NCBI GenBank assembly: GCA_029260905.1
Contig: JAJDCH010000011.1
Span: 512-64,511, forward strand
DNA from: Candidatus Levyibacteriota bacterium
GTDB taxonomy: Bacteria > Patescibacteriota > Microgenomatia > Levybacterales > UBA12049
Reading direction: 5' to 3'
Length of the DNA: 64,000 nt
The position numbers and the translations under genes were made by a program. The stretch's first letter is position 1, and every line of letters begins with the position of its first letter. Below the pieces are notes generated by a model. It had not been told where the DNA came from. It searched no databases and saw only the letters and a list, made by a program, of their open reading frames with translations. Positions 1 through 64,000 of this stretch are shown here, one piece after another.

Positions 1-1
1 A

Positions 2-772
2 AGAATTAAAAAATTGTTAAAAACAGATATATTTATTTTTCTACTTATTATTCTTTCAACATGTCTGATCATTATTCCTGAATTCTTCTATCTTAAGGAC
101 ATTTATCCTGCACATTACCGCGCCAACACCATGTTCAAGCTTGTATTCCAATCATTTATCATGCTTTCACTATCAAGCGGTTACATTATCTTTCGCATAG
201 TTTCTAGCCTGAAAATCAAATCTTTTAATATTTATAAAAAAATATTAGCTCTTTGTTATCTACTATCTGCTATATGCATGCTTTCCCTTGTCATGACCTA
301 TCCTTATCTTGCCATCAATTCTTATTATGGGGATCTCAAAACCCAGAAGAGCTTGGACGGTACATCATATCTTCAAATTCTTTATAAAGATGATTATGAA
401 GCAATAAAATGGCTAAATAAAAATATAAAAGGGCAACCAGTTATTCTTGAAGCGCAAGGTGATTCATATACAGATTTTGGCAGAGTATCGACAAACACTG
501 GTCTACCTACAGTTCTTGGATGGACTGTTCATGAATGGCTTTGGAGAGGAACATACGATATCCCATCTCCCAGAATTGAAGAGGTTAAAACACTTTATGA
601 AACTACTGATATTCAATCAACAAAAAAAATAATTAATACTTATAAAATCAAGTACGTTTTCATCGGCTCCCTTGAAACACAAAAATACTTATTACTAAAC
701 GAAGAAAAATTCAAAAATCTTGGAGCACTTGTTTTTCAAAGTGGAGATACAAAAATCTATAAAATCAATTAG
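2..772 (+). CDS. Polytopic membrane protein, C-terminal part (DUF2298/YYY-domain-like); 5' end lies outside the window
   Basis: The ORF has no ATG and runs off the left edge. The translation is hydrophobic, with a C-terminal soluble block (GQPVILEAQGDSYTDFGRVSTNTGLPTVLGWTVHEWLWRG) that I recall as characteristic of the DUF2298/YYY membrane family. Confidence 0.45.
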   Translation, partial: RIKKLLKTDIFIFLLIILSTCLIIIPEFFYLKDIYPAHYRANTMFKLVFQSFIMLSLSSGYIIFRIVSSLKIKSFNIYKKILALCYLLSAICMLSLVMTYPYLAINSYYGDLKTQKSLDGTSYLQILYKDDYEAIKWLNKNIKGQPVILEAQGDSYTDFGRVSTNTGLPTVLGWTVHEWLWRGTYDIPSPRIEEVKTLYETTDIQSTKKIINTYKIKYVFIGSLETQKYLLLNEEKFKNLGALVFQSGDTKIYKIN

Positions 773-1907
773 CTTTATCTATAACTGGCGTTGGGGTTAT
801 TATTCCGTTTTTTCCTATTGAACAACTACCAGAATCGGTCATACAAGAAATAAACTCATGAATTTCTGAGAAATCACTTTTTCCAACTCTTGGTGAAAGA
901 TAATATTGCTTCTCAAAATTTTCAGTTAGCAAACCGTGTCTTTCCTCTCCGCCTCCTAGATCCAAAACAATACTCTCAATTTTTGCTCCCTCCATTTTCT
1001 GAACAAGTTTTACAAAATCATCATACTCATCATCTTTTACATCTGTCTCAATACTATCCTTAAAAACATCAACAAGATTTACGACTTTTACTGGATTTAA
1101 AAAAGTGCCAACTGAGAACACCTTGTCTCTAAAAGCAGAAATCACTTTTTCCTGACGCTTCGATCTTGCAAAATCAGATCCTTCACCATTTACACCATGA
1201 CGAGAACGAACAAACTTCAAAGCAGTTGTTCCATTCATTCTTTGAATGCCTTTATCAAAATGTAAATGTTCATATCTGCATGGAAATACTTCTAGTTCGT
1301 CTGCGCTGCCTGTTGCAATTTCAGCTGACAGACTAGCAACAGATTCTTCTTCGTGTCCACATAACTCATTTTCATTGCCTTCAAGTGGATACTTATAATC
1401 ATCAAGAGTGTTTTCAACATCAATATCTATCCCACCCACCATGTCAATGGCTTTCACAAAACCATCAAAATCAACCTTTATAGAATAATCAATCTGCTGT
1501 CCCAAAACCTTTGAAACACTTGATTTGGCAAGAATGAGTCCTCCACCTTCTTTTTTCAGCTCTCCATATGTATAGGCTGTGTTGATCTTTGCTTGCAGTT
1601 CTGGAATCCACAAATCACGAGGAATTGACACAAGAGTTACTTTTTTATTTTCTGGATCAATACTTGCAAAAATCATCGTATCTGTCAGATCAGGCCCCTC
1701 ATGCCCACCTCCACCAACACCCATTATCAATACGTTAAATTTACTTTCTTCTGCTTCTTTCAGTTGTATTTCTTTTTTAAATAACAATTCAAAAAGTACA
1801 TTTATGTATTTTCCGCCCTTGAATATAGCAAAGCTAAAAATTGCCAAAAACAAAACTAAAAGAACTATAAATACTCGCTTTCGCGTTTTTGGTTTTCTTG
1901 AATTCAT
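765..1907 (-). CDS. LytR-CpsA-Psr (LCP) family cell-envelope phosphotransferase
   Basis: N-terminal TM helix followed by an LCP core (NVLIMGVGGGGHEGPDLTDTMIFASIDPENKKVTLVSIPRDLWIP), plus a LytR_C-like C-terminal extension. Confidence 0.8.
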   Translation of the reverse strand: MNSRKPKTRKRVFIVLLVLFLAIFSFAIFKGGKYINVLFELLFKKEIQLKEAEESKFNVLIMGVGGGGHEGPDLTDTMIFASIDPENKKVTLVSIPRDLWIPELQAKINTAYTYGELKKEGGGLILAKSSVSKVLGQQIDYSIKVDFDGFVKAIDMVGGIDIDVENTLDDYKYPLEGNENELCGHEEESVASLSAEIATGSADELEVFPCRYEHLHFDKGIQRMNGTTALKFVRSRHGVNGEGSDFARSKRQEKVISAFRDKVFSVGTFLNPVKVVNLVDVFKDSIETDVKDDEYDDFVKLVQKMEGAKIESIVLDLGGGEERHGLLTENFEKQYYLSPRVGKSDFSEIHEFISCMTDSGSCSIGKNGIITPTPVIDKAN

Positions 1908-1908
1908 A

Positions 1909-2571
1909 TTAGGAGTTTGAAATTATTCTACTAAATTTATCAGGATCTAGACTCGCACCCCCAGGCAGAACACCATCAATCAAAATTTTGCTTGTAAAAC
2001 TATTTACATTTTCGGGCTTTACACTACCACCGTAAATAATAAATTTAACACCTGCTCTTTCCTTTATTTTCTTAGCCACAGACTCTGCATTTTCCGGTGT
2101 GTCAGGATTACCACTTCCAATTGCAAAAATTGGTTCATAGGCAACAACATCCACTCCTTCAGGTATTGGTGTATCTGATCCCTGAACGCAAAAAATTATT
2201 TTCAAACCATGTTCCCTTGCTAATTTTACTTTTTTTTCTAATACCTCATCTGTTTCTGAAAAATTAGCACGTCTTTCCGAATGTCCGATTATTACATAAT
2301 CTGCAAATTCTTTTATTTGTTCTCCATTGATCTCCCCTGTATATGCTCCCTCTTCAAATGGAGATATGTTTTGCGCGCCAATCTTTATCGGCAAATTTTT
2401 TTCTGAAATTAATGATTTCAATTGTAAAAGAAGAGTAAAAGGAGCACAAACAATAATTTCTTTACTCTCATGACCTGAAAAATCAAAATCAGAGATCCCA
2501 TCAATCCACTCATTTACATCAAATAATGTTTTATAAGATTTCCAATTCCCAATAATAAAAAGCTTTTTCAT
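1909..2571 (-). CDS. tpiA: Triosephosphate isomerase
   Basis: Matches the TIM motifs: IIGNWKSY (GNWKMN-like), IIGHSERR, and AYEPIFAIGSG. Confidence 0.85.
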   Translation of the reverse strand: MKKLFIIGNWKSYKTLFDVNEWIDGISDFDFSGHESKEIIVCAPFTLLLQLKSLISEKNLPIKIGAQNISPFEEGAYTGEINGEQIKEFADYVIIGHSERRANFSETDEVLEKKVKLAREHGLKIIFCVQGSDTPIPEGVDVVAYEPIFAIGSGNPDTPENAESVAKKIKERAGVKFIIYGGSVKPENVNSFTSKILIDGVLPGGASLDPDKFSRIISNS

Positions 2572-2655
2572 ATGTTACAATGAATATTGATTTAAGACTT
2601 CTTTGTTCTTCTCACCTCACAAAGTCTTATGTCTTAAGTCTATTTATTATACCTT

Positions 2656-4533
2656 ATGGAAGATCAACTACTCAAGGATTTAAACAAAGAACAACAAGCC
2701 TCAGTACTCCAAACAGATGGCCCGATGATTATTTTGGCTGGAGCAGGATCAGGAAAAACAAGAGTTCTTACATATAAGGTACTCTACCTTATGCTTGAAA
2801 AACAAATTGCGCCTGAGTCAATTTTGATGATTACATTTACCAATAAGGCTGCCAATGAAATGAAAGAGCGCATGGAAAAAATGCTCTCCAGTAAAGTAAA
2901 ATCCAAGAACCAAGAACCAAGAACCAGTGGTAAGCCTTGGATCGCCACTTTTCATTCAATGTGTGCCAAAATCTTAAGAGTTGAGGGTAAGCATCTTGGT
3001 TTTTCTGAAAAATTTGTTATTTATGATTCACAGGATCAGCTAGATGCGATAAAAGAGGCAATGACCAGGCTTGATATTTCTATAAAGGATTTCAAACCCA
3101 GATCTGTCCTATCAACAATATCTGGTGCCAAAAACGAACTAATAACAGCCAATGAGTATCTTAATTTTGCTAAAGGCCATTTTCAAGAGACTGTCTCTAG
3201 AATATATCCTGTTTACCAATCACTGCTCAAAGAGAATGATGCGCTTGATTTTGACGATCTTATTCTCATGACAATCAAACTTTTTCAGGACAATGAGCAG
3301 GTGTTGAAAAAATATCAGTTAAGACTTGAATATATTCTTGTTGATGAATATCAAGACACCAACAGAGCTCAATATATCCTGACCAAACTTCTTACCAAAA
3401 GATGGAAAAATATTTGTGTAGTTGGTGACTTCTCACAAAGCATTTATTCCTGGCGTGGTGCAGACTATCGAAACTTGATGCGTTTTAAAGAAGACTTTCC
3501 AGGAACCAGAACTTTCTCCCTTTCTCAAAACTACAGATCTACTCAAAAAATACTTGATGGAGCAAGTGCTGTTATATCCAAAAACACCTCTCATCCAGTA
3601 CTTAAACTCTGGACAGAAAATCCAGCAGGTTCTGAAATAGATATCTATGAAGCAGAGAATGAGCAAGACGAGGCGGATTTTATTATAAAACATCTTATTG
3701 ATAAGCATGTTGCAAATCTAAATGACATCGCAGTTCTTTATAGAACCAACGCGCAATCCCGTGTGATAGAAGAAGCATTTCTTCATCATGGCATACCATA
3801 CGTATTAATTGGAGGAACAAGATTCTATGAAAGAAAAGAAATAAAAGACGTTCTTTCATACATAAGAGTTGTTGAGAATCCAAAAGATTCTGTCTCATAC
3901 AAAAGAGTTGAAAAATTAGGCAAAAAAAGATTGCAGAAATTCAAAAACTACCAAGAAGAAACCCAAGATCCAAAATCCAAGATCCAAGATCTCAACACCA
4001 TAGATATACTCGATGGAATTATTAAAGCAACCAACTATCTTGATCTGTATGATGAAAAAATTGAAGAAGACAGGGCAAGACTTGAAAATATCAAAGAGCT
4101 TAGATCTGTTGCCATTGCACATCCTGATCTCACAGATTTTCTTGAAAACGTGGCACTGGTTGAGCAGGAATACAATTCAAAAAAAACCACAGAAGGAGAA
4201 ACCAAAAATGCAATTACACTCATGACGCTTCACGGAGCAAAGGGACTTGAGTTCCCAACAGTCTTCATGATCGGAATGGAAGAAGGACTTTTTCCCCACA
4301 GCAGATCACTCATGGATAAAACACAACTAGAAGAAGAGCGACGCCTTTGCTATGTTGGAATGACGCGTGCTAAAGAAAAACTTCTACTGACCTATGCGAG
4401 AAGAAGACTTTTTTTTGGACAAAGAGCAACCAACATGGTATCCCGTTTTGTCATGGAATTACCAGAACATCTAATAAATCAAGGTTTGGAATCAATTGAT
4501 TTAAAAGAAAAAGACCCTGCTGATCTTTTCTAA
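2656..4533 (+). CDS. uvrD: ATP-dependent DNA helicase, UvrD/PcrA family
   Basis: Walker A (AGAGSGKTRVLTYK), DEYQDTN motif II, and a conserved C-terminal 2B/2A region (LTLHGAKGLEFPTVFMIG). Contains two in-frame heptamer-repeat insertions. Confidence 0.85.
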   Translation: MEDQLLKDLNKEQQASVLQTDGPMIILAGAGSGKTRVLTYKVLYLMLEKQIAPESILMITFTNKAANEMKERMEKMLSSKVKSKNQEPRTSGKPWIATFHSMCAKILRVEGKHLGFSEKFVIYDSQDQLDAIKEAMTRLDISIKDFKPRSVLSTISGAKNELITANEYLNFAKGHFQETVSRIYPVYQSLLKENDALDFDDLILMTIKLFQDNEQVLKKYQLRLEYILVDEYQDTNRAQYILTKLLTKRWKNICVVGDFSQSIYSWRGADYRNLMRFKEDFPGTRTFSLSQNYRSTQKILDGASAVISKNTSHPVLKLWTENPAGSEIDIYEAENEQDEADFIIKHLIDKHVANLNDIAVLYRTNAQSRVIEEAFLHHGIPYVLIGGTRFYERKEIKDVLSYIRVVENPKDSVSYKRVEKLGKKRLQKFKNYQEETQDPKSKIQDLNTIDILDGIIKATNYLDLYDEKIEEDRARLENIKELRSVAIAHPDLTDFLENVALVEQEYNSKKTTEGETKNAITLMTLHGAKGLEFPTVFMIGMEEGLFPHSRSLMDKTQLEEERRLCYVGMTRAKEKLLLTYARRRLFFGQRATNMVSRFVMELPEHLINQGLESIDLKEKDPADLF

Positions 4534-4558
4534 TCTCCATTTCTGTTAAAATATACCT

Positions 4559-5542
4559 ATGATCGACTTTAATAAAACCGCGACCCACCCTCTTCAATCA
4601 TTTGAATGGGGAGAATTTAGAAAAAAAACAGGAGTCAAAGTAATAAGAGGTGAAAACTTTCAGCTCACAATTCATAAAATCCCACATACGTCTTTTACAA
4701 TTGGCTATCTACCGAAAGGACATATACCAAACAATGAACTAATTGATGAATTAAAAAAAATTGGCAAACAAGAAAACTGCATTTTTATTCAATTGGAACC
4801 AAATATCTTAAAAAGCAATAAACAAAAAGCAATAAACAAAAAGCTTGCTGAGGCCGCGCATCCTCTTTTTACTAAATACAATTTTGTTTTGGATATTACA
4901 AAATCGGAAGAAGAATTATTAAAAAACATGCATCAAAAAGCAAGATACAATATCCGCGTTGCGCAAAAACACAACGTTGAAGTAATTGAAGACAATTCAG
5001 ATAAAGCATTTGCAGAATATCTCAGACTCACTGATGAAACAACAAAACGACAGGGGTTCTTTGCCCACACGCTTGATTATCATAAAAAACAATGGACAAT
5101 CCTACCCCATAAAACTTCAAAAGATAAACTCAGCTCGCATTTACTAATTGCTAAATATCAACCACCAAGATCCAAGAACCAGAATTCAAGATCCAAGATC
5201 TTAACAGCTTGGATCTTATTTATTTTCAAAGACACGCTTTATTATCCATACGGCGCATCGATTAGTCAGCATCGCGAGGTAATGAGTAGTAGTCTTATGA
5301 TGTGGGAAGCAATAAGATTTGGAAAGAAGTTGGGACTAAAAAAGTTTGATATGTGGGGCGCCCTAGGACCAAATCCAGGCAAAAATGATCCGTGGTATGG
5401 ATTCCACAGTTTCAAAGAAAAATATGGTCCAAAACATATTGAATATATAGGAAGTTATGACATGATAATAAACCCTATTGCTTATCAGTTTTATAAACTT
5501 GCAGATAAAGTTCGATGGCTAATATTAAGATTTAGAAAATAA
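4559..5542 (+). CDS. FemAB-family peptidoglycan interpeptide-bridge aminoacyltransferase
   Basis: Core ARYNIRVAQKHNVEV and a C-terminal FDMWGA...GFHSFKEKYG block are typical of FemABX (PF02388). Contains an in-frame heptamer-repeat segment. Confidence 0.7.
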   Translation: MIDFNKTATHPLQSFEWGEFRKKTGVKVIRGENFQLTIHKIPHTSFTIGYLPKGHIPNNELIDELKKIGKQENCIFIQLEPNILKSNKQKAINKKLAEAAHPLFTKYNFVLDITKSEEELLKNMHQKARYNIRVAQKHNVEVIEDNSDKAFAEYLRLTDETTKRQGFFAHTLDYHKKQWTILPHKTSKDKLSSHLLIAKYQPPRSKNQNSRSKILTAWILFIFKDTLYYPYGASISQHREVMSSSLMMWEAIRFGKKLGLKKFDMWGALGPNPGKNDPWYGFHSFKEKYGPKHIEYIGSYDMIINPIAYQFYKLADKVRWLILRFRK

Positions 5543-6910
5543 ATGAAGAAATTTCTGCCAATCCTAACACTTGTTCTTTTTTTTCTTTTTTTCAAACTTT
5601 CAAACCTTGGCATCAGGCTTTCAGACAGCAATATCTACTTTTACACAGGATACGAAATACTTCAAGGAAAAATTCTTTATAAGGATCTTTTCTTTACCAA
5701 CTTCCCATTTATTCCTTATCTTTCATCGTTGTACTTTTTGATAATTGGTGGAAATCTGAAATTATTTTTTCTAACCCCTGTAATTGAAGTATCCCTTGTT
5801 TCATTTTTTATCTACAAAATTGTCTTTGAGAAATACAAAAAAATATTTATCGCAACTATATCAGCATCTCTTTATCTTTTCTCTTTCATAATCCTTTCAA
5901 CATCAGATCACCAATCAGGAGTATTTTTTGCATCGCTTGCAGCAGTTTTAGCATATTATTTTTATCAAAAAGAAAAATATTTTCTTAGCGGCATATCTAT
6001 CGCAATTACGCTTTTAACAAAAGCGTACTTTATTCCTGTTGCGCTTTCACTTGGTTTTTTATTTTTAATAGATAAGAAATGGAAAAACTTAATAAGATTT
6101 TTGCTTGGTGGATCATCTGCAGGAATTATCATAATGTTGCCAACATTTTTTTTCGCATTTCCAGATTTTATAGATCAAGTTTTTAAATACTCACTTACAA
6201 GATCGCAGGGGGTTGATAAATTAGCTATTATTTGGTTTTTTATCAGACATGATTTTTCGCTTTTTATTTTACTAATCATAAATATTTTTTTAATTAAAAA
6301 GGAAAAATTCTTCGGTTTATTATCTTTTTTCGGAATTATTTTTTTTATTGTATACAAAGACATTTATTATCTTTATCTTAATTTTCTAATTCCTTTTCTT
6401 TGCATTTCTTATGCTGGATTTCATAAAGCAATTCAAGTAAAATTTGATATCCAAAAAGGAATTATCCCTACAGTTCTTTTGCTTTTTATTTTCTATAATT
6501 TTATCTCTTACACTGATGGGTTTAGAAACCTTCAAAAAATTAATAACATAAATCAAATTACGAATAAAATAAAACAGGAAAAGCCAAACGCGCTCTATGG
6601 TACTAATGATATAACAACTGCACTTGCATACCTTTCAAACACCCCACTTCTTAATAATGTTATTGATACAAATTCCAATATTTATAGACAGAGAATTCTT
6701 GATGCAAAAAAGATGACTACTGATGCCATATCCCAAAAATCAATAATAGTTGCTCATGGAGCTTACTATCCATTGGCGGGAATTGAAGAAGTGGTAATTG
6801 ATGAGATTTTTGACAAAGAACAAATAATAAAAAACTGTAAGCTGATAGAAAGCTATCCTGTTCAGATGGAGGGAATTGAAAACAGACTGAATCTATTTAG
6901 GTGCTACTGA
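5543..6910 (+). CDS. Polytopic integral membrane protein, possible GT-C-type glycosyltransferase
   Basis: At least 10 predicted hydrophobic helices across 455 aa, with a C-terminal soluble domain. The start overlaps the stop of the FemAB gene. No motif I can name. Confidence 0.35.
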   Translation: MKKFLPILTLVLFFLFFKLSNLGIRLSDSNIYFYTGYEILQGKILYKDLFFTNFPFIPYLSSLYFLIIGGNLKLFFLTPVIEVSLVSFFIYKIVFEKYKKIFIATISASLYLFSFIILSTSDHQSGVFFASLAAVLAYYFYQKEKYFLSGISIAITLLTKAYFIPVALSLGFLFLIDKKWKNLIRFLLGGSSAGIIIMLPTFFFAFPDFIDQVFKYSLTRSQGVDKLAIIWFFIRHDFSLFILLIINIFLIKKEKFFGLLSFFGIIFFIVYKDIYYLYLNFLIPFLCISYAGFHKAIQVKFDIQKGIIPTVLLLFIFYNFISYTDGFRNLQKINNINQITNKIKQEKPNALYGTNDITTALAYLSNTPLLNNVIDTNSNIYRQRILDAKKMTTDAISQKSIIVAHGAYYPLAGIEEVVIDEIFDKEQIIKNCKLIESYPVQMEGIENRLNLFRCY

Positions 6911-6933
6911 CAGATTTTAAAAAAATATTTTGT

Positions 6934-7203
6934 TTACCAATTCTTTCCTTCTAAACGCAATGACCTCGCTCTTGCGTCAGATTTATTAATAACATCAGGA
7001 AATAAATATAATTCCCCTGCAATAATATTAGTAGCTAAATCCTTCAACACCTCATCCCAAGTTTTCCCTTCGATTGCTGAAATATCTATATCTTCGGGTT
7101 TCAAGGCTGTTCCATCCATTAGTGCTCTAAGTAGCTCAAAAAGATCGCCAGAAAATCCTTCTACTACCTCGTTCGCAGCATGAAACTCAGAATAAGGCAC
7201 CAA
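6934..7203 (-). CDS. Hypothetical protein (starts with TTG)
   Basis: The ORF appears only in the six-frame track and has no ATG start. A different-frame small ORF lies upstream. Confidence 0.2.
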   Translation of the reverse strand: MVPYSEFHAANEVVEGFSGDLFELLRALMDGTALKPEDIDISAIEGKTWDEVLKDLATNIIAGELYLFPDVINKSDARARSLRLEGKNW

Positions 7204-7402
7204 ACCAGGTTCTTCTTGTATAAATTCTGTTTCAAAGAATTTTTTCTTGTCTTATCTATGATACGCTCTCTCAAGGGTTTCTCTTTTTCTGGTGGTTTTA
7301 TATCGTTAGGATTATTTTCCATAATATGGAAATACTATGGCATGAGGTGAAAATCTTTGCAACAACGATTTATTAAATATCAACGAACTTCTTTAGCATA
7401 AA

Positions 7403-7930
7403 CTATATTTTAGGTATTTCGTAAACATAAACCTCGCTCTCTTCATCACTTGCAATCATCGGTAGATCTATTTTATAGACAAAGGTTACCACTCTGGTTC
7501 CAGGTTTTAGCTCTTTCAAAAACTTTATCTTTAAGCGAGAAAGAGTTTTGGGAATAAGATATGCAAAGACAACTGTTGCCTCTGATAAATCAACATCAAA
7601 AAAGTTCTTTCTTTTAAATCTTAATTTATCTGAAACTCCGAAAAATCTTGCAAGTATTTTTGAAAACCAAAATCGTGATAAATCAACTTCTATCCCTACC
7701 CCAGTTGCTCCATATTCTCTTGCTGCAATACAAAGCGCTGTTCCATCCCCTGAACCCATATCATAAATAATATCCTTATCATTTATCTTTGCGAGTTCAC
7801 ACATTATTCTTGCCGTTTTTTTATTTGTTCTCCACCACGGAGACCACGGACTATCAACTGGCCAAACCATTGAGAAAAGAAACAAAAGCAAAATAATTGT
7901 AACTGTGACTATTAAAAATACCAACATCAA
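7403..7930 (-). CDS. Class I SAM-dependent methyltransferase, membrane-anchored
   Basis: N-terminal TM segment followed by motif I (DMGSGDGTALCIAAREYGATGVGIE). Confidence 0.6.
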   Translation of the reverse strand: MMLVFLIVTVTIILLLFLFSMVWPVDSPWSPWWRTNKKTARIMCELAKINDKDIIYDMGSGDGTALCIAAREYGATGVGIEVDLSRFWFSKILARFFGVSDKLRFKRKNFFDVDLSEATVVFAYLIPKTLSRLKIKFLKELKPGTRVVTFVYKIDLPMIASDEESEVYVYEIPKI

Positions 7931-8529
7931 TTTCCTTTCTCAGCAAGAGAATTTGCAAGTCTATCTGCACGCTCATTATTTACATCACCTGAATGTCCCA
8001 ATACCTTTTCATACATTACCTGCAGATTATTCTCAGCAATCAAATAATCTATCTTTTCAAAAATTTCTCTATTTTCTTTTATCTTATTTACAGATTTTTT
8101 GAGATTATTTATAGAAATCTGACTATCAGAATAAATTTTTATTCTTTTGTGATTTTTTTGTGATGCCCATAAAAGCGCGTGGTAAATTGCATACGCCTCA
8201 GCAGTATTATTTGTTTGTTTTCCAATTACCCGTCCTGCTTCCTCATATTTTCCAGCTACAAATGCCCAGGCAGCTTTAGCATGTTCATAACCATTTCCCG
8301 TGCAGGCTCCATCTGTCCAAATTTCAACTTCCGGAACACCTAAAAAACCTAAATTTTCAAACAAAAATTGATCTTTGTTAATTACCTTAAATTTCTCATC
8401 GTGATAAAGCCTTTTACATTTTGCACAAAAATAGTAAGCTTTATAGTAATAACTTTTCTTTAGTTGCTCAGGACTTTTTTTCGTTGCCTTCTCAATCAAT
8501 ACTCCCCTACAGTACTTACAAATATTCAT
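7927..8529 (-). CDS. rnhA: Ribonuclease HI with N-terminal zinc-ribbon domain
   Basis: Two CxxC pairs at the N-terminus (CKYCRG...CAKCKR), followed by the RNase H fold (EIWTDGACTGNG, TNNTAEAYA, YSDSQ, HSGDVNNERADRLA). Confidence 0.8.
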   Translation of the reverse strand: MNICKYCRGVLIEKATKKSPEQLKKSYYYKAYYFCAKCKRLYHDEKFKVINKDQFLFENLGFLGVPEVEIWTDGACTGNGYEHAKAAWAFVAGKYEEAGRVIGKQTNNTAEAYAIYHALLWASQKNHKRIKIYSDSQISINNLKKSVNKIKENREIFEKIDYLIAENNLQVMYEKVLGHSGDVNNERADRLANSLAEKGN

Positions 8530-8544
8530 AAATATCTAAGAAGA

Positions 8545-10686
8545 TTATATCATGATTTTTCCATTTTTTACTTTTGGTTCAATTTCAGCACCTGGTTTTA
8601 TCGATCCTTCAATTATTCTTGTTGCTATCTCGTCAACTAACCTTTCATCAATTGCCCTCTTCAGGGGTCTTGCGCCAAAAACAGGATCATATCCAACTTC
8701 GGCAAAATAAATACTCAGATCATCTGTTATCTTCATATTTATACCATTCTCACTCATCCTCTCTTTTACCCGCTCCAATTGTAATTCTGCAATTTTGATA
8801 AGATCTTTGGGAGAAAGATTGTTATATGTAACAATTGAATCAAGCCTATTTAAAAATTCAGGTTTAAAATGCTGATGAAGAATTTCATTTATTTTTTTAT
8901 CAATACTGTCTTTATCGCTTTCCTCTTTCAAAATATCTCCGCCAAGATTACTAGTCATAATTATAATTGTATTTCTAAAATCAACTTTTACACCTTTACT
9001 ATCAGTCAGCATCCCTTCATCAAATATCTGGAGAAAAAGATTAAACACTTGAGGATGAGCCTTCTCTATTTCATCAAAAAGAATAACGGAATATGGCTTT
9101 CTGCGAACTGCCTCTGTTAACTGCCCACCTTCTTCATAGCCAACATATCCGGGAGGCGCACCAATCATTCGCGCAACGCTATGATTTTCCATATATTCAC
9201 TCATATCAATTCTTGTCAGGGCGTGCTCATTATTAAAAAGTATTCTTGCTAAGGTTTTTGCAGTTTCTGTTTTACCAACACCTGTTGGACCAAGAAAAAG
9301 GAAAGAACCAATCGGCTTGTCTCTTGCAGAAAGACCTGATCTTGATCTGCGAACAGCTCTTGCCACCAAATTAACAGCCCTGTCTTGACCTATTACTTGT
9401 TTTTTTAGTTCCTCATCAAGCTTTAAAAGCCTATCTGATTCAGTAGAAAGCACTTTGCTTACAGGTATCCCAGTCCAGCGCGCAACCACTTTTGCTATAT
9501 CTTCAGCATCAACCTCTTCCCTTAAAACCTGTTCGTCTGTTGGAATTTTGCTCCACTCATTCATTAACTCATTCAATCTCTTCTCAATCTCAGGAATTTT
9601 TCCATATTTTATTTCAGCCGCTTTTTGAAGATCAACATTACGCTCTGCTTCCTGAAGCTCTATCCGATATGTATCAATTTTTGCTCTCATGTCTTGCACT
9701 TTTTGAATTATTTCTTTTTGTTTTTTCCATCTCTTTTCAAGCGTACTTGCTTCTGCTTTTAATTTTTCAAGTTCTTTTTCTTGTGTCTCTTTTCTACTCT
9801 TAGAGATTTCACTTTTTTCTTTTTTCAATGCAGCAAGTTCTATCTCAATTTGTGTTATTTTTCTTTTCAATAGATCAAGTTCAGCCGGCATACTTTCTGT
9901 TTCAATTTTTATTGCAGCTGCTGCTTCATCTATAAGATCAATTGCTTTATCTGGTAAAAATCTTTGAGGAATATATTGCGCCGAAAGCTTGGCCGCTTGA
10001 ATAATTGCATTATCAGTTATACGAATCCCGTGGTGCAACTCATACTTTTCTTTAATTCCTCTCAAAATAGAAATAGTATCCTCAATTGTTGGCTCATCTA
10101 TAAGAACAGGCTGAAAACGTCTTGCAAGTGCTGGATCTTTTTCAATATACTTCCTATACTCACCAACTGTTGTCGCGCCTATCATTTTAAGCGCTCCACG
10201 AGCAAGTGCAGGCTTTAGCATATTTGCTGCATCAACAGATCCCTCGCTTGATCCTCCACCAACAAGTGTATGAAGCTCATCAATAAACATAACATATTTT
10301 CCATCTGCATCCTCTACAGCCTTTACAAGACTCTTTAGTCTTTCTTCAAATTCTCCCCTAAATTTTGCACCAGCCAAAAGCTGTGCAAAATCCAAAACAA
10401 GCACTTCCTTTTCTTTAAGAGGTGTTGGCACATTTTTTTCAAAAATTTTTTGAGCAAGTCCTTCAACTATTGCAGTCTTACCCACCCCTGGATCACCGAT
10501 AAGAACTGGATTATTCTTTGTGCGTCTTGAAAGTATCTCCATTATTCGCCTTATCTCAACCTCACGACCAATAACAGGATCAATTTTGCCACTATTTGCA
10601 AGATCAGTTAGATTAATTGTGAATTTTTTAAGCGCTTCATCAGGTGACACAGGCCTTAAAAAATCTATTGCTTGATTGTTGTTCAT
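8545..10686 (-). CDS. clpB: ClpB-type AAA+ disaggregase lacking the N-terminal domain
   Basis: Two AAA+ modules (GDPGVGKT and GPTGVGKT) separated by a long coiled-coil M-domain. It is 713 aa and has no Clp_N repeat. Confidence 0.85.
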
Positions 10687-10701
10687 GGGGATATTTTATA
10701 A

Positions 10702-10728
10702 TTAGCAGTAGAAGTTGTCAAGTGCTAA
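10702..10728 (-). promoter_or_regulatory. CIRCE-like inverted repeat (putative HrcA operator) overlapping the -35 of the clpB promoter
   Basis: TTAGCAGTA-N9-AAGTGCTAA compared with the consensus TTAGCACTC-N9-GAGTGCTAA. On the minus strand this overlaps TTGACA-17nt-TAAAAT, immediately 5' of the clpB ATG. Confidence 0.45.
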
Positions 10729-11105
10729 ATCGAAAGGTGTTTTCTATACTTTTCCTGAAAGTACCACATTAAATGACTCAAAAACGACATTCATTTTTTG
10801 TTCAAAAAAACTTAAAATTTTTTTCATAATTTCCTCACCTCCTTTTGGTAGGTTGTGTCATTAACTGGGCGTTAACTTAATTTCTCTGTCCTGCCCTTTT
10901 TTGCTCCGGGATAGCAACGTTTCGCTCCAGAATGGCATTTTGAAACCTACCTTCTTTAGTTTTTAACATCTCACTTATCCTATTAAAGCCATAATAGACC
11001 TAAAATATATGAATATAAATAAAATTTTGTAAGGAAAAGGAAAGATTTTCTTGAGGCTATTTTAATCAATTTCAACTTGACAAATACTAACAGTAATAAT
11101 TAAAT

Positions 11106-12839
11106 TTATCCAAAAGTAAAAGCATAGGCCTCAATTCCTGGCGAGAACTCAAGTCTCAATATATGATTTTCAGGATCACCTTTCAAATCTATAAGATTAT
11201 ACAATGTGTTCTTGTCAACTTTTACAATTCCATCCACCACATCCATACCACCATTTTTATCATTCACCAATTTTCCATCAAGATAAACTTTTACTGTTCC
11301 TACCTGTCCAGACTTCTTCAAATGAAGAACTAAAAAAACTTTTTCTGCTGTAAAATTAAACTCTAGAACAGAGTTACCAATAGATGCAGAATATTCCTCG
11401 CTTATGCTCCATTCTCCCCCAAGGCTAAATGAATTATTTGCAATATTTTTTGAAATGGTTAGTGCTTTTTGACCTTTAGTCAATCTCCCATTGGGATAAT
11501 AATACTCCATCCTTTCTGAACCAAGATACGTCTCCGGTGTTATATTTGTATTTGGCTGAGAAATTGAAACATCATTAATTTTCTCATTCACTTTCTGACC
11601 TGACTCTTCCAGAAGTGCTTGAATCACTTTTTCTGTTTCTGCATATGCGCCTTCTCCAAAATGGGTATATCTTATATATCCATCCTTATCGATCAGATAC
11701 TTTGCGGGCCAATAACGGTTGTTGTATGCTCTCCATGTTTCAAAATTGTTATCCTGAACAATCGGATACTTTAACTCAAAGTCATTTATAGCTTCCTGTA
11801 AGTTCTCTGAACTCTTCTCAAATTCAAACTCTGGTGAGTGCACGCCGATTATCACAAGTCCCTTATCAGAATATTTCTCATTCCACATCTTAAGATATGG
11901 AAAAGTCCTTTGACAATTTATACATGTATAAGTCCAGAAATCAACAAGCACTACCTTATCCTTAAGATCACTTATCTTTAAAGGCTTACTATTGAACCAC
12001 TCTCCACCTGGTATTATCTCTGGCGCTTTTAATTTTTGATCACCTAAATCATTGGGAATTTGATCACTTTTTTCATCTCCACTTTTTAATTTTTCAAGCT
12101 CATTTTTTACAAAATCATTATCTTCAAAAGCTGTTAAACCCACTCCGTATTGAGGAAATGTTCTAAGCACGTATGATTGAAAGTCACGATCAATATTAAA
12201 ATTGAGTCCAATCGCTGTTATTATCATCAGAACTCCAAAACCTTTTTGAATTTTATCAGCATTTGGAATAAGCCATGGAACTTTTTGAAGTAAATTTCGC
12301 CCACCATACATGATAGCAAGCATCGGTATCGCAGTACCTAGTGCATATGCGAGAGTAATTATAACTGCTCCAAAACCAACAGTACTTGTCGCAGCAAGCG
12401 TTATGATGGATGCAAGAATTGGACCCACACAAGGTGTCCAAATAAGGCCAATACTAAGACCAATCAAAATACCCCCACCAAAACCCTGTCTGCTATCTTT
12501 TCCATTTCCGCTAATTACTAACCTGCTTGATAACTTAGAAAAAAGCTTCTCCATCAATAATTGAAACTGTGGCAAAAGAAGAGTTACACCAAACAAAAAT
12601 ATTATAACAACTGATACAAATCTCAAGGCATCAGCAGATAAACCAGTCGCTCTGACGATCGCTGATAAGAAAAGTGTAAAAAAGGTAAAGCTGAGTATAA
12701 AACCAGCTACAATTCCAAAAGGTTTTTTCTTTCCGCCACCAACACTACCTGATAGTACTATTGGAAGTATTGGTAATATACACGGAGAAAGAATAGTTAC
12801 AACTCCTCCCAAAAAAGAAAATAAGACAAGTAAAAACAT
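11106..12839 (-). CDS. DipZ-like thiol:disulfide interchange protein (CcdA/DsbD membrane domain fused to a thioredoxin domain)
   Basis: CcdA cysteines (LSPCILPILP and WTPCVGPIL), followed by a thioredoxin fold (WTYTCINCQRT) and a C-terminal beta-rich domain. Confidence 0.75.
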   Translation of the reverse strand: MFLLVLFSFLGGVVTILSPCILPILPIVLSGSVGGGKKKPFGIVAGFILSFTFFTLFLSAIVRATGLSADALRFVSVVIIFLFGVTLLLPQFQLLMEKLFSKLSSRLVISGNGKDSRQGFGGGILIGLSIGLIWTPCVGPILASIITLAATSTVGFGAVIITLAYALGTAIPMLAIMYGGRNLLQKVPWLIPNADKIQKGFGVLMIITAIGLNFNIDRDFQSYVLRTFPQYGVGLTAFEDNDFVKNELEKLKSGDEKSDQIPNDLGDQKLKAPEIIPGGEWFNSKPLKISDLKDKVVLVDFWTYTCINCQRTFPYLKMWNEKYSDKGLVIIGVHSPEFEFEKSSENLQEAINDFELKYPIVQDNNFETWRAYNNRYWPAKYLIDKDGYIRYTHFGEGAYAETEKVIQALLEESGQKVNEKINDVSISQPNTNITPETYLGSERMEYYYPNGRLTKGQKALTISKNIANNSFSLGGEWSISEEYSASIGNSVLEFNFTAEKVFLVLHLKKSGQVGTVKVYLDGKLVNDKNGGMDVVDGIVKVDKNTLYNLIDLKGDPENHILRLEFSPGIEAYAFTFG

Positions 12840-12877
12840 AATTTATTTAACAAAATAACATGCTCTGTTGAGGAATA

Positions 12878-13375
12878 TTATTCTACTCTACTGACGAGCT
12901 CCATTAGACCTCCACCATTCCAGGTTGTGATTTGTTCTCCCTCTTTATTTACTTGTACAAATGTATGCTGATAAGTTACCCCGTATTTTTTAGCTAGCTC
13001 TTTTCCTTCATCATTTGTATCTGAATCATTATAATTTATTCTCAATATAATAATATCTTCTGGTATCTCGTCTGGTTTTTGTGTGAACTCAGCATTTGCT
13101 ACTTTACAGGTTGGACACCAATTCGCGTAAAAATACAATACTCTTTTCTGTTCAACTGATTGATTATATGCATCTTTTGAATACACAACATATCTTGACT
13201 CCTCAGGGTTCGTAGCTATCACTGCTTCTCTACCAACTGAATCTTTTTTATTTTCCACAACATCGGCTTGAGGTAAGTTGATTACATTGTTTTCAGAATA
13301 TTTTTGATTAGCAATAAAAAATCCACCACCTATCAAAATTATTACAATTAAAATTGTTATAGTTTTAGAATTCAT
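12878..13375 (-). CDS. Membrane-anchored thioredoxin-like protein
   Basis: N-terminal TM segment and a WCPTCK thioredoxin active site. Confidence 0.65.
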   Translation of the reverse strand: MNSKTITILIVIILIGGGFFIANQKYSENNVINLPQADVVENKKDSVGREAVIATNPEESRYVVYSKDAYNQSVEQKRVLYFYANWCPTCKVANAEFTQKPDEIPEDIIILRINYNDSDTNDEGKELAKKYGVTYQHTFVQVNKEGEQITTWNGGGLMELVSRVE

Positions 13376-13433
13376 AATTTAAGATTAAACGATAAATTGC
13401 TCTATGTCAAGTAGAGTTTACATCTAGCCTAGT

Positions 13434-13799
13434 TTATCGCTTCAACTTTCCATAAACACTTCCCAAAATTTTAGCAAGAAGCATTACCGAAACGGCGATT
13501 ATCAGAAATGGATCTATCTCATGATTTGTACTCTGCGCGATAATCCCAGTTATCAAAACTGCAATTCCTGCAAAATACGCAAAACGGGAAGCAATAAATT
13601 TATGTAGCTGCTCTCGCTCATCGCCTGGTTTTTCGTTCCATAAAAATCCTGCAAATAATATAAATAGGACTACCAAAAAAGGAACCATAAAAGGACTGAG
13701 AGCTTGGGGCATTAACAGATCTAGAGGATCTATAAAAAACGCCAGTAAACCAACTAGTAATATGGATATTATTATTTCACCTGTAAAATTGTTTTTCAT
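13434..13799 (-). CDS. Small membrane protein (DUF2178-like), partner of the upstream XRE regulator
   Basis: Four hydrophobic helices. Its start overlaps the stop of the XRE gene, a common two-gene module. Confidence 0.4.
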   Translation of the reverse strand: MKNNFTGEIIISILLVGLLAFFIDPLDLLMPQALSPFMVPFLVVLFILFAGFLWNEKPGDEREQLHKFIASRFAYFAGIAVLITGIIAQSTNHEIDPFLIIAVSVMLLAKILGSVYGKLKR

Positions 13800-14002
13800 G
13801 ATTTCAAACTAAATATGTCCTCGATCGGCTTTTTAAAATACTTCGCAATTTTCAGTCCCAACAAAAGAGATGGCGTATAATTTCCCTTCTCTATTGCTAT
13901 CACTGTTTGACGAGATACCTTTATACTTTCAGCAAATTCTTCCTGAGTTATATTTTTTTCTTTTCTAAGAATAGAAACTGTATTATTTATATATTCTGCC
14001 AT
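13796..14002 (-). CDS. XRE-family helix-turn-helix transcriptional regulator
   Basis: ITQEEFAESIKVSRQTVIAIEKGNYTPSL is a Cro/C1-type HTH. Confidence 0.8.
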   Translation of the reverse strand: MAEYINNTVSILRKEKNITQEEFAESIKVSRQTVIAIEKGNYTPSLLLGLKIAKYFKKPIEDIFSLKS

Positions 14003-14102
14003 ATATTAATCTTTGTCAACATAATCAAGATAATATTAATTTGTTTCATTCTTTTTGTCAACTAGGCTTTACATTTTTATTTTAATTTAATATACTTTAA
14101 TC

Positions 14103-15119
14103 ATGAAAAATTTCCTTTTCAGAAAGATTATAATCGTCATTTTAATCTTAATCGGAGTGGGGATATTTTTATTTAATCAAATATCTTCTAAATCAACACC
14201 ATCAGGATTTCAACCAGCAAATCCAGGCGAGACGGTTGTAAGAAACGTAGAGCTTCAAAATGATTTTAATGGGGCAAAAGTCAAAAAAGGAGATCTTCTT
14301 CAGGGCTGTACTAGTCAGGACTGCATTCCCAGTATTGATAACCCAAAGTTTGAATCTGTCAACGATGCTGACAGTTGGCTTGAGGACGGTGATGCTTTGT
14401 TTGCGATAGATTACATGGGTGAACAGAAAGCTTATCCTCAACGTATCATGAACTGGCACGAAATTGTAAATGACGAAATCCAGGGTGAGCCAGTTGTAAT
14501 CACTTTTTGTCCACTTTGTGGATCAGCTCTGGCTTTTGAGAGAAAAGTGAATGGTGTAATTACAGAGTTTGGGGTTTCGGGCAAGCTGCATGATAGCGAC
14601 CTTGTTATGTATGATAGATATGAGGGAAATCTCTGGCAGCAAATAACTGGTGAGGGGATAGTAGGTCCAGCCGCAAGACGGGACGAAACTCTCAAGCAAA
14701 TTCATATTTCAACAACAAATTGGGAAACTTGGAAAAAAGAAAACCTTGACGGTCTTGTCTTATCTCAAGAGACTGGATTTTCCAGAAATTATGATGCTTA
14801 TCCATATGGAACATATGAGCAAGATGACGAGCTTTATTTTGGAGTTAAGAATTTAGATAAAAAGCTGCAAATCAAAACAGTTGTTTATGGAGTAAGTATA
14901 GATGATGCTAGAAAAGCATATCCTGAAACTGTCTTTGACAACAATTCTGTAATAACAGATATATTGGGAAATGCCAATATCAAACTTGAAAAAACAAAGA
15001 GTGGTAAAATAATAGTTACAAATCTAGATACTGATGAGGATATTATACCAATCAGATTATTCTGGTTTGCTTGGGCTGCGTTTAACCCTGATACGCTTAT
15101 TTATGAAAATACGAATTAA
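14103..15119 (+). CDS. Secreted DUF3179-family protein
   Basis: Signal anchor plus ITFCPLCGSALAFER...GVSGKL...YDRYEGNLWQQ, which I recall as DUF3179. Confidence 0.5.
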   Translation: MKNFLFRKIIIVILILIGVGIFLFNQISSKSTPSGFQPANPGETVVRNVELQNDFNGAKVKKGDLLQGCTSQDCIPSIDNPKFESVNDADSWLEDGDALFAIDYMGEQKAYPQRIMNWHEIVNDEIQGEPVVITFCPLCGSALAFERKVNGVITEFGVSGKLHDSDLVMYDRYEGNLWQQITGEGIVGPAARRDETLKQIHISTTNWETWKKENLDGLVLSQETGFSRNYDAYPYGTYEQDDELYFGVKNLDKKLQIKTVVYGVSIDDARKAYPETVFDNNSVITDILGNANIKLEKTKSGKIIVTNLDTDEDIIPIRLFWFAWAAFNPDTLIYENTN

Positions 15120-15546
15120 AAAAAATCACTTAAAATTTTCATTTATTTTGGTTGCAATACTTCTAGCTCTCGGGGCTCTCAATTATTCAAACACTCTGAT
15201 TAAGAATCATACACCTGCATCTAAAATAAAAGAACTATCTCCCAATTATTACGAGTACTCTGATAAATCACTTAAGCTTTCACAATCTCGCGGAAAAACT
15301 ATCCTGTTTTTTGCAGCAACCACCTGGTGTAATACCTGTTCAAACCTCGATAAAGAAATAAAAGAAAAAAGTATGGATCTACCAAAAAATATAACCATTC
15401 TAAAGACTGACTATGATAATGATAAAGCTCTAAATAAAAAATACTTCATTACAATTCAACATACTCTAGTGGTGTTAGATAAAAATGGAGAAGAAATCAA
15501 AAGGTGGATTGGGGGTAATTTTGAAGAACTCATTAAAAATATCTAA
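15103..15546 (+). CDS. Thioredoxin-like protein (TlpA-like), membrane-anchored
   Basis: Start is placed at the ATG at 15103. TM segment followed by a WCNTC active site. Confidence 0.6.
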   Translation: MKIRIKKNHLKFSFILVAILLALGALNYSNTLIKNHTPASKIKELSPNYYEYSDKSLKLSQSRGKTILFFAATTWCNTCSNLDKEIKEKSMDLPKNITILKTDYDNDKALNKKYFITIQHTLVVLDKNGEEIKRWIGGNFEELIKNI

Positions 15547-15555
15547 AATTTATCT

Positions 15556-15774
15556 ATGAAAAAATCTTCTTTCAAAACTGACGCTCAGTTAGCTTGCCCA
15601 AAATGCAATTATGTACAAAAGGTTGAAATGCCGCTTAATGCATGTCAGCATTTTTATAAATGCAAAAATTGTGATACTATGTTAAAACCTAAAACAAAAG
15701 ATTGCTGTGTATTTTGTTCGTATGCTAATTTTTTGTGTCCACCAAAACAAAGAGAGTTAAATATAAATTTATGA
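15556..15774 (+). CDS. Small cysteine-rich metal-binding protein (DCCVFC motif)
   Basis: 12 Cys in 72 aa: CPKCNY...CQHFYKCKNC...DCCVFCSYANFLCPP. Confidence 0.5.
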   Translation: MKKSSFKTDAQLACPKCNYVQKVEMPLNACQHFYKCKNCDTMLKPKTKDCCVFCSYANFLCPPKQRELNINL

Positions 15775-16049
15775 AAATTGCAGATTGTCAACATTTACCA
15801 GAAAAATTTGCTCAGCCAAAAACTGATGAGTGTCAGGAAAATCATCCATGTTCTCATGGGCAAAGAGTTTGCTTAACTTGCGGATACGTCGGCTGTTGTG
15901 ACTCATGTCAGATGCATCTGAGAATTCATGCAGAACAAACAAAACATGAAGTGATGGCATCATATCCTGCAGATAGCTCATCATTTATCTGGTGTTATGC
16001 TGATGATGACTATCTAGAACCAGACGAAAAAATTAACTTAAAAGTCTAG
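15771..16049 (+). CDS. UBP-type zinc-finger protein
   Basis: RVCLTCGYVGCCDSCQMHLRIHAEQTKHEV matches the Znf-UBP Cys/His pattern. Start is placed at the ATG at 15771. Confidence 0.6.
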   Translation: MKIADCQHLPEKFAQPKTDECQENHPCSHGQRVCLTCGYVGCCDSCQMHLRIHAEQTKHEVMASYPADSSSFIWCYADDDYLEPDEKINLKV

Positions 16050-16063
16050 AAAATTATCAGTAG

Positions 16064-16609
16064 TTATCTCAATCTTATATTTTCAAGATTTTGCAATTGT
16101 GAATTAATTTGATTTTCGCTTTCATTACCAAAACTAACAAGAAGCATGTCTCCTTCTCCAACAATCTCTTCTAATGCATCTGGATTTTTATTACCATTAA
16201 TATAGAATTTCAATTCTTCATCTTTCCCCGAACAAAAAGTCTCACCCGTTCCTGTTGTAAGACAGTCTTTTGTTAATTTAAAAGGCAAGGTTTTGAAAAA
16301 ATCATTCCAAGTTAGATCTTTCTTTTTGACATGAACTAGATTGGGATTTGCAGATGTGATATAGACATCTTCTGATAAATCATGGTACATTGCAGATGTA
16401 AATATCCTAAAAGTACCATTGGTATATATTGCAAATGTCGCTTCATGCGAGAGGCTTTCTTGATCTTTAGCTATTTGATTATTAGAGATTTCATTTGTAA
16501 CAGTGCTTTGACTTTCGAGCTTAACATCATATTTATTGGATGAAAATAAATAAACTCCGATTGCAACTATCAAAACAACTACTACTGACAAAACATTTTT
16601 TGTTTTCAT
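16064..16609 (-). CDS. Hypothetical secreted/membrane-anchored protein
   Basis: N-terminal TM segment. No recognisable motif. Confidence 0.4.
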   Translation of the reverse strand: MKTKNVLSVVVVLIVAIGVYLFSSNKYDVKLESQSTVTNEISNNQIAKDQESLSHEATFAIYTNGTFRIFTSAMYHDLSEDVYITSANPNLVHVKKKDLTWNDFFKTLPFKLTKDCLTTGTGETFCSGKDEELKFYINGNKNPDALEEIVGEGDMLLVSFGNESENQINSQLQNLENIRLR

Positions 16610-16827
16610 CTTGCAACTTCAAGTATAACAAAATTTGCCACTCTTTTGAGTGACGATAAGTTCTTATCAAAGATATAAAAAGGGATTCTGAACCACTATG
16701 ATTAATACTTTTTTGCAGGTTGCCTCAGTTCTTGTTACTCCCTTTAGTCATCTGCTATGTCTTTTTGACAAGTAATTCTACTTTTAGAATTAATTTTTCA
16801 CTTGTTGTTGGTGCTATAATTTATACG

Positions 16828-17532
16828 ATGAAGAAATTAATTATATTAATGTTTGCAATATTAGGATTTTTTCTCTATTTTAGAGATATCAATGCTTTTA
16901 TCCCCAATAAGTCTTCGCAGCAAATTAGTTATATCCCAATTGGTGATTCATACACAATTGGTCAGGGAGTTGCAAGATCTGAGTCTTGGCCTGAGATTTT
17001 GACAACACATCTTCGAAAAAATGGAATTGAGATAGAACTTACCTCAAACCCTTCTGTATCAGGATATACAACCCAGAATGCAATCAATTTAGAACTTCCT
17101 ATTTTCAAATCAAACAAGCCCACCTTCACAACTGTTCTAATAGGCGCCAATGATTCATTTCAAAAAATTAATCCGCAAATTTTTGAAAACAGATTGAAAA
17201 CTCTTCTTGATGAAATACAAAAAACCTTACCTGATAAAAATAAAATAATTCTTATAACAATTCCTGATTACTCCTCATCACCTGCAGCAATCGAGTTAGA
17301 AAATACTTCCTCAACAAAAATGTTAATTATAAACTACAACAATATCATCAAAAAGGAGGCAGAAAAAAGAAATATTCCCGTTGTCGATCTTTTTCCTTTA
17401 ACAGAAAAATTAAAAGGCAAACCGGAGTTTTTTGTATCTGACGGGCTTCATCCATCAGCCAGACAATACCAGCTCTGGGAAGAACTCATCTACCCTGTTG
17501 CATACGAGATGCTAAAAGACGATAATAATTAA
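16828..17532 (+). CDS. SGNH/GDSL-family hydrolase
   Basis: GDSYTIGQG (block I), GANDS (block III) and DGLHPS (block V). Start is moved to the ATG at 16828 (MKKLIIL...). Confidence 0.7.
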
Positions 17533-17533
17533 T

Positions 17534-18076
17534 ATGGAAATTGCAACTCTTGCCAATGGATGCTTTTGGTGTACAGAAGCAATTTTCAAAAGATTAAAAG
17601 GTGTTGAATCAGTAGCTTCTGGATATACTGGAGGAGAAAGAAAAAATCCTTCATACGAGCAGGTTTCATCCGGCGCAACGGGTCATGCTGAATGCCTGCA
17701 GATAAAATTTGATCCCAGCATTATTTCTTACCCTACGATTCTTGATGTCTTCTTTGCAACTCATGATCCCACAGAATTAAATCGGCAAGGAAATGATGTC
17801 GGAACACAGTATAGATCTGCAATTTTTTGGCATACTGATAAGCAGAAAAAGGCAGCAGAGAAGAAAATAACTGAGCTAAAAGATTCAGGAAAATATGAAG
17901 ATCCGATTGTTACAGAACTAATGGAATTTTCAGGCTTTTATCCTGCTGAGGAATACCACCAGGATTATTATGATCAGAACCGTAATGTAAATATGTATTG
18001 CAAAATTGTGATCGATCCCAAAATCAAAAAGCTCTTAAGTCAATTTGGAGATAAAGTAAAAGAAGAATATAAATAA
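17534..18076 (+). CDS. msrA: Peptide methionine (S)-sulfoxide reductase
   Basis: [10 protein letters not shown] active site and the conserved MsrA fold. Confidence 0.9.
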
Positions 18077-18077
18077 T

Positions 18078-18722
18078 CTATTTACTCTCTCCCTGCGCCT
18101 CTTCTATTAATTTCTTGAGGTTTGTCGGGATTGGATTCTTCTTTAGAAGCTTTGCCATGTAAGTTGTATTGTGGACAAGAAATCGCAAAGTTTTATTGGT
18201 ATATAAATGCTTTTCTCCACCTGCGTCTATATAGGAGGGTCCAGGTCCTGCAGGTCCAACCCAATAAGTATCGACATTGGGTGGAACTACACATCCCAAG
18301 TGAGTTAAGTTAAATAAAGTATTGGCTGCAACATCATGCGCGCCGTCTTCATTACCTGTTACGATACATCCTGCAACTTTGTTATATAATGGAAATTGCC
18401 CAGTCTTTTTGTTTCCTTCTGCATATGTTCCATCCAGTCGTTCAATAACAAGTTGTGCAACGGATGAACGGACACCAAACCAAATTGGAGCAGCGATAAC
18501 AATGATATCGCAAGCTTTAATTTTCACCAAAATCTTTGGCCACTCATCACCTTCGCCTTCATAAGAAGATACACCAAATGGAATATTGAAATCAACAACA
18601 CGGATAACATCTGACTCAACATCCAATTTTTTGTACTCCTTCACAACCTTTTTGATCAGCGCTTCGGTATTTGAAACTTTTGGAGATTTTTTGAGAGTAC
18701 AATTTAAAATTACTGCTTTCAT
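18078..18722 (-). CDS. Flavodoxin-like NAD(P)H-dependent FMN oxidoreductase
   Basis: Flavodoxin-like fold (IIVIAAPIWFGVRSS). It is the last gene of the aro-trpS transcription unit. Confidence 0.6.
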   Translation of the reverse strand: MKAVILNCTLKKSPKVSNTEALIKKVVKEYKKLDVESDVIRVVDFNIPFGVSSYEGEGDEWPKILVKIKACDIIVIAAPIWFGVRSSVAQLVIERLDGTYAEGNKKTGQFPLYNKVAGCIVTGNEDGAHDVAANTLFNLTHLGCVVPPNVDTYWVGPAGPGPSYIDAGGEKHLYTNKTLRFLVHNTTYMAKLLKKNPIPTNLKKLIEEAQGESK

Positions 18723-19705
18723 AACAATCCCATTTTCTTTTTTACTTCTTCAACTGTTTCTCTGGCAATTTCAGATGCTTTTTTGTTTCCATCTTTTATG
18801 ATCTGATCAACCACATCAGGATTCTCTTCAAAATATTTTCTTTTTTCTTGAAATGGCTTTAACTCAGCAAAAATAGCATCAGCCAAAACCTGCTTCATGT
18901 CAGAATATCTGATTCTTTTTTCCCGATAATCTATAACAAATTTTACGAAAATTTCTTTGTCGACAAAAAGCTTAAGTAATGTAAATAAATTTCCAACCCC
19001 ACCTGTTTCTGGAATATTGCCACCTTCCAGGCCGCTATCAGTTGGCGCTTTGGCAAGCTTTGATTTTATAGTCGCCAAATCATCTATCAAGTTTATGAAA
19101 CTCCCCTCAATGCTTTTACTCATCTTCCCTTCACCAAGAAGTGATGGGACGTATTGACCTGGTGTTTTAAACCTTTTGGGTTCTGGAAAATAAGTACCAA
19201 AATCCTGATTCATACGACGCGCGATTTCTCTTACTACCTCAATATGTGGCTCTTGATCAAGACCAACAGGTATACTGTCTGCTTTATAAACCAAAATATC
19301 TGCTGCCATCAGAACTGGATAATTAAGTAACGCTATTGTGACATTTTCTGGATGTTGTTTTACCTTTTCTTTAAAAGTTGGAAGATGCTGCATCTTGGCA
19401 ACTGTCATAACGGTTGAAAAAAGATAAGCAAGTTCTATGTGATACGGATTTGAGCTTTGCTGAAAAAGAATACTTTTCCCATGATCAAGTCCTGCTGCTA
19501 GATAATCAATTATAATCTCGCGTCTATTTTTACGCAGCTCCTCCACATCATACGGCGTTGTCAAAGTATGAAGATCGGCAACCATATAAAGAGTTTCATA
19601 ATCAGAGTTATCCTGCAACTCAAGCATGCCTTTTATTGCACCGAGATAATTCCCCAGATGGAGTCTGCCATTTGCTCTTATTCCTGAAAGTACTCTTTTT
19701 TTCAT
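18719..19705 (-). CDS. trpS: Tryptophan--tRNA ligase
   Basis: HLGNYLG (HIGH-type) and KMSKS motifs; 328 aa. Confidence 0.9.
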   Translation of the reverse strand: MKKRVLSGIRANGRLHLGNYLGAIKGMLELQDNSDYETLYMVADLHTLTTPYDVEELRKNRREIIIDYLAAGLDHGKSILFQQSSNPYHIELAYLFSTVMTVAKMQHLPTFKEKVKQHPENVTIALLNYPVLMAADILVYKADSIPVGLDQEPHIEVVREIARRMNQDFGTYFPEPKRFKTPGQYVPSLLGEGKMSKSIEGSFINLIDDLATIKSKLAKAPTDSGLEGGNIPETGGVGNLFTLLKLFVDKEIFVKFVIDYREKRIRYSDMKQVLADAIFAELKPFQEKRKYFEENPDVVDQIIKDGNKKASEIARETVEEVKKKMGLL

Positions 19706-19706
19706 A

Positions 19707-20789
19707 TTATAAATTCTGCGCTTTATGTCGCAAATAATGATCCATTATGACTAGTGCCGACATCGCATCAACTATTGGTACAGCTCTTGGCAAAACGCAT
19801 GGGTCATGACGTCCCGCAGCGCTAAGCGTTACCTCTTTTTTATTTTTGCTTACTGTTTGCTGTTCCTTTTTTATCGTTGAAACAGGCTTAAAGGCAACTC
19901 TAAAATGAATCGTCTCGCCATTTGAAATACCTCCTGTTACTCCCCCTGAATTATTTGAACTGGTTCTTATTTTTCCATCTTCAATCTTAAAAGGATCATT
20001 GTGCTGACTACCTCTTAATTTTGTCCCTTCAAATCCTGATCCTATCTCAAATCCCTTAACAGCATTAATGCTAAGCATAGCTTTCCCAAGATCTGCACTG
20101 AGCTTATCAAAAACAGGCTCACCAAGACCAACTGGCACATTTTTGATAACTCCTCTTATAGCCCCTCCTATTGAGTCTCCATCTTCTTTTACATCCTCGA
20201 TAAGCGAGATCATCTCCTCTGCTTTTTCAGGATCAGGACAACGGATGATATTTGCTTCAACATCCTCCATTGAGACATTTTCAAAATCAATATCTGTTCT
20301 GATATTACCAACACTTTCAACATAGCTAATTATTTCAACGCCTAATTTCTTATACAAATATTTTTTTGCAATCACACTTGCAGCAACGCGCGCTAAGGTC
20401 TCTCTTGCAGATGCGCGACCCGATCCTCTCCAATCACGAAAACCATATTTTGCCTCATATGTATAATCTGCATGAGATGGACGATACACATCCTTTAGCT
20501 CTATATAATCATCTGATTCAAATTCCTGATTGAAAGCAATAACAAGAATTGGTGTTCCAGTTGTCTTTCCTTCAAAAACACCTGAAAGGATTTTAACAGT
20601 ATCTGATTCTTTTCTTGGTGTAGTAATCTTACTTTGTCCTGGTCTTCTTCTGTCCTGCTCTTTCTGGATTTCTTCCTCTGTTATCTCAATTCCAGGAGGG
20701 CAACCATCAACAACCACTCCCACGCCACCGCCATGCGATTCTCCAAAAGTTGTTATTCTAAATAAATGTCCAAATGTATTTCCAGCCAT
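19707..20789 (-). CDS. aroC: Chorismate synthase
   Basis: [18 protein letters not shown] together with the FMN-binding segment. Confidence 0.9.
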
Positions 20790-20806
20790 ATTTTATAAAT
20801 TAAAAA

Positions 20807-21487
20807 TCAGGAATTATGAATTATGGAAAACACCTTTTCCATATCATCTTTTGTAAGTTGTCCTTCTGCCGATTGCTCGTCCAAGGTCTTCGGCACAAAA
20901 ACCATTTCATTTCCATATAGTGTTCCAAAAATTCTTGTCAGCAAACTTTTTTCACCCATTCCCAAAATAATATGCTTAATATTTTTATCCCGCAACTCCA
21001 AACCCAAATCCAAAAGCCTAATTGCGTCTTTTTCTGTTTTACAAAATGTTGATATTTTTACAATGTTTGGACTGTGCTGATCCATTGTATCAATTATTTC
21101 ACTCAATTTCTTGCTTTCTGGAGTTTCCTCATAATTATGATACGAAATAATTTTTTTAATTTTTAAATTATTATCTTTTATGTGCTCCAACTCCTCTTTT
21201 TGTGCTATATCAATATCAAGCATCGCATCGGTGTCTTCCAGAAATGAAACAATCTCAAGCCTTTTCTCAAGATTTATCTGTATTGGCTCCAGATTTTTCC
21301 TCCTGAAAAGAATTATCAATTTTTCTCTCAATTCCTCACTCAATTGACTAATAAAATTAGTATCAATCTTATCAACATAATCAATCCAGACTTCAAAAAA
21401 ATCATACTCGTGTTTGTGTTTTGAAATCATTTCCAACACATCATCTTTTGAATTTTTAATAATTGGCAAACAATAATTTATTTTCAT
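20807..21487 (-). CDS. aroD: 3-dehydroquinate dehydratase, type I
   Basis: ISYHNYEETP and ILGMGEKSLLTRIFG are AroD-like blocks. Confidence 0.7.
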   Translation of the reverse strand: MKINYCLPIIKNSKDDVLEMISKHKHEYDFFEVWIDYVDKIDTNFISQLSEELREKLIILFRRKNLEPIQINLEKRLEIVSFLEDTDAMLDIDIAQKEELEHIKDNNLKIKKIISYHNYEETPESKKLSEIIDTMDQHSPNIVKISTFCKTEKDAIRLLDLGLELRDKNIKHIILGMGEKSLLTRIFGTLYGNEMVFVPKTLDEQSAEGQLTKDDMEKVFSIIHNS

Positions 21488-21490
21488 ATT

Positions 21491-22318
21491 TTATTCTTCT
21501 CTTAATGCTTCAAGGAGTGCGTCTCGCATAATTTTTTCTGGTGCTTCAACTCCCGTATACATCCTGAACTGTTCAATTCCCTGGTGAAGAAGCATCTCAG
21601 AACCATACACGATTTTTGCGCCCTTTTTATTTGCATTTTTCAACAGTTTTGTTTCGTGTGGATTGTAGACTGCATCTAAAACGATATGTTTTTTCTCAAT
21701 CAAATTTTCAGGAAGAAAGAGTTTATCCACTTCAGGACTCATTCCAACAGATGTCATATTCAAAATAATATCTATTTCTTTTATTTTTTCTACATCCGTT
21801 AAAGGAAAGTATTCACAGTCAAAATCCTCAGCAAGTTTTTTTGCTTTTTCTACTGTCCTATTAAAAATGCTTACCCTTGCTCCTTTTTTGATAAGTCCGT
21901 AAACAGCAGCCCTTGCAGCACCACCTGCTCCCAAGACAGCCGCTTTTTTCCCGTTAATTTCTGTCACATTTTTAAGAGAATTTACAACGCCAAGCCAGTC
22001 AGTATTGTACCCTGTTAATCTTCCATTATCGTTCACAACCGTATTTACTGCTCCAATTTCTTTTGCGGTATCATCTATATTATCCAAAAAATTCATTATT
22101 TCCTGTTTGAAAGGAATTATCACACTCACCCCTCTTATCTGCATCGCTTTTACTCCCTTCACAAAATCTTCCAAGTCCTCTATCTTCAGACTTGCTGAGA
22201 GGTAAACAAAGTCAAGTCCCAGTTCCTGATATCCTGCATTATGCATAATAGGTGACATTGATTTCCTGCCTAACCCTCCAATATTCATACATATTTTTGT
22301 GCTTGATGTTATTTTCAT
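21491..22318 (-). CDS. aroE: Shikimate dehydrogenase
   Basis: KSMSPIMHNAGY substrate motif and the GAGGAARA NADP-binding loop. Confidence 0.85.
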   Translation of the reverse strand: MKITSSTKICMNIGGLGRKSMSPIMHNAGYQELGLDFVYLSASLKIEDLEDFVKGVKAMQIRGVSVIIPFKQEIMNFLDNIDDTAKEIGAVNTVVNDNGRLTGYNTDWLGVVNSLKNVTEINGKKAAVLGAGGAARAAVYGLIKKGARVSIFNRTVEKAKKLAEDFDCEYFPLTDVEKIKEIDIILNMTSVGMSPEVDKLFLPENLIEKKHIVLDAVYNPHETKLLKNANKKGAKIVYGSEMLLHQGIEQFRMYTGVEAPEKIMRDALLEALREE

Positions 22319-22809
22319 TATTTTATTTTTACTACTATATCCTCTACTACTTCATCAACTTTTTTATCATCGGTTGAGATTTCAAAATCTGCATATTTAT
22401 TATACAAAGCTTTACGCAAATCATACAGCGCTTTTGCTTTTTCCTTATTTTCAAAAAGAGGACGCGGAATCTTTGGATTGATTCTTTTTAGAACTGTTTC
22501 AAAACTTGCAGTAAGCGCAACTATCAAAGAGTTCTTTTTCAGATTTTTAACATTCTCATCTCTCATAACCACACCACCACCAGTCGAGATTACACCCTTG
22601 GTTGTGTCTCTCAGATCAGCACAAACTTTAGATTCATATTTCCTAAAAAGCTCTTCACCACCAATTTCAAAAATTTCTTCAATACTCATACCTGCCTTCT
22701 TAACAATCAAATCATCCATCTCGATAACATGCGTATCAAGTCTTTTGACAAGAACTTGTGCTACTGTACTTTTACCAGTTCCCATAAATCCTATCAAAAC
22801 TATTTTCAT
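22318..22809 (-). CDS. aroK: Shikimate kinase
   Basis: P-loop GFMGTGKSTV; 163 aa. Confidence 0.85.
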   Translation of the reverse strand: MKIVLIGFMGTGKSTVAQVLVKRLDTHVIEMDDLIVKKAGMSIEEIFEIGGEELFRKYESKVCADLRDTTKGVISTGGGVVMRDENVKNLKKNSLIVALTASFETVLKRINPKIPRPLFENKEKAKALYDLRKALYNKYADFEISTDDKKVDEVVEDIVVKIK

Positions 22810-24089
22810 ATTTCTTCCTCCTCTATTTTAATTCCTATTTCTTTTAATTTTTTCCAAAAATCAGGAAATGATTTGCTAACAACTTCTGGATTATTTATAG
22901 TTATTCCATCAATTTTTGTACCCGCAACAGCAAAACTCATCGCCATCCGATGATCTCCATATGTATCAATTGCTGCTGATTTTGGGACACCGCCATGGAT
23001 AATAATTGAATCTTCAGTTGTATTTGTTTTAATTCCCATTTTTGCCAATTCTTCCTCAACTGCTTTTACCCTTTCTGTTTCTTTATGTCTTAAAGTCTTA
23101 ATTCCTGTTATTTTTGTATCACCTTTTGCAAACGCAGCAAGCACAGAAAGGGTTTGAGCCTGATCGGGACAATTGTTCATATTTATATTAATTGGTGATA
23201 TTCCCTTGCCTACAATTGTTATCTCTTGTTCTCCAAAATTAATCTCCTGCCCCATCTTCTCAAGAATTTTTAAAAAATTTATATCCGCTTGGACTGATTT
23301 GGGATTAACATTTTTAACTGTAATTTTTGATTTGGTAAGCGCTGCAATTGCAAAAAAATACGACGCGCTTGAAAGATCTGTTTCAACTAAATATGAATTA
23401 GCATCATATTCATTACCCAAAATCAAATATTCTCTATAATTATTATTTAAAACTTCAATTCCAAATTGATTCAAAATATCAATTGTCATATCAACATATG
23501 ACTTTGAAACCTGCTCATTTTTTACATTAATTTTTTCAATCCCTGCAATAGGCGCAATCATAAGAAGCGAACTTAAATACTGGCTACTCAAACTTCCGTT
23601 TATGCTTATTTCTTTTTTACCCAGATCTGCTGATACAACACTTACAGGCGGAAATCCTTTTTCTCCAAGATAATCTATCTTTGCGCCAAGTTCTCTCAAT
23701 GCATCCACCTCATCACCAATCGGTCTCTTATTTAGCCCTTCAAGTCCATAAATCTTTTTAACGCCTGGCACTATTATTGAAAGTGCTAGAATAAATTTCA
23801 GAGTAATTCCAGAAAGACTTGCATTTAAATTATAACTACCTTCCTTGACATCTCTTATATCACCAACAACTTCAACAGAATCTTCTTCTTCAACAATTTT
23901 TATTCCCAGAGATTTCAAGCAAAAAATCATTGCTTTTGTGTCATCACTGATCAGCGGGTTTAAAATCACAACTGGCTTTTTTGTAAGTGTTGCCAAAAGC
24001 AAAGCTCTTATTGTATAGCTTTTTGATGAAGGTATATTAATTGATGAATCAATTGATTCTCTGAGCGGATGTATTGTAATTTTTTTCAT
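22806..24089 (-). CDS. aroA: 3-phosphoshikimate 1-carboxyvinyltransferase (EPSP synthase)
   Basis: N-terminal PSSKSYTIRALLLA and the overall EPSP synthase fold; 427 aa. Confidence 0.9.
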   Translation of the reverse strand: MKKITIHPLRESIDSSINIPSSKSYTIRALLLATLTKKPVVILNPLISDDTKAMIFCLKSLGIKIVEEEDSVEVVGDIRDVKEGSYNLNASLSGITLKFILALSIIVPGVKKIYGLEGLNKRPIGDEVDALRELGAKIDYLGEKGFPPVSVVSADLGKKEISINGSLSSQYLSSLLMIAPIAGIEKINVKNEQVSKSYVDMTIDILNQFGIEVLNNNYREYLILGNEYDANSYLVETDLSSASYFFAIAALTKSKITVKNVNPKSVQADINFLKILEKMGQEINFGEQEITIVGKGISPININMNNCPDQAQTLSVLAAFAKGDTKITGIKTLRHKETERVKAVEEELAKMGIKTNTTEDSIIIHGGVPKSAAIDTYGDHRMAMSFAVAGTKIDGITINNPEVVSKSFPDFWKKLKEIGIKIEEEEI

Positions 24090-25177
24090 TTTGCCACATA
24101 GGATAAAGTTTTTTTTAAATTTTCGTCCGAAACATTTCTATCATAGACTCCCACCCCAATATTTTTTAACAATGTAAAATTAATTTTTGTAAATTCATTT
24201 TTTTTATCAGACTTCATTTTTTCAATTAAATTTTCGATCTCAAAACCAGATACACCTGTAGGAAGTCCTGCGTCAATAATCGCTGTTTCAATCTTTTCAA
24301 ACTCCTCCTGAGTTAGCAAGCTCTCGAGCACAGACAACTTGGCCTCAGCCACCATACCTATACTTATCGCTTCACCATGAAGTAAAGGATTTAAGGTCTC
24401 AAGACTCAGTGCCTCAAACGCATGACCTATCGTATGACCAAAATTCAAAAGCTTTCTTAACCCCATTTCATTTTCATCAGAAACAATAATCTCTTTTTTT
24501 ATCTCTATTGATCTATAAATCAGATCAACCAATTCTTCTTTGTCAAAACCTTTTAAAGATTTTGCAGTCACTTTTTCAAAATAATCCTTATCTTTAATAA
24601 GACCGTGTTTTATAATCTCTGAAAAACCTGACAAAAACTCTCTCTCTGGAAGACTGTCCAAAAAATTTACATCTATAATCACACTCATTGGTTGAATAAA
24701 TGTTCCAATTAAATTCTTAATATTCCCAAAATCAATTCCTGTTTTACCACCCACACTTGCATCAACCATTGACAAAAGAGTAGTTGGAATATTTAAGAAA
24801 TCAATTCCCCGCATATATGTACCTGCGGCAAATCCTCCCATATCGGTAATTACTCCCCCTCCCAGATTTATGACAAGTGATTTACGGTCAAATCTGTTCT
24901 CCAGAAGCGTCTTCCAGATTATTTCAATTGACTTAATGTTTTTTGATTTTTCACCTGATGCAAGAATTATGGAAACAGAATCTTTTGGCAAAACCAATAA
25001 TAATCTATCAAGAAAAAGCGACTTTATGTTCTCATCGGTTATTACTGCAATCTTTGAATATTGTGAAAGATCAACAACTGCTGAGAGCTTCTCAATAAGT
25101 CCCTTATCTACAAAAATCCCGTACTGACTTTGTCTGTTCAAAATGGTTATTGTTATTTGTTTCATATTATTCACCAA
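24086..25177 (-). CDS. aroB: 3-dehydroquinate synthase
   Basis: LGGGVITDMGGFAA and HTIGHA metal-binding motifs. Confidence 0.9.
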   Translation of the reverse strand: MVNNMKQITITILNRQSQYGIFVDKGLIEKLSAVVDLSQYSKIAVITDENIKSLFLDRLLLVLPKDSVSIILASGEKSKNIKSIEIIWKTLLENRFDRKSLVINLGGGVITDMGGFAAGTYMRGIDFLNIPTTLLSMVDASVGGKTGIDFGNIKNLIGTFIQPMSVIIDVNFLDSLPEREFLSGFSEIIKHGLIKDKDYFEKVTAKSLKGFDKEELVDLIYRSIEIKKEIIVSDENEMGLRKLLNFGHTIGHAFEALSLETLNPLLHGEAISIGMVAEAKLSVLESLLTQEEFEKIETAIIDAGLPTGVSGFEIENLIEKMKSDKKNEFTKINFTLLKNIGVGVYDRNVSDENLKKTLSYVAK

Positions 25178-26096
25178 GCTTTAAGAAATAACTGTTTATT
25201 TTCGAAACACTTAAAAGCTTTTTCCTAGATAGTTTTCTCTTGTAATTTTTTATCTCAGAACCTGTTGGAATTGCAGAAACATTTCCAACCCGCCTACATT
25301 GCATTGCAGCAATAGAGTTGGCAAATCCTGCAGAATCTCTCAAGCTCCACTTCTTTATTATACCGTATGTGAATGCGCCTCTGTATATATCTCCTGCTCC
25401 AGTTGTATCAACTACCGATACCATTCTTGCCGGTATAAGATCGGTGTTTTCTCCATCATAAATAATGCTTCCAAGCTCACCCAAGGTAATGACAAAAGCC
25501 TTGCCACAGATTTTATACAAACAATTGAGACAAGAGCTAAAATCACGCTTGTTACAAAAGTTAGCAATTGAGTCAATTGGAATAATTGGATAGTCAGCAT
25601 GCCTCATCATATCTTTTACAAAGCTAGTTACCTCGGTTGAGGGATCTATTATTATCTTCGCTGATTGCTTTTTGTTTTTTACTATTTCATAAAAAGCCTT
25701 TCTCTCATGTCTGTCGATAATAATAAAATCAAATTGCTCAATAAATTTCTTTTCCATCTTTTCAATTGCTCTATGCTTTACTGGTCCTCTTATTTTTTTT
25801 CTTTGCCCTGAAATCGGATCAATTAAAATTGTGTTTACTTTAGTGTTATTTTGAAGATTATTAATCGTTTTTATTTTTTCCTCCTTCAAGGTATTAATTA
25901 TCATCTCTCCCTCAGAATCATTTCCAACACTAGTTAGAAATGTACAATCTATCCCAAGTCGTGAAAGTAGAATCATTGATGTCAAAACAGGACCACCGAT
26001 ATTTCTTTTTTCTGTCTGCTCTTTTGCGCCTACAAAAAAGATATTATCTATAACTGATTCTCCAATTCCAAGTATTTTCATATTTGTTTTTGACAT
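25167..26096 (-). CDS. PfkB-family carbohydrate/ribokinase-like kinase, first gene of the aro operon
   Basis: DTTGAGDIYRGAF ATP-binding motif. Confidence 0.7.
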   Translation of the reverse strand: MSKTNMKILGIGESVIDNIFFVGAKEQTEKRNIGGPVLTSMILLSRLGIDCTFLTSVGNDSEGEMIINTLKEEKIKTINNLQNNTKVNTILIDPISGQRKKIRGPVKHRAIEKMEKKFIEQFDFIIIDRHERKAFYEIVKNKKQSAKIIIDPSTEVTSFVKDMMRHADYPIIPIDSIANFCNKRDFSSCLNCLYKICGKAFVITLGELGSIIYDGENTDLIPARMVSVVDTTGAGDIYRGAFTYGIIKKWSLRDSAGFANSIAAMQCRRVGNVSAIPTGSEIKNYKRKLSRKKLLSVSKINSYFLKLGE

Positions 26097-26124
26097 AAAA
26101 AAACCTCCCTATTTATGGGAGGTT
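26097..26124 (-). terminator. Intrinsic terminator/attenuator hairpin directly 5' of the PfkB-aro operon ATG
   Basis: On the minus strand, CCTCCC-ataaata-GGGAGG (extendable to 8 bp) is followed by UUUUUUU and then ATG. Confidence 0.55.
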
Positions 26125-26160
26125 ATACTTTATAGCGCTTTAACACGCCAAACTACCTCC

Positions 26161-26211
26161 CTAGGAAGTAAAGTAAAACCAAATCTTGACTAGTTGCTGA
26201 ATATTTTTCAT
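26161..26211 (-). promoter_or_regulatory. Candidate 16-aa aromatic leader peptide (MKNIQQLVKIWFYFTS) of the aro operon
   Basis: ATG lies 12 nt downstream of the -10 (transcript may be near-leaderless). Codons run W-F-Y-F immediately before a UAG stop that abuts GGGAGGU, which is complementary to the 5' arm of the terminator. Confidence 0.45.
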
Positions 26212-26222
26212 ATGACTTTCAG

Positions 26223-26251
26223 ATTATAAACCTACCTGCCTCAAAAATCAA
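26223..26251 (-). promoter_or_regulatory. Sigma70-like promoter for the aro-trpS operon, internal to the trp-aro supercluster
   Basis: On the minus strand, TTGATT-17nt-TATAAT sits 9 nt downstream of the trpA stop. Confidence 0.5.
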
Positions 26252-26259
26252 GACTACGC

Positions 26260-27048
26260 TTAGAAAACCATTTCTTTCAAAAATTTCGAAACATTTTTTT
26301 CAATCTCATTCTCTTTTGAATCTCTAATAACATCAATTATTGCTGATCCAATTACAGCAATTTCGGCTTTACCTAAAAGTGAGCCAATTTGTTCTTTGCT
26401 TGAAATCCCAAAGCCGACTGCAATCGGAATTGAGAAAAACTTTTTTATTCTTTCCAGATTTTTACTCAATTGAGAATCTAGATTCTCTTTTACACCAGTG
26501 GTGCCACGACGTGACGTGACGTAAACAAAACCCTCTGCCTTTTCTGCATTAAGCTTCACCCGATGATCAGGTGAGAAAGATGAAATAACCTGAATATTGT
26601 AAAGCTTGTACTTTTGACAATATTCAAGCAGATGTTCATCTCCTTCTTCATCAACTGGCATATCAGGAACAATTATCCCAGATGCACCAGCCTCTTTTGC
26701 ATCTTTGCAAAATTTTTCAACTCCGTATTTAAATACAATATTGTAATAACACATAAAAAGAAGTGGGATTTTAATTTCCTTAGCAAGCTTTTTCATAACA
26801 ATGAAACTATCTTTTACTTTTATGCCTCGTGCTAAAGAATCCTCACATGCTTTCATTATCGTTGGTCCATCAGCCAGCGGATCAGAAAAAGGAATCTGCA
26901 ACTCCACCATGTCAGCTCCTGCTTCTTCCAAAATTTTAACTATCTCAATTGTTTTCTCAACCGATGGAAAACCAACAACAGTATGCGCCATTATCCCAAT
27001 CCTGCTATCATTTTTGATTTGTGCCAATTTTTGATCAATCAAATTCAT
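26260..27048 (-). CDS. trpA: Tryptophan synthase alpha chain
   Basis: TrpA TIM-barrel blocks (ELQIPFSDPLADGP and GFGIS). Confidence 0.9.
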   Translation of the reverse strand: MNLIDQKLAQIKNDSRIGIMAHTVVGFPSVEKTIEIVKILEEAGADMVELQIPFSDPLADGPTIMKACEDSLARGIKVKDSFIVMKKLAKEIKIPLLFMCYYNIVFKYGVEKFCKDAKEAGASGIIVPDMPVDEEGDEHLLEYCQKYKLYNIQVISSFSPDHRVKLNAEKAEGFVYVTSRRGTTGVKENLDSQLSKNLERIKKFFSIPIAVGFGISSKEQIGSLLGKAEIAVIGSAIIDVIRDSKENEIEKNVSKFLKEMVF

Positions 27049-27055
27049 ACAACTC

Positions 27056-28279
27056 CTAACTCCCTATTCCTAATTCACTGATATATTCTTTTAGGAACTC
27101 GTAAAACTTTTTATCATTAAATGCCTTTGCAAGTATAAACAAATCCTTGTCTCCTCTTCCAGATAAATTTACAACAATTACCTTTTCTTTACTAAGAGTT
27201 GGTGCCAATTTTAGTGCATAAGAAACAGCATGTGCTGATTCAAGCGCAGTAATTATTCCCTCGGTTTTTGATAAAACATCAACTGCCTCAACTGCCTCCA
27301 TATCAGTTACACTGACAAAACCAACTCTTTTTTTATCATGTAAAAGACTTAGCTCTGGACCAATGCCTGGATAATCAAGACCTGCTGAAATACTGTGAGT
27401 CTTTTGGAGTTGTCCATCGCTGTCTTGAAGAAAATAAGATTTATAACCTTCAACTACTCCAACACTGCCTGTTGGAAAACGCGTTGCATTATCACCTATT
27501 TTTTTTCCTCTTCCACCTGCCTCAACGCCGATAAGTTTTACTGATTTATCTTTTATAAAATTAGTAAAAGCACCCATCGCATTGCTTCCACCACCTACAC
27601 AGGCAACTACATAATCAGGCAGTAAGCCCTCTGTTTCCCTGAGTTGTTTTCTTATCTCACTCCCAACAATTGACTGAAAATCCCTATTCATTGTTGGAAA
27701 AGGATGCGGACCAACAACTGATCCAAGAAGATAATGCGTATCCTCCACATTCTCAATCCAGTCCTTAATCGCCGCATTTACTGCATCTTTTAATGTCTTA
27801 CTACCAAAACCAACAGGCGCCACTTTTGCGCCAAGTCTTTCCATCAAAAAAACATTTGGTCTTTGTCTTTTTATATCTTCTTCTCCCATATAAACTGTGC
27901 ATGCAAATCCAAGTTTTGCAGCAACTGTTGCAGTTGCCACCCCATGCTGACCTGCACCAGTTTCAGCAATAAGTCTTTTTTTACCAAGTCTTTTTGCGAT
28001 AAGTGCTTGTCCTAGACAATGAGTTATTTTATGCGCGCCTGTATGATTAAGTCCTTCATTTTTCAGATAAATCTTGGCACCCCCTAATTTTTCAGTCAGG
28101 TTTTTGGCAAAAATAAGAGGTGTCGGACGACCAGAGTAATTTTTCAAAAGATCTTCAAACTCCTTTTCAAATTTTTTATCCTTTTTTGCATCAATATACG
28201 CATTCTCCAACTCCTCAAGAGCTGGAATTAACATCTCCGGTACATACGCTCCTCCATATTTTCCAAAATGACTTTTCAT
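27056..28279 (-). CDS. trpB: Tryptophan synthase beta chain
   Basis: PLP lysine motif HTGAHKI and the GGGSNAMG segment. Confidence 0.9.
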
Positions 28280-28896
28280 AAATCTGCCCCCTTTGCATTT
28301 CTTATAAAACTTTTTATCTTTTTCAAGTCCTGTATCCCATCTGTTTCAACTCCCGATGCAACATCAACAATTTGTGGATATACTTTTTTTATAACATCTG
28401 CCACGTTTTCAGGACTGAGTCCTCCGGCTGATATCAGGGGAAACTCTTTTGCAAGTATCGCAACCTTTTCAAGATTTAACATAGGTCCTTCACTTTGCTT
28501 TATTCTATCAACCAGATAATACTCAACATCATACTTACTCATCTTAGCTCTAGCTTCTTCAAGATCAAAATTCCCCGGAAATCTGAAAGCTTTAATGACT
28601 TTTATCTTTATCTGATTTGTATATTCCGGTGTTTCATCGCCATGCAACTGTGCATAATCAAGATTGCAGTCTTTTATTATTTTCTGGACTATATCAAGAG
28701 GCATGTTTTGAAAAACACCAACCAGTTTTATTTTTCCTTTCATTTTTTTCCCTATTTCTATTGCAGTTCCCATATCAACTGTATGTGTTTTTATTAAGGG
28801 CATAAAAACCATTCCCAGAAATTCAGCCCCTTCAGAAGCTGCTAACTCCGCCACTTCAAGGCTTCTGGTTGCACATATTTTTACTTTTACATTCAT
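28276..28896 (-). CDS. trpF: Phosphoribosylanthranilate isomerase
   Basis: [10 protein letters not shown]...GMVF; 206 aa; position between trpC and trpB. Confidence 0.8.
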
Positions 28897-29702
28897 ATAT
28901 TTCTTAAACCATCAATAAACTCTCTTACATTTTCTGCCTGCATTAGACTTGTCCCAACCAACACCCCCGTTGCTCCAGCTTTTTTGTATTTCTCAACTTC
29001 ATGTTTGGAATTAATACCCGAGAATCCAAGTTTTATAAAATTGTTAGGAATTTTATTCAAGAGATTGCATGCATTGTCAACATTAATTTCAAATGTAGAT
29101 AAATCACGCGCGTTAACAGCAATAATTGACGTATTGGTAGAGAGCGCTTTTCTAAAATCCTCATCGCTTTGAATTTCAACAACTGGTTCAACGCCTAACC
29201 TCCGACAAAGATTTACATATTTATTTAGAACTTGTCCTTCAACGAGCCTTGCAATAAGTAAAATTGCATCCGAGCCAACACTTTTTGCTTCATAAATTTG
29301 ATACTCATCAATTACAAAGTCTTTTTGAAGAACAGGAAGTGTTGCCACTTTTAAAAGTTCAGGGATATCTGCTACTTCACCTTTAAAAAAACTTCTCTCA
29401 GTTATAAAACTAATCCCATCTGCTCCAGCCTCTTCATATTTTTTTGCTCTTTCAAGAAGACCAGATCTATCACTAAGAGTTGGATTTGAAGGTGATGCAA
29501 ATTTTATCTCGGCAATAAGCGCTATGCCACCCTTTTTAGGATTTTCTATTGCGACCTTGAATTTATCTGTCAGCTTAAACCTATCAAATCGGTTTATCAA
29601 TTCCCCAACCGATACATGCTTTTTCTTCTCCCTTATAACTTGTCTCGTATTCTCAACAATTTGAGACAAAATCTTATTTAAATTCTGCTTATTGCTAAAC
29701 AT
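28893..29702 (-). CDS. trpC: Indole-3-glycerol phosphate synthase
   Basis: IAEIKFASPS motif and the TIM-barrel fold. Confidence 0.85.
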   Translation of the reverse strand: MFSNKQNLNKILSQIVENTRQVIREKKKHVSVGELINRFDRFKLTDKFKVAIENPKKGGIALIAEIKFASPSNPTLSDRSGLLERAKKYEEAGADGISFITERSFFKGEVADIPELLKVATLPVLQKDFVIDEYQIYEAKSVGSDAILLIARLVEGQVLNKYVNLCRRLGVEPVVEIQSDEDFRKALSTNTSIIAVNARDLSTFEINVDNACNLLNKIPNNFIKLGFSGINSKHEVEKYKKAGATGVLVGTSLMQAENVREFIDGLRNI

Positions 29703-30705
29703 TTTGTGTCTCCTTTACTAAATCGCTAAGTATATTTTTTGCACTTCCACTATCAATTGATTCTTTAGCTAGTCTTATTCCATCTGAGATATTTCTTGCT
29801 TTTCCGGATACATACAGCGCAGCAGCGCTATTAAGAACTACGATATCCCGTCTTGGTCCTTTTACGCCATCTAAAACATCTGTTATGAATTTTGCATTTT
29901 CTGATAAATCCCCTTCAGCAATATCTGTTTTGGTAGACATTTCAAATCCAAAATCTTTTGGATCAATTTCAAAATTACTCATAACTCCTTTTTTAAATTC
30001 AAAAACATCAGTTTTACTAGATAAACTTATCTCATCCATTCCATCTCTACTTGCAACAATCAGCAGATGTTCATAGCCCAAACTTTTTGCTACTTTAATA
30101 AGTTTCTCTGCAATATCTTTACTTAGTACACCAATTATTTGTTTTTTAACAGTTGTTGGATTTAAAAAAGGTCCAAGAAAATTAAAAACAGTTCTTATTT
30201 TTAGGTCTTTTCTAACAACTACTACGTTTTTTGTCGCTGGATGAAAAAGCGGCGCAAAAAGAAAAACCATTTTTACTTTTTGCAAAACTTTTTTCGCTGC
30301 ATCTGCTGATAAGTTAATATTTACGCCCAGTTCCTCCAAAACATCAGCGCTTCCACACTTACTACTTGCTGCTCTATTACCATGCTTAGCAACCGGCACT
30401 CCTGCGCCTGCTACTACAAAAGCTACGGCAGTTGAAATGTTAAAACTTCCTGATTTGTCTCCCCCAGTTCCACAAACATCGATTGCGCCGTCAAACTCAA
30501 TCTTAACCATTTTTTCCTGCATGGCTTTTACAAGACTTGAAATCTCAGATACTGTCTCACCCTTTATCGAAAGCGCAGTCAGAATAGCACCAGCCTGCAC
30601 TGGTGTTATACTTCCGTCTATTACTCCTTCAAGAAAAAAATTTATCTCCCCGCCTGTAAGATCTTTTTTTTCTATTAACTTATTTAATATCAAAATTGCA
30701 TCCAT
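29695..30705 (-). CDS. trpD: Anthranilate phosphoribosyltransferase
   Basis: DVCGTGGDKSGSFNISTAVAFVVAGAGVPVAKHGNRA. Confidence 0.9.
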   Translation of the reverse strand: MDAILILNKLIEKKDLTGGEINFFLEGVIDGSITPVQAGAILTALSIKGETVSEISSLVKAMQEKMVKIEFDGAIDVCGTGGDKSGSFNISTAVAFVVAGAGVPVAKHGNRAASSKCGSADVLEELGVNINLSADAAKKVLQKVKMVFLFAPLFHPATKNVVVVRKDLKIRTVFNFLGPFLNPTTVKKQIIGVLSKDIAEKLIKVAKSLGYEHLLIVASRDGMDEISLSSKTDVFEFKKGVMSNFEIDPKDFGFEMSTKTDIAEGDLSENAKFITDVLDGVKGPRRDIVVLNSAAALYVSGKARNISDGIRLAKESIDSGSAKNILSDLVKETQNV

Positions 30706-30707
30706 AA

Positions 30708-31304
30708 TTATTTATTTAAAAAATTACTCAATATCTGCTTACCTGTTTCTGTTGCAAATGACTCTGGATGGAATTGAATCCCCTCAATCGGATATTCTTT
30801 GTGTCTTAATCCCATTATCTCACCTGTATCAATTGATGATGCACTAATCTTTAAACAATCAGGAAGAAATTTTTCATCTGCTATTAATGAGTGATATCGC
30901 ATCACATCTATACCTTGCGGGATGTTTTTAAAAACACCTTTTTCATCATGCTTTATACTACTTGTCTTGCCATGCATTGGCACTTTTGCTTTAACCACTT
31001 TTCCTCCAAAATAATAAGCAATTCCCTGCATCCCTAAGCACACTCCAAGAATAGGAATAGTTTTTCCAAGATTTATCAAAACCTCAGCGCAAACACCGAA
31101 ATAAGTTTGATCTGATGGATCTCCAGGTCCGGGTGATATTATTATTTTATCGTAATTACTATTTCTTATCTCATCCAAACTGATCTCATCATTTCTGAAA
31201 ACATCAAGGGTAAAATAACTACCTTTTGCTTTCAATACCTCGCCAACATACTGATAAAGGTTAAATGTAAATGAATCGTAATTATCAATTATCAAAACTT
31301 TCAT
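30708..31304 (-). CDS. trpG: Anthranilate synthase component II (glutamine amidotransferase)
   Basis: Class I GATase triad context (GVCLGMQ and HPES). Confidence 0.85.
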   Translation of the reverse strand: MKVLIIDNYDSFTFNLYQYVGEVLKAKGSYFTLDVFRNDEISLDEIRNSNYDKIIISPGPGDPSDQTYFGVCAEVLINLGKTIPILGVCLGMQGIAYYFGGKVVKAKVPMHGKTSSIKHDEKGVFKNIPQGIDVMRYHSLIADEKFLPDCLKISASSIDTGEIMGLRHKEYPIEGIQFHPESFATETGKQILSNFLNK

Positions 31305-31322
31305 AGTCTTACTTTTTAAACT

Positions 31323-32690
31323 TTACAAGCTCTCAATTGTTTCTTGTATTGCTTTCAATTTGTTTTCTATCTCTTTGTATTCTCTCTTTGCAATCGAGTC
31401 ATAAACAATGCCACTTGATGTCTGAGTATATGCATAATCTCCTGATACAAAAAGAGTCCGTATCGCAATTGCAAAAGTGCAATCTCCATTAAATCCAAAA
31501 TGTCCGATTCCCCCTCCATAGGGACCTCGCGCTCCAGCTTCCAACCGATCTATTATTTTCATAGCCTCTATTTTTGGCGCGCCAGTTAATGTACCTGCGG
31601 GAAAATTGGATGCAAGAGCCGAGAACATATCTTCATCTTTCTTGATAACACCTGTAATCTCGCTTGATATGTGCTGAACATGACTAAATTTTTTAACACT
31701 CATTAGATCCCGTATCTTAACACTGCCAAATTTTGCAACACGCCCTATGTCATTTCTATGCAGATCAACAAGCATATTATGCTCAGCCCTCTCCTTCTCA
31801 TCACTTAAAAGCTCTCTTGCCAATTTTTTATCTTCCATACCGTCTTTACCTCGTTTTATTGTTCCAGCAAGTGGACGTGTCACCATTTCTCCATCTCTTA
31901 AGGAAAATAAAAGCTCAGGACTTGAACCGATTATTTTTTTTTCTAGGAATTTTACGTAATACATAAATGGAGACGGGTTGCTTTTACGCAAATCTTCATA
32001 AACACTCAAAACATCTCCATTTATTTGATATTCTGACTTCATACCAACAACACATTGAAAAGTGTTACCTTTGCCAATCTCTTCTTTTATTTTTCCGACC
32101 ATCTCTTCATGTTTTTGCACATCAAGCGAATTTTTTATAAATTTTGCAGCTATTTTTTTCTCCTCAAGCTTTTCATCAATTATTTTTTTTATTTTTTCTG
32201 ACCGATCATAATCGTAATAAAAATAAAAAAGCTCATTTGTCTCTTTATCAAAAATAAGTCCGTCTGTATAAACCCCAAACATAAACTGATCAAATTTATC
32301 ATTTATCTTCAAATTCAGGGATGACTCAAAATAATTTGCTGCTTCATAACTTATGTATCCTATCAAACCACCTGCATATTCTCTGGTAATTGTCTGCTCT
32401 GGCATCATCTCTCTTAATGATTCGTAAGGATTGTCAACAGAGAAAATCTCATCATCAATTTTTAAGTTTTTATCTCGAGCAGAAATAATACGCTCAGGAT
32501 CAAAACCAATTATCGAATAGCGGGAAAACTTACCATCCTCACCGAGTGATTCAAAAATAAAACAAGTCTCATATGATTTTTCTATCTTCTGAAAAAGTTC
32601 ATAGAAATCCAAATCTTCAGCAATTTTTTTATAAACCGGTTTTTTTGATAATTTAATTTTTGGTAATTTTTTCATATTTATGAATATCAA
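31323..32690 (-). CDS. trpE: Anthranilate synthase component I
   Basis: Chorismate-binding blocks (LVDLHRNDIGRV and GAPKIEAMKII). Confidence 0.9.
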   Translation of the reverse strand: MIFINMKKLPKIKLSKKPVYKKIAEDLDFYELFQKIEKSYETCFIFESLGEDGKFSRYSIIGFDPERIISARDKNLKIDDEIFSVDNPYESLREMMPEQTITREYAGGLIGYISYEAANYFESSLNLKINDKFDQFMFGVYTDGLIFDKETNELFYFYYDYDRSEKIKKIIDEKLEEKKIAAKFIKNSLDVQKHEEMVGKIKEEIGKGNTFQCVVGMKSEYQINGDVLSVYEDLRKSNPSPFMYYVKFLEKKIIGSSPELLFSLRDGEMVTRPLAGTIKRGKDGMEDKKLARELLSDEKERAEHNMLVDLHRNDIGRVAKFGSVKIRDLMSVKKFSHVQHISSEITGVIKKDEDMFSALASNFPAGTLTGAPKIEAMKIIDRLEAGARGPYGGGIGHFGFNGDCTFAIAIRTLFVSGDYAYTQTSSGIVYDSIAKREYKEIENKLKAIQETIESL

Positions 32691-32699
32691 GGCTTGAAC

Positions 32700-32966
32700 T
32701 TATTTTATATAGTCAAATCTGCCTTTTTGAATTTCCTTTGATCCTCTTGTTACTGTCGCAACTCCAACCTTCAACCTTTTTGCAATCTTCTGATGCGGGA
32801 CACCACGCTTTAACATCTTTATGATTTGCAATCTATTTGGAATTTCATCTATCTCTTTCGAGCTTAAGATTCCAAATAAGAAATCTCGAAGCTCATCTTT
32901 ATCTTTCATCATAGAGATAGTATCTATCAACTCATTAAGATGTTTTCTATTATCTTTCATATCCAT
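32700..32966 (-). CDS. TrpR-like DNA-binding protein, YerC/YecD family
   Basis: 88 aa. IAKRLKVGVATVTRGSKEIQKG matches the Trp_repressor/YerC HTH. It lies 9 nt upstream of trpE. Confidence 0.6.
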   Translation of the reverse strand: MDMKDNRKHLNELIDTISMMKDKDELRDFLFGILSSKEIDEIPNRLQIIKMLKRGVPHQKIAKRLKVGVATVTRGSKEIQKGRFDYIK

Positions 32967-32968
32967 TC

Positions 32969-32997
32969 ATTATACTAGTATACTGATATACAGTCAA
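32969..32997 (-). promoter_or_regulatory. Sigma70 consensus promoter with an embedded ACTAGT-centred palindrome (candidate TrpR-type operator) for the trpR-like-trpEGDCFBA transcript
   Basis: On the minus strand, TTGACT-17nt-TATAAT. The perfect palindrome TATACTAGTATA (32971-32982) lies between -35 and -10 and resembles the E. coli trp operator core GTACTAGT. Confidence 0.55.
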
Positions 32998-33004
32998 GTG
33001 GTAT

Positions 33005-33778
33005 TTATTTGAGGATGAACAAGAAGAATAAAATAGCAAGAATTATACGGTAAATTCCAAATGGTATAAACGTATGATGTTTTACAAATCTGATCAGAAA
33101 TTTAACAGCAATCATCGCAAAAACAAAAGATCCAATAAATCCAATTGATAAAACTCCCCACTCCTGTCCAGTAAATGAAAGATTGGTTTTTAAAAGATCA
33201 AGTCCTGTTGCAGCAGCCATTGTAGGTATTGCTAAGAGAAAGGAAAATTCGACTGCGGTTTTTCGCTTGGTTCCAACTATCATTGCTCCTATTATTGTTG
33301 CTGCAGCTCGCGATACACCAGGTACGATTGATAAGGTCTGAAAGATTCCAATCAATATTGCATTTTTCGTGGTTATTTTTTCTATTTCAGATACCTCCAG
33401 ATTTTTTTTCCCAAACCAATACTCTACTCCAATCATGATCACTCCACCAATCGCTAATGCCCATAAGGTCACAAATTCATTTCCGATCAGATAACTCTTT
33501 ATAAATTTATACAAAACAAGACCAACAATCGCTGTTGGGATAAACGCAGCAGCAATAGGCCTCCATGTTTTTTTATTCCCCCAAATTGTTTTCCAGTAAA
33601 GAAAAACAACTGCCAAAATTGCGCCAAGCTGGATAATTATTTCAAAGCTTTTGACAAAATCTGTCTGAGGAATATTTAATAATTTTGCGGTAAGGACTAA
33701 ATGTCCTGTTGATGAAATGGGAAGAAATTCGCTAACTCCTTCAACAATTGAAAAAATAAAGGCCTGAAAAAAATCCAT
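33005..33778 (-). CDS. uppP: Undecaprenyl-diphosphatase
   Basis: EFLPISSTGHL and SRSGATI-like (SRAAATI) motifs; 8 TM helices. Confidence 0.9.
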   Translation of the reverse strand: MDFFQAFIFSIVEGVSEFLPISSTGHLVLTAKLLNIPQTDFVKSFEIIIQLGAILAVVFLYWKTIWGNKKTWRPIAAAFIPTAIVGLVLYKFIKSYLIGNEFVTLWALAIGGVIMIGVEYWFGKKNLEVSEIEKITTKNAILIGIFQTLSIVPGVSRAAATIIGAMIVGTKRKTAVEFSFLLAIPTMAAATGLDLLKTNLSFTGQEWGVLSIGFIGSFVFAMIAVKFLIRFVKHHTFIPFGIYRIILAILFFLFILK

Positions 33779-33798
33779 ATAAATATTATATCCTAAAT

Positions 33799-34329
33799 TT
33801 ATTGATCATCTGGTACAAACCTTAACGCAGCTGAATTTATGCAATACCTTTTTCCAGTGGGCTCTGGTCCATCTTCAAAGACATGTCCCAAGTGTCCTTT
33901 GCATTTATCAAGAATCTCTACTCTTTCATAACCCAGGTCAAAATCCGACTGAAGCACCAATGCATCATCACTTATCGGCGCCCAAAAACTAGGCCAGCCG
34001 GTTCCACTATCATATTTTTGCTCTGATCTAAAAACAGGTTCATCACACCCTATGCTTACATAAGTTCCCTTTCTTGTTTCATGATTTAATTCCCCTGTGA
34101 ATGGAGTTTCTGTACCTTTTTCTCTGAGGATAGAGTATTGTTCTGGAGTTAAAATTTTTTTCCAGTCCTGATCTGTTTTAAATCTACTCTTGTCAAATTC
34201 TCCTGATATAATTCTTGCTTCATCTGTCTGTGGTTTCTCAGAAGTTGTACTGGCATTTTTGCTATCTATTGAAAGAACGGTTAACAAAACCAAAAAGACA
34301 ACTCCGATTATGATTAATTTCTTGCTCAC
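33799..34329 (-). CDS. msrB: Peptide-methionine (R)-S-oxide reductase, secreted
   Basis: Signal anchor plus an SelR domain ([28 protein letters not shown]...[10 protein letters not shown]...RYCINS). Confidence 0.85.
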
Positions 34330-34358
34330 AAACAGATTATATCAAAACAAATTAGTAA

Positions 34359-34664
34359 TTAATTCTTCTTGGCCTTAACTGTTTTCTTTTTAACTTCTTT
34401 TACTGCTTTTTTAACTCCCTTTTTTATTTTTGGCATTTCTTTTTCTGCGCTCTTTTTCGCTTTGCCATATTTTTTAGTTAAATCAGCATGAAGCTTTCTT
34501 GCCTTTTTGGAAGCACTTGCAAAACCCTTAGCAGCTTTTTGTCTATTCTCTTTTTTGGATAATACCGCTGCTGCAGCTCCTGCGACACCAACTGCTACAG
34601 CTGCTGCTCCAAGCACTGCTCTGCCTACTCTTTTGCTCTTCTTTTTCTTTAACATATTAATCAC
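34359..34664 (-). CDS. Lysine/alanine-rich basic protein with one hydrophobic segment
   Basis: KKAVKEVKKK-type low-complexity sequence. No motif. Confidence 0.35.
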   Translation of the reverse strand: MINMLKKKKSKRVGRAVLGAAAVAVGVAGAAAAVLSKKENRQKAAKGFASASKKARKLHADLTKKYGKAKKSAEKEMPKIKKGVKKAVKEVKKKTVKAKKN

Positions 34665-34733
34665 CCCCTTTTGTTGTTCTGCTTAATTATAAAGGATTTT
34701 GATAAATTATGAATAAGAAATTTGTAAGAGGAA

Positions 34734-35369
34734 TTAGAAGCCTAGATTCTCTTCAATTAAAATAAACTTTATTTGTCTTTTGGTTATTGGGCTTTCATTT
34801 TTAAAAATCACAATTTTATTCAAACTTGTATTTATTCCGTACAGCTCCTGCATGTGTTTGTCCTCAAGCGGTACGACGTGCTTCTCAAGTCTTTCCATTG
34901 CGGTATTAAAATCAGCAACTATCTTTTTGGTGCTTACAACAAAAATTAAATTTGCTGATGTCGAAACAATATGAGGCAACTGACTACCAGTATTGCTGGC
35001 AACCAAAAATTCACCATTTACAATTAATGCATGAACGCTTCCCAGGTAAAAATCTGAAGTTACGGATTGCTTTCGAAGCGCTGCTCTTTTTATTGGATCT
35101 GATTCAGCTGTTACAGCTTTATGGAGATTGTTCCATTTATGTTTTGAATTTGCCACATAATCAACATATCCGATCTGTTCAAGTGTCACAGATGCGCCAT
35201 TCATCACAGATTTACCATCTGGAATTATGGATTTTATTTTAGAAAGCGCTTCTTCTTTAGAAGTAACGACTGATACTTCATAACCTTTTGCTCTTAACCC
35301 CTCAATTGTTTTGTCTAATAAACTTTTATCTGCTAGTTTGTCAAATTGCATATTAGATGTATAATACAT
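34734..35369 (-). CDS. LUD-domain (LutC/YkgG-like) protein
   Basis: A weak match to the LUD fold across the 211 aa. No recognisable motif. Confidence 0.4.
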   Translation of the reverse strand: MYYTSNMQFDKLADKSLLDKTIEGLRAKGYEVSVVTSKEEALSKIKSIIPDGKSVMNGASVTLEQIGYVDYVANSKHKWNNLHKAVTAESDPIKRAALRKQSVTSDFYLGSVHALIVNGEFLVASNTGSQLPHIVSTSANLIFVVSTKKIVADFNTAMERLEKHVVPLEDKHMQELYGINTSLNKIVIFKNESPITKRQIKFILIEENLGF

Positions 35370-35413
35370 ATTAAGTATGGATTTAACAAGTAAATACTTT
35401 TTATATACTTAGT

Positions 35414-35725
35414 ATGAAAGATGTTAGCATGTGTCAGTTGGATAAAACTTTAAGCGTAATTGGAGGAAAATGGAAAATGGTCATTCTCTGGCATTTATCC
35501 CACAGTGTGTTGAGGTTTTCTGAGCTTGAGAAAAAAATTCCAGGAATTACCCAAAAAATGCTTTCTCAATCCCTTCGCGAACTTGAAAAAAATAAATTAA
35601 TTTCAAGAAAGGCATATCCTGTCATCCCTCCAAAAGTAGAATACGCGATTACCGCCCATGGCGTATCGCTTGGAGAAGTACTCAAAAAGCTGAATAAATG
35701 GAGTCAGACTCATCTTAAAAAATAA
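35414..35725 (+). CDS. HxlR-family winged-helix transcriptional regulator
   Basis: CQLDKTLSVIGGKWKMVILWHL...EYAIT...G is the HxlR signature. Confidence 0.8.
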   Translation: MKDVSMCQLDKTLSVIGGKWKMVILWHLSHSVLRFSELEKKIPGITQKMLSQSLRELEKNKLISRKAYPVIPPKVEYAITAHGVSLGEVLKKLNKWSQTHLKK

Positions 35726-35887
35726 GCTCCCATACGTGCTAGAACTTGAGTTGTAATGAACAAAGCAAAGCAAAACCGAAGTGTTCGAGGCTAGACAATG
35801 TTAGAACCTGTTTTATGAAACTATGCTAAATGAGCTTGGGGAAAAACAGGCTAAATCTATTTTGGTTGACCACAAAGTGTAATTGGT

Positions 35888-36388
35888 TTATTCACCGGCT
35901 TTTCTGATTGCTTCAAGATCAAGCTTTTTCATTGGCATGAATACAGCGGTTACCGCCTCAGCTTTTTCAGGATCGCGCATCATTTCATCCAGAATCCTTG
36001 GGACTATCTGCCATGTGACACCAAATTTGTCTGTACACCATCCACATTGTTCAGCTTCGGGAACAGCTGAAAGTTTTTCCCAGAAGAAATCAATTTCTTC
36101 TTGTGTCTCACACTCCACAATATAAGATGTTCCGCCGTTAAGTTTGAACTGGTCCATAGGGCCTCCATTAAGAGCCATGAAACTTATTCCATCAAGCTCG
36201 CACTCAGCTGTCAGAACGGACCCCTCTGGTCTACCTGAAACTTCCTCAGATGCCTTGGGGGATTTTGTAATATCTCCAAGTTTTGCGCTGTGATCACCTG
36301 GTGCCGCATTGAAAGTATCTATGTAGTAATTTACTGCCTCTTCACCATTGTTGTTAGCAAACCAGATACATGTAATTAGTTTACTCAT
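35888..36388 (-). CDS. PhnB-like VOC-superfamily protein (3-demethylubiquinone-9 3-methyltransferase-domain family)
   Basis: ITCIWFANNNGEEAVNYY and the C-terminal CGWCTDKFGVTWQIVP. Paralogous to the tandem protein at 49316. Confidence 0.6.
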   Translation of the reverse strand: MSKLITCIWFANNNGEEAVNYYIDTFNAAPGDHSAKLGDITKSPKASEEVSGRPEGSVLTAECELDGISFMALNGGPMDQFKLNGGTSYIVECETQEEIDFFWEKLSAVPEAEQCGWCTDKFGVTWQIVPRILDEMMRDPEKAEAVTAVFMPMKKLDLEAIRKAGE

Positions 36389-36567
36389 TTAATATATTTT
36401 AACACATTGTAAGAACCTATTTTGTATTAGTTTTGTAAGCATATCCCTTGTTTGTGCTGCTCTCCGTAGTTGACATGTTTAAGAACCGAGAAATAGAGTT
36501 TGGCTTTACTTTACAAAATATACAGACTGTTTTTGAAGCTCTAAATATAACCCTTGGAAATGACTTA

Positions 36568-37485
36568 TCAGTTTAGCTCAAAGAAATCCTCGTCCAATTC
36601 TTTGACTTCAAAATTAGACTTAATTTGAACACCTACATTAAATTTAATCATTAAATCGACTAGCTTATTTCCATCGATAAGGATGAGAGTATGATTTCGA
36701 TCGCTAGTAGCTTTGGCAACTGCTGCAGGATCGAACATAGATGTAGTAACAAATATTCCTTTCCGAACATCTCCACTCATTGCTCCTATAAAATTTCTAA
36801 TTTCTGGTTCTCGTACTTTATTCCCATCTTTATATCTTTTAGCTTGAATGTATATTTTTTCTATTCCTAATTGATCTTGATTGATAATACCATCAATACC
36901 CCCATCCCCTGATTTTGGTGTAGATTCAAAATCTCCATAGCCCATTTTTTGGAATAACAGTAAAACAATTTTTTGGAAATAATAAGGATCTACTGAATAC
37001 AGCTTTTCCTGAAGCTCGGCCTCAAGTTTTTCTAATAATTCTTGTACACCCGTTTCAATTAAGTCTTGAGGTGTGTACTTGCTTGTCAGTGGATCACTTT
37101 GATTACTCTTCCTTTTTCTAGGTTCATGAGCTATATAGTCTGGGTCTTGTTTTAAATCATCTAAGGATAGTTCCGTTACTCCTGATTCTAAAAACCGTTT
37201 ACCTTTATCACTAATTTTGACTAAACCTCTGCTTGGTTGATCTACATATTTTCCTACTTTTAGATATGTCTTACCCCAAGCCACCCTGTCGTGGAAAAGG
37301 CTACCACCTGTTGCTTTTGTCTGAGCCAATTCATCTGGTGTCAAATTAAAATACTTAGCGTCTAGAAGCAAAGTCGGTAGATCTGAGGTATTAACTATTC
37401 GATCATCGGCCAGCACTTTTAGTATAGGTAAAAAGGTTTCGTAAAACTTTGGTAATGCCATAAAACATCTAATTTCTATTTGCAT
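36568..37485 (-). CDS. mrr: Mrr-type restriction endonuclease (Mrr_N winged helix plus Mrr_cat)
   Basis: N-terminal Mrr_N-like region, then the catalytic core (GIDGII, YIQAKRYKDGNKV, GIFVTTSMF). Confidence 0.75.
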   Translation of the reverse strand: MQIEIRCFMALPKFYETFLPILKVLADDRIVNTSDLPTLLLDAKYFNLTPDELAQTKATGGSLFHDRVAWGKTYLKVGKYVDQPSRGLVKISDKGKRFLESGVTELSLDDLKQDPDYIAHEPRKRKSNQSDPLTSKYTPQDLIETGVQELLEKLEAELQEKLYSVDPYYFQKIVLLLFQKMGYGDFESTPKSGDGGIDGIINQDQLGIEKIYIQAKRYKDGNKVREPEIRNFIGAMSGDVRKGIFVTTSMFDPAAVAKATSDRNHTLILIDGNKLVDLMIKFNVGVQIKSNFEVKELDEDFFELN

Positions 37486-37546
37486 TATACATGAATGTTA
37501 AACAATGTTAAAATAGGCTAGAAATAGTTTAAAAATGTAATGAAAT

Positions 37547-38308
37547 ATGCAAAATAATAAAGATGATCTGGGGCTGGTAATATCTGAACTAAATCAATAT
37601 CTACATGTGGGATATACCCTAAAACTAACTTATTTAAAGAAACATGATGTAGACGGACAGAAAGAAGCATTCGATGTTGACGAGTTAAAGAAAGAATATA
37701 ACGAAAAGATAAATATTTGGTTTAAAGAAATAGCAGACCACTTACAGAAGCTAGACTTTCAATACCTCTTTCATTTTGTTCAACCAAAAGACGATGCTAT
37801 GTCTTACTCTCATCCTCTTGGTAATCTTACTCACGCTTTAGAAAAACACCTCTTTGCTTTAGAAGATGTTATTGTTCGTCTTGAGGAAAGAAAGAATTTA
37901 GCAGTAAGACAAGAGATAGCTGATAAAGAATACCAAGTGGACACTCTTTATAAGATTACTTACAGTGAACATTTAAGAGAAATAAAGCTCAACAACATTG
38001 TATTAGCTAACCTCCAATCTGACTCTAAGAATGTTAATTTTTTTGAGTATGTATTCTCAAATCCCAATATACCCTTAGCAGTAAGCGACATTGAGGAAGC
38101 TACAGCAATGCCCTTAGCTTCTAACATTCAGGATATTCTGCGTGATTTAGGCTTCAAGGGAAACATAAGAAAAGTATTCTTCCCTATAGCTACGAAAGCA
38201 AAAGTAATGTTCATGAACCCAATTTCAAAGCAGTATGCTATTAAAAATGATCTCCCGATAATTAAATTGCTAAAAGACAACGAGATAGAACGAGAAGCAA
38301 CGAACTAG
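37547..38308 (+). CDS. Hypothetical protein, no recognisable domain (first gene of the plus-strand operon of the element)
   Basis: 253 aa. Divergent from mrr across a 61-nt intergenic region. Coiled-coil-rich. Confidence 0.4.
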   Translation: MQNNKDDLGLVISELNQYLHVGYTLKLTYLKKHDVDGQKEAFDVDELKKEYNEKINIWFKEIADHLQKLDFQYLFHFVQPKDDAMSYSHPLGNLTHALEKHLFALEDVIVRLEERKNLAVRQEIADKEYQVDTLYKITYSEHLREIKLNNIVLANLQSDSKNVNFFEYVFSNPNIPLAVSDIEEATAMPLASNIQDILRDLGFKGNIRKVFFPIATKAKVMFMNPISKQYAIKNDLPIIKLLKDNEIEREATN

Positions 38309-38472
38309 AACGGGAAGTTGCCACCCACAACCGTAAAAGCCATTTCTCCCTCCATATTTCTCCTATTCTGTTTGCGTGGATATAAATACGCAAGCTATTC
38401 AAAATAATCTGAATGAGCCACCCTCTAATGATGAGGAATTGGATAGGATTTCTCAATTTTTTTTACTTCTAA

Positions 38473-38802
38473 TTGAAATTGATAAAAAGCAAAAACAGAA
38501 AGGTAAAACAGATGAAAATAAGTGAAATACAAATTATTCCTATCAAACCTCAAAACGGATTAGTTGCCTTTGTCAGCTTCGTATTGGAAGAAAATCTGTA
38601 TCTAGGTTCAATCGGTATTCTCACAAAACCCGAAGGAGGATATAGGCTCGTTTATCCCACTAAAAAAGTAGGAGTGCGAAGCATGAATATATTCCATCCA
38701 ATAAATAAAGATTTCTCTCAATCTATAGAAAAGGAGGTCATCAGTAAATTTGAAGATGTAATGAAAAAATATGATAGATACGATAAAGCTGACATTAGAT
38801 AA
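38473..38802 (+). CDS. SpoVG-like nucleic-acid-binding protein
   Basis: IQIIPIKPQNGLVAFVSFVLEENLYLGSIGILTKPEGGYRLVYPTKK...MNIFHPINKDFSQSIEKEVISKF parallels SpoVG. The true start may be the internal M at about 38515. Confidence 0.5.
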   Translation: MKLIKSKNRKVKQMKISEIQIIPIKPQNGLVAFVSFVLEENLYLGSIGILTKPEGGYRLVYPTKKVGVRSMNIFHPINKDFSQSIEKEVISKFEDVMKKYDRYDKADIR

Positions 38803-39910
38803 AAGTATGGTTTCTATATTGAACAAAGACTTATTCCAGAAAGAAACTCAAAATGCCTCAAGGGGCTACTTTACTCTTGTGCAAAATCCAACAAAAGCTG
38901 AATTAAGGAACGGAATTTATAAGCCAAGATTAACCCTAACCAAAAGATTTAATACTTCGGGTAGATCTGAGTTGACCTTGTCTGTGGAACTCTCACTGCC
39001 AAAATTACTTTATGGAAACAACTTTGATGAGGTAAATGATGATGACTTTCCGATTGTCATAGACAAACTTAGTAATGTACTAAAAACAATGGGTGTAAGG
39101 GTGTTTAAGGAAATTCTCACATCAGCTCCTGTATCAGCTGTGCACTATTCAAAAAATATTCCCCTTACCGATGGCTCTACTCCTCATTACTTAATAAAGA
39201 AGATCAAAGAAGCAAACATTTCCTTAGCTCTTGATGTAAATCAAACTGATTACCGCAATGACGGACACAGTTATAAGTGGCACAGCAACTCTTACGAGGT
39301 GGCTTTTTATGACAAGATTAAAGATCTCGAAATGGCTGTCAAAAGCGATAAAAGATCTATAGAAAAAGATAATCGTTTACAACTCCACCTTTTCAACCAA
39401 ATAACTAAAAAACAAAAAACAGAAGTCTTACGGATGGAAGTAAGACTCAATAATAGACAAAAATTGAAGCAATTATTTAAGACTCTTAATATTGATAGTG
39501 AGCTCATTTTTAAGAGCTTGTTCAGTAAAGATATTTCTCAGTGCATACTCCTGCACTACTTAAGCGAAATAGAAAAACAGCGACCAAAGATACTAGACTA
39601 TTCCCCTTCCAACCCAACTTCTCTTCTAGCTGAAATTATTATCAGTAATCCCAATCTTGGAGCACAGAAAGTATTGCAGCTATTTGGATTAAAACAAGCT
39701 CTTGATACTATTCCTCCTCGTGAATTAAGAGTTATGCTTGGTAAATCTAGCAATAGAAGTTGGTACAGGTTAATCTCACAAACCAAAAACGTTGCACTCC
39801 CCAGTGTTAATAGCCCTTTTGAAGCTATAAGAAAAAACTTGATGGACTTTGAACTAGTAAAACTAGTTGATTTACAAGTCAAAATGTTAAATAATGATAA
39901 ATATAACTAA
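38771..39910 (+). CDS. Putative rolling-circle replication initiator (Rep_trans-like)
   Basis: YEVAFYDKIKDL and EVLRMEVRLNNRQKLK resemble the Rep_trans blocks FIRIYNK and LWRVEIELKR. The N-terminal IDTIKLTLD resembles the IDWLSFTF start. The start overlaps the SpoVG-like gene by 32 nt. Confidence 0.4.
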   Translation: MIDTIKLTLDKSMVSILNKDLFQKETQNASRGYFTLVQNPTKAELRNGIYKPRLTLTKRFNTSGRSELTLSVELSLPKLLYGNNFDEVNDDDFPIVIDKLSNVLKTMGVRVFKEILTSAPVSAVHYSKNIPLTDGSTPHYLIKKIKEANISLALDVNQTDYRNDGHSYKWHSNSYEVAFYDKIKDLEMAVKSDKRSIEKDNRLQLHLFNQITKKQKTEVLRMEVRLNNRQKLKQLFKTLNIDSELIFKSLFSKDISQCILLHYLSEIEKQRPKILDYSPSNPTSLLAEIIISNPNLGAQKVLQLFGLKQALDTIPPRELRVMLGKSSNRSWYRLISQTKNVALPSVNSPFEAIRKNLMDFELVKLVDLQVKMLNNDKYN

Positions 39911-40085
39911 TATGCCAGATGAGCAATATCACTCCATAGAAGAAGTCGCAAAGTTATTAAATGTGGCTTACTTAACGGTTTATCGTTGGGTAAAAAGTGG
40001 AAAGCTTCACGCTATTAAAGCTGGAAAGCAGTATCGAATAAATAAGGATGATCTAAATTCCTTTACTAGGATTAACAAAAAATAA
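39894..40085 (+). CDS. Excisionase/MerR-type HTH DNA-binding protein (Xis/AlpA-like)
   Basis: IEEVAKLLNVAYLTVYRWVKSGKLHAIKAGKQYRI. Confidence 0.7.
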   Translation: MINITNMPDEQYHSIEEVAKLLNVAYLTVYRWVKSGKLHAIKAGKQYRINKDDLNSFTRINKK

Positions 40086-40086
40086 C

Positions 40087-41907
40087 ATGGCAAACGAAAG
40101 AAAAACAGAAAACATCGTTAGAGAACATTTTAATCGATACAAAGAGCAATTAATTATTGAGGAGCAGTCTTCCGATGTTCCTAAGATAGATAAGTTGCTG
40201 CGACTTGCTTCAAAAAAAGGGAATGGTAAAGGATTCCCAGAGTTTATTATCAGATTTAAGAACAACCCCGATCTAATAATCGTAATAGAATGTAAAGCTG
40301 ACTTCCTAAAACACGAAAGCGAAAATAGAGATAGATATAGTGAATACGCTGTAGATGGTGTCTTACTTTATGCATCATATTTAGCAAAAGAATTTGACGT
40401 TTTAGCAATAGCGGTAAGCGGTGAATCCTTAAACCAATTAAAAGTGTCCCATTTCCTTCAACTGAAAAGTGATAACAAACCAACTCAAAAATTTGGAGTA
40501 CAACTACTTCCTGCAAATGATTACCTTGAGGGATATATCAAGAGTCCTGAGAAATTTCGTCAGGATTACGAAAAGTTACTCACCTTTTCTAAGGAACTAA
40601 ACGAGAAATTGCATGGCTATAAAATTTTAGAAAGTGATAGAAGCCTATTAATTAGCTGTATATTAATTGCACTTGAAAATACTGCATTTATTAAAACTTA
40701 CAAGGATTACTCAAGGGCTGAGGACTTAGCAAGATATCTAGTTGATACGGTAGAGATGGAGTTCAAAAACTCCAATATTCAAGATAAAAAACTCTCAATC
40801 GTTAAGGCTCGGTTTGAATTTATTAAAACTGATACTTCTCTTTCAACAGTTGATGGTGTTCTAAAAGAAATAATTACAGATATTAATGACAACATCAATT
40901 CATTTGTTAGGACTCATAGATACTTCGACGTATTGGGTCAGCTTTACGTTGAGTTTCTAAGATATGCAAACAGTGATAAAGGTCTAGGTATCGTACTTAC
41001 CCCTCCTCATATAACCGAATTTATGGCTGAACTCGCAGAGGTAAATAGAAGCAGCGTTGTATATGACAACTGTACAGGCACTGGAGGATTTCTTGTAAGT
41101 GCAATGAATTTAATGATTAAAGACGCCAAAGACGATTTAGACTTAATTAAAAACATAAAACAACATCAACTGATTGGCGTTGAGTATCAAGCTCACATTT
41201 TTGCTCTTGCTTGTTCAAATATGTTTATTCATCAAGACGGTAAGTCAAGCATACTTAATGGAAGTTGTTTTGACAAAACAATAATTGAACAAGTTAAGGC
41301 TTATAAACCAACAGTTGGTTTATTAAACCCTCCTTACAAAGCAGATAAGAAGAATGACGTTGAAGAACTAGAGTTCATAGTTAATAACTTGGAATGTTTA
41401 GAACAAGGTGGTCGATGTGTTGCAATCGTGCCTATGTCATCGGCATTAGCACAGAAAGGGAAAATTTTACAACTAAAGAAAAAGCTATTGGATAATCATA
41501 CTTTAGAAGCAGTACTCTCCATGCCAGACGAGCTTTTCTTTAACTCGAATGTGGGTGTTATCTCTTGTATTATGGTCTTTACAGCAAAAAGACCTCACCC
41601 ATCTAATAAGAAAACTTTTTTCGGTTATTTCAAAGATGACGGGTTTGAAAAGAGAAAAATGAAGGGAAGAATTGATATTAAAGGTAAATGGAAGTCAATT
41701 AAAGATAGTTGGATTGAAGCATATGTGAATAGGCAAGATATTGCAGGTTCAAGCGTCAATCAAGCAGTTAGAGCCGAAGATGAATGGTGTGCAGAAGCCT
41801 ATATGGAAACTGATTACACTGTTTTAACTAAGAAAGATTTTATTAAATCGGTAAAGGAATTTGTTTATTTTAAAGAGCTATTTACTTATGAAACTAAAGA
41901 AAATTAA
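40087..41907 (+). CDS. BcgI-like type IIB restriction-modification A subunit (N-terminal PD-ExK nuclease fused to a gamma-class N6-adenine methyltransferase)
   Basis: PEFIIRFKNNPDLIIVIECK (PD...ExK), methyltransferase motif I GTGGFLVSA, and motif IV LLNPPYK. Size and paired S-subunit match BcgI. Confidence 0.65.
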   Translation: MANERKTENIVREHFNRYKEQLIIEEQSSDVPKIDKLLRLASKKGNGKGFPEFIIRFKNNPDLIIVIECKADFLKHESENRDRYSEYAVDGVLLYASYLAKEFDVLAIAVSGESLNQLKVSHFLQLKSDNKPTQKFGVQLLPANDYLEGYIKSPEKFRQDYEKLLTFSKELNEKLHGYKILESDRSLLISCILIALENTAFIKTYKDYSRAEDLARYLVDTVEMEFKNSNIQDKKLSIVKARFEFIKTDTSLSTVDGVLKEIITDINDNINSFVRTHRYFDVLGQLYVEFLRYANSDKGLGIVLTPPHITEFMAELAEVNRSSVVYDNCTGTGGFLVSAMNLMIKDAKDDLDLIKNIKQHQLIGVEYQAHIFALACSNMFIHQDGKSSILNGSCFDKTIIEQVKAYKPTVGLLNPPYKADKKNDVEELEFIVNNLECLEQGGRCVAIVPMSSALAQKGKILQLKKKLLDNHTLEAVLSMPDELFFNSNVGVISCIMVFTAKRPHPSNKKTFFGYFKDDGFEKRKMKGRIDIKGKWKSIKDSWIEAYVNRQDIAGSSVNQAVRAEDEWCAEAYMETDYTVLTKKDFIKSVKEFVYFKELFTYETKEN

Positions 41908-42850
41908 CGAGTTATTTGATATTCAATATGGCAATAGTCTTGAGCTAGTAAATCTAACTGAGTGTGAGGCTGAAGATTTACACTCAGTAAACTTTGTGTC
42001 AAGAACTGAAAAGAATAACGGTGTTTCTGGAATAGTTGAGCAGCTACCTGACCTTGAACCTTTCGAGGCTGGACTCATTACAGTTGCTGGGAGTGGAAAC
42101 TCGGTTTTATCATCATTTATCCAAACTAAGCCATTCTATACAGGATTTCATGTATTTATTCTTCGTCCTCTATCTCCTATGTCTATGATAGATAAACTTT
42201 TCTACTGCTATACCATCAGATTAAATCAATATAAATATAGTTTTGGTCGTCAAGCGAATAAGACATTAAAAGATTTGTTAATTCCAAGCGAAGTACCCGA
42301 TGATTGGAAGAAGCTGGACATTAATAGTTTGAATAATCTCAACAACCAGAGCTTTGATCACAATGATATTAACCTAAATTCTTCTAACTGGGAGTATTTT
42401 AATTTAACGGACTTATTTGAAATTTCAGCTTCAAGAGATGAGTTAATAAATGATCTGAACCTTGGAGGCACAACGCCTTATATAACTTCATCAGACAAAA
42501 TGAATGGAATAACTTCAACAGTTGAAGACGAACCAACAAATCCCGCTGGAACGATAACTGCTAATCGAGGCGGCTCCGTAGGATATTTTTATTACCAACC
42601 CTTCCCTTATAAATCAACTCCAGTTGACGTAAGAATATTAACACCTAAGTTTCAAATAAATGTATATATTGGTTTATTTCTTAAAACCATACTTCAGTTA
42701 GAAAAATACAGATTTAATTACAGTAGGAAGATGGGTAGTGATCGACTAGCTGAATTTAGAATAAAATTACCAACCGAAAACGGTCAACCAAGCTGGTCAT
42801 TTATGGAACAATATATTAAGAGCTTGCCCTATTCAAGTAATTTAAACTAA
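41888..42850 (+). CDS. Restriction-modification specificity subunit (HsdS/BcgIB-like, two TRD-like halves)
   Basis: Start is placed at the ATG at 41888, overlapping the A-subunit stop by 20 nt. Two repeated TRD-like halves. Confidence 0.5.
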   Translation: MKLKKINELFDIQYGNSLELVNLTECEAEDLHSVNFVSRTEKNNGVSGIVEQLPDLEPFEAGLITVAGSGNSVLSSFIQTKPFYTGFHVFILRPLSPMSMIDKLFYCYTIRLNQYKYSFGRQANKTLKDLLIPSEVPDDWKKLDINSLNNLNNQSFDHNDINLNSSNWEYFNLTDLFEISASRDELINDLNLGGTTPYITSSDKMNGITSTVEDEPTNPAGTITANRGGSVGYFYYQPFPYKSTPVDVRILTPKFQINVYIGLFLKTILQLEKYRFNYSRKMGSDRLAEFRIKLPTENGQPSWSFMEQYIKSLPYSSNLN

Positions 42851-42852
42851 AT

Positions 42853-44334
42853 ATGAAAGCTATCGTAATCGCACGAGTTAGTACAGAAGAACAAAAAGAG
42901 GCTGGTAACTCCCTACCCGCACAAATTGCTAGGCAGAAGAAGTACTTTCAGAGTAAAGGATACCTGATAGAAAAAGAGTTTAGCTTTGATGAAAGTGCCT
43001 ACAAGAATAAAAGAGATGATTTTGACAATATATTGGACTATGTCCTTTCCCAGAAGGAAAAAATCGCAGTAGGATTTGATAAGGTTGATAGGCTATCCCG
43101 TAACATCTTTGATAAGCGTGTTTCTTTTCTTTACGAAAAGGCATTAAGAGATGAGATTGAAATACATTTTGTATCTGATGGTCAGGTTATAACAAGCCAT
43201 TTATCTGCAGTTGAAAAGTTTAATTTTAGTATAAGTCTTGGTCTAGCAAAGTATTATTCTGACGCCATAAGCGATAATGTTAAGCGTGCTCAAGAACAAA
43301 TGCTACGAAATGGGATCTATCCTAGCCGTCCCTCTTTTGGATATAAACGAGCTCCAATAACTAAAGATAAAACAGAAATTGTAGTTGATGAATATGCTTC
43401 TGTAATAGTAAGAAAAGCATATGAGCTTTATGCGACAGGTAGTTTTTCATTGGATTTGTTACGAAAAAAACTCAAAGAAGACTACGGAGTTAATTGGTCG
43501 CATGGCTGGACTGATAAAATTCTAAAAGATCACTTCTACTACGGTGTAATGACTTGGAATAAAAAGCAGTATAACCATAGGTATACTCCTATTATCACAA
43601 AAGCATTATTTGACCAAGTACAACAAATTAAGGCGGGTTTTAATAAGAAACGCTTCAAATATGCTGGATTGCCTTATGTTTTTCGTGGCTTATTACGCTG
43701 TGGGCATTGTGGGCTGTCTATTACACCAGAAAAGCAGAAAGGACATGTCTACTACCATTGTACGCAGTATAACGGCAAACACGGAGCAGAATGGCTACGA
43801 GAAGAAGAAATTACTAATCAGATAGGAAGGGTATTTAAGAATCTACAGTTGCCAGAAGATACATTAAGGAAAGTCGTTGAAACATTAAACTCTACTCATC
43901 AAAACAAAATGGACTTTCAAAATAAGCAGTTTGATAAATTAACCAAAGAAAGGACTGTAACAACCAATATGATTGATAATCTTTATCTTGATAAGTTAAA
44001 GGGGCGTATTACTGATGATGAGTATGACAGGTTTTATCAGTCATTCCGTGAACAATTAAGTGATATAGATACTCGGTTGGCATTACTTCAAGAAGCAGAA
44101 GATAACTACTACATTACGGCTAAATACATATTGGATTTGGCAAATCGGGCGTATGATCTGTTTGTAAGTTCTGAACTTGAAGAAAAACGGCAGTTAATCA
44201 AACTTGTACTTAAGAACCTTAAATTAGAGGGAAAAACTGTTCAATTTGAGGCTGTTAAACCCTTTGATACACTACTATCGTATCAAGATTATCTACCTAT
44301 GCTCCCCCGCGAGGATTCGAACCTCGGACCTTGA
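42853..44334 (+). CDS. Large serine recombinase (resolvase catalytic domain, recombinase domain, zinc ribbon)
   Basis: AIVIARVSTEEQKEAGNSLPAQ contains the catalytic Ser motif. Recombinase domain and CGHCG...YYHC zinc ribbon follow. The last 33 nt overlap the tRNA-Asn 3' half. Confidence 0.85.
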   Translation: MKAIVIARVSTEEQKEAGNSLPAQIARQKKYFQSKGYLIEKEFSFDESAYKNKRDDFDNILDYVLSQKEKIAVGFDKVDRLSRNIFDKRVSFLYEKALRDEIEIHFVSDGQVITSHLSAVEKFNFSISLGLAKYYSDAISDNVKRAQEQMLRNGIYPSRPSFGYKRAPITKDKTEIVVDEYASVIVRKAYELYATGSFSLDLLRKKLKEDYGVNWSHGWTDKILKDHFYYGVMTWNKKQYNHRYTPIITKALFDQVQQIKAGFNKKRFKYAGLPYVFRGLLRCGHCGLSITPEKQKGHVYYHCTQYNGKHGAEWLREEEITNQIGRVFKNLQLPEDTLRKVVETLNSTHQNKMDFQNKQFDKLTKERTVTTNMIDNLYLDKLKGRITDDEYDRFYQSFREQLSDIDTRLALLQEAEDNYYITAKYILDLANRAYDLFVSSELEEKRQLIKLVLKNLKLEGKTVQFEAVKPFDTLLSYQDYLPMLPREDSNLGP

Positions 44335-44373
44335 AGTTAACAGCTTCCTGCTCTACCGCTGAGCTACAGGGGA
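44302..44373 (-). tRNA. tRNA-Asn (anticodon GUU)
   Basis: Folded by hand. Acceptor stem UCCCCUG/CGGGGGA, D-arm GCUC-AGCGGUA-GAGC, anticodon loop CUGUUAA, variable loop AGGUC, T-arm CGAGG-UUCGAAU-CCUCG, discriminator G, no encoded CCA. Confidence 0.8.
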
Positions 44374-44432
44374 ATATTTCCGTATCTTCATCAGAATACA
44401 CGGTAATGGCTATTTTAGCATTTAATCCTCCT

Positions 44433-44466
44433 CAAATCCAGCTAGAAAATTAACGTAAAACCTAGT
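44433..44466. repeat. 34-bp perfect direct repeat, copy 1 (CAAATCCAGCTAGAAAATTAACGTAAAACCTAGT)
   Basis: Identical to 47353-47386. Together the two copies bracket the two-component system and the secreted protein. Confidence 0.85.
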
Positions 44467-44591
44467 CGCGGAGCCAAGTTCATTTTTGAAATCCTTAAAG
44501 ATTCTTAATATAACTAACTTCTGAATTATCTTCTTACATTACCCTATTTTGCTTAAGAAAACCTTAAGGAAAGTACGATATACTTCATATC

Positions 44592-45263
44592 ATGAGAATA
44601 CTTATTGTAGAAGACGAAATAAAACTGGCAAATGCTACTAAAAGAGCATTAGAGATACAAAAATATGCGGTAGATGTAGCATATACTGGGACAACTGGAC
44701 TAGACATGGCAATTGGAGAAGACTACGATTTAATTATTCTTGATGTGATGTTGCCTGGAACAGATGGTATCGAAGTATGCAGACAGATACGCACCGCGGG
44801 TAAGCATGTACCCATACTAATGTTAACTGCAAAAGGACAAGTAACAGACAAGGTTATTGGTCTTGATGTAGGTGCTGATGACTATGTTGTGAAGCCATTT
44901 TCATTTGAAGAGTTATTTGCACGAGTACGGGCACTTATACGTCGTCCAAAAAATACTACAGATACTATTCTTAAAATCCAAGATCTTACACTTGATCCTC
45001 AATCTTTCAAGATTACTCGAGCAGGAAAAGATATTGAACTTTCCACAAAGGAATTTTCCCTTCTTGAATATTTACTAAGAAATAAAAACAGAGTTTTATC
45101 GCGGGAACAAATTGTAGCTCATGTTTGGGATTATGACGCTGATGTACTTCCAACTACAATTGAGGTTCATATAAAACACCTGCGAGACAAGATTGATGCT
45201 CAGCATAATATACGAGTAATTAAAACTGTTCGAGGTAGAGGGTATACGATTAGAGATGAATAA
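44592..45263 (+). CDS. OmpR/PhoB-family response regulator
   Basis: Receiver aspartates (LIILDVMLPG), then a winged-helix output domain. Confidence 0.9.
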   Translation: MRILIVEDEIKLANATKRALEIQKYAVDVAYTGTTGLDMAIGEDYDLIILDVMLPGTDGIEVCRQIRTAGKHVPILMLTAKGQVTDKVIGLDVGADDYVVKPFSFEELFARVRALIRRPKNTTDTILKIQDLTLDPQSFKITRAGKDIELSTKEFSLLEYLLRNKNRVLSREQIVAHVWDYDADVLPTTIEVHIKHLRDKIDAQHNIRVIKTVRGRGYTIRDE

Positions 45264-45266
45264 ATT

Positions 45267-46280
45267 ATGTTTGAAAAGGCACGATTAAAATTAACCACTT
45301 GGTATCTACTAATAATTACGCTTATTACCGTTTTGTTCAGCATTGCCTTCTACCAGGCATCAACACGGGAGGTTGAACGATTAATTAATAGAATAGAATT
45401 TAGACAAGAGTTTCCTGGTATGTCTATTCCAGACAGACCTCCTCGTGGTGCTCCAACTCAACCAAATCTTGAAGAGTTAGAACAATCAAAAAGACAGTTA
45501 CTCTTTATACTAATTGTGATAAATTCGGGGGTAATAGTAGTTGCTGGAGTAGCAAGTTATTTCCTTGCTGGTAGAACACTACGTCCTATCAAGCTTATGC
45601 TAGATGAGCAAGATCAATTTATTTCAAACGCATCTCATGAATTAAGAACTCCAATTGCTACCATGAGAGCAGAAATGGAAGGAAGTTTGCTAGAAAAACA
45701 TATATCTGATAAAAATGCTAGGAGTTTAATTTTTAGCAACCTACAAGAGCTTGGTTCTTTGCAAAATTTAACCAACAATCTTTTGAAGCTTGCCCAAGTT
45801 CATAACTCTAGTTTTGATAACAATATGCACAAACTTTCTCTTCTTGAGATTATTAAATCTGCTAAAAATAAAGTTGCTATATTGGCTAGTAAAAAACAAA
45901 TCAAGATACTAATTAGGTTAGAAGAGTATTTTATTATTGGAGATAAAGCAAATCTTACAGAAGTGTTTGTAACACTGTTGGATAACGCTATTAAATATAG
46001 TCCAACAAAAAGTAACATTAAAATTATTTCAGAAAAACAGAATAAAGTTGTAAAGATATCAATCGTAGATCAAGGAGAGGGTATCTCTAACCGAGATCTG
46101 CCACATGTGTTTAGGAGATTTTTTCGGTCTGATAAGTCTCGTTCCAAGACAGAGGGTTATGGACTCGGACTTTCTATTGCACAAAGAATTGTTGAGACAC
46201 ATAAAGGGTTACTCACGGTAAAAAGTATTGAAAAAAAAGGTACAACATTTATTGTTCAGCTTCCCTTGATTAACTTCTAG
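45267..46280 (+). CDS. Sensor histidine kinase (HisKA plus HATPase_c)
   Basis: H-box NASHELRTPIATM, and the N/G1/G2 boxes (DNAIKYS, DQGEGIS, GLGLSIA). Two TM segments. Confidence 0.85.
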   Translation: MFEKARLKLTTWYLLIITLITVLFSIAFYQASTREVERLINRIEFRQEFPGMSIPDRPPRGAPTQPNLEELEQSKRQLLFILIVINSGVIVVAGVASYFLAGRTLRPIKLMLDEQDQFISNASHELRTPIATMRAEMEGSLLEKHISDKNARSLIFSNLQELGSLQNLTNNLLKLAQVHNSSFDNNMHKLSLLEIIKSAKNKVAILASKKQIKILIRLEEYFIIGDKANLTEVFVTLLDNAIKYSPTKSNIKIISEKQNKVVKISIVDQGEGISNRDLPHVFRRFFRSDKSRSKTEGYGLGLSIAQRIVETHKGLLTVKSIEKKGTTFIVQLPLINF

Positions 46281-46568
46281 AATTTAAGTAATTGTTAAGA
46301 ATGATTCATTAAATTAAGGTCATAGAAAGATTCTATCTATGACAAATCCTACAAATATCATTGTTTTCTACAAGAGCGAATTAATAATTTTATCAATCCT
46401 GAGTTTTAAGAAAGTAAATACTTCAATAAGAGTTTTTTATAACTATTTTCTTGATATTCTTGTCGACAAAACCATATCTATTATAGAAGAGGATGGGAGA
46501 GAAGAAAATTAAGCACATCTTAAGACACATTATTTATAGTAGGAAAGTGAGAAAGGAGGTGAAACAAA

Positions 46569-47105
46569 ATGAATAAAAAAACAATCGCAACATTCGCAGT
46601 CGTAACAGTACTAGGGCTTGGGATATTGGGATCATCGAGTGCATTTGCACAAAGTGCATCGAATAGTCAAAGCCCAATGTCCTCACTTGTGCAAAGAGTT
46701 GCAGAAAAGTTTGGTCTAAACCAAACAGACGTGCAAGCAGTCTTTGACGAAGCGCATGAGGAAAAGAAAGCCGAGAAGCAGGCTAATTTTGAGACTAAGC
46801 TCTCCCAGTATGTAGCAGACGGGAAGATAACTGAAGATCAAAAACAGCTTATTCTTCAGAAGCGTACCGAGCTAGATGCTCAACGTGAAACGAACAAAGA
46901 AAGTATGCAAAATCTTTCTGGTGATGAACGTAGAGCAAAAATGGAAGAAGAAAGATCTGCGCTTGAAGCTTGGGCAACGGAAAATGGTATTGACATCCAA
47001 TATCTGATGCCACAAGGAGGACGCGGCCATGGAGGCTTCAGAGGTCCCGGAGAACGACCAGCAGATGCACCAGAGGCAACTGTTGCTCCAACAACTACTC
47101 AATAA
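46569..47105 (+). CDS. Secreted helical protein, possibly a Spy/CpxP-like periplasmic chaperone
   Basis: Signal peptide with AFA-QS cleavage context. Charged helical repeats with LTxxQ-like elements (ITEDQKQ). Strong SD (AAAGGAGGTG). Adjacent to the two-component system. Confidence 0.35.
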   Translation: MNKKTIATFAVVTVLGLGILGSSSAFAQSASNSQSPMSSLVQRVAEKFGLNQTDVQAVFDEAHEEKKAEKQANFETKLSQYVADGKITEDQKQLILQKRTELDAQRETNKESMQNLSGDERRAKMEEERSALEAWATENGIDIQYLMPQGGRGHGGFRGPGERPADAPEATVAPTTTQ

Positions 47106-47127
47106 AAGGTAGTAGTGAAACCTTAAA

Positions 47128-47165
47128 ACAGCTCCCAGTTACCTCTGGGAGCTGTTTTTAATTAT
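47128..47165 (+). terminator. Rho-independent terminator of the 46569 gene
   Basis: ACAGCTCCCAG-ttacct-CTGGGAGCTGT followed by TTTTTA. Confidence 0.65.
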
Positions 47166-47352
47166 GAAACTAGATTGTTTTGGACTATAAATTGGAGCAC
47201 TACGTAATTTCTTTGTCTCATTCCATCTTTGCCTCAAGACTCCAATGTTTATCAGGTTCTTCAAACGATACCGAGCCATCGATTCCCATACAATTGCAAC
47301 TAAATATAGCTAACAAAAGAGACCAGAGATAAGCGAGCTAGATTTTTCAAAC

Positions 47353-47386
47353 CAAATCCAGCTAGAAAATTAACGTAAAACCTAGT
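47353..47386. repeat. 34-bp perfect direct repeat, copy 2
   Basis: Identical to 44433-44466. Confidence 0.85.
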
Positions 47387-47408
47387 AAAGCAAAAGGATA
47401 TTAGATTG

Positions 47409-48041
47409 TTAGTAGACGCGTTTTTTACAAGATGCAGAACCAAGCCATGTATGAGGGTTGCCATCCCAACACCATCCCAGATTAGGCTGCTTTTTTGCAT
47501 TAATCCAGATTGCAGGTACTCGTTGGTCACCCTCGTGTCGTGAGGCAAGTAAGGAAAAACAGTTATTCTTAATCAAAAATTCTGGATAGTGTGTAACTAT
47601 TGCAATACCTTCATCAATAGCAAGAGGCGAGCGACCCTTTTCTACTATTTTATTCATGGCTATGCTTGGGGGTTGATTGATATTGTCCTTACCTCTATCA
47701 ATATCTATAAGCAAGTAGGCTTTGGTGTTAGGAATGTTGACGTTTGAGATAGTGTTAAAGTCACTTGGTGTATGAGGGAACAATTTTATAATTCCAGTTT
47801 TACCATCCTTCTCAACCAATGACATAGCTTTATTGGTTGGGATTAAGTCGCTTTTAACGACAATTACAAAAGGTAAATATCCCTTATCAAAATCACCTTC
47901 TGGTAAATCAAGCTTCTCAACCTCTGCCCTTAATGGTTCAAGAAGATTAATAAATTCACTTTTTGAAATACCAGCTAATTTGTGGTATTCCTTTTGAACG
48001 AGATTTTGAAGTTGGTTATTAAATTCTTGTGTTAATTTCAT
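47409..48041 (-). CDS. Hypothetical protein
   Basis: 210 aa. No recognisable motif. C-terminal GWCWDGNPHTW. Confidence 0.4.
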   Translation of the reverse strand: MKLTQEFNNQLQNLVQKEYHKLAGISKSEFINLLEPLRAEVEKLDLPEGDFDKGYLPFVIVVKSDLIPTNKAMSLVEKDGKTGIIKLFPHTPSDFNTISNVNIPNTKAYLLIDIDRGKDNINQPPSIAMNKIVEKGRSPLAIDEGIAIVTHYPEFLIKNNCFSLLASRHEGDQRVPAIWINAKKQPNLGWCWDGNPHTWLGSASCKKRVY

Positions 48042-48259
48042 ATCATCCTTTATTGTACAAAATCTACTTAGATCTACAAAGACATAAGGCTAACAAATTA
48101 AGCACAAGCGGTTTGGATACCAAAGGCTTCAAATACTGCCTGGTGTTCTGTAGAGTAAAACCAAACCCTATCGGTTCTTAAATGGGTTTACCAAGGAGAA
48201 ATTGGGTAGTCTTTTTATGATATATTGTAAGTAGTATTCATACTTGATAAAATTGATTT

Positions 48260-48673
48260 ATGAAAAATACTTATATCAATATCCCCATCAGAAATGTAGC
48301 AGATACTGACAAGTTTTTCAGGGCGCTTGGAATGGAAAAAAATGAACAATTTGCAAGCGATGACACCACCAACGCACGAATTAATGATAATACTGTTTTG
48401 ATGCTTTTAGAAGACAAACGATTTGCAAGCTTTATCAAGCAAGAACCCAAAAAACTAGAGGGTGGCTTTATCGTCTCCCTGGAGTTTGAAAGTAAAGAAG
48501 AGGTTGATGCCATGTTTAAAAAAGCTATTGAAGCTGGAGCGACAGATACCACGAATTCAGACACAGCAGTTAATTTTATGTATGTTAAATCCATTAAGGA
48601 TATAAACGGGCATTACTGGGAGTTTTTTGTTATGTTGGGTCAAATGCCAACAGCTGAGCACCCCGCAACTTAA
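48260..48673 (+). CDS. VOC-family (glyoxalase/bleomycin-resistance fold) protein
   Basis: Beta-alpha-beta-beta-beta module pattern with a C-terminal HYWEF block. Confidence 0.55.
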   Translation: MKNTYINIPIRNVADTDKFFRALGMEKNEQFASDDTTNARINDNTVLMLLEDKRFASFIKQEPKKLEGGFIVSLEFESKEEVDAMFKKAIEAGATDTTNSDTAVNFMYVKSIKDINGHYWEFFVMLGQMPTAEHPAT

Positions 48674-48717
48674 ACCTAAACCATAGATTTATCCTGAAAT
48701 TAGTGTATAATACAGAT

Positions 48718-48849
48718 ATGGCAAAAAGAGATACAGGAGTTGGGAAAAAAAGAAATAAATTAAAAAGACCTCACAAAACAGCAAAGCGCTTGATGGCCAA
48801 AAAAGTCATGCTTGAAGCTAAAAAACCTGCAAAACGCCGCGCAAAATAA
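48718..48849 (+). CDS. Small highly basic ORF (43 aa, MAKRDTGVGKKRNKLKRPHKTAKRLMAKKVMLEAKKPAKRRAK)
   Basis: ATG lies 8 nt downstream of TATAAT (near-leaderless). Below the track size cutoff. Composition resembles a ribosomal protein or a nucleic-acid binder. Confidence 0.25.
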   Translation: MAKRDTGVGKKRNKLKRPHKTAKRLMAKKVMLEAKKPAKRRAK

Positions 48850-48870
48850 AACTCCTGATATAATGACTAG

Positions 48871-49266
48871 ATGAATGCAATAGTCGCATCAGACAAAGTT
48901 TACGTAGCAAAATCAAAAATTCCTGATTCTGGTCGTGGAGTGTTTGCGAGAGTTGATATCAAAAAGAAAGATATTATCGAAATCTGTCCTCTGATAGAGA
49001 TACCAGTAAATGATTTTGCAAACATAAATCAAAGCTTTCTGGTCACATACTTTTTTTCTTTTGGTAAAGCCAAAAATAAACTGGCAATAGCCCTTGGTTT
49101 TGGCGCAATTTATAATCATACCTATACCCCCAATGCTACATATAAAAAAATTCCTCGAGAAAGCATTATGAAATTTATCGCGCTTAAACACATCAAAAAA
49201 CACCAAGAAATAACCGTAAATTATAATAACGGTGATCCTGATGACAAAACTCCTCTCTGGTTTTAA
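48871..49266 (+). CDS. SET-domain protein (putative protein-lysine methyltransferase)
   Basis: GRGVFA, NHTYTPN (NHSCxPN-like) and EITVNY (GEELTxxY-like) SET blocks. Confidence 0.65.
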   Translation: MNAIVASDKVYVAKSKIPDSGRGVFARVDIKKKDIIEICPLIEIPVNDFANINQSFLVTYFFSFGKAKNKLAIALGFGAIYNHTYTPNATYKKIPRESIMKFIALKHIKKHQEITVNYNNGDPDDKTPLWF

Positions 49267-49315
49267 AAAGTCATTTTCTTCCAAAAAACTTACATTTCTG
49301 ATATAAAATATATTT

Positions 49316-50212
49316 ATGTCAAATAAAAAAGTTATCATCCCCCATCTGTGGTTTGATACGCAGGCCGTTGAAGCAGCTGATTTTTATATATCGACATTTG
49401 GTAAAGGATCAAAAATTACCAACAAGTCAGAACTTCACAACACCCCATCAGGAGATGTGGATACAGTGAGTTTCAATCTCTTGGGAATGGACTTTATGGC
49501 AATTTCAGCTGGTCCATTTTTTAAACTCAATCCATCAATCTCATTTATTGTTGGCTGCGAAACCAAAGAAGAGGTAAACAGACTTTGGGAAAAACTATCA
49601 GAAGGCGGAAGAGTACTGATGCCTCTTGGTAAGTATCCATTTAGTGAACGCTTTGGATGGATCCAAGATAAGTTTGGCCTTTCATGGCAACTAATTTTTA
49701 CACATCCTGAGGGTGATGAAAGACCCAAAATTGTTCCAGCGCTTCTTTTTGTAAATGAAGTATCCGGAAAAGCAGATGATGCGATCAAATTTTATTTATC
49801 TGTTTTTAAAGATTCCAAGATGGGTAGCAAGATGACATATGGACCAAATCAAAAACCAGAAAAGGAAGGAAACATCATGTTTGCCGATTTTCAGCTTCTT
49901 GATACATGGATTGCTGCTATGGATAGCTCTCTAGACCACAAATTCAACTTTGGTGAGGCAATCTCATTTATCGTTAATTGTGACACACAGGAGGAAATTG
50001 ACTACTATTGGGAAAAATTATCAGCAGTTCCAGAATCTGAGCAATGTGGCTGGCTCAAGGATAAGTATGGTGTCAGCTGGCAGATAATTCCAGAGATTCT
50101 TGAGAAGATGCTTGAGAAAGGCAGCAAAGAGCAAGTTAAACGTGCTACGGAGGCCTTTCTCAAAATGAAAAAATTTGATATTAAAGAGCTAGAAAAAGCC
50201 TATAAAGGATAA
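49316..50212 (+). CDS. Tandem-duplicated PhnB-like VOC protein (two 3-dmu-9_3-mt-type domains)
   Basis: Two repeats each ending WEKLS...FGxxWQL / CGWLKDKYGVSWQIIP. Paralogous to the gene at 35888. Confidence 0.6.
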   Translation: MSNKKVIIPHLWFDTQAVEAADFYISTFGKGSKITNKSELHNTPSGDVDTVSFNLLGMDFMAISAGPFFKLNPSISFIVGCETKEEVNRLWEKLSEGGRVLMPLGKYPFSERFGWIQDKFGLSWQLIFTHPEGDERPKIVPALLFVNEVSGKADDAIKFYLSVFKDSKMGSKMTYGPNQKPEKEGNIMFADFQLLDTWIAAMDSSLDHKFNFGEAISFIVNCDTQEEIDYYWEKLSAVPESEQCGWLKDKYGVSWQIIPEILEKMLEKGSKEQVKRATEAFLKMKKFDIKELEKAYKG

Positions 50213-50214
50213 GT

Positions 50215-50601
50215 ATGTTTAAAAACACACCTGCATTTAGCGGATTTTCAGTTGATAACCTTGAGAAAGCGAGAAAATTTTATGGTGAAACACTTGGTAT
50301 AGAGATCGAGAAAGATGAAATGGGACTACAGCTCAATCTAAAAGGAGCAGGTAAAATATTTGTTTACGAAAAAGAAAACCACATCCCTGCAACTTTCACA
50401 ATTCTTAATTTCGTAGTTTCGGACATAAACAAAGCAGTTGAAGAATTGTTGAAAAAAGGCATAACGTTTGAACACTACACAGGCGATATGGCAACGGATG
50501 AAAAAGGAATTCTTCGAGGAATTGCAGCCAACATGGGTCCTGATATTGCCTGGTTTCGAGATCCAGCTGGTAATTTTCTTTCAGTGCTTCAAGAAAAATA
50601 A
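50215..50601 (+). CDS. Glyoxalase/VOC-family protein
   Basis: VDNLEKARKFYGETLG N-terminal VOC motif. Confidence 0.6.
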   Translation: MFKNTPAFSGFSVDNLEKARKFYGETLGIEIEKDEMGLQLNLKGAGKIFVYEKENHIPATFTILNFVVSDINKAVEELLKKGITFEHYTGDMATDEKGILRGIAANMGPDIAWFRDPAGNFLSVLQEK

Positions 50602-50647
50602 TCTCATTTAATCTCTCCAGTTTCTGTGCTAGAGTATATACATACCT

Positions 50648-51169
50648 ATGATTGATCAAGTGAATACTCCAAACCAAACACCCATCCAGACAGATAATCA
50701 GGAAGGTGAAAAAATGCAGGAAGTAGAAAAGGCCGCTGAAAAAATCTCAGAAGAGCTGCATGTTGAACTTCCCGCCAAGGGACTTCTCTTTCCAATAAGA
50801 ATAATCGCGCTTTTTGCACTTTTGGGAGGACTTGGGATAATAGGTAGTGGTTTTGCTGATATCCTTGATGCGACAAAAAACAATGTTTGGATATATATAT
50901 TTCGAACCCTAGTTGGATTATTAGCACTGGCTGCAGCATATGGAATAATCGAGCATCAACGTTGGGCTTTGTGGCTTTTTGGACTGATTGTTTTTATGGG
51001 TCTTGTTATAAATCCAATTATCACTCTCTTTCCTCTGGCTGCACTTGTTTATTTATTTACAAAACGAGGACTTTTTGAACCTTCAAGATTTGATAGACTT
51101 CTTGACTTAGTCTGGCAGGCAATTAGAGAAAAGGTTCAAAAACAAAAACCAACAGATAATTTATCGTAG
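50648..51169 (+). CDS. Hypothetical membrane protein (3 TM helices)
   Basis: Hydrophobic helices only. The start is uncertain. Confidence 0.35.
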   Translation: MIDQVNTPNQTPIQTDNQEGEKMQEVEKAAEKISEELHVELPAKGLLFPIRIIALFALLGGLGIIGSGFADILDATKNNVWIYIFRTLVGLLALAAAYGIIEHQRWALWLFGLIVFMGLVINPIITLFPLAALVYLFTKRGLFEPSRFDRLLDLVWQAIREKVQKQKPTDNLS

Positions 51170-51208
51170 CTCTTACTTGTTGAGAGTCTTGGTATACTGT
51201 ATTTAGTT

Positions 51209-51406
51209 ATGCAATTTCTAGGTCTTACATTTCAAGTTACTGGCGAGGTCATGATAGGGCTTACTGCCATCATGGTACATAGACGTGTCTGGAAAGAACA
51301 CAAAATAGATCCTGCAGTTTATAATGAAATGCGAAGAGAGCAGACAGTGGGGATACTGGGAATTTCTTTTCTGATAATCGGATATTTCTTGCAGGTTCTC
51401 TTTTAG
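51209..51406 (+). CDS. Small hypothetical membrane protein
   Basis: 65 aa with two hydrophobic segments. Confidence 0.2.
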   Translation: MQFLGLTFQVTGEVMIGLTAIMVHRRVWKEHKIDPAVYNEMRREQTVGILGISFLIIGYFLQVLF

Positions 51407-51630
51407 TCTTATTTTTTTACTTTTCTTCTTGATTCAGATTTATATTGCAGCTGAGCTGTTAACTCTTCAATTACAGATGCCAATAATCCATATACAATGA
51501 GTGCGAAAAGTGCTGAGAATTCTATCACAAATCCTCCTTCTATAGCAGGTGAGGGGAACATGCCTGTAACATGCGCACGAAGAGGTGCGCTTGTTTCATA
51601 AACCCATTTCAGTTCTGCTATAATTTTTCA

Positions 51631-52920
51631 ATGAAAACATTCTACAATCTTCTAGGAGTTGGACTTATCGCTGCAACGACAAATAATTTTGCTTGGTTCG
51701 CACTTACCTATTTTGCCTACCTTGAAACAAAGTCCGTAATTTCTACATCTATGATTGGTGGTATTTATCTTGTCGCTACAGCCTTTTCTGGTTTTTGGTT
51801 TGGTTCAATTATAGATAACCATAAAAAGAAAAGCACAATGATTGGATCATCTATCGCAAGTCTCATTTTTTTTACATTAGGTTTTTTAATTTTCTTGATG
51901 TCTCCAGCAAGTGCATTCCAGAGCGTAACAAGTCCTATCCTTTGGATTTTTGCACTTCTAGTCTTAGCAGGTACAATCTCAGGAAATATCTATAATATTG
52001 CAATACCTACACTTGTTGCTGTTCTTGTTCCAGAAAAAAATAGAGACAAAGCAAACGGGCTATTTGGAACGATTATTGGAGTTGCTTTCGCTATTACCTC
52101 AATTGCATCAGGGCTCGTTCTTGGATTCATGGGAATGTATTGGATCTTTGTAATTGCTATCATGTTTACAATTGTTGCTCTTATTTATCTCATTTTTATT
52201 TCAATTAATGAAAAAAGGATAATACATACAGAGGAGACACCAAAAAGAATTGATATAAAAGGAACAATAAAAGTAGTTAAAAATATCCCAGGTCTTTTTG
52301 CCCTTATCTTCTTCACAACCTTTAACAATCTTCTTGGTGGAGTGTTCATGGCGTTGATGGATGCTTATGGATTGTCTTTAGTATCAGTTCAAGTCTGGGG
52401 TCTTCTATGGGGATTTTTAAGTTTTGGATTCATATTTGGGGGACTTTTCATCGCCAGACGAGGACTTGGTAAGCATCTTCTCAGAAATCTCTTTAGAATA
52501 AATATCGTCACATGGACAGTTTGTATTTTCTTTACAATCCAGCCCTCAATCATTCTTTTGACGATCGGTACGTTTATTTGGATGAGTCTTATACCATTTA
52601 TTGAAGCCACAGAACAAACTATAATTCAAAAAGTAGTACCGCGTGAACGACTTGGTCGTGTCTTTGGTTTTGCACAAAGCATTGAACAAGCAGCATCCCC
52701 ATTAACAGCATTTATAATTGGCCCTATTGCACAATTTATTTTTATCCCCTTCATGACAACTGGTGTAGGAGTTAAATTAATTGGTAGCTGGTTTGGTATA
52801 GGAACTGGGCGAGGAATCGCACTGGTATTTATAGCCGCAGGAATAGTAGGACTTATTGTTACGTTAATTGCTATGCGTTCTACTTCTTACAAAATTCTTG
52901 CAGAAAGATACAGAAAATAA
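51631..52920 (+). CDS. MFS transporter
   Basis: 12 TM helices. Start is moved to the ATG at 51631, which lies 7 nt after TATAAT. Confidence 0.7.
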   Translation: MKTFYNLLGVGLIAATTNNFAWFALTYFAYLETKSVISTSMIGGIYLVATAFSGFWFGSIIDNHKKKSTMIGSSIASLIFFTLGFLIFLMSPASAFQSVTSPILWIFALLVLAGTISGNIYNIAIPTLVAVLVPEKNRDKANGLFGTIIGVAFAITSIASGLVLGFMGMYWIFVIAIMFTIVALIYLIFISINEKRIIHTEETPKRIDIKGTIKVVKNIPGLFALIFFTTFNNLLGGVFMALMDAYGLSLVSVQVWGLLWGFLSFGFIFGGLFIARRGLGKHLLRNLFRINIVTWTVCIFFTIQPSIILLTIGTFIWMSLIPFIEATEQTIIQKVVPRERLGRVFGFAQSIEQAASPLTAFIIGPIAQFIFIPFMTTGVGVKLIGSWFGIGTGRGIALVFIAAGIVGLIVTLIAMRSTSYKILAERYRK

Positions 52921-52950
52921 CTTTTTGTTTGCTATAATCTATCTACATTT

Positions 52951-53853
52951 ATGAAACGTGATACAAAACAATTAGTTATTTTTTCCATTCTTTCCCTTCT
53001 TCTCCTTAGTCCCCTTGCCTATCTTGCTGGAACACAAAGCAGTACAAAAAATGACCAGTCTATAATAAATTCAATTAAAAACGCTTATGCTGCAAAGCCT
53101 AGCCCCTCCCCAATCCCTCCAACTCCCACTCAAAAAGTCTATGAATTCAGCAAATACACTCCTCCTCAGAAAACAAAAAAGTCTGAATACAAAATTTTTA
53201 TGCTTGGTGACTCTATGACAGATGCTCTCGGTCCACATGGAGGGGAATTTAGCGAAAATATAAATTTGCTTTATAAAAAAAATGGCATAGGGATAATAAT
53301 TGATAATTATGCATCACCATCAAGCAACATCTTATCTCTTGATCAAAATATGAGAAAAGAAATAAGATCTTGGGATGTTGATTTTAAACCAATGCTTGAT
53401 CAGGATTTTGATTTAGTACTCATTGAATCATTTGGCTATAATCCCCTCTCGCAATTTGGAATAACTGATGGAATAAAAGAACAAAATACAGCTCTTGGAA
53501 AAACACTCACAACTATAATAAATAATAATCCAGAAGCCTCAATTGTTTTTGTCGCAACCATTGCACCAGATAAACAAACTTACAACGCAGCCAACAATCC
53601 TGGCTCCACAATACAAGAGAGAACCGAACAAGCTGATGAAAGAATTATTTACCTAAAAAACCATATAAGTTATGCAAAATTTCACAACATTCCAGTTGTA
53701 AATATTTTTGAAAAATCTCTTAGCAATCAGGGCGATGGGAACACCAAATACATAAATCCTGATGATAATATCCATCCATCAGCTGTGGGAATTGAACTCA
53801 TCAGCAAAGAACTCGCAGATTTTATCTACAACAACCAAATACTCCCTTACTGA
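52951..53853 (+). CDS. Secreted SGNH/GDSL-like hydrolase
   Basis: Signal anchor, FMLGDSMTDALG (block I) and DNIHPS (block V). Confidence 0.5.
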   Translation: MKRDTKQLVIFSILSLLLLSPLAYLAGTQSSTKNDQSIINSIKNAYAAKPSPSPIPPTPTQKVYEFSKYTPPQKTKKSEYKIFMLGDSMTDALGPHGGEFSENINLLYKKNGIGIIIDNYASPSSNILSLDQNMRKEIRSWDVDFKPMLDQDFDLVLIESFGYNPLSQFGITDGIKEQNTALGKTLTTIINNNPEASIVFVATIAPDKQTYNAANNPGSTIQERTEQADERIIYLKNHISYAKFHNIPVVNIFEKSLSNQGDGNTKYINPDDNIHPSAVGIELISKELADFIYNNQILPY

Positions 53854-53898
53854 TAAGTCTGTTTTATTTTTTTTCCATATATACTAAACTAATTACAT

Positions 53899-55236
53899 AT
53901 GGGCTTAAAACCAATACTGACTAATCCCTCAACAGCAATCATTATCGCAACTGCACCAACTGGCCTTGGACATCTGAGAGTTACTGATGCTCTATATCAC
54001 GGCTTGCCCAAGGGTTCATCTCCTGTTCTACTTGGTGCTAAAGCGGATGCAGAAAGCGCTCTCTATAGATTTATAAGTATTCATCCACTGACCAGAAGAT
54101 TTATGGAGTTTTCCCAAAATCCTCCATTTGAAAAAATTGTAACCAAAGTTGGCACATTTATCATGCATAAACGCACAAAAAATATCTACAGACAAATTAA
54201 AACAATTTTGGGAGGAAGATTTGTTGTACCAAAAACAATTGTGCTTGTCGCTGCCCATGCTATACAAGGTCATCAAATTGCTGCAATAAAAGAAACACTC
54301 GAAAAAGAGATGAATGCTAAGGTTTTTCTTGCTATCCAAATCACTGATGATAGTCCTCAAACAGTATGGTATGTTGACGGAGCAGATGTGATATTCGCCC
54401 CAAGCGAATACACCAAAACCCATTTGGTTTCATTCGCAAAAAAAGACGAGTTGAAAGAAGTGCCAATAGAAGTAACAGCATATCCTGTTAGCCCTCTTCT
54501 TGCAGAAAATTTAACAGATCATGCTTTTGAAAATAAAGTATCCCAAACAGATCCTGAATCATCATCCAAAATTCATATGACAATTCCTGTTCCGGGCGCA
54601 GCAGTTGGAACCTCTTTTATGTCTGATTTTATCAAATCGCTAAACAAACATTCACCAAGATTTCTATTTCATGTAGTATCAAGAAAGGCGCCTTTTACTG
54701 AAAGCTTTCTAAACTTGATGTATGATCTTGAATACGTACAAGTCAAGGCATCTTATCATGACAGGGAAACGGTTGCTTCATATGAGGAAATTTTTAAGGA
54801 TGAAATAATATCTTTGGAGCTAACCAAGCCAAGCGAACAATCATTTAAAGCACTCATAGATCCCAGAAAACGAGGAGGTTGTATAATACTTTTTTCAAAT
54901 CCAGTTGGGAGACAAGAATATGACAATCTCAACTTCCTAAAAAACCACAATCTTATGCCAAGAAGCGCTGATTCAAAACTTCTCTGGAAAATGTCCAGCG
55001 AGAATCAACCCCTTACAGATGAGGTACTAATCAAAAAATCTCATAATTGGAGAGCGCTACTCCTTCCTGATGATCCTAATAAAGCATCCTCATTTACCCT
55101 TTGGTGCTTAAGAGAAAAGCTCTTCTCAAACATGATGACATATTCCCAGAAAACAGAAAGCATTGAATTAAAATCAACTGGAGTTGAACAGTTTTGGAAA
55201 AAAATTGAGGAGTATTTAAGCAATCCTACTATCTAA
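53899..55236 (+). CDS. Hypothetical protein, possible GT-B glycosyltransferase (MurG/MGDG-synthase-like N-terminus)
   Basis: IIIATAPTGLGHLRVTDAL resembles the glycine-rich N-terminal loop of GT28 enzymes. Otherwise unassigned. Confidence 0.3.
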   Translation: MGLKPILTNPSTAIIIATAPTGLGHLRVTDALYHGLPKGSSPVLLGAKADAESALYRFISIHPLTRRFMEFSQNPPFEKIVTKVGTFIMHKRTKNIYRQIKTILGGRFVVPKTIVLVAAHAIQGHQIAAIKETLEKEMNAKVFLAIQITDDSPQTVWYVDGADVIFAPSEYTKTHLVSFAKKDELKEVPIEVTAYPVSPLLAENLTDHAFENKVSQTDPESSSKIHMTIPVPGAAVGTSFMSDFIKSLNKHSPRFLFHVVSRKAPFTESFLNLMYDLEYVQVKASYHDRETVASYEEIFKDEIISLELTKPSEQSFKALIDPRKRGGCIILFSNPVGRQEYDNLNFLKNHNLMPRSADSKLLWKMSSENQPLTDEVLIKKSHNWRALLLPDDPNKASSFTLWCLREKLFSNMMTYSQKTESIELKSTGVEQFWKKIEEYLSNPTI

Positions 55237-55510
55237 AATGCATACTTTTATCATGTAAATTTTTGCTCCAAGTAGGTTTTTTTGTTATCTTTATAGAATT
55301 ATCTGGTGGGGCTAAAGCAATGATATAGGTTATATCTTTTTTAAAATATTCAAATGCGCTTGCTGATTTTTTAAAAAAATAACCATGTTTATCATAAAAA
55401 GAGGAATCAATGCAAAAACAAATTGAAAAGAATAGAATTCCAAACAAAACTCCAAACTACCCAACGCACCATAATACCTTATATCACTTACTCTTGCTAT
55501 AATAAATGAG

Positions 55511-56383
55511 GTGAACATCTATGCACTTCTTATCTTTGGAATGATTCTTTGGGGAATGTATCCCATCTTTACACATCACTTTGTTGAAAGCGTTGATCCA
55601 TTTTTTCTTGTAGCTATCACTACACTTTTTTCATCTATTCCATTCATGGTAAAGATTGCTTTTCAAAAAAAACTAAGAACAATATTCTCTCAAAAAACAC
55701 TTTTACAACTTATCCCAGTTGCGTTATTTGCAGGAGTAGGACATTTATTTCTGTTTGTCGGAACAAGTATAACAACAGGTATAAATACAGGAATTCTCCT
55801 TCAAATTGAACCTGCATATGCTCTTCTAATTGGGATTATTTTATTTCATGAAAAATTTAAAAAACAAAGGTTTTTTGCAACCCTAATAATGGTTATAGGC
55901 GCAATGTTTATTGTTTACAAAGGAACTGCAATGCCAAACACAGGAGATGTTTTGGTTCTCCTTACTACTCTCATGTATCAACTCTCTCACTCTTTTGCAA
56001 AAAAATTACTTAATAAAAAAATTGATTCAGCCATTATTCTCTGCGGGAGACAGTTAATTGCAGGAATTATTCTGATTAGCATTTTTGGCACTACAAATAG
56101 TTCTTTCATTAAATTTATTCAAACACCATCATATATTTGGATTGGATTTTACTTAGGTTTTTACCTTGCAGCTGTAACCTTCATCTGGTATGCAGCACTT
56201 AGAAAAATGCCGCTTTCTGTAGCATCCTCATTTCTTCCTCTTACTGCAGTTGTTGCATTTCTTGGATCAGTATTTTTCCTTAAAGAAAATATAAATTCGA
56301 ATCAAATAATTGGATTTGTTTTTATAATCTCCGGCATGATCTGGCTTGGAAAGATAAATAGATCTAAAGTCACAAAATCTTAA
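55511..56383 (+). CDS. EamA/DMT-superfamily transporter
   Basis: 10 TM helices in a duplicated 5+5 arrangement. Confidence 0.7.
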   Translation: MNIYALLIFGMILWGMYPIFTHHFVESVDPFFLVAITTLFSSIPFMVKIAFQKKLRTIFSQKTLLQLIPVALFAGVGHLFLFVGTSITTGINTGILLQIEPAYALLIGIILFHEKFKKQRFFATLIMVIGAMFIVYKGTAMPNTGDVLVLLTTLMYQLSHSFAKKLLNKKIDSAIILCGRQLIAGIILISIFGTTNSSFIKFIQTPSYIWIGFYLGFYLAAVTFIWYAALRKMPLSVASSFLPLTAVVAFLGSVFFLKENINSNQIIGFVFIISGMIWLGKINRSKVTKS

Positions 56384-56402
56384 GGTTTGTTATAATCAAA
56401 TT

Positions 56403-57029
56403 ATGAGAAATGTTTTTCCTGCAGTTTTATTTTTTTTCGCAATCACATTTGCGCTTTTTATATTCAATGGTCAACAGAAAACCAGTAATCAATCATCAAA
56501 AAGTCCTACACAAAATAAAATATCTCCAACACCCCTTCCCCCAACTCCTTTCAACTGCAAAAACCCGCTTCCACAAATAATAGAAGGGCCTTACTACAAA
56601 ACAGGCACTCCTGAAAAAAATAATTTTCAAAATGATGTAGCTACTGGTGAAAAGATAACTCTTGCTGGATATGTATCAGATGAAAATTGTCAACCAATTC
56701 AAGACGCTATCCTTGATTTTTGGCAGACAGATACAAATGGTGAGTATGATAATACTGGTTATAATCTAAGAGGATATCAAAAAACAGATAGCTATGGAAA
56801 ATACGAACTAAAAACAATTATCCCAGGAGCTTACGAAAACAGAACACCTCATATTCATGTAAAAATAAGACCATCTCCTGTTTCTCCTGAAACAACATCT
56901 CAGCTTTATTTCCCTGGAAGCGTAAATCAAAACAATGATCCTATTTTTTCTGAGGCAACGATGGTAAAAATAATTGAAAGCAATGGAGCAAAAACCGCTT
57001 ACTATAATTTCGTAGTGAAAACAAATTAA
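56403..57029 (+). CDS. Secreted intradiol ring-cleavage dioxygenase-like protein
   Basis: Signal anchor, then GYVSDENCQPIQDAILDFWQTDTNGEYD...PGAYENRTPHIHVKI (dioxygenase_C fold). Confidence 0.65.
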   Translation: MRNVFPAVLFFFAITFALFIFNGQQKTSNQSSKSPTQNKISPTPLPPTPFNCKNPLPQIIEGPYYKTGTPEKNNFQNDVATGEKITLAGYVSDENCQPIQDAILDFWQTDTNGEYDNTGYNLRGYQKTDSYGKYELKTIIPGAYENRTPHIHVKIRPSPVSPETTSQLYFPGSVNQNNDPIFSEATMVKIIESNGAKTAYYNFVVKTN

Positions 57030-57043
57030 TAATTTGCTAAACT

Positions 57044-57634
57044 ATGTTTATGGCGAAAATAAAAAATCAAAAAATATTTTCTCCTCGTTTTGCGCTTTAT
57101 CTTTTCATTATTATTGTCTTTGCCTTTTTTCTTGGTTGGCAAAACACCATCTCATCTCCTGAATATGCTGCATATCAAATGTTTAAAGCAGTCAGGGAAA
57201 AAGACTATCAAAAATTTGAAAAATACGCCGATGTTGACTCAATTGCTGAAAAGGGTGTTGATGAATTTGCAAAAAAATTTCCTGAAAAGTCTCCCCTCAA
57301 ATTAAATTTAAATGTTTTAAACATAGTAGGACTGAATCTTTCCCATGAGATAGACATTGCTGCCATGAAACCTGCTGCTGTTGAAAATGTAAAAAATGGT
57401 ATAAGGGAAGCTGTTGAAGAGGGTTATATAAAAGGGGCAAGCTATAGTGAAGACAGCCTTGTTAAAGCAATGCAAGAAATAAAATCAGAAAAAGAAGATG
57501 GTTTTGTAAGAATTACTGTGCCAATTGATGAAAAACCCTTTTATATGAATATGAGAAAAATTAATGGTCATTGGGAAGTCTTTGAAATAGACATCAACTC
57601 CCCCAGTATAAAAGCTGCTTATCCAGAAAAATAA
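57044..57634 (+). CDS. Hypothetical membrane-anchored protein
   Basis: N-terminal TM segment. No motif. Confidence 0.35.
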   Translation: MFMAKIKNQKIFSPRFALYLFIIIVFAFFLGWQNTISSPEYAAYQMFKAVREKDYQKFEKYADVDSIAEKGVDEFAKKFPEKSPLKLNLNVLNIVGLNLSHEIDIAAMKPAAVENVKNGIREAVEEGYIKGASYSEDSLVKAMQEIKSEKEDGFVRITVPIDEKPFYMNMRKINGHWEVFEIDINSPSIKAAYPEK

Positions 57635-57636
57635 AA

Positions 57637-58353
57637 TTATTTTGGTTGAAAATTAGTAAACTCTTGAACACAACTATCTCCTTTGCACGCAACACAACTA
57701 TATGTATAATCACCAACTATTGCAGCATGATGTATTGGATCACCAACCCACCAATTAAAAGCTTCCTGCTCTGTTCTCATTGAGATAATATTTTCATTAA
57801 ACCAATAAGAGAAATTATGAGAATTTTTACCAGCGTGCATACGACCCTCAGCTATTTCTAGCCCTATCTGAGGAGCACGAGCAACTGCAAGAGAGCAAAC
57901 CCTAGCATCTTTTTGAAAAATAGATAATCCTTTTGACACGCGGTATGAATTGCTTAGGTTAAATAACACATCAGCATTAAGCCCCTCACTAATTGATAAA
58001 TTCTCAGCACCAACTTTGGTTGTTGAAATTGAGGTGAGATCTGAACTTTCAGTTGATTCAACTTCTGGAGTTGGAGTAATTATAACTGGAGACTCAATTA
58101 TTAATGTTTTTGAAACAGAGGTTACAACTACTCTGTCTTTCTTTTCAGAATTTAGTTTCTCAAAATTTATTTTCTGAGGTTTTTGTTTTATCTTACTTAA
58201 AGAAAGCTGATCAGAGAAAAAAATTCCTGGATATGACAGGTATCGAGAAGCTTTATATTCAGAAGCCGAAACAGAGCTTGCAAAACTAAAAAATAAAAAT
58301 CCAGTTAAGAGACAACTGATTGTCTTTTTTATCATGGAATTTACCATAAGCAA
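57637..58353 (-). CDS. Secreted CAP/SCP-like domain protein
   Basis: Signal anchor. C-terminal HAAIVGDYTYSCVAC and Cys pattern are consistent with a CAP domain. Confidence 0.45.
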   Translation of the reverse strand: MLMVNSMIKKTISCLLTGFLFFSFASSVSASEYKASRYLSYPGIFFSDQLSLSKIKQKPQKINFEKLNSEKKDRVVVTSVSKTLIIESPVIITPTPEVESTESSDLTSISTTKVGAENLSISEGLNADVLFNLSNSYRVSKGLSIFQKDARVCSLAVARAPQIGLEIAEGRMHAGKNSHNFSYWFNENIISMRTEQEAFNWWVGDPIHHAAIVGDYTYSCVACKGDSCVQEFTNFQPK

Positions 58354-58410
58354 TGTATTTTACCTTTTTTTGACATAAATTAGCAAATCTATGTCTGTTA
58401 TAATAACTTT

Positions 58411-58986
58411 ATGTCAAAGCTTTTTATCCCAATTCTTCTTGGCACCACTAGACCCAAAAGACAATCAATAAAAGCTGCAAAACTTATAGAAAAAATCGGT
58501 AATACAATATCTGAAATAAAGGTTCAGCTTGTTGATCCAAATGATTATAATTTCCCCTTTGATGGAAATGATCCTGAAAATAAAAATCCAGAATACTCCA
58601 AGCTCACACTTAATGCAGATGCATTTTTTATCGTCACACCTGAGTACAACCATAGCTTTCCTGGAACCTTAAAAAGAATGCTTGACTCAGAACTTGCAAA
58701 TTATATTCATAAGCCAGTTGCTTTTGCTGGTGTTTCAAATGGAATTTTTGGCGGTGCTAGAGCAATTGAAGCACTCATCAGAACAGTAAGAGAAATGGGT
58801 ATGATTTCAACTTTTTCAGATGTTTATTTCCCACAAATCCAAAACACATTTGATGAAAATGGTAAACTTCTTGATGAAGGATACATAAAAAGAATTGAGA
58901 GAGCTTATATCGAACTTATCTGGATGGCAAAGAGCTTAAAGTGGGGACGGGAAAACCTGGAAAGCATTTATCATAAGAAGAAATAA
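58411..58986 (+). CDS. NADPH-dependent FMN reductase family protein
   Basis: LGTTRPKRQS...FIVTPEYNHSFPGTLKRMLD matches the FMN_red signature. Confidence 0.7.
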   Translation: MSKLFIPILLGTTRPKRQSIKAAKLIEKIGNTISEIKVQLVDPNDYNFPFDGNDPENKNPEYSKLTLNADAFFIVTPEYNHSFPGTLKRMLDSELANYIHKPVAFAGVSNGIFGGARAIEALIRTVREMGMISTFSDVYFPQIQNTFDENGKLLDEGYIKRIERAYIELIWMAKSLKWGRENLESIYHKKK

Positions 58987-59049
58987 TTCTTTCATTATTA
59001 TTACCTTATACTTAAGTTGCTTTTACTTTTTTGTTCTAATATTAATTTT

Positions 59050-59178
59050 ATGTCAGATATTACCTATACATGTACTGCGTGTAATCAAGAATTTTCAGAT
59101 GAATCATCTTTAAAAAATCATATGGTTCAGGATCACACAACAAAGACAGAGACAGTTGTTGAGGGCGAGGCAAAGTAG
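59050..59178 (+). CDS. C2H2 zinc-finger micro-protein (42 aa)
   Basis: YTCTACNQEFSDESSLKNHMVQDH fits C-x2-C-x12-H-x4-H. Below the track size cutoff. Confidence 0.4.
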   Translation: MSDITYTCTACNQEFSDESSLKNHMVQDHTTKTETVVEGEAK

Positions 59179-59190
59179 TATAATAAATTT

Positions 59191-59523
59191 ATGGAAATGC
59201 TAATCAGCTGGTTTGTGAGCGCTCTTACTATTTTTGTAACCGCATATATTCTGCCTGGTGTGAGAATTGATGGATTTTTGTCTGCTCTTGCTGTAGCTGT
59301 GGTTCTCGGGGTTATAAATCTTTTGATAAAACCAATAATTCTTCTTCTTACACTTCCAATTACAGTTGTCACACTTGGCCTTTTTACTTTTGTGATAAAT
59401 GCTCTTTTGATACTTTTGGCATCAGCAATAGTACCAGGATTTACAGTCGATACCTTCTGGTGGGCACTTCTCTTTAGCATAGTTTTATCACTCATCAACT
59501 CCTTCATTGGAAAATCAAATTAA
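59191..59523 (+). CDS. Phage_holin_4_2/DUF360-family membrane protein
   Basis: 110 aa, four TM helices, with the characteristic PGVRIDGFLSALAVAVVLGVINLLIKP. Confidence 0.6.
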   Translation: MEMLISWFVSALTIFVTAYILPGVRIDGFLSALAVAVVLGVINLLIKPIILLLTLPITVVTLGLFTFVINALLILLASAIVPGFTVDTFWWALLFSIVLSLINSFIGKSN

Positions 59524-60814
59524 CCCTTACCTCAAAGTCTTTTCTTGCTATAATATTTTTGTGATTAGGAGACCAAAATCAATCCAGACGATTTATCTCT
59601 ACCTTGTCCTGGGAAATACTTTGGCTGCATCTTTTATCTGGGGAATAAACACTATTTTTCTTCTTGATGCAGGACTTAGTAACTTTCAAGCATTTGCAGC
59701 CAATGCTTTTTTTACACTTGGACAAGTCATATTTGAAGTACCAACAGGTGTAATTGCTGATACTTACGGAAGAAGAATATCTTATTTACTCGGCGCCCTG
59801 ACTCTTGCTGCATCAACCGCACTTTATCTTTTTATGTGGCAAATTCAGGGCCCATTCTGGGGATGGGCAGGATCATCTATTCTTCTTGGTCTTGGATTTA
59901 CATTTTTTTCAGGCGCGCTTGAAGCATGGTTGGTTGATGCTCTTCATGCAACAAATTTCAAAGGATCACTTGATGGAGTATTTGCCAAAGGACAAATAGT
60001 TGGTGGTGTTGCGATGCTGACTGGATCTATTGCTGGTGGATTTATCGCACAAATTACAAACCTTGGTGTACCATATATTTTAAGAGCTGGTATTCTCATA
60101 ATTAATTTCTTAACAGCCTTTTTCCTCATGCGCGATCTTGGTTTTACTCCACAAAAAACCAAAACACCACTAAAAGAAATGAGAAAAATATTAACCCATT
60201 CAATTGATCATGGTCTCAGAAATAGACCTGTGAGATGGGTAATGCTTGCTTCACCTTTTATAACTGGTGTTAGTTTTTATGTTTTCTATGCTCTCCAACC
60301 ATTTTTGCTTGAACTGTACGGAGATGAAAAAGCATACGGAGTTGCAGGCCTTGCAGCAGCGCTTGTAGCAAGCGCGCAGATTGCTGGTGGATTTCTTGCT
60401 CCCAAAATCAGAAAATTATTTTCCAAAAGAACATCAACTCTTTTATCAGGTATACTTATTTCCTCAATAATCTTGTTCCTTGTTGTATTTGTAGATGATT
60501 TCTATACAACACTTTTTCTTGTCTTTACTTGGGGACTTACTTTTGCTGCAATTTCACCAATCAGACAGGCATATCTGAATGGACTGATTCCATCAAATCA
60601 ACGGGCAACAGTTTTATCATTTGATTCACTTATGGGATCAACTGGTGGAATCTTCATTCAGCCTGCACTTGGAAGAGCAGCTGACATCTGGAACTACTCC
60701 ACATCTTATGCATTATCAGCTGGAATTCAGGCACTTGCGTTTCCATTTATCTATCTTTCCAGAAAAGAAAATGCTCCGGCTGATATTATTGAAGAGGAGA
60801 AAAAAATAAATTAA
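59507..60814 (+). CDS. MFS transporter
   Basis: 12 TM helices, with a D/G-R-R-type motif between TM2 and TM3 (ADTYGRR). Confidence 0.7.
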
Positions 60815-61893
60815 ACCAGGTAGTCTTTGAGCTTGTTGCCACGACTTGGATGGCGAAGTTTTCGAAGAGCCTTTGCTTCAATCTGTCTAATTCGCTCACG
60901 TGTAACTTGAAACATTCGTCCTACTTCTTCTAAAGTCTTTGGACGTCCATCGTCCAGTCCAAAACGCTCTTTCAAAACTCTTCTTTCTCGATCTGAAAGA
61001 GTTCCCAAAACCTGATCAACTTGCTCTTTCAAAAGCTCGCGGGATGCGCTGTCAAAAAGGGTTGGCGCTGAAGAATCTGAGATAAAATCCCCCAATCGGG
61101 AATCTTCTTCGTCTCCAACTGGCGCCTCGAGCGATGCGGGGTTTTGTGAAATTTTAATTATTTCAAGTGCCTTATCAGGTTCTATCCCTAATACTTTTGC
61201 AACCTCTTCAGGTGTTGGCTCACGCCCAAGCTCCTGCATCAGCTTTCGCTGACTTCGAAGGAATCTATTAATATTCTCAACCATGTGAACAGGGATACGG
61301 ATCGTTCTTGCCTGATCCGCAATTGCACGAGTAACACTTTGTCTAATCCACCAAGTTGCATATGTACTGAATTTGTAACCCCTTCTCCAATCATATTTTT
61401 CAACTGCACGAATAAGTCCTTGATTTCCTTCTTGAATAAGATCAAGAAGTGTAAGTCCACGTCCGATATATTTCTTGGCAATTGAAACAACAAGCCTAAG
61501 ATTGGAGTTAATAAGTGTTTTTTTCGCATCCATACTTCCTTTTTCAACTCTTTTAGCAAGCTCTATCTCCTGTTCAAATTTAAGAAGTGGGATACGCCCA
61601 ATTTCCTTGAGATACATTCTTACAGGATCGCTGACTGACCCTTCTGTCAAAACAGTCAATGCTTCAAGTTCTTTTTCTAGATCTTCGATTGGCTTTCCAT
61701 TTTCCTGTTGCTGGCTGACTGATTCAAAAACATCAATATTTCCCTTCATCAACTTGTCATAAAGTTGATCAAGTTCTTCGATATGCTCTTCTGGTTTGGC
61801 GTAGATTCCAAGTATTTCGTCTTGAGTGATGTAGCCTCGTTTCTTGGCGCCGATTACTACTTCTGTAAGTATAGGAGTTAACTTCTGGGACAT
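60811..61893 (-). CDS. rpoD: RNA polymerase primary sigma factor (sigma-70)
   Basis: Region 2 ([18 protein letters not shown]) and region 4 ([15 protein letters not shown]). Confidence 0.9.
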
Positions 61894-61923
61894 AGGTATC
61901 TATTTTACCACAAATCAGCAAAA

Positions 61924-63753
61924 CTATGAACCCCTAAGTTCTGCAGCTAGAGCTGAATACTCTTTCTGCAGGCTTTCAATCTCTTTTGAAACTCTTGACC
62001 CACCTGTGCCCTTTGCATCAGCCACGCTCAATGCTGCTTCCTCTTTTTTAATCTCTTCTGCTATATATCTCATTTTTTCCTGAATATAAAATGTGCGCAG
62101 AAGTTTTGCAATTTTTTCTACCTCTTTAATTATTTTTTCAGCATCAGTAAAAACAGGTAATGGGTAAAGAATTGATTTGTCAAAAGTGGTAAGTAGCTCT
62201 TGAGGAAGCGTATTGGCAAACTTCTTGCTATCAAATATTTTTTCTTTTCCAAAAAAACTTGATAATTTGTCCATTATTTTCCCCACTGCGCGGTTCTTAT
62301 TCAAATTACCTGAAAAGACATCTCTTGCTTTTTGAAAAAAAGACGCATCCTTGCTGTTTTGAACAATAAGTGCCAATAAATACTCTTCCGTTATTTCCTC
62401 TTTGGGTCTTTTTAACTTTAAAATCTCAGTTGTAGCAGTTGTTTTTTCTTTTTTCTCAACTCTTTCCATTTCTCGTACTATACTTTCATATGAAGTATCA
62501 AGCTCAGTTGATATTTTTTTAAGATAATGTTCTCTTATTATTTCATTTCTGATTTGCGCGATAAACGGAAGCAGGGTATCTGCTACTTTTTTCTTGCCCA
62601 CAGCTATTTTAACATCAACACTTGATATTGTTTTCTCAAGCAAATAATCATATATTGAAATATCATTTTTAACTGCTTTTTTAAAGGCTCCAGGGTCAGA
62701 TCTAAGAGCCTCATCTGCATCCTTGCCACCTGGCACCTCAATTACCGTTGGCATAAGACCCTTTTTCTCAACTACACTCAGGCTTCTCTTGACTGCTTCT
62801 TGACCTGCTTTGTCTGTATCAAAACAAAAAGTAACTTTTTCAGCGTAACGACCAAGTAAATTAACCTGTGAATCAGTAAGAGCTGTTCCTTTTACTGCAA
62901 TCACATTTGAAATACCATTTTCAAAACAAGTCATCACATCAAACTCTCCCTCAAGTATTATTACCTGATTAGTTCTTCTTATCGCGTCTTTTGTGTTGTT
63001 AATGCCAAAAATATGATCTCCCTTATGATAAATAAGTGTCTCTCTGGTATTAATATATTTTGAAGTTTTTATATCGTTATCAAGAATTCGTCCAGAAAAA
63101 CCCACTATATTATCTCGATGATCAACAAGCGGAAAGATAAGTCTGCCACGAAAAAAATCAGAAACACTTGATCCTCTTGAATATCCAAGACCTGCATCTA
63201 GCATGTCCTGTTTGGAATACTTTTTTTTATTTATCAAATATGAAGTAAGCGCAGAGCCGCTGCTTGGCGCAAAACCAAGCATAAATGCTTCAATCAATTT
63301 TTCATTTATTCCTCTTTTCTTGAGATAATCTAGAGCCTTTTTACCAGCATCGTGTTTGGTCAATACATAATGATAATATTGTTTTGCAAGAATATTTATC
63401 TCATACAATTTTTCTTTTTTGTATGTATCCCCCGATGATCCCTGATTTCTTTCTTTCAGCTCAACTCCTGCTCTTTTGGCAAGTGTGCGAAGGGCCTCTG
63501 GAAAATCCATTTTCTCATATTCCATCAAGAACTGATAAACATCCCCACCCTTGTTACATGTTCCAAAACAATGCCAGATTTGTCTTTCGGGAGATATCAC
63601 AAATGAGGCTGTTTTTTCCGTATGAAATGGGCAATTGGCTTTGAAATTTCTCCCTGCTTTATTCAAAGTAACAAACTCTGAAATAAAAGAAACAATATCT
63701 ATTTTTTCTCTAATTTCTCCAACCTGATCCATGTTGAGGAAAGTATATACCAC
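61924..63753 (-). CDS. dnaG: DNA primase
   Basis: Zinc finger [25 protein letters not shown], and TOPRIM ([17 protein letters not shown]). Confidence 0.9.
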   Translation of the reverse strand: [609 protein letters not shown]

Positions 63754-63809
63754 ACAGGCAAAGTTTACAATTATCGACTAAAACGTGCTAAAATAGGCAA
63801 AAGGCTTAT

Positions 63810-64000
63810 GGATAAAAAAGGGATAATGATCGAAGAATTAAAAATCTTTTCAAAAAATGACAAAAGGGACATTGAGAGATTAGCAGGGAAACTAAATGTT
63901 AATTCAATTCCCTTAACTGATGAGGATTTAAAAAGCATGCTTTCATCCCCCAATACTCATTTATTCATCATCCGCGAACTAAAAAACAAAAAAATTATCG
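63810..64000 (+). CDS. Hypothetical protein, 5' partial; runs off the window
   Basis: Open frame from ATG 63810 to the window end, divergent from dnaG. Confidence 0.2.

Follow-up and report, generated by a model that had tools for sequence, protein, structure and literature searches.

The 253-residue, SpoVG-like and 379-residue proteins encoded next to one another in the 64,000-nucleotide stretch analysed here (the window) are best explained, with a probability that we put at about 0.7, as core regulation and replication genes of a small integrative element and not as its cargo. The module runs in the order regulator, small ORF, SpoVG, Rep, excisionase-like helix-turn-helix (HTH) gene, restriction-modification (RM) cargo, large serine recombinase and tRNA (Table 1). 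All three ORFs are present as a sequence-only reading of this DNA had described them, with an Mrr gene to the left and RM genes to the right, and ORF379 (the Rep gene) overlaps the stop of the SpoVG-like ORF by 32 nt. That reading treated the three genes as co-operonic, which holds for the SpoVG-like and Rep genes and for the entire chain from 38376 to 44334, where tight gene overlaps occur throughout, but not for ORF253, which is set apart by a 67-nt conserved non-coding gap. A fourth gene, the 49-residue ORF located between ORF253 and SpoVG, had been overlooked.

Table 1. Features of the element in the window, in order of position
Feature	Position	Strand	Description
Integrative element	36459-44307		7.84 kb; sharply bounded, cores at both ends
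attL core GCTCTCC	36459-36465	+	Left boundary; repeats the tRNA-Asn 3'-end core GCTCCCC of attR
Left-end block	36460-36576	+	Recombinase frame encodes conserved 38-aa tail (LSVVDMFKNREIEFGFTLQNIQTVFEALNITLGNDLSV*)
Mrr-type type IV methyl-directed restriction endonuclease	36568-37485	-	Cargo, left slot; Pfam Mrr_N and Mrr_cat; PADLOC mREase_IV E 2.3e-56
ORF253, predicted DNA-binding regulator, 253 aa	37547-38308	+	Residues 2-132 helical/coiled-coil; ~133-235 predicted OmpR/PhoB-like winged helix
Conserved non-coding control region	38309-38375	+	CACAACC motif (38326-38332); ATTTCTCC direct repeats
Hairpin/palindrome TTGCGT-GGATATAAAT-ACGCAA	38372-38393	+	Spans the small-ORF start codon
Small conserved ORF, 49 aa, GTG start	38376-38525	+	Motif ELDRISQFFLLLIEIDKK; overlaps SpoVG start by 14 nt
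SpoVG-like nucleic-acid-binding protein, 96 aa	38512-38802	+	Pfam SpoVG 40.6 bits (cut-off 29.6), profile positions 1-81 of 82
ORF379, putative gpII/G2P-like (Phage_CRI/Rep_trans superfamily) rolling-circle nickase, 379 aa	38771-39910	+	Catalytic domain 1-226, candidate nucleophile Tyr180; helical C-terminal domain 229-360
HTH_17/excisionase-family DNA-binding protein, 63 aa	39894-40085	+	Pfam HTH_17 E 1.4e-14; TIGR01764 'excise' E 2.7e-16
Type IIG restriction enzyme-methyltransferase	40087-41907	+	Cargo; PADLOC REase_MTase_IIG E 1.7e-162; Pfam N6_Mtase
RM specificity subunit	41861-42850	+	Cargo; Pfam Methylase_S; PADLOC Specificity_II E 5.5e-38
Large serine recombinase	42853-44334	+	Pfam Resolvase, Recombinase, Zn_ribbon_recom; last 34 nt inside the tRNA gene
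Two predicted recombinase C-termini			tRNA-encoded tail ...PREDSNLGP; element-encoded tail ...VVDMFKNREIEFGF...
tRNA-Asn(GTT)	44301-44373	-	ARAGORN; Rfam tRNA 64.7 bits; attR core GCTCCCC (44301-44307) is its 3' end
Predicted attP junction			...CTACCTATGCTC joined to TCCGTAGTTGACATG...

The genes do lie within a mobile element, as had been proposed, bounded by an attL core on the left and by an attR core at the 3' end of the tRNA-Asn gene. The locus has a recombinase at one end, a core at both ends and an intact target gene (the tRNA-Asn was recovered whole by ARAGORN and by Rfam, which reported nothing else), and thus has the features of a site-specific integrative element. In 18 loci the shared sequence begins exactly at GCTC(C/T)CC, upstream of which the sequences are unrelated, and most of 15 metagenome contigs show the same left junction. 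The repeat consists of the 7-nt core only and was revealed by comparing loci; a search for an extended direct copy of the 3' half of the tRNA found none.

Among the 65 loci with a serine recombinase match, most encode a homologue of the recombinase (E values as low as 1e-290) downstream of Rep, and the 3' end of the recombinase gene overlaps the 3' end of a tRNA in most of the 50 loci scanned. At the opposite end of the element, the left-end block was matched by blastn in 19 loci, its 38-aa peptide is kept across 18 loci, and the tail is in the recombinase frame in all seven loci that allowed both cores to be placed. On excision (attP form), this tail would join the serine recombinase. No circular form was evident among the 15 metagenome contigs matched by the left-end block, all of which show integrated or tandem junctions. 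The HTH_17 gene is kept after Rep in 31 loci, whatever their cargo, and its 63-aa product is probably a recombination directionality factor or a regulator.

The selective payload of these elements is RM or another defence system, carried in two variable slots. RM cargo is found in the window and in four relatives (L081, L082, L084 and L086), and nine of ten sampled slots of other loci hold RM components. The left slot can also be empty: in the close relative L100, ORF253 follows the left-end block after ~130 nt and Mrr is missing. The arrangement SpoVG-Rep-HTH17-cargo-serine recombinase recurs in the 79 genome loci examined, out of 203 matches, and the module order as a whole in more than 200 species' genomes; the element family is widespread both among the ultra-small bacteria of the CPR and among Dependentiae. 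We found no published description of it in the literature, and it appears to be undescribed.

Judging from its relatives and its modeled structure, ORF379 is a putative rolling-circle nickase of the filamentous-phage gpII type (Pfam Phage_CRI). The earlier call of a Rep_trans-like protein was sound in pointing to a rolling-circle initiator-type nickase and off as to the family, the closest being Phage_CRI (gpII/G2P), a sister of Rep_trans, as seen via relatives and structure; ORF379 itself gave no significant match in Pfam, PHROGs or NCBIfam. Clustering of its family gives 1667 clusters at 90% identity and 1255 at 50%, none of which has a name. Among 114 diverse relatives, 16 match Pfam Phage_CRI (E up to 1; best 5.8e-7) and two match Rep_trans, weakly (E 0.026). 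The relative P0306, with 33% identity to ORF379 in a full-length alignment (E 3e-71), scores 28.3 bits against PF05144 Phage_CRI (cut-off 21.7) across profile positions 1-216 of 232, and the full-length homologue P0320 scores 22.5 bits against the same cut-off. When the AF2 model of ORF379 (pTM 0.79) was compared with BFVD using Foldseek, the top five matches included 'Replication-associated protein G2P [Inoviridae]' (E 7e-9 to 3e-5, probability 0.99-1.0). Against the PDB, Foldseek returned nothing below E 0.05, and the solved Rep_trans structures RepDE/RepSTK1 were not retrieved; profiles A1 and A3 found chance matches only among PDB sequences, and hhalign, run with profile A3 on M13 gpII as one sequence, aligned just 14 residues, a match without meaning.

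Motifs reported for the superfamily are N' (D), III (YxKxxE, with the catalytic tyrosine) and IV ((W/L)xRxE) (PMC5714925). ORF379 has all three, in agreement with two published descriptions (PMC5714925, PMC4797284), and fits motifs I and II loosely (D86/E87; T159-x-Y161...G165). Across the 114 sequences, whose mean column identity is 36%, D3, E87, G165, Y180, K182, R221 and E223 are invariant and D185 is nearly so. The family profile aligns Y180 with Y197 of M13 gpII, and RMEVR with RFEAR, in an HMM alignment that is weak (E 0.025, one-sequence search).

The resemblance to gpII/G2P (PF05144, e.g. M13 gene II) comprises an apparent match in the predicted fold of the N-terminal domain, its MID-x-hydrophobic strand, an E-x-S-x-PK-x-L-x-G-x-N block, the Y-x-K tyrosine motif and an R-x-E-x-R strand, and full-length relatives exceed the Pfam cut-off, whereas the window protein has no direct profile match. 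ORF379 also differs from gpII in its helical C-terminal domain, which is unrelated in sequence, in showing no evident internal gpX-type restart, in being paired with a SpoVG-like gene and in residing in a non-viral integrative element devoid of morphogenesis genes. With Rep_trans (PF02486: pT181 RepC/RepD, CTXphi RstA, Tn916 Orf20 and MOBT relaxases), ORF379 shares the five-motif active-site logic (Asp in N', YxKxx(E/D), (L/V)xRxE) of non-HUH nickases that use a tyrosine and a carboxylate-bound metal, and some of those proteins likewise occur in integrated elements. The distance from Rep_trans shows in the two of 114 relatives that touch its Pfam model and in the solved structures that Foldseek missed.

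The SpoVG assignment held, as the protein clears the Pfam cut-off (Table 1). Its alignment with the solved Staphylococcus epidermidis SpoVG (2i9x; E 2.6e-4, residues 1-81) is full-length and takes in the HPIN motif, and SpoVG (PF04026) is a site-specific DNA/RNA-binding regulator of Firmicutes and Borrelia. The start is most likely the ATG at 38512, because the alignment begins there and L081, the closest relative, has an orthologue of the same length, 96 aa; the TTG at 38473 is a less likely start. The protein differs from SpoVG in falling far below the cut-off of the NCBIfam equivalog NF009749 (33.3 bits, cut-off 108) and in its setting, on a mobile element and in translational overlap with a Rep gene; by its sequence, it is a diverged paralog rather than the housekeeping orthologue. 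The pairing with Rep, which had seemed unusual in the single sequence, is a conserved trait and no accident, the SpoVG-like gene overlapping the start of Rep in 36 CPR loci. Since the Dependentiae elements and one CPR element are without it, we regard the SpoVG-like protein as accessory and as not required for catalysis. It may have the copy-control role suggested for it.

ORF253 has no recognisable motif, as already remarked, and profile searches place it in no housekeeping family (no significant match in Pfam, PHROGs or NCBIfam). Its AF2 model (pLDDT 87) carries a C-terminal domain that is predicted to be an OmpR-type winged helix: Foldseek against the PDB retrieved the DNA-binding domains of GlnR, SaeR, OmpR, ToxR and PhoP with probabilities of 0.80-0.97 (0.87-0.97 for the first four) and TM(target) of 0.53-0.64, at non-significant E values of 0.26-0.9. 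Pfam scans of 37 ORF253 homologues and 10 longer relatives returned no domain, Trans_reg_C included, and the ORF253 sequence profile (A2) matched nothing in the PDB. The C-terminal domain is found at the same position in ~30 elements and is common to the longer proteins located there.

The gap downstream of ORF253 is a candidate promoter, operator or origin, judged by its sequence. It contains conserved patches when compared with L081, and YACAAC(G)-type motifs and iteron-like repeats follow the stop of the ORF253-like gene in many loci; a sigma-70 scan found no convincing promoter for the operon. The hairpin noted in the sequence-only reading is real and positionally conserved, and lies at 38372-38393 instead of 38375-38400. 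L081 has exactly the same hairpin, in a segment of ~37 nt that differs at a single position, and the flanks diverge. Of 40 loci, 20 carry a hairpin of 6 bp or more over the start of the small ORF (7.8 expected), with stems that differ between loci and a loop that differs between subgroups (GGATATAAAT in the window, AATGGAAAC elsewhere). The folding energy of the hairpin in the window is unexceptional (z -1.2), and RNAalifold found no consensus pairs in a start-codon-anchored alignment of 15 hairpin regions. Inspection by eye, not computation, suggested that in L001, L012 and L022 the sense-strand stems contain T·G mismatches, which would be U·G wobbles as RNA. The small ORF, which differs from the L081 copy by an in-frame 3-nt indel, belongs to a family of 26 small proteins whose genes precede SpoVG in the CPR and immediately precede Rep in Dependentiae.

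We propose that excision by the recombinase yields a circular element, probably with the help of the 63-aa excisionase-like HTH protein. ORF379 would nick one strand at the origin through Tyr180 and a carboxylate-bound metal, an activity suggested by its fold, motifs and family link, and the nick would prime rolling-circle replication of the excised element; the origin is probably within the conserved segment 38309-38400. ORF253, predicted to be a dimerising winged-helix protein, may bind the repeats just 3' of its own gene and may thereby set transcription of the long operon (small ORF, SpoVG, Rep, HTH, RM and recombinase). The SpoVG-like protein would be made by translational coupling just before Rep and could act as an accessory nucleic-acid-binding factor tuning Rep expression or origin use.

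Several other explanations were weighed. ORF379 could serve chiefly as a relaxase in conjugation or mobilisation (MOBT-like, as in Tn916 or ICESt3), and not as a replication initiator, nicking an oriT, the excised element being exported through the MPF_FATA-type T4SS of most Patescibacteria; we consider this unlikely. The Rep_trans family does include relaxases of conjugative transposons (PMC4797284), and the 60-83% identity of ORF379 homologues across CPR classes implies that horizontal transfer is frequent, but transfer genes, that for a coupling protein included, are missing from the element, the nearest family of ORF379 is phage gpII, a replication initiator, and the family is equally common in Dependentiae. 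A 2025 survey did not find a 'very different relaxase' in Patescibacteria, and we doubt that the ORF379 family is that enzyme, a gpII/Rep_trans nickase moving small tRNA-integrated elements via the orphan monoderm-type CPR T4SS. A relaxase function, if true, would explain the near-identical Rep/recombinase modules with different RM systems across CPR classes. The Inoviridae G2P models that best match the ORF379 structure, together with Ralstonia phage phiRSM1, cited as the one phage with a serine recombinase that integrates into a tRNA 3' end (PMC3218068), suggest a defective or satellite filamentous prophage like phiRSM, in which the three ORFs would have the replication and regulation functions of a phage. 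This is improbable, given that all ORFs of the 7.84-kb element are assigned and none is a coat (pVIII-like) or assembly (pI/Zot, pIV) gene, that no relative was found among INPHARED phages (tblastn with ORF379 and P0306) or in IMG/VR, and that the variable slots hold RM systems.

There is also very little chance that Mrr and the RM genes enclose a novel defence or anti-defence system consisting of ORF253 by itself or together with SpoVG and ORF379. The position of ORF253 between two restriction systems and its lack of matches in Pfam, PHROGs, NCBIfam and PADLOC had invited this idea, which we rejected: ORF253-family genes keep a fixed place upstream of SpoVG-Rep in ~30 elements, not beside RM/Mrr as such, while the cargo is Mrr, DUF3800, Bro-N or absent; PADLOC at E up to 0.01 gave no defence match for ORF253, the small ORF, the SpoVG-like protein or ORF379; and the predicted fold is a DNA-binding winged helix with a coiled coil. 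The hairpin might be the double-strand origin (dso) with the Rep nick site in its loop, as the sequence-only reading had suggested; we think this rather unlikely. In pT181-type origins a stem-loop substrate carries the nick site (PMC4797284), and both the complete conservation in L081 amid diverging flanks and the recurrence of hairpins with different stems at the same place fit this possibility. The hairpin always spans the small-ORF start codon, however, which suits an operator at a transcription start or a translational hairpin; the T·G mismatches apparent by eye would be tolerated as U·G wobbles in RNA, and the subgroup-specific loops, the ordinary folding energy and the missing consensus structure also argue against a dso. 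The hairpin could be an operator or a translational hairpin as readily as a dso.

Our reading of the three ORFs as core replication and regulation genes is reminiscent of better-known systems. In the CopG-RepB operon of pMV158, a small repressor gene lies just upstream of, and is co-transcribed with, a rolling-circle replication (RCR) rep gene. The element similarly encodes one or two small nucleic-acid-binding proteins upstream of rep, in the same operon and behind a palindromic control region, but the folds are unrelated (CopG is a ribbon-helix-helix protein). An att-bounded module with a site-specific recombinase, a Xis-like HTH protein, an RCR Rep, variable cargo and tRNA 3'-end integration also describes the actinomycete AICEs (pSAM2 type) and streptococcal IMEs, integrative elements whose rolling-circle replication follows their excision. 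The element differs from these in targeting a tRNA with a large serine recombinase and not a tyrosine recombinase, a combination described as rare (PMC3218068), in having no transfer (Tra/FtsK) gene, in its Patescibacteria and Dependentiae hosts and in a cargo that is almost always RM.

CPR/Patescibacteria and Dependentiae are large, uncultured and host-dependent groups whose mobile elements are almost unknown. Our analysis defines in them a compact element with exact ends, which appears to be a main vehicle for RM systems in these bacteria, and proposes a function for a family of more than 1,200 clusters (50% identity) annotated only as 'hypothetical'. It also brings to light a SpoVG-fold protein recruited as the partner of a Rep gene and a serine recombinase whose C-terminus would change with integration state. 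The candidate nickase could serve replication or the orphan CPR secretion system.

The three reading frames of the element's left half were recovered by ORF calls and Pfam as the sequence-only reading gave them, with the Mrr gene to the left and restriction–modification (RM) genes to the right. The SpoVG stop does lie inside the start region of Rep, the 379-aa protein. Neither Rep nor the 253-aa protein (ORF253), already described as lacking a recognisable motif, had a Pfam match or a significant match in PHROGs or NCBIfam.

Features of the integrative element and its left flank (window coordinates)
Feature	Coordinates	Strand	Size	Remarks
HxlR-family regulator	35414-35725			just left of the element
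Left core	from 36459			GCTCTCC
Left-end tail frame	36460-36576		38 aa	LSVVDMFKNREIEFGFTLQNIQTVF...
Promoter-like site	36470-36499			TTGACA-18-TAGAGT, 10/12 to consensus
Mrr gene	36568-37485	minus		left of ORF253
ORF253	37547-38308		253 aa	
YACAAC(G) copy	38326-38332			CACAACC
Hairpin	38372-38393			covers small-ORF start codon
Small ORF	38376-38525		49 aa	GTG start; between ORF253 and SpoVG
SpoVG-like ORF	to 38802			Pfam SpoVG
Rep (ORF379)	38771-39910		379 aa	32-nt overlap with SpoVG stop
HTH protein			63 aa	right of Rep
N6-methylase protein				right of Rep
Specificity subunit				right of Rep
RM cargo	40087-42850			two-gene system
Large serine recombinase	42853-44334			right of Rep
tRNA 3'-end core	44301-44307			repeated at left end

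The family of Rep is very large and has no name: it counts 1667 clusters at 90% identity and 1255 cluster representatives at 50%. The top matches, which carry the labels Levy-, Roizman- and Pacebacteria, share 60–83% identity with Rep. In the AlphaFold model, built from 26 homologues (pTM 0.79), residues 1-226 fold into an alpha/beta domain and residues 229-360 into a helical one. Foldseek found nothing for it in the PDB; among predicted viral structures, its five best matches (probability 0.99-1.0, E 7e-9 to 3e-5) include 'Replication-associated protein G2P [Inoviridae]'. Pfam PF05144 (Phage_CRI, the G2P N-terminal domain) is matched by 16 of 114 diverse family members (best E 5.8e-7) and Rep_trans is touched by two. 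P0306, a homologue that shares 33% identity with the window Rep over its full length (E 3e-71), scores 28.3 bits against PF05144 (cut-off 21.7) over profile positions 1-216 of 232. An alignment of the family profile with M13 gpII, weak by itself, places 'fYDK' on 'AYLK', with Y180 opposite Y197, which we take to be the gpII nucleophile, and 'RMEVR' opposite 'RFEAR'. The residues invariant in a diverse Rep alignment (D3, T4, E87, K128, N129, G165, Y180, K182, R221 and E223) fit the published Rep_trans motif set, noted as shared with M13 gpII, of an N-terminal Asp, YxKxxE with the catalytic Tyr, and (W/L)xRxE (PMC5714925; PMC4797284). The original Rep call was thus right, and the profile, motif and model evidence identifies Rep as a predicted gpII-type member of the Rep_trans/Phage_CRI superfamily, through a link that is transitive and structural, not direct.

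Scanning a single genome for each species gave 203 Rep loci. The 79 that were fetched come from CPR bacteria (Levy-, Woese-, Pace- and Roizmanbacteria, WWE3 and Peribacteria) and from Dependentiae/Babeliales. With the window proteins as queries, module order is fixed across them: SpoVG-like (39 loci), Rep (all 79), HTH_17 (31), a variable gap and a closely related large serine recombinase (65/79, E down to 1e-290). The recombinase 3' end overlaps an opposite-strand tRNA 3' end in most of 50 loci scanned; CPR loci use tRNA-Asn, and Dependentiae loci use tRNA-Asp, -Arg, -Glu or -Gln. Integration into tRNA genes by serine recombinases has been termed rare, with the filamentous phage phiRSM1 as the single phage precedent cited and a group of Mycobacterium AICEs reported in tRNA-Leu (PMC3218068). 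Across the Dependentiae/Babeliales loci (L027-L079), the Rep–recombinase pair is often multicopy per genome, with recombinases often frameshifted, and neither SpoVG nor HTH_17 was detected next to Rep.

The SpoVG call holds (Pfam 40.6 bits, cut-off 29.6), and the protein aligns full-length with the solved Staphylococcus epidermidis SpoVG, HPIN motif included. A score far below the NCBIfam equivalog cut-off makes it a diverged paralog. In 36 CPR loci the gene starts 244-355 nt ahead of Rep, and its end overlaps the beginning of Rep. It is missing from the Dependentiae elements and from the CPR elements L082/L083, in which a small ORF abuts Rep, and is therefore an accessory partner outside the catalytic machinery. 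By analogy with small regulators upstream of rep genes, it may tune Rep expression or origin use.

That small ORF has a counterpart in the window, unannotated and overlooked in the sequence-only reading, with the motif ELDRISQFFLLLIEIDKK. Homologues (FFxLLIxID, then a basic tail) precede SpoVG in CPR and, in Dependentiae, stand immediately before Rep; the small protein is a more universal Rep partner than SpoVG. An in-frame 3-nt indel relative to L081, the closest related locus, supports coding. Between small ORF and SpoVG, L081 carries a gene of ~330 nt (112 aa; 10954-11292) that is also present in L084 and absent from the window (38493-38512), where the two frames abut directly.

The hairpin that the sequence-only reading offered as a candidate dso/nick site is identical in L081, within a ~37-nt stretch with one mismatch and diverging flanks. 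In 20 of 40 non-redundant loci (7.8 expected), the start of the small ORF falls within a perfect hairpin of 6 bp or more. Stems vary (TTGCGT, GACTTTGC, CTCGAC, TCGGTA, CTGGTT, GTGCTT and others), those of L001, L012 and L022 appearing by eye to hold sense-strand T·G mismatches. A start-anchored alignment of the hairpin regions gave no consensus structure, which, with an ordinary folding energy (z -1.2), counts against a special structure. The hairpin is a real, conserved cis feature; it may serve as an origin, as an operator where transcription starts or as a hairpin that acts in translation.

For ORF253, a hidden defence or anti-defence role had been raised. PADLOC returned no match for this protein, for SpoVG, for Rep or for the small ORF. 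ORF253 yielded only 51 homologues, every one from CPR bacteria. Its model (pLDDT 87) has long helices (residues 2-132) followed by a small sheet and a winged helix, and the C-terminal part matches OmpR-family DNA-binding domains in the PDB (GlnR, SaeR, OmpR, ToxR and PhoP; Foldseek probability 0.80-0.97, TM(target) 0.53-0.64, E-values not significant). Neither a PDB sequence-profile search nor Pfam on homologues and longer relatives supported that match. The C-terminal domain (~125-244) is common to longer proteins with different N-termini, and proteins carrying it occupy the ORF253 position before SpoVG in ~30 CPR loci. The DNA directly 3' of their genes carries iteron-like repeats, which differ between subgroups, and a recurring YACAAC(G) motif. 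Given the blank PADLOC result, the fixed position and the predicted winged helix, we rejected the defence role; ORF253 is best read as a putative modular DNA-binding regulator of the element.

In an 18-locus alignment, similarity begins abruptly at 36459, with unrelated DNA upstream. The left core there (GCTCCCC in the other loci) repeats the tRNA 3'-end core, and the element therefore measures 7.84 kb, Mrr included. In the close relative L100, ORF253 follows ~130 nt after the left-end block without Mrr, which marks Mrr as cargo that occupies a left slot. In the right slot, the window has a type IIG enzyme and its specificity subunit (PADLOC), L081 has EcoRV and a Dam-type methylase, L082 a methylase and an unknown gene, L084 N6_Mtase and an S subunit, and L086 MmeI; of 10 additional loci sampled, 9 have RM components there. 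The window enzyme-methylase (606 aa; specificity subunit separate) shows by eye an N-terminal D...ECK motif typical of PD-(D/E)xK nucleases, and L084 has the same kind of system in this slot. The promoter-like site lies inside the conserved left-end block, pointing rightwards, antisense to Mrr, and may be chance.

Just outside the left end, the window and L082 (7869-8330), which are two different genomes, both have an HxlR-family regulator; it may indicate what ancestrally surrounded the tRNA-Asn target site. In L081 (8088-9767), L012 (5817-7508), L017, L018, L006 and L093, the DNA directly left of the element encodes another large serine recombinase, different from the first, whose reading frame likewise crosses the GCTCCCC core and enters the left-end tail; these loci look like a tandem arrangement of two element families with a common tRNA-Asn attachment core. 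The left neighbour in L081 carries BpuJI-like, Vsr and cytosine-methylase genes.

The recombinase gene spans the attachment site, and its integrated form ends with 11 tRNA-gene codons (...MLPREDSNLGP*). On circularisation, its frame would continue across the core and enter the left end, gaining a 38-aa tail that is protein-conserved in 18 loci (examined: L001-L025, L081-L084); the frames agree in 7/7 loci where both cores were locatable. Integration would therefore give the recombinase a different C-terminus, and this exchange could switch its directionality.

From 38376 to 44334, genes overlap or abut (small ORF/SpoVG 14 nt, SpoVG/Rep 32 nt, Rep/HTH 17 nt), so that one promoter region 3' of ORF253 would drive the replication, excision, RM and recombinase genes together. 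We infer that ORF253 would bind the repeats and gate this operon, that the recombinase and the excisionase-like HTH would excise the element as a circle, and that Rep would nick the circle and prime rolling-circle copying, with the SpoVG-like and small proteins modulating these steps. No circular contig was found among 15 metagenome matches. Despite a Rep of that type, the element is not a filamentous prophage, since it has no coat or assembly genes and no relatives were found in phage collections (INPHARED, IMG/VR).

Taken singly, the components are familiar: nickases of the gpII/Rep_trans type, the SpoVG fold, winged helices, large serine recombinases and, on mobile elements, RM cargo (PMC2853133 for general background on the last). 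Our literature search found no description of their combination, its hosts or the SpoVG–Rep coupling, and all named homologues of Rep and ORF253 are called 'hypothetical protein'. A 2025 survey reported monoderm-type T4SS throughout Patescibacteria and almost no relaxases (PMC12102498). Rep, as a diverged nickase of the Rep_trans superfamily carried by small, widespread elements, is a candidate for such a relaxase, at a low probability, and the question becomes testable.
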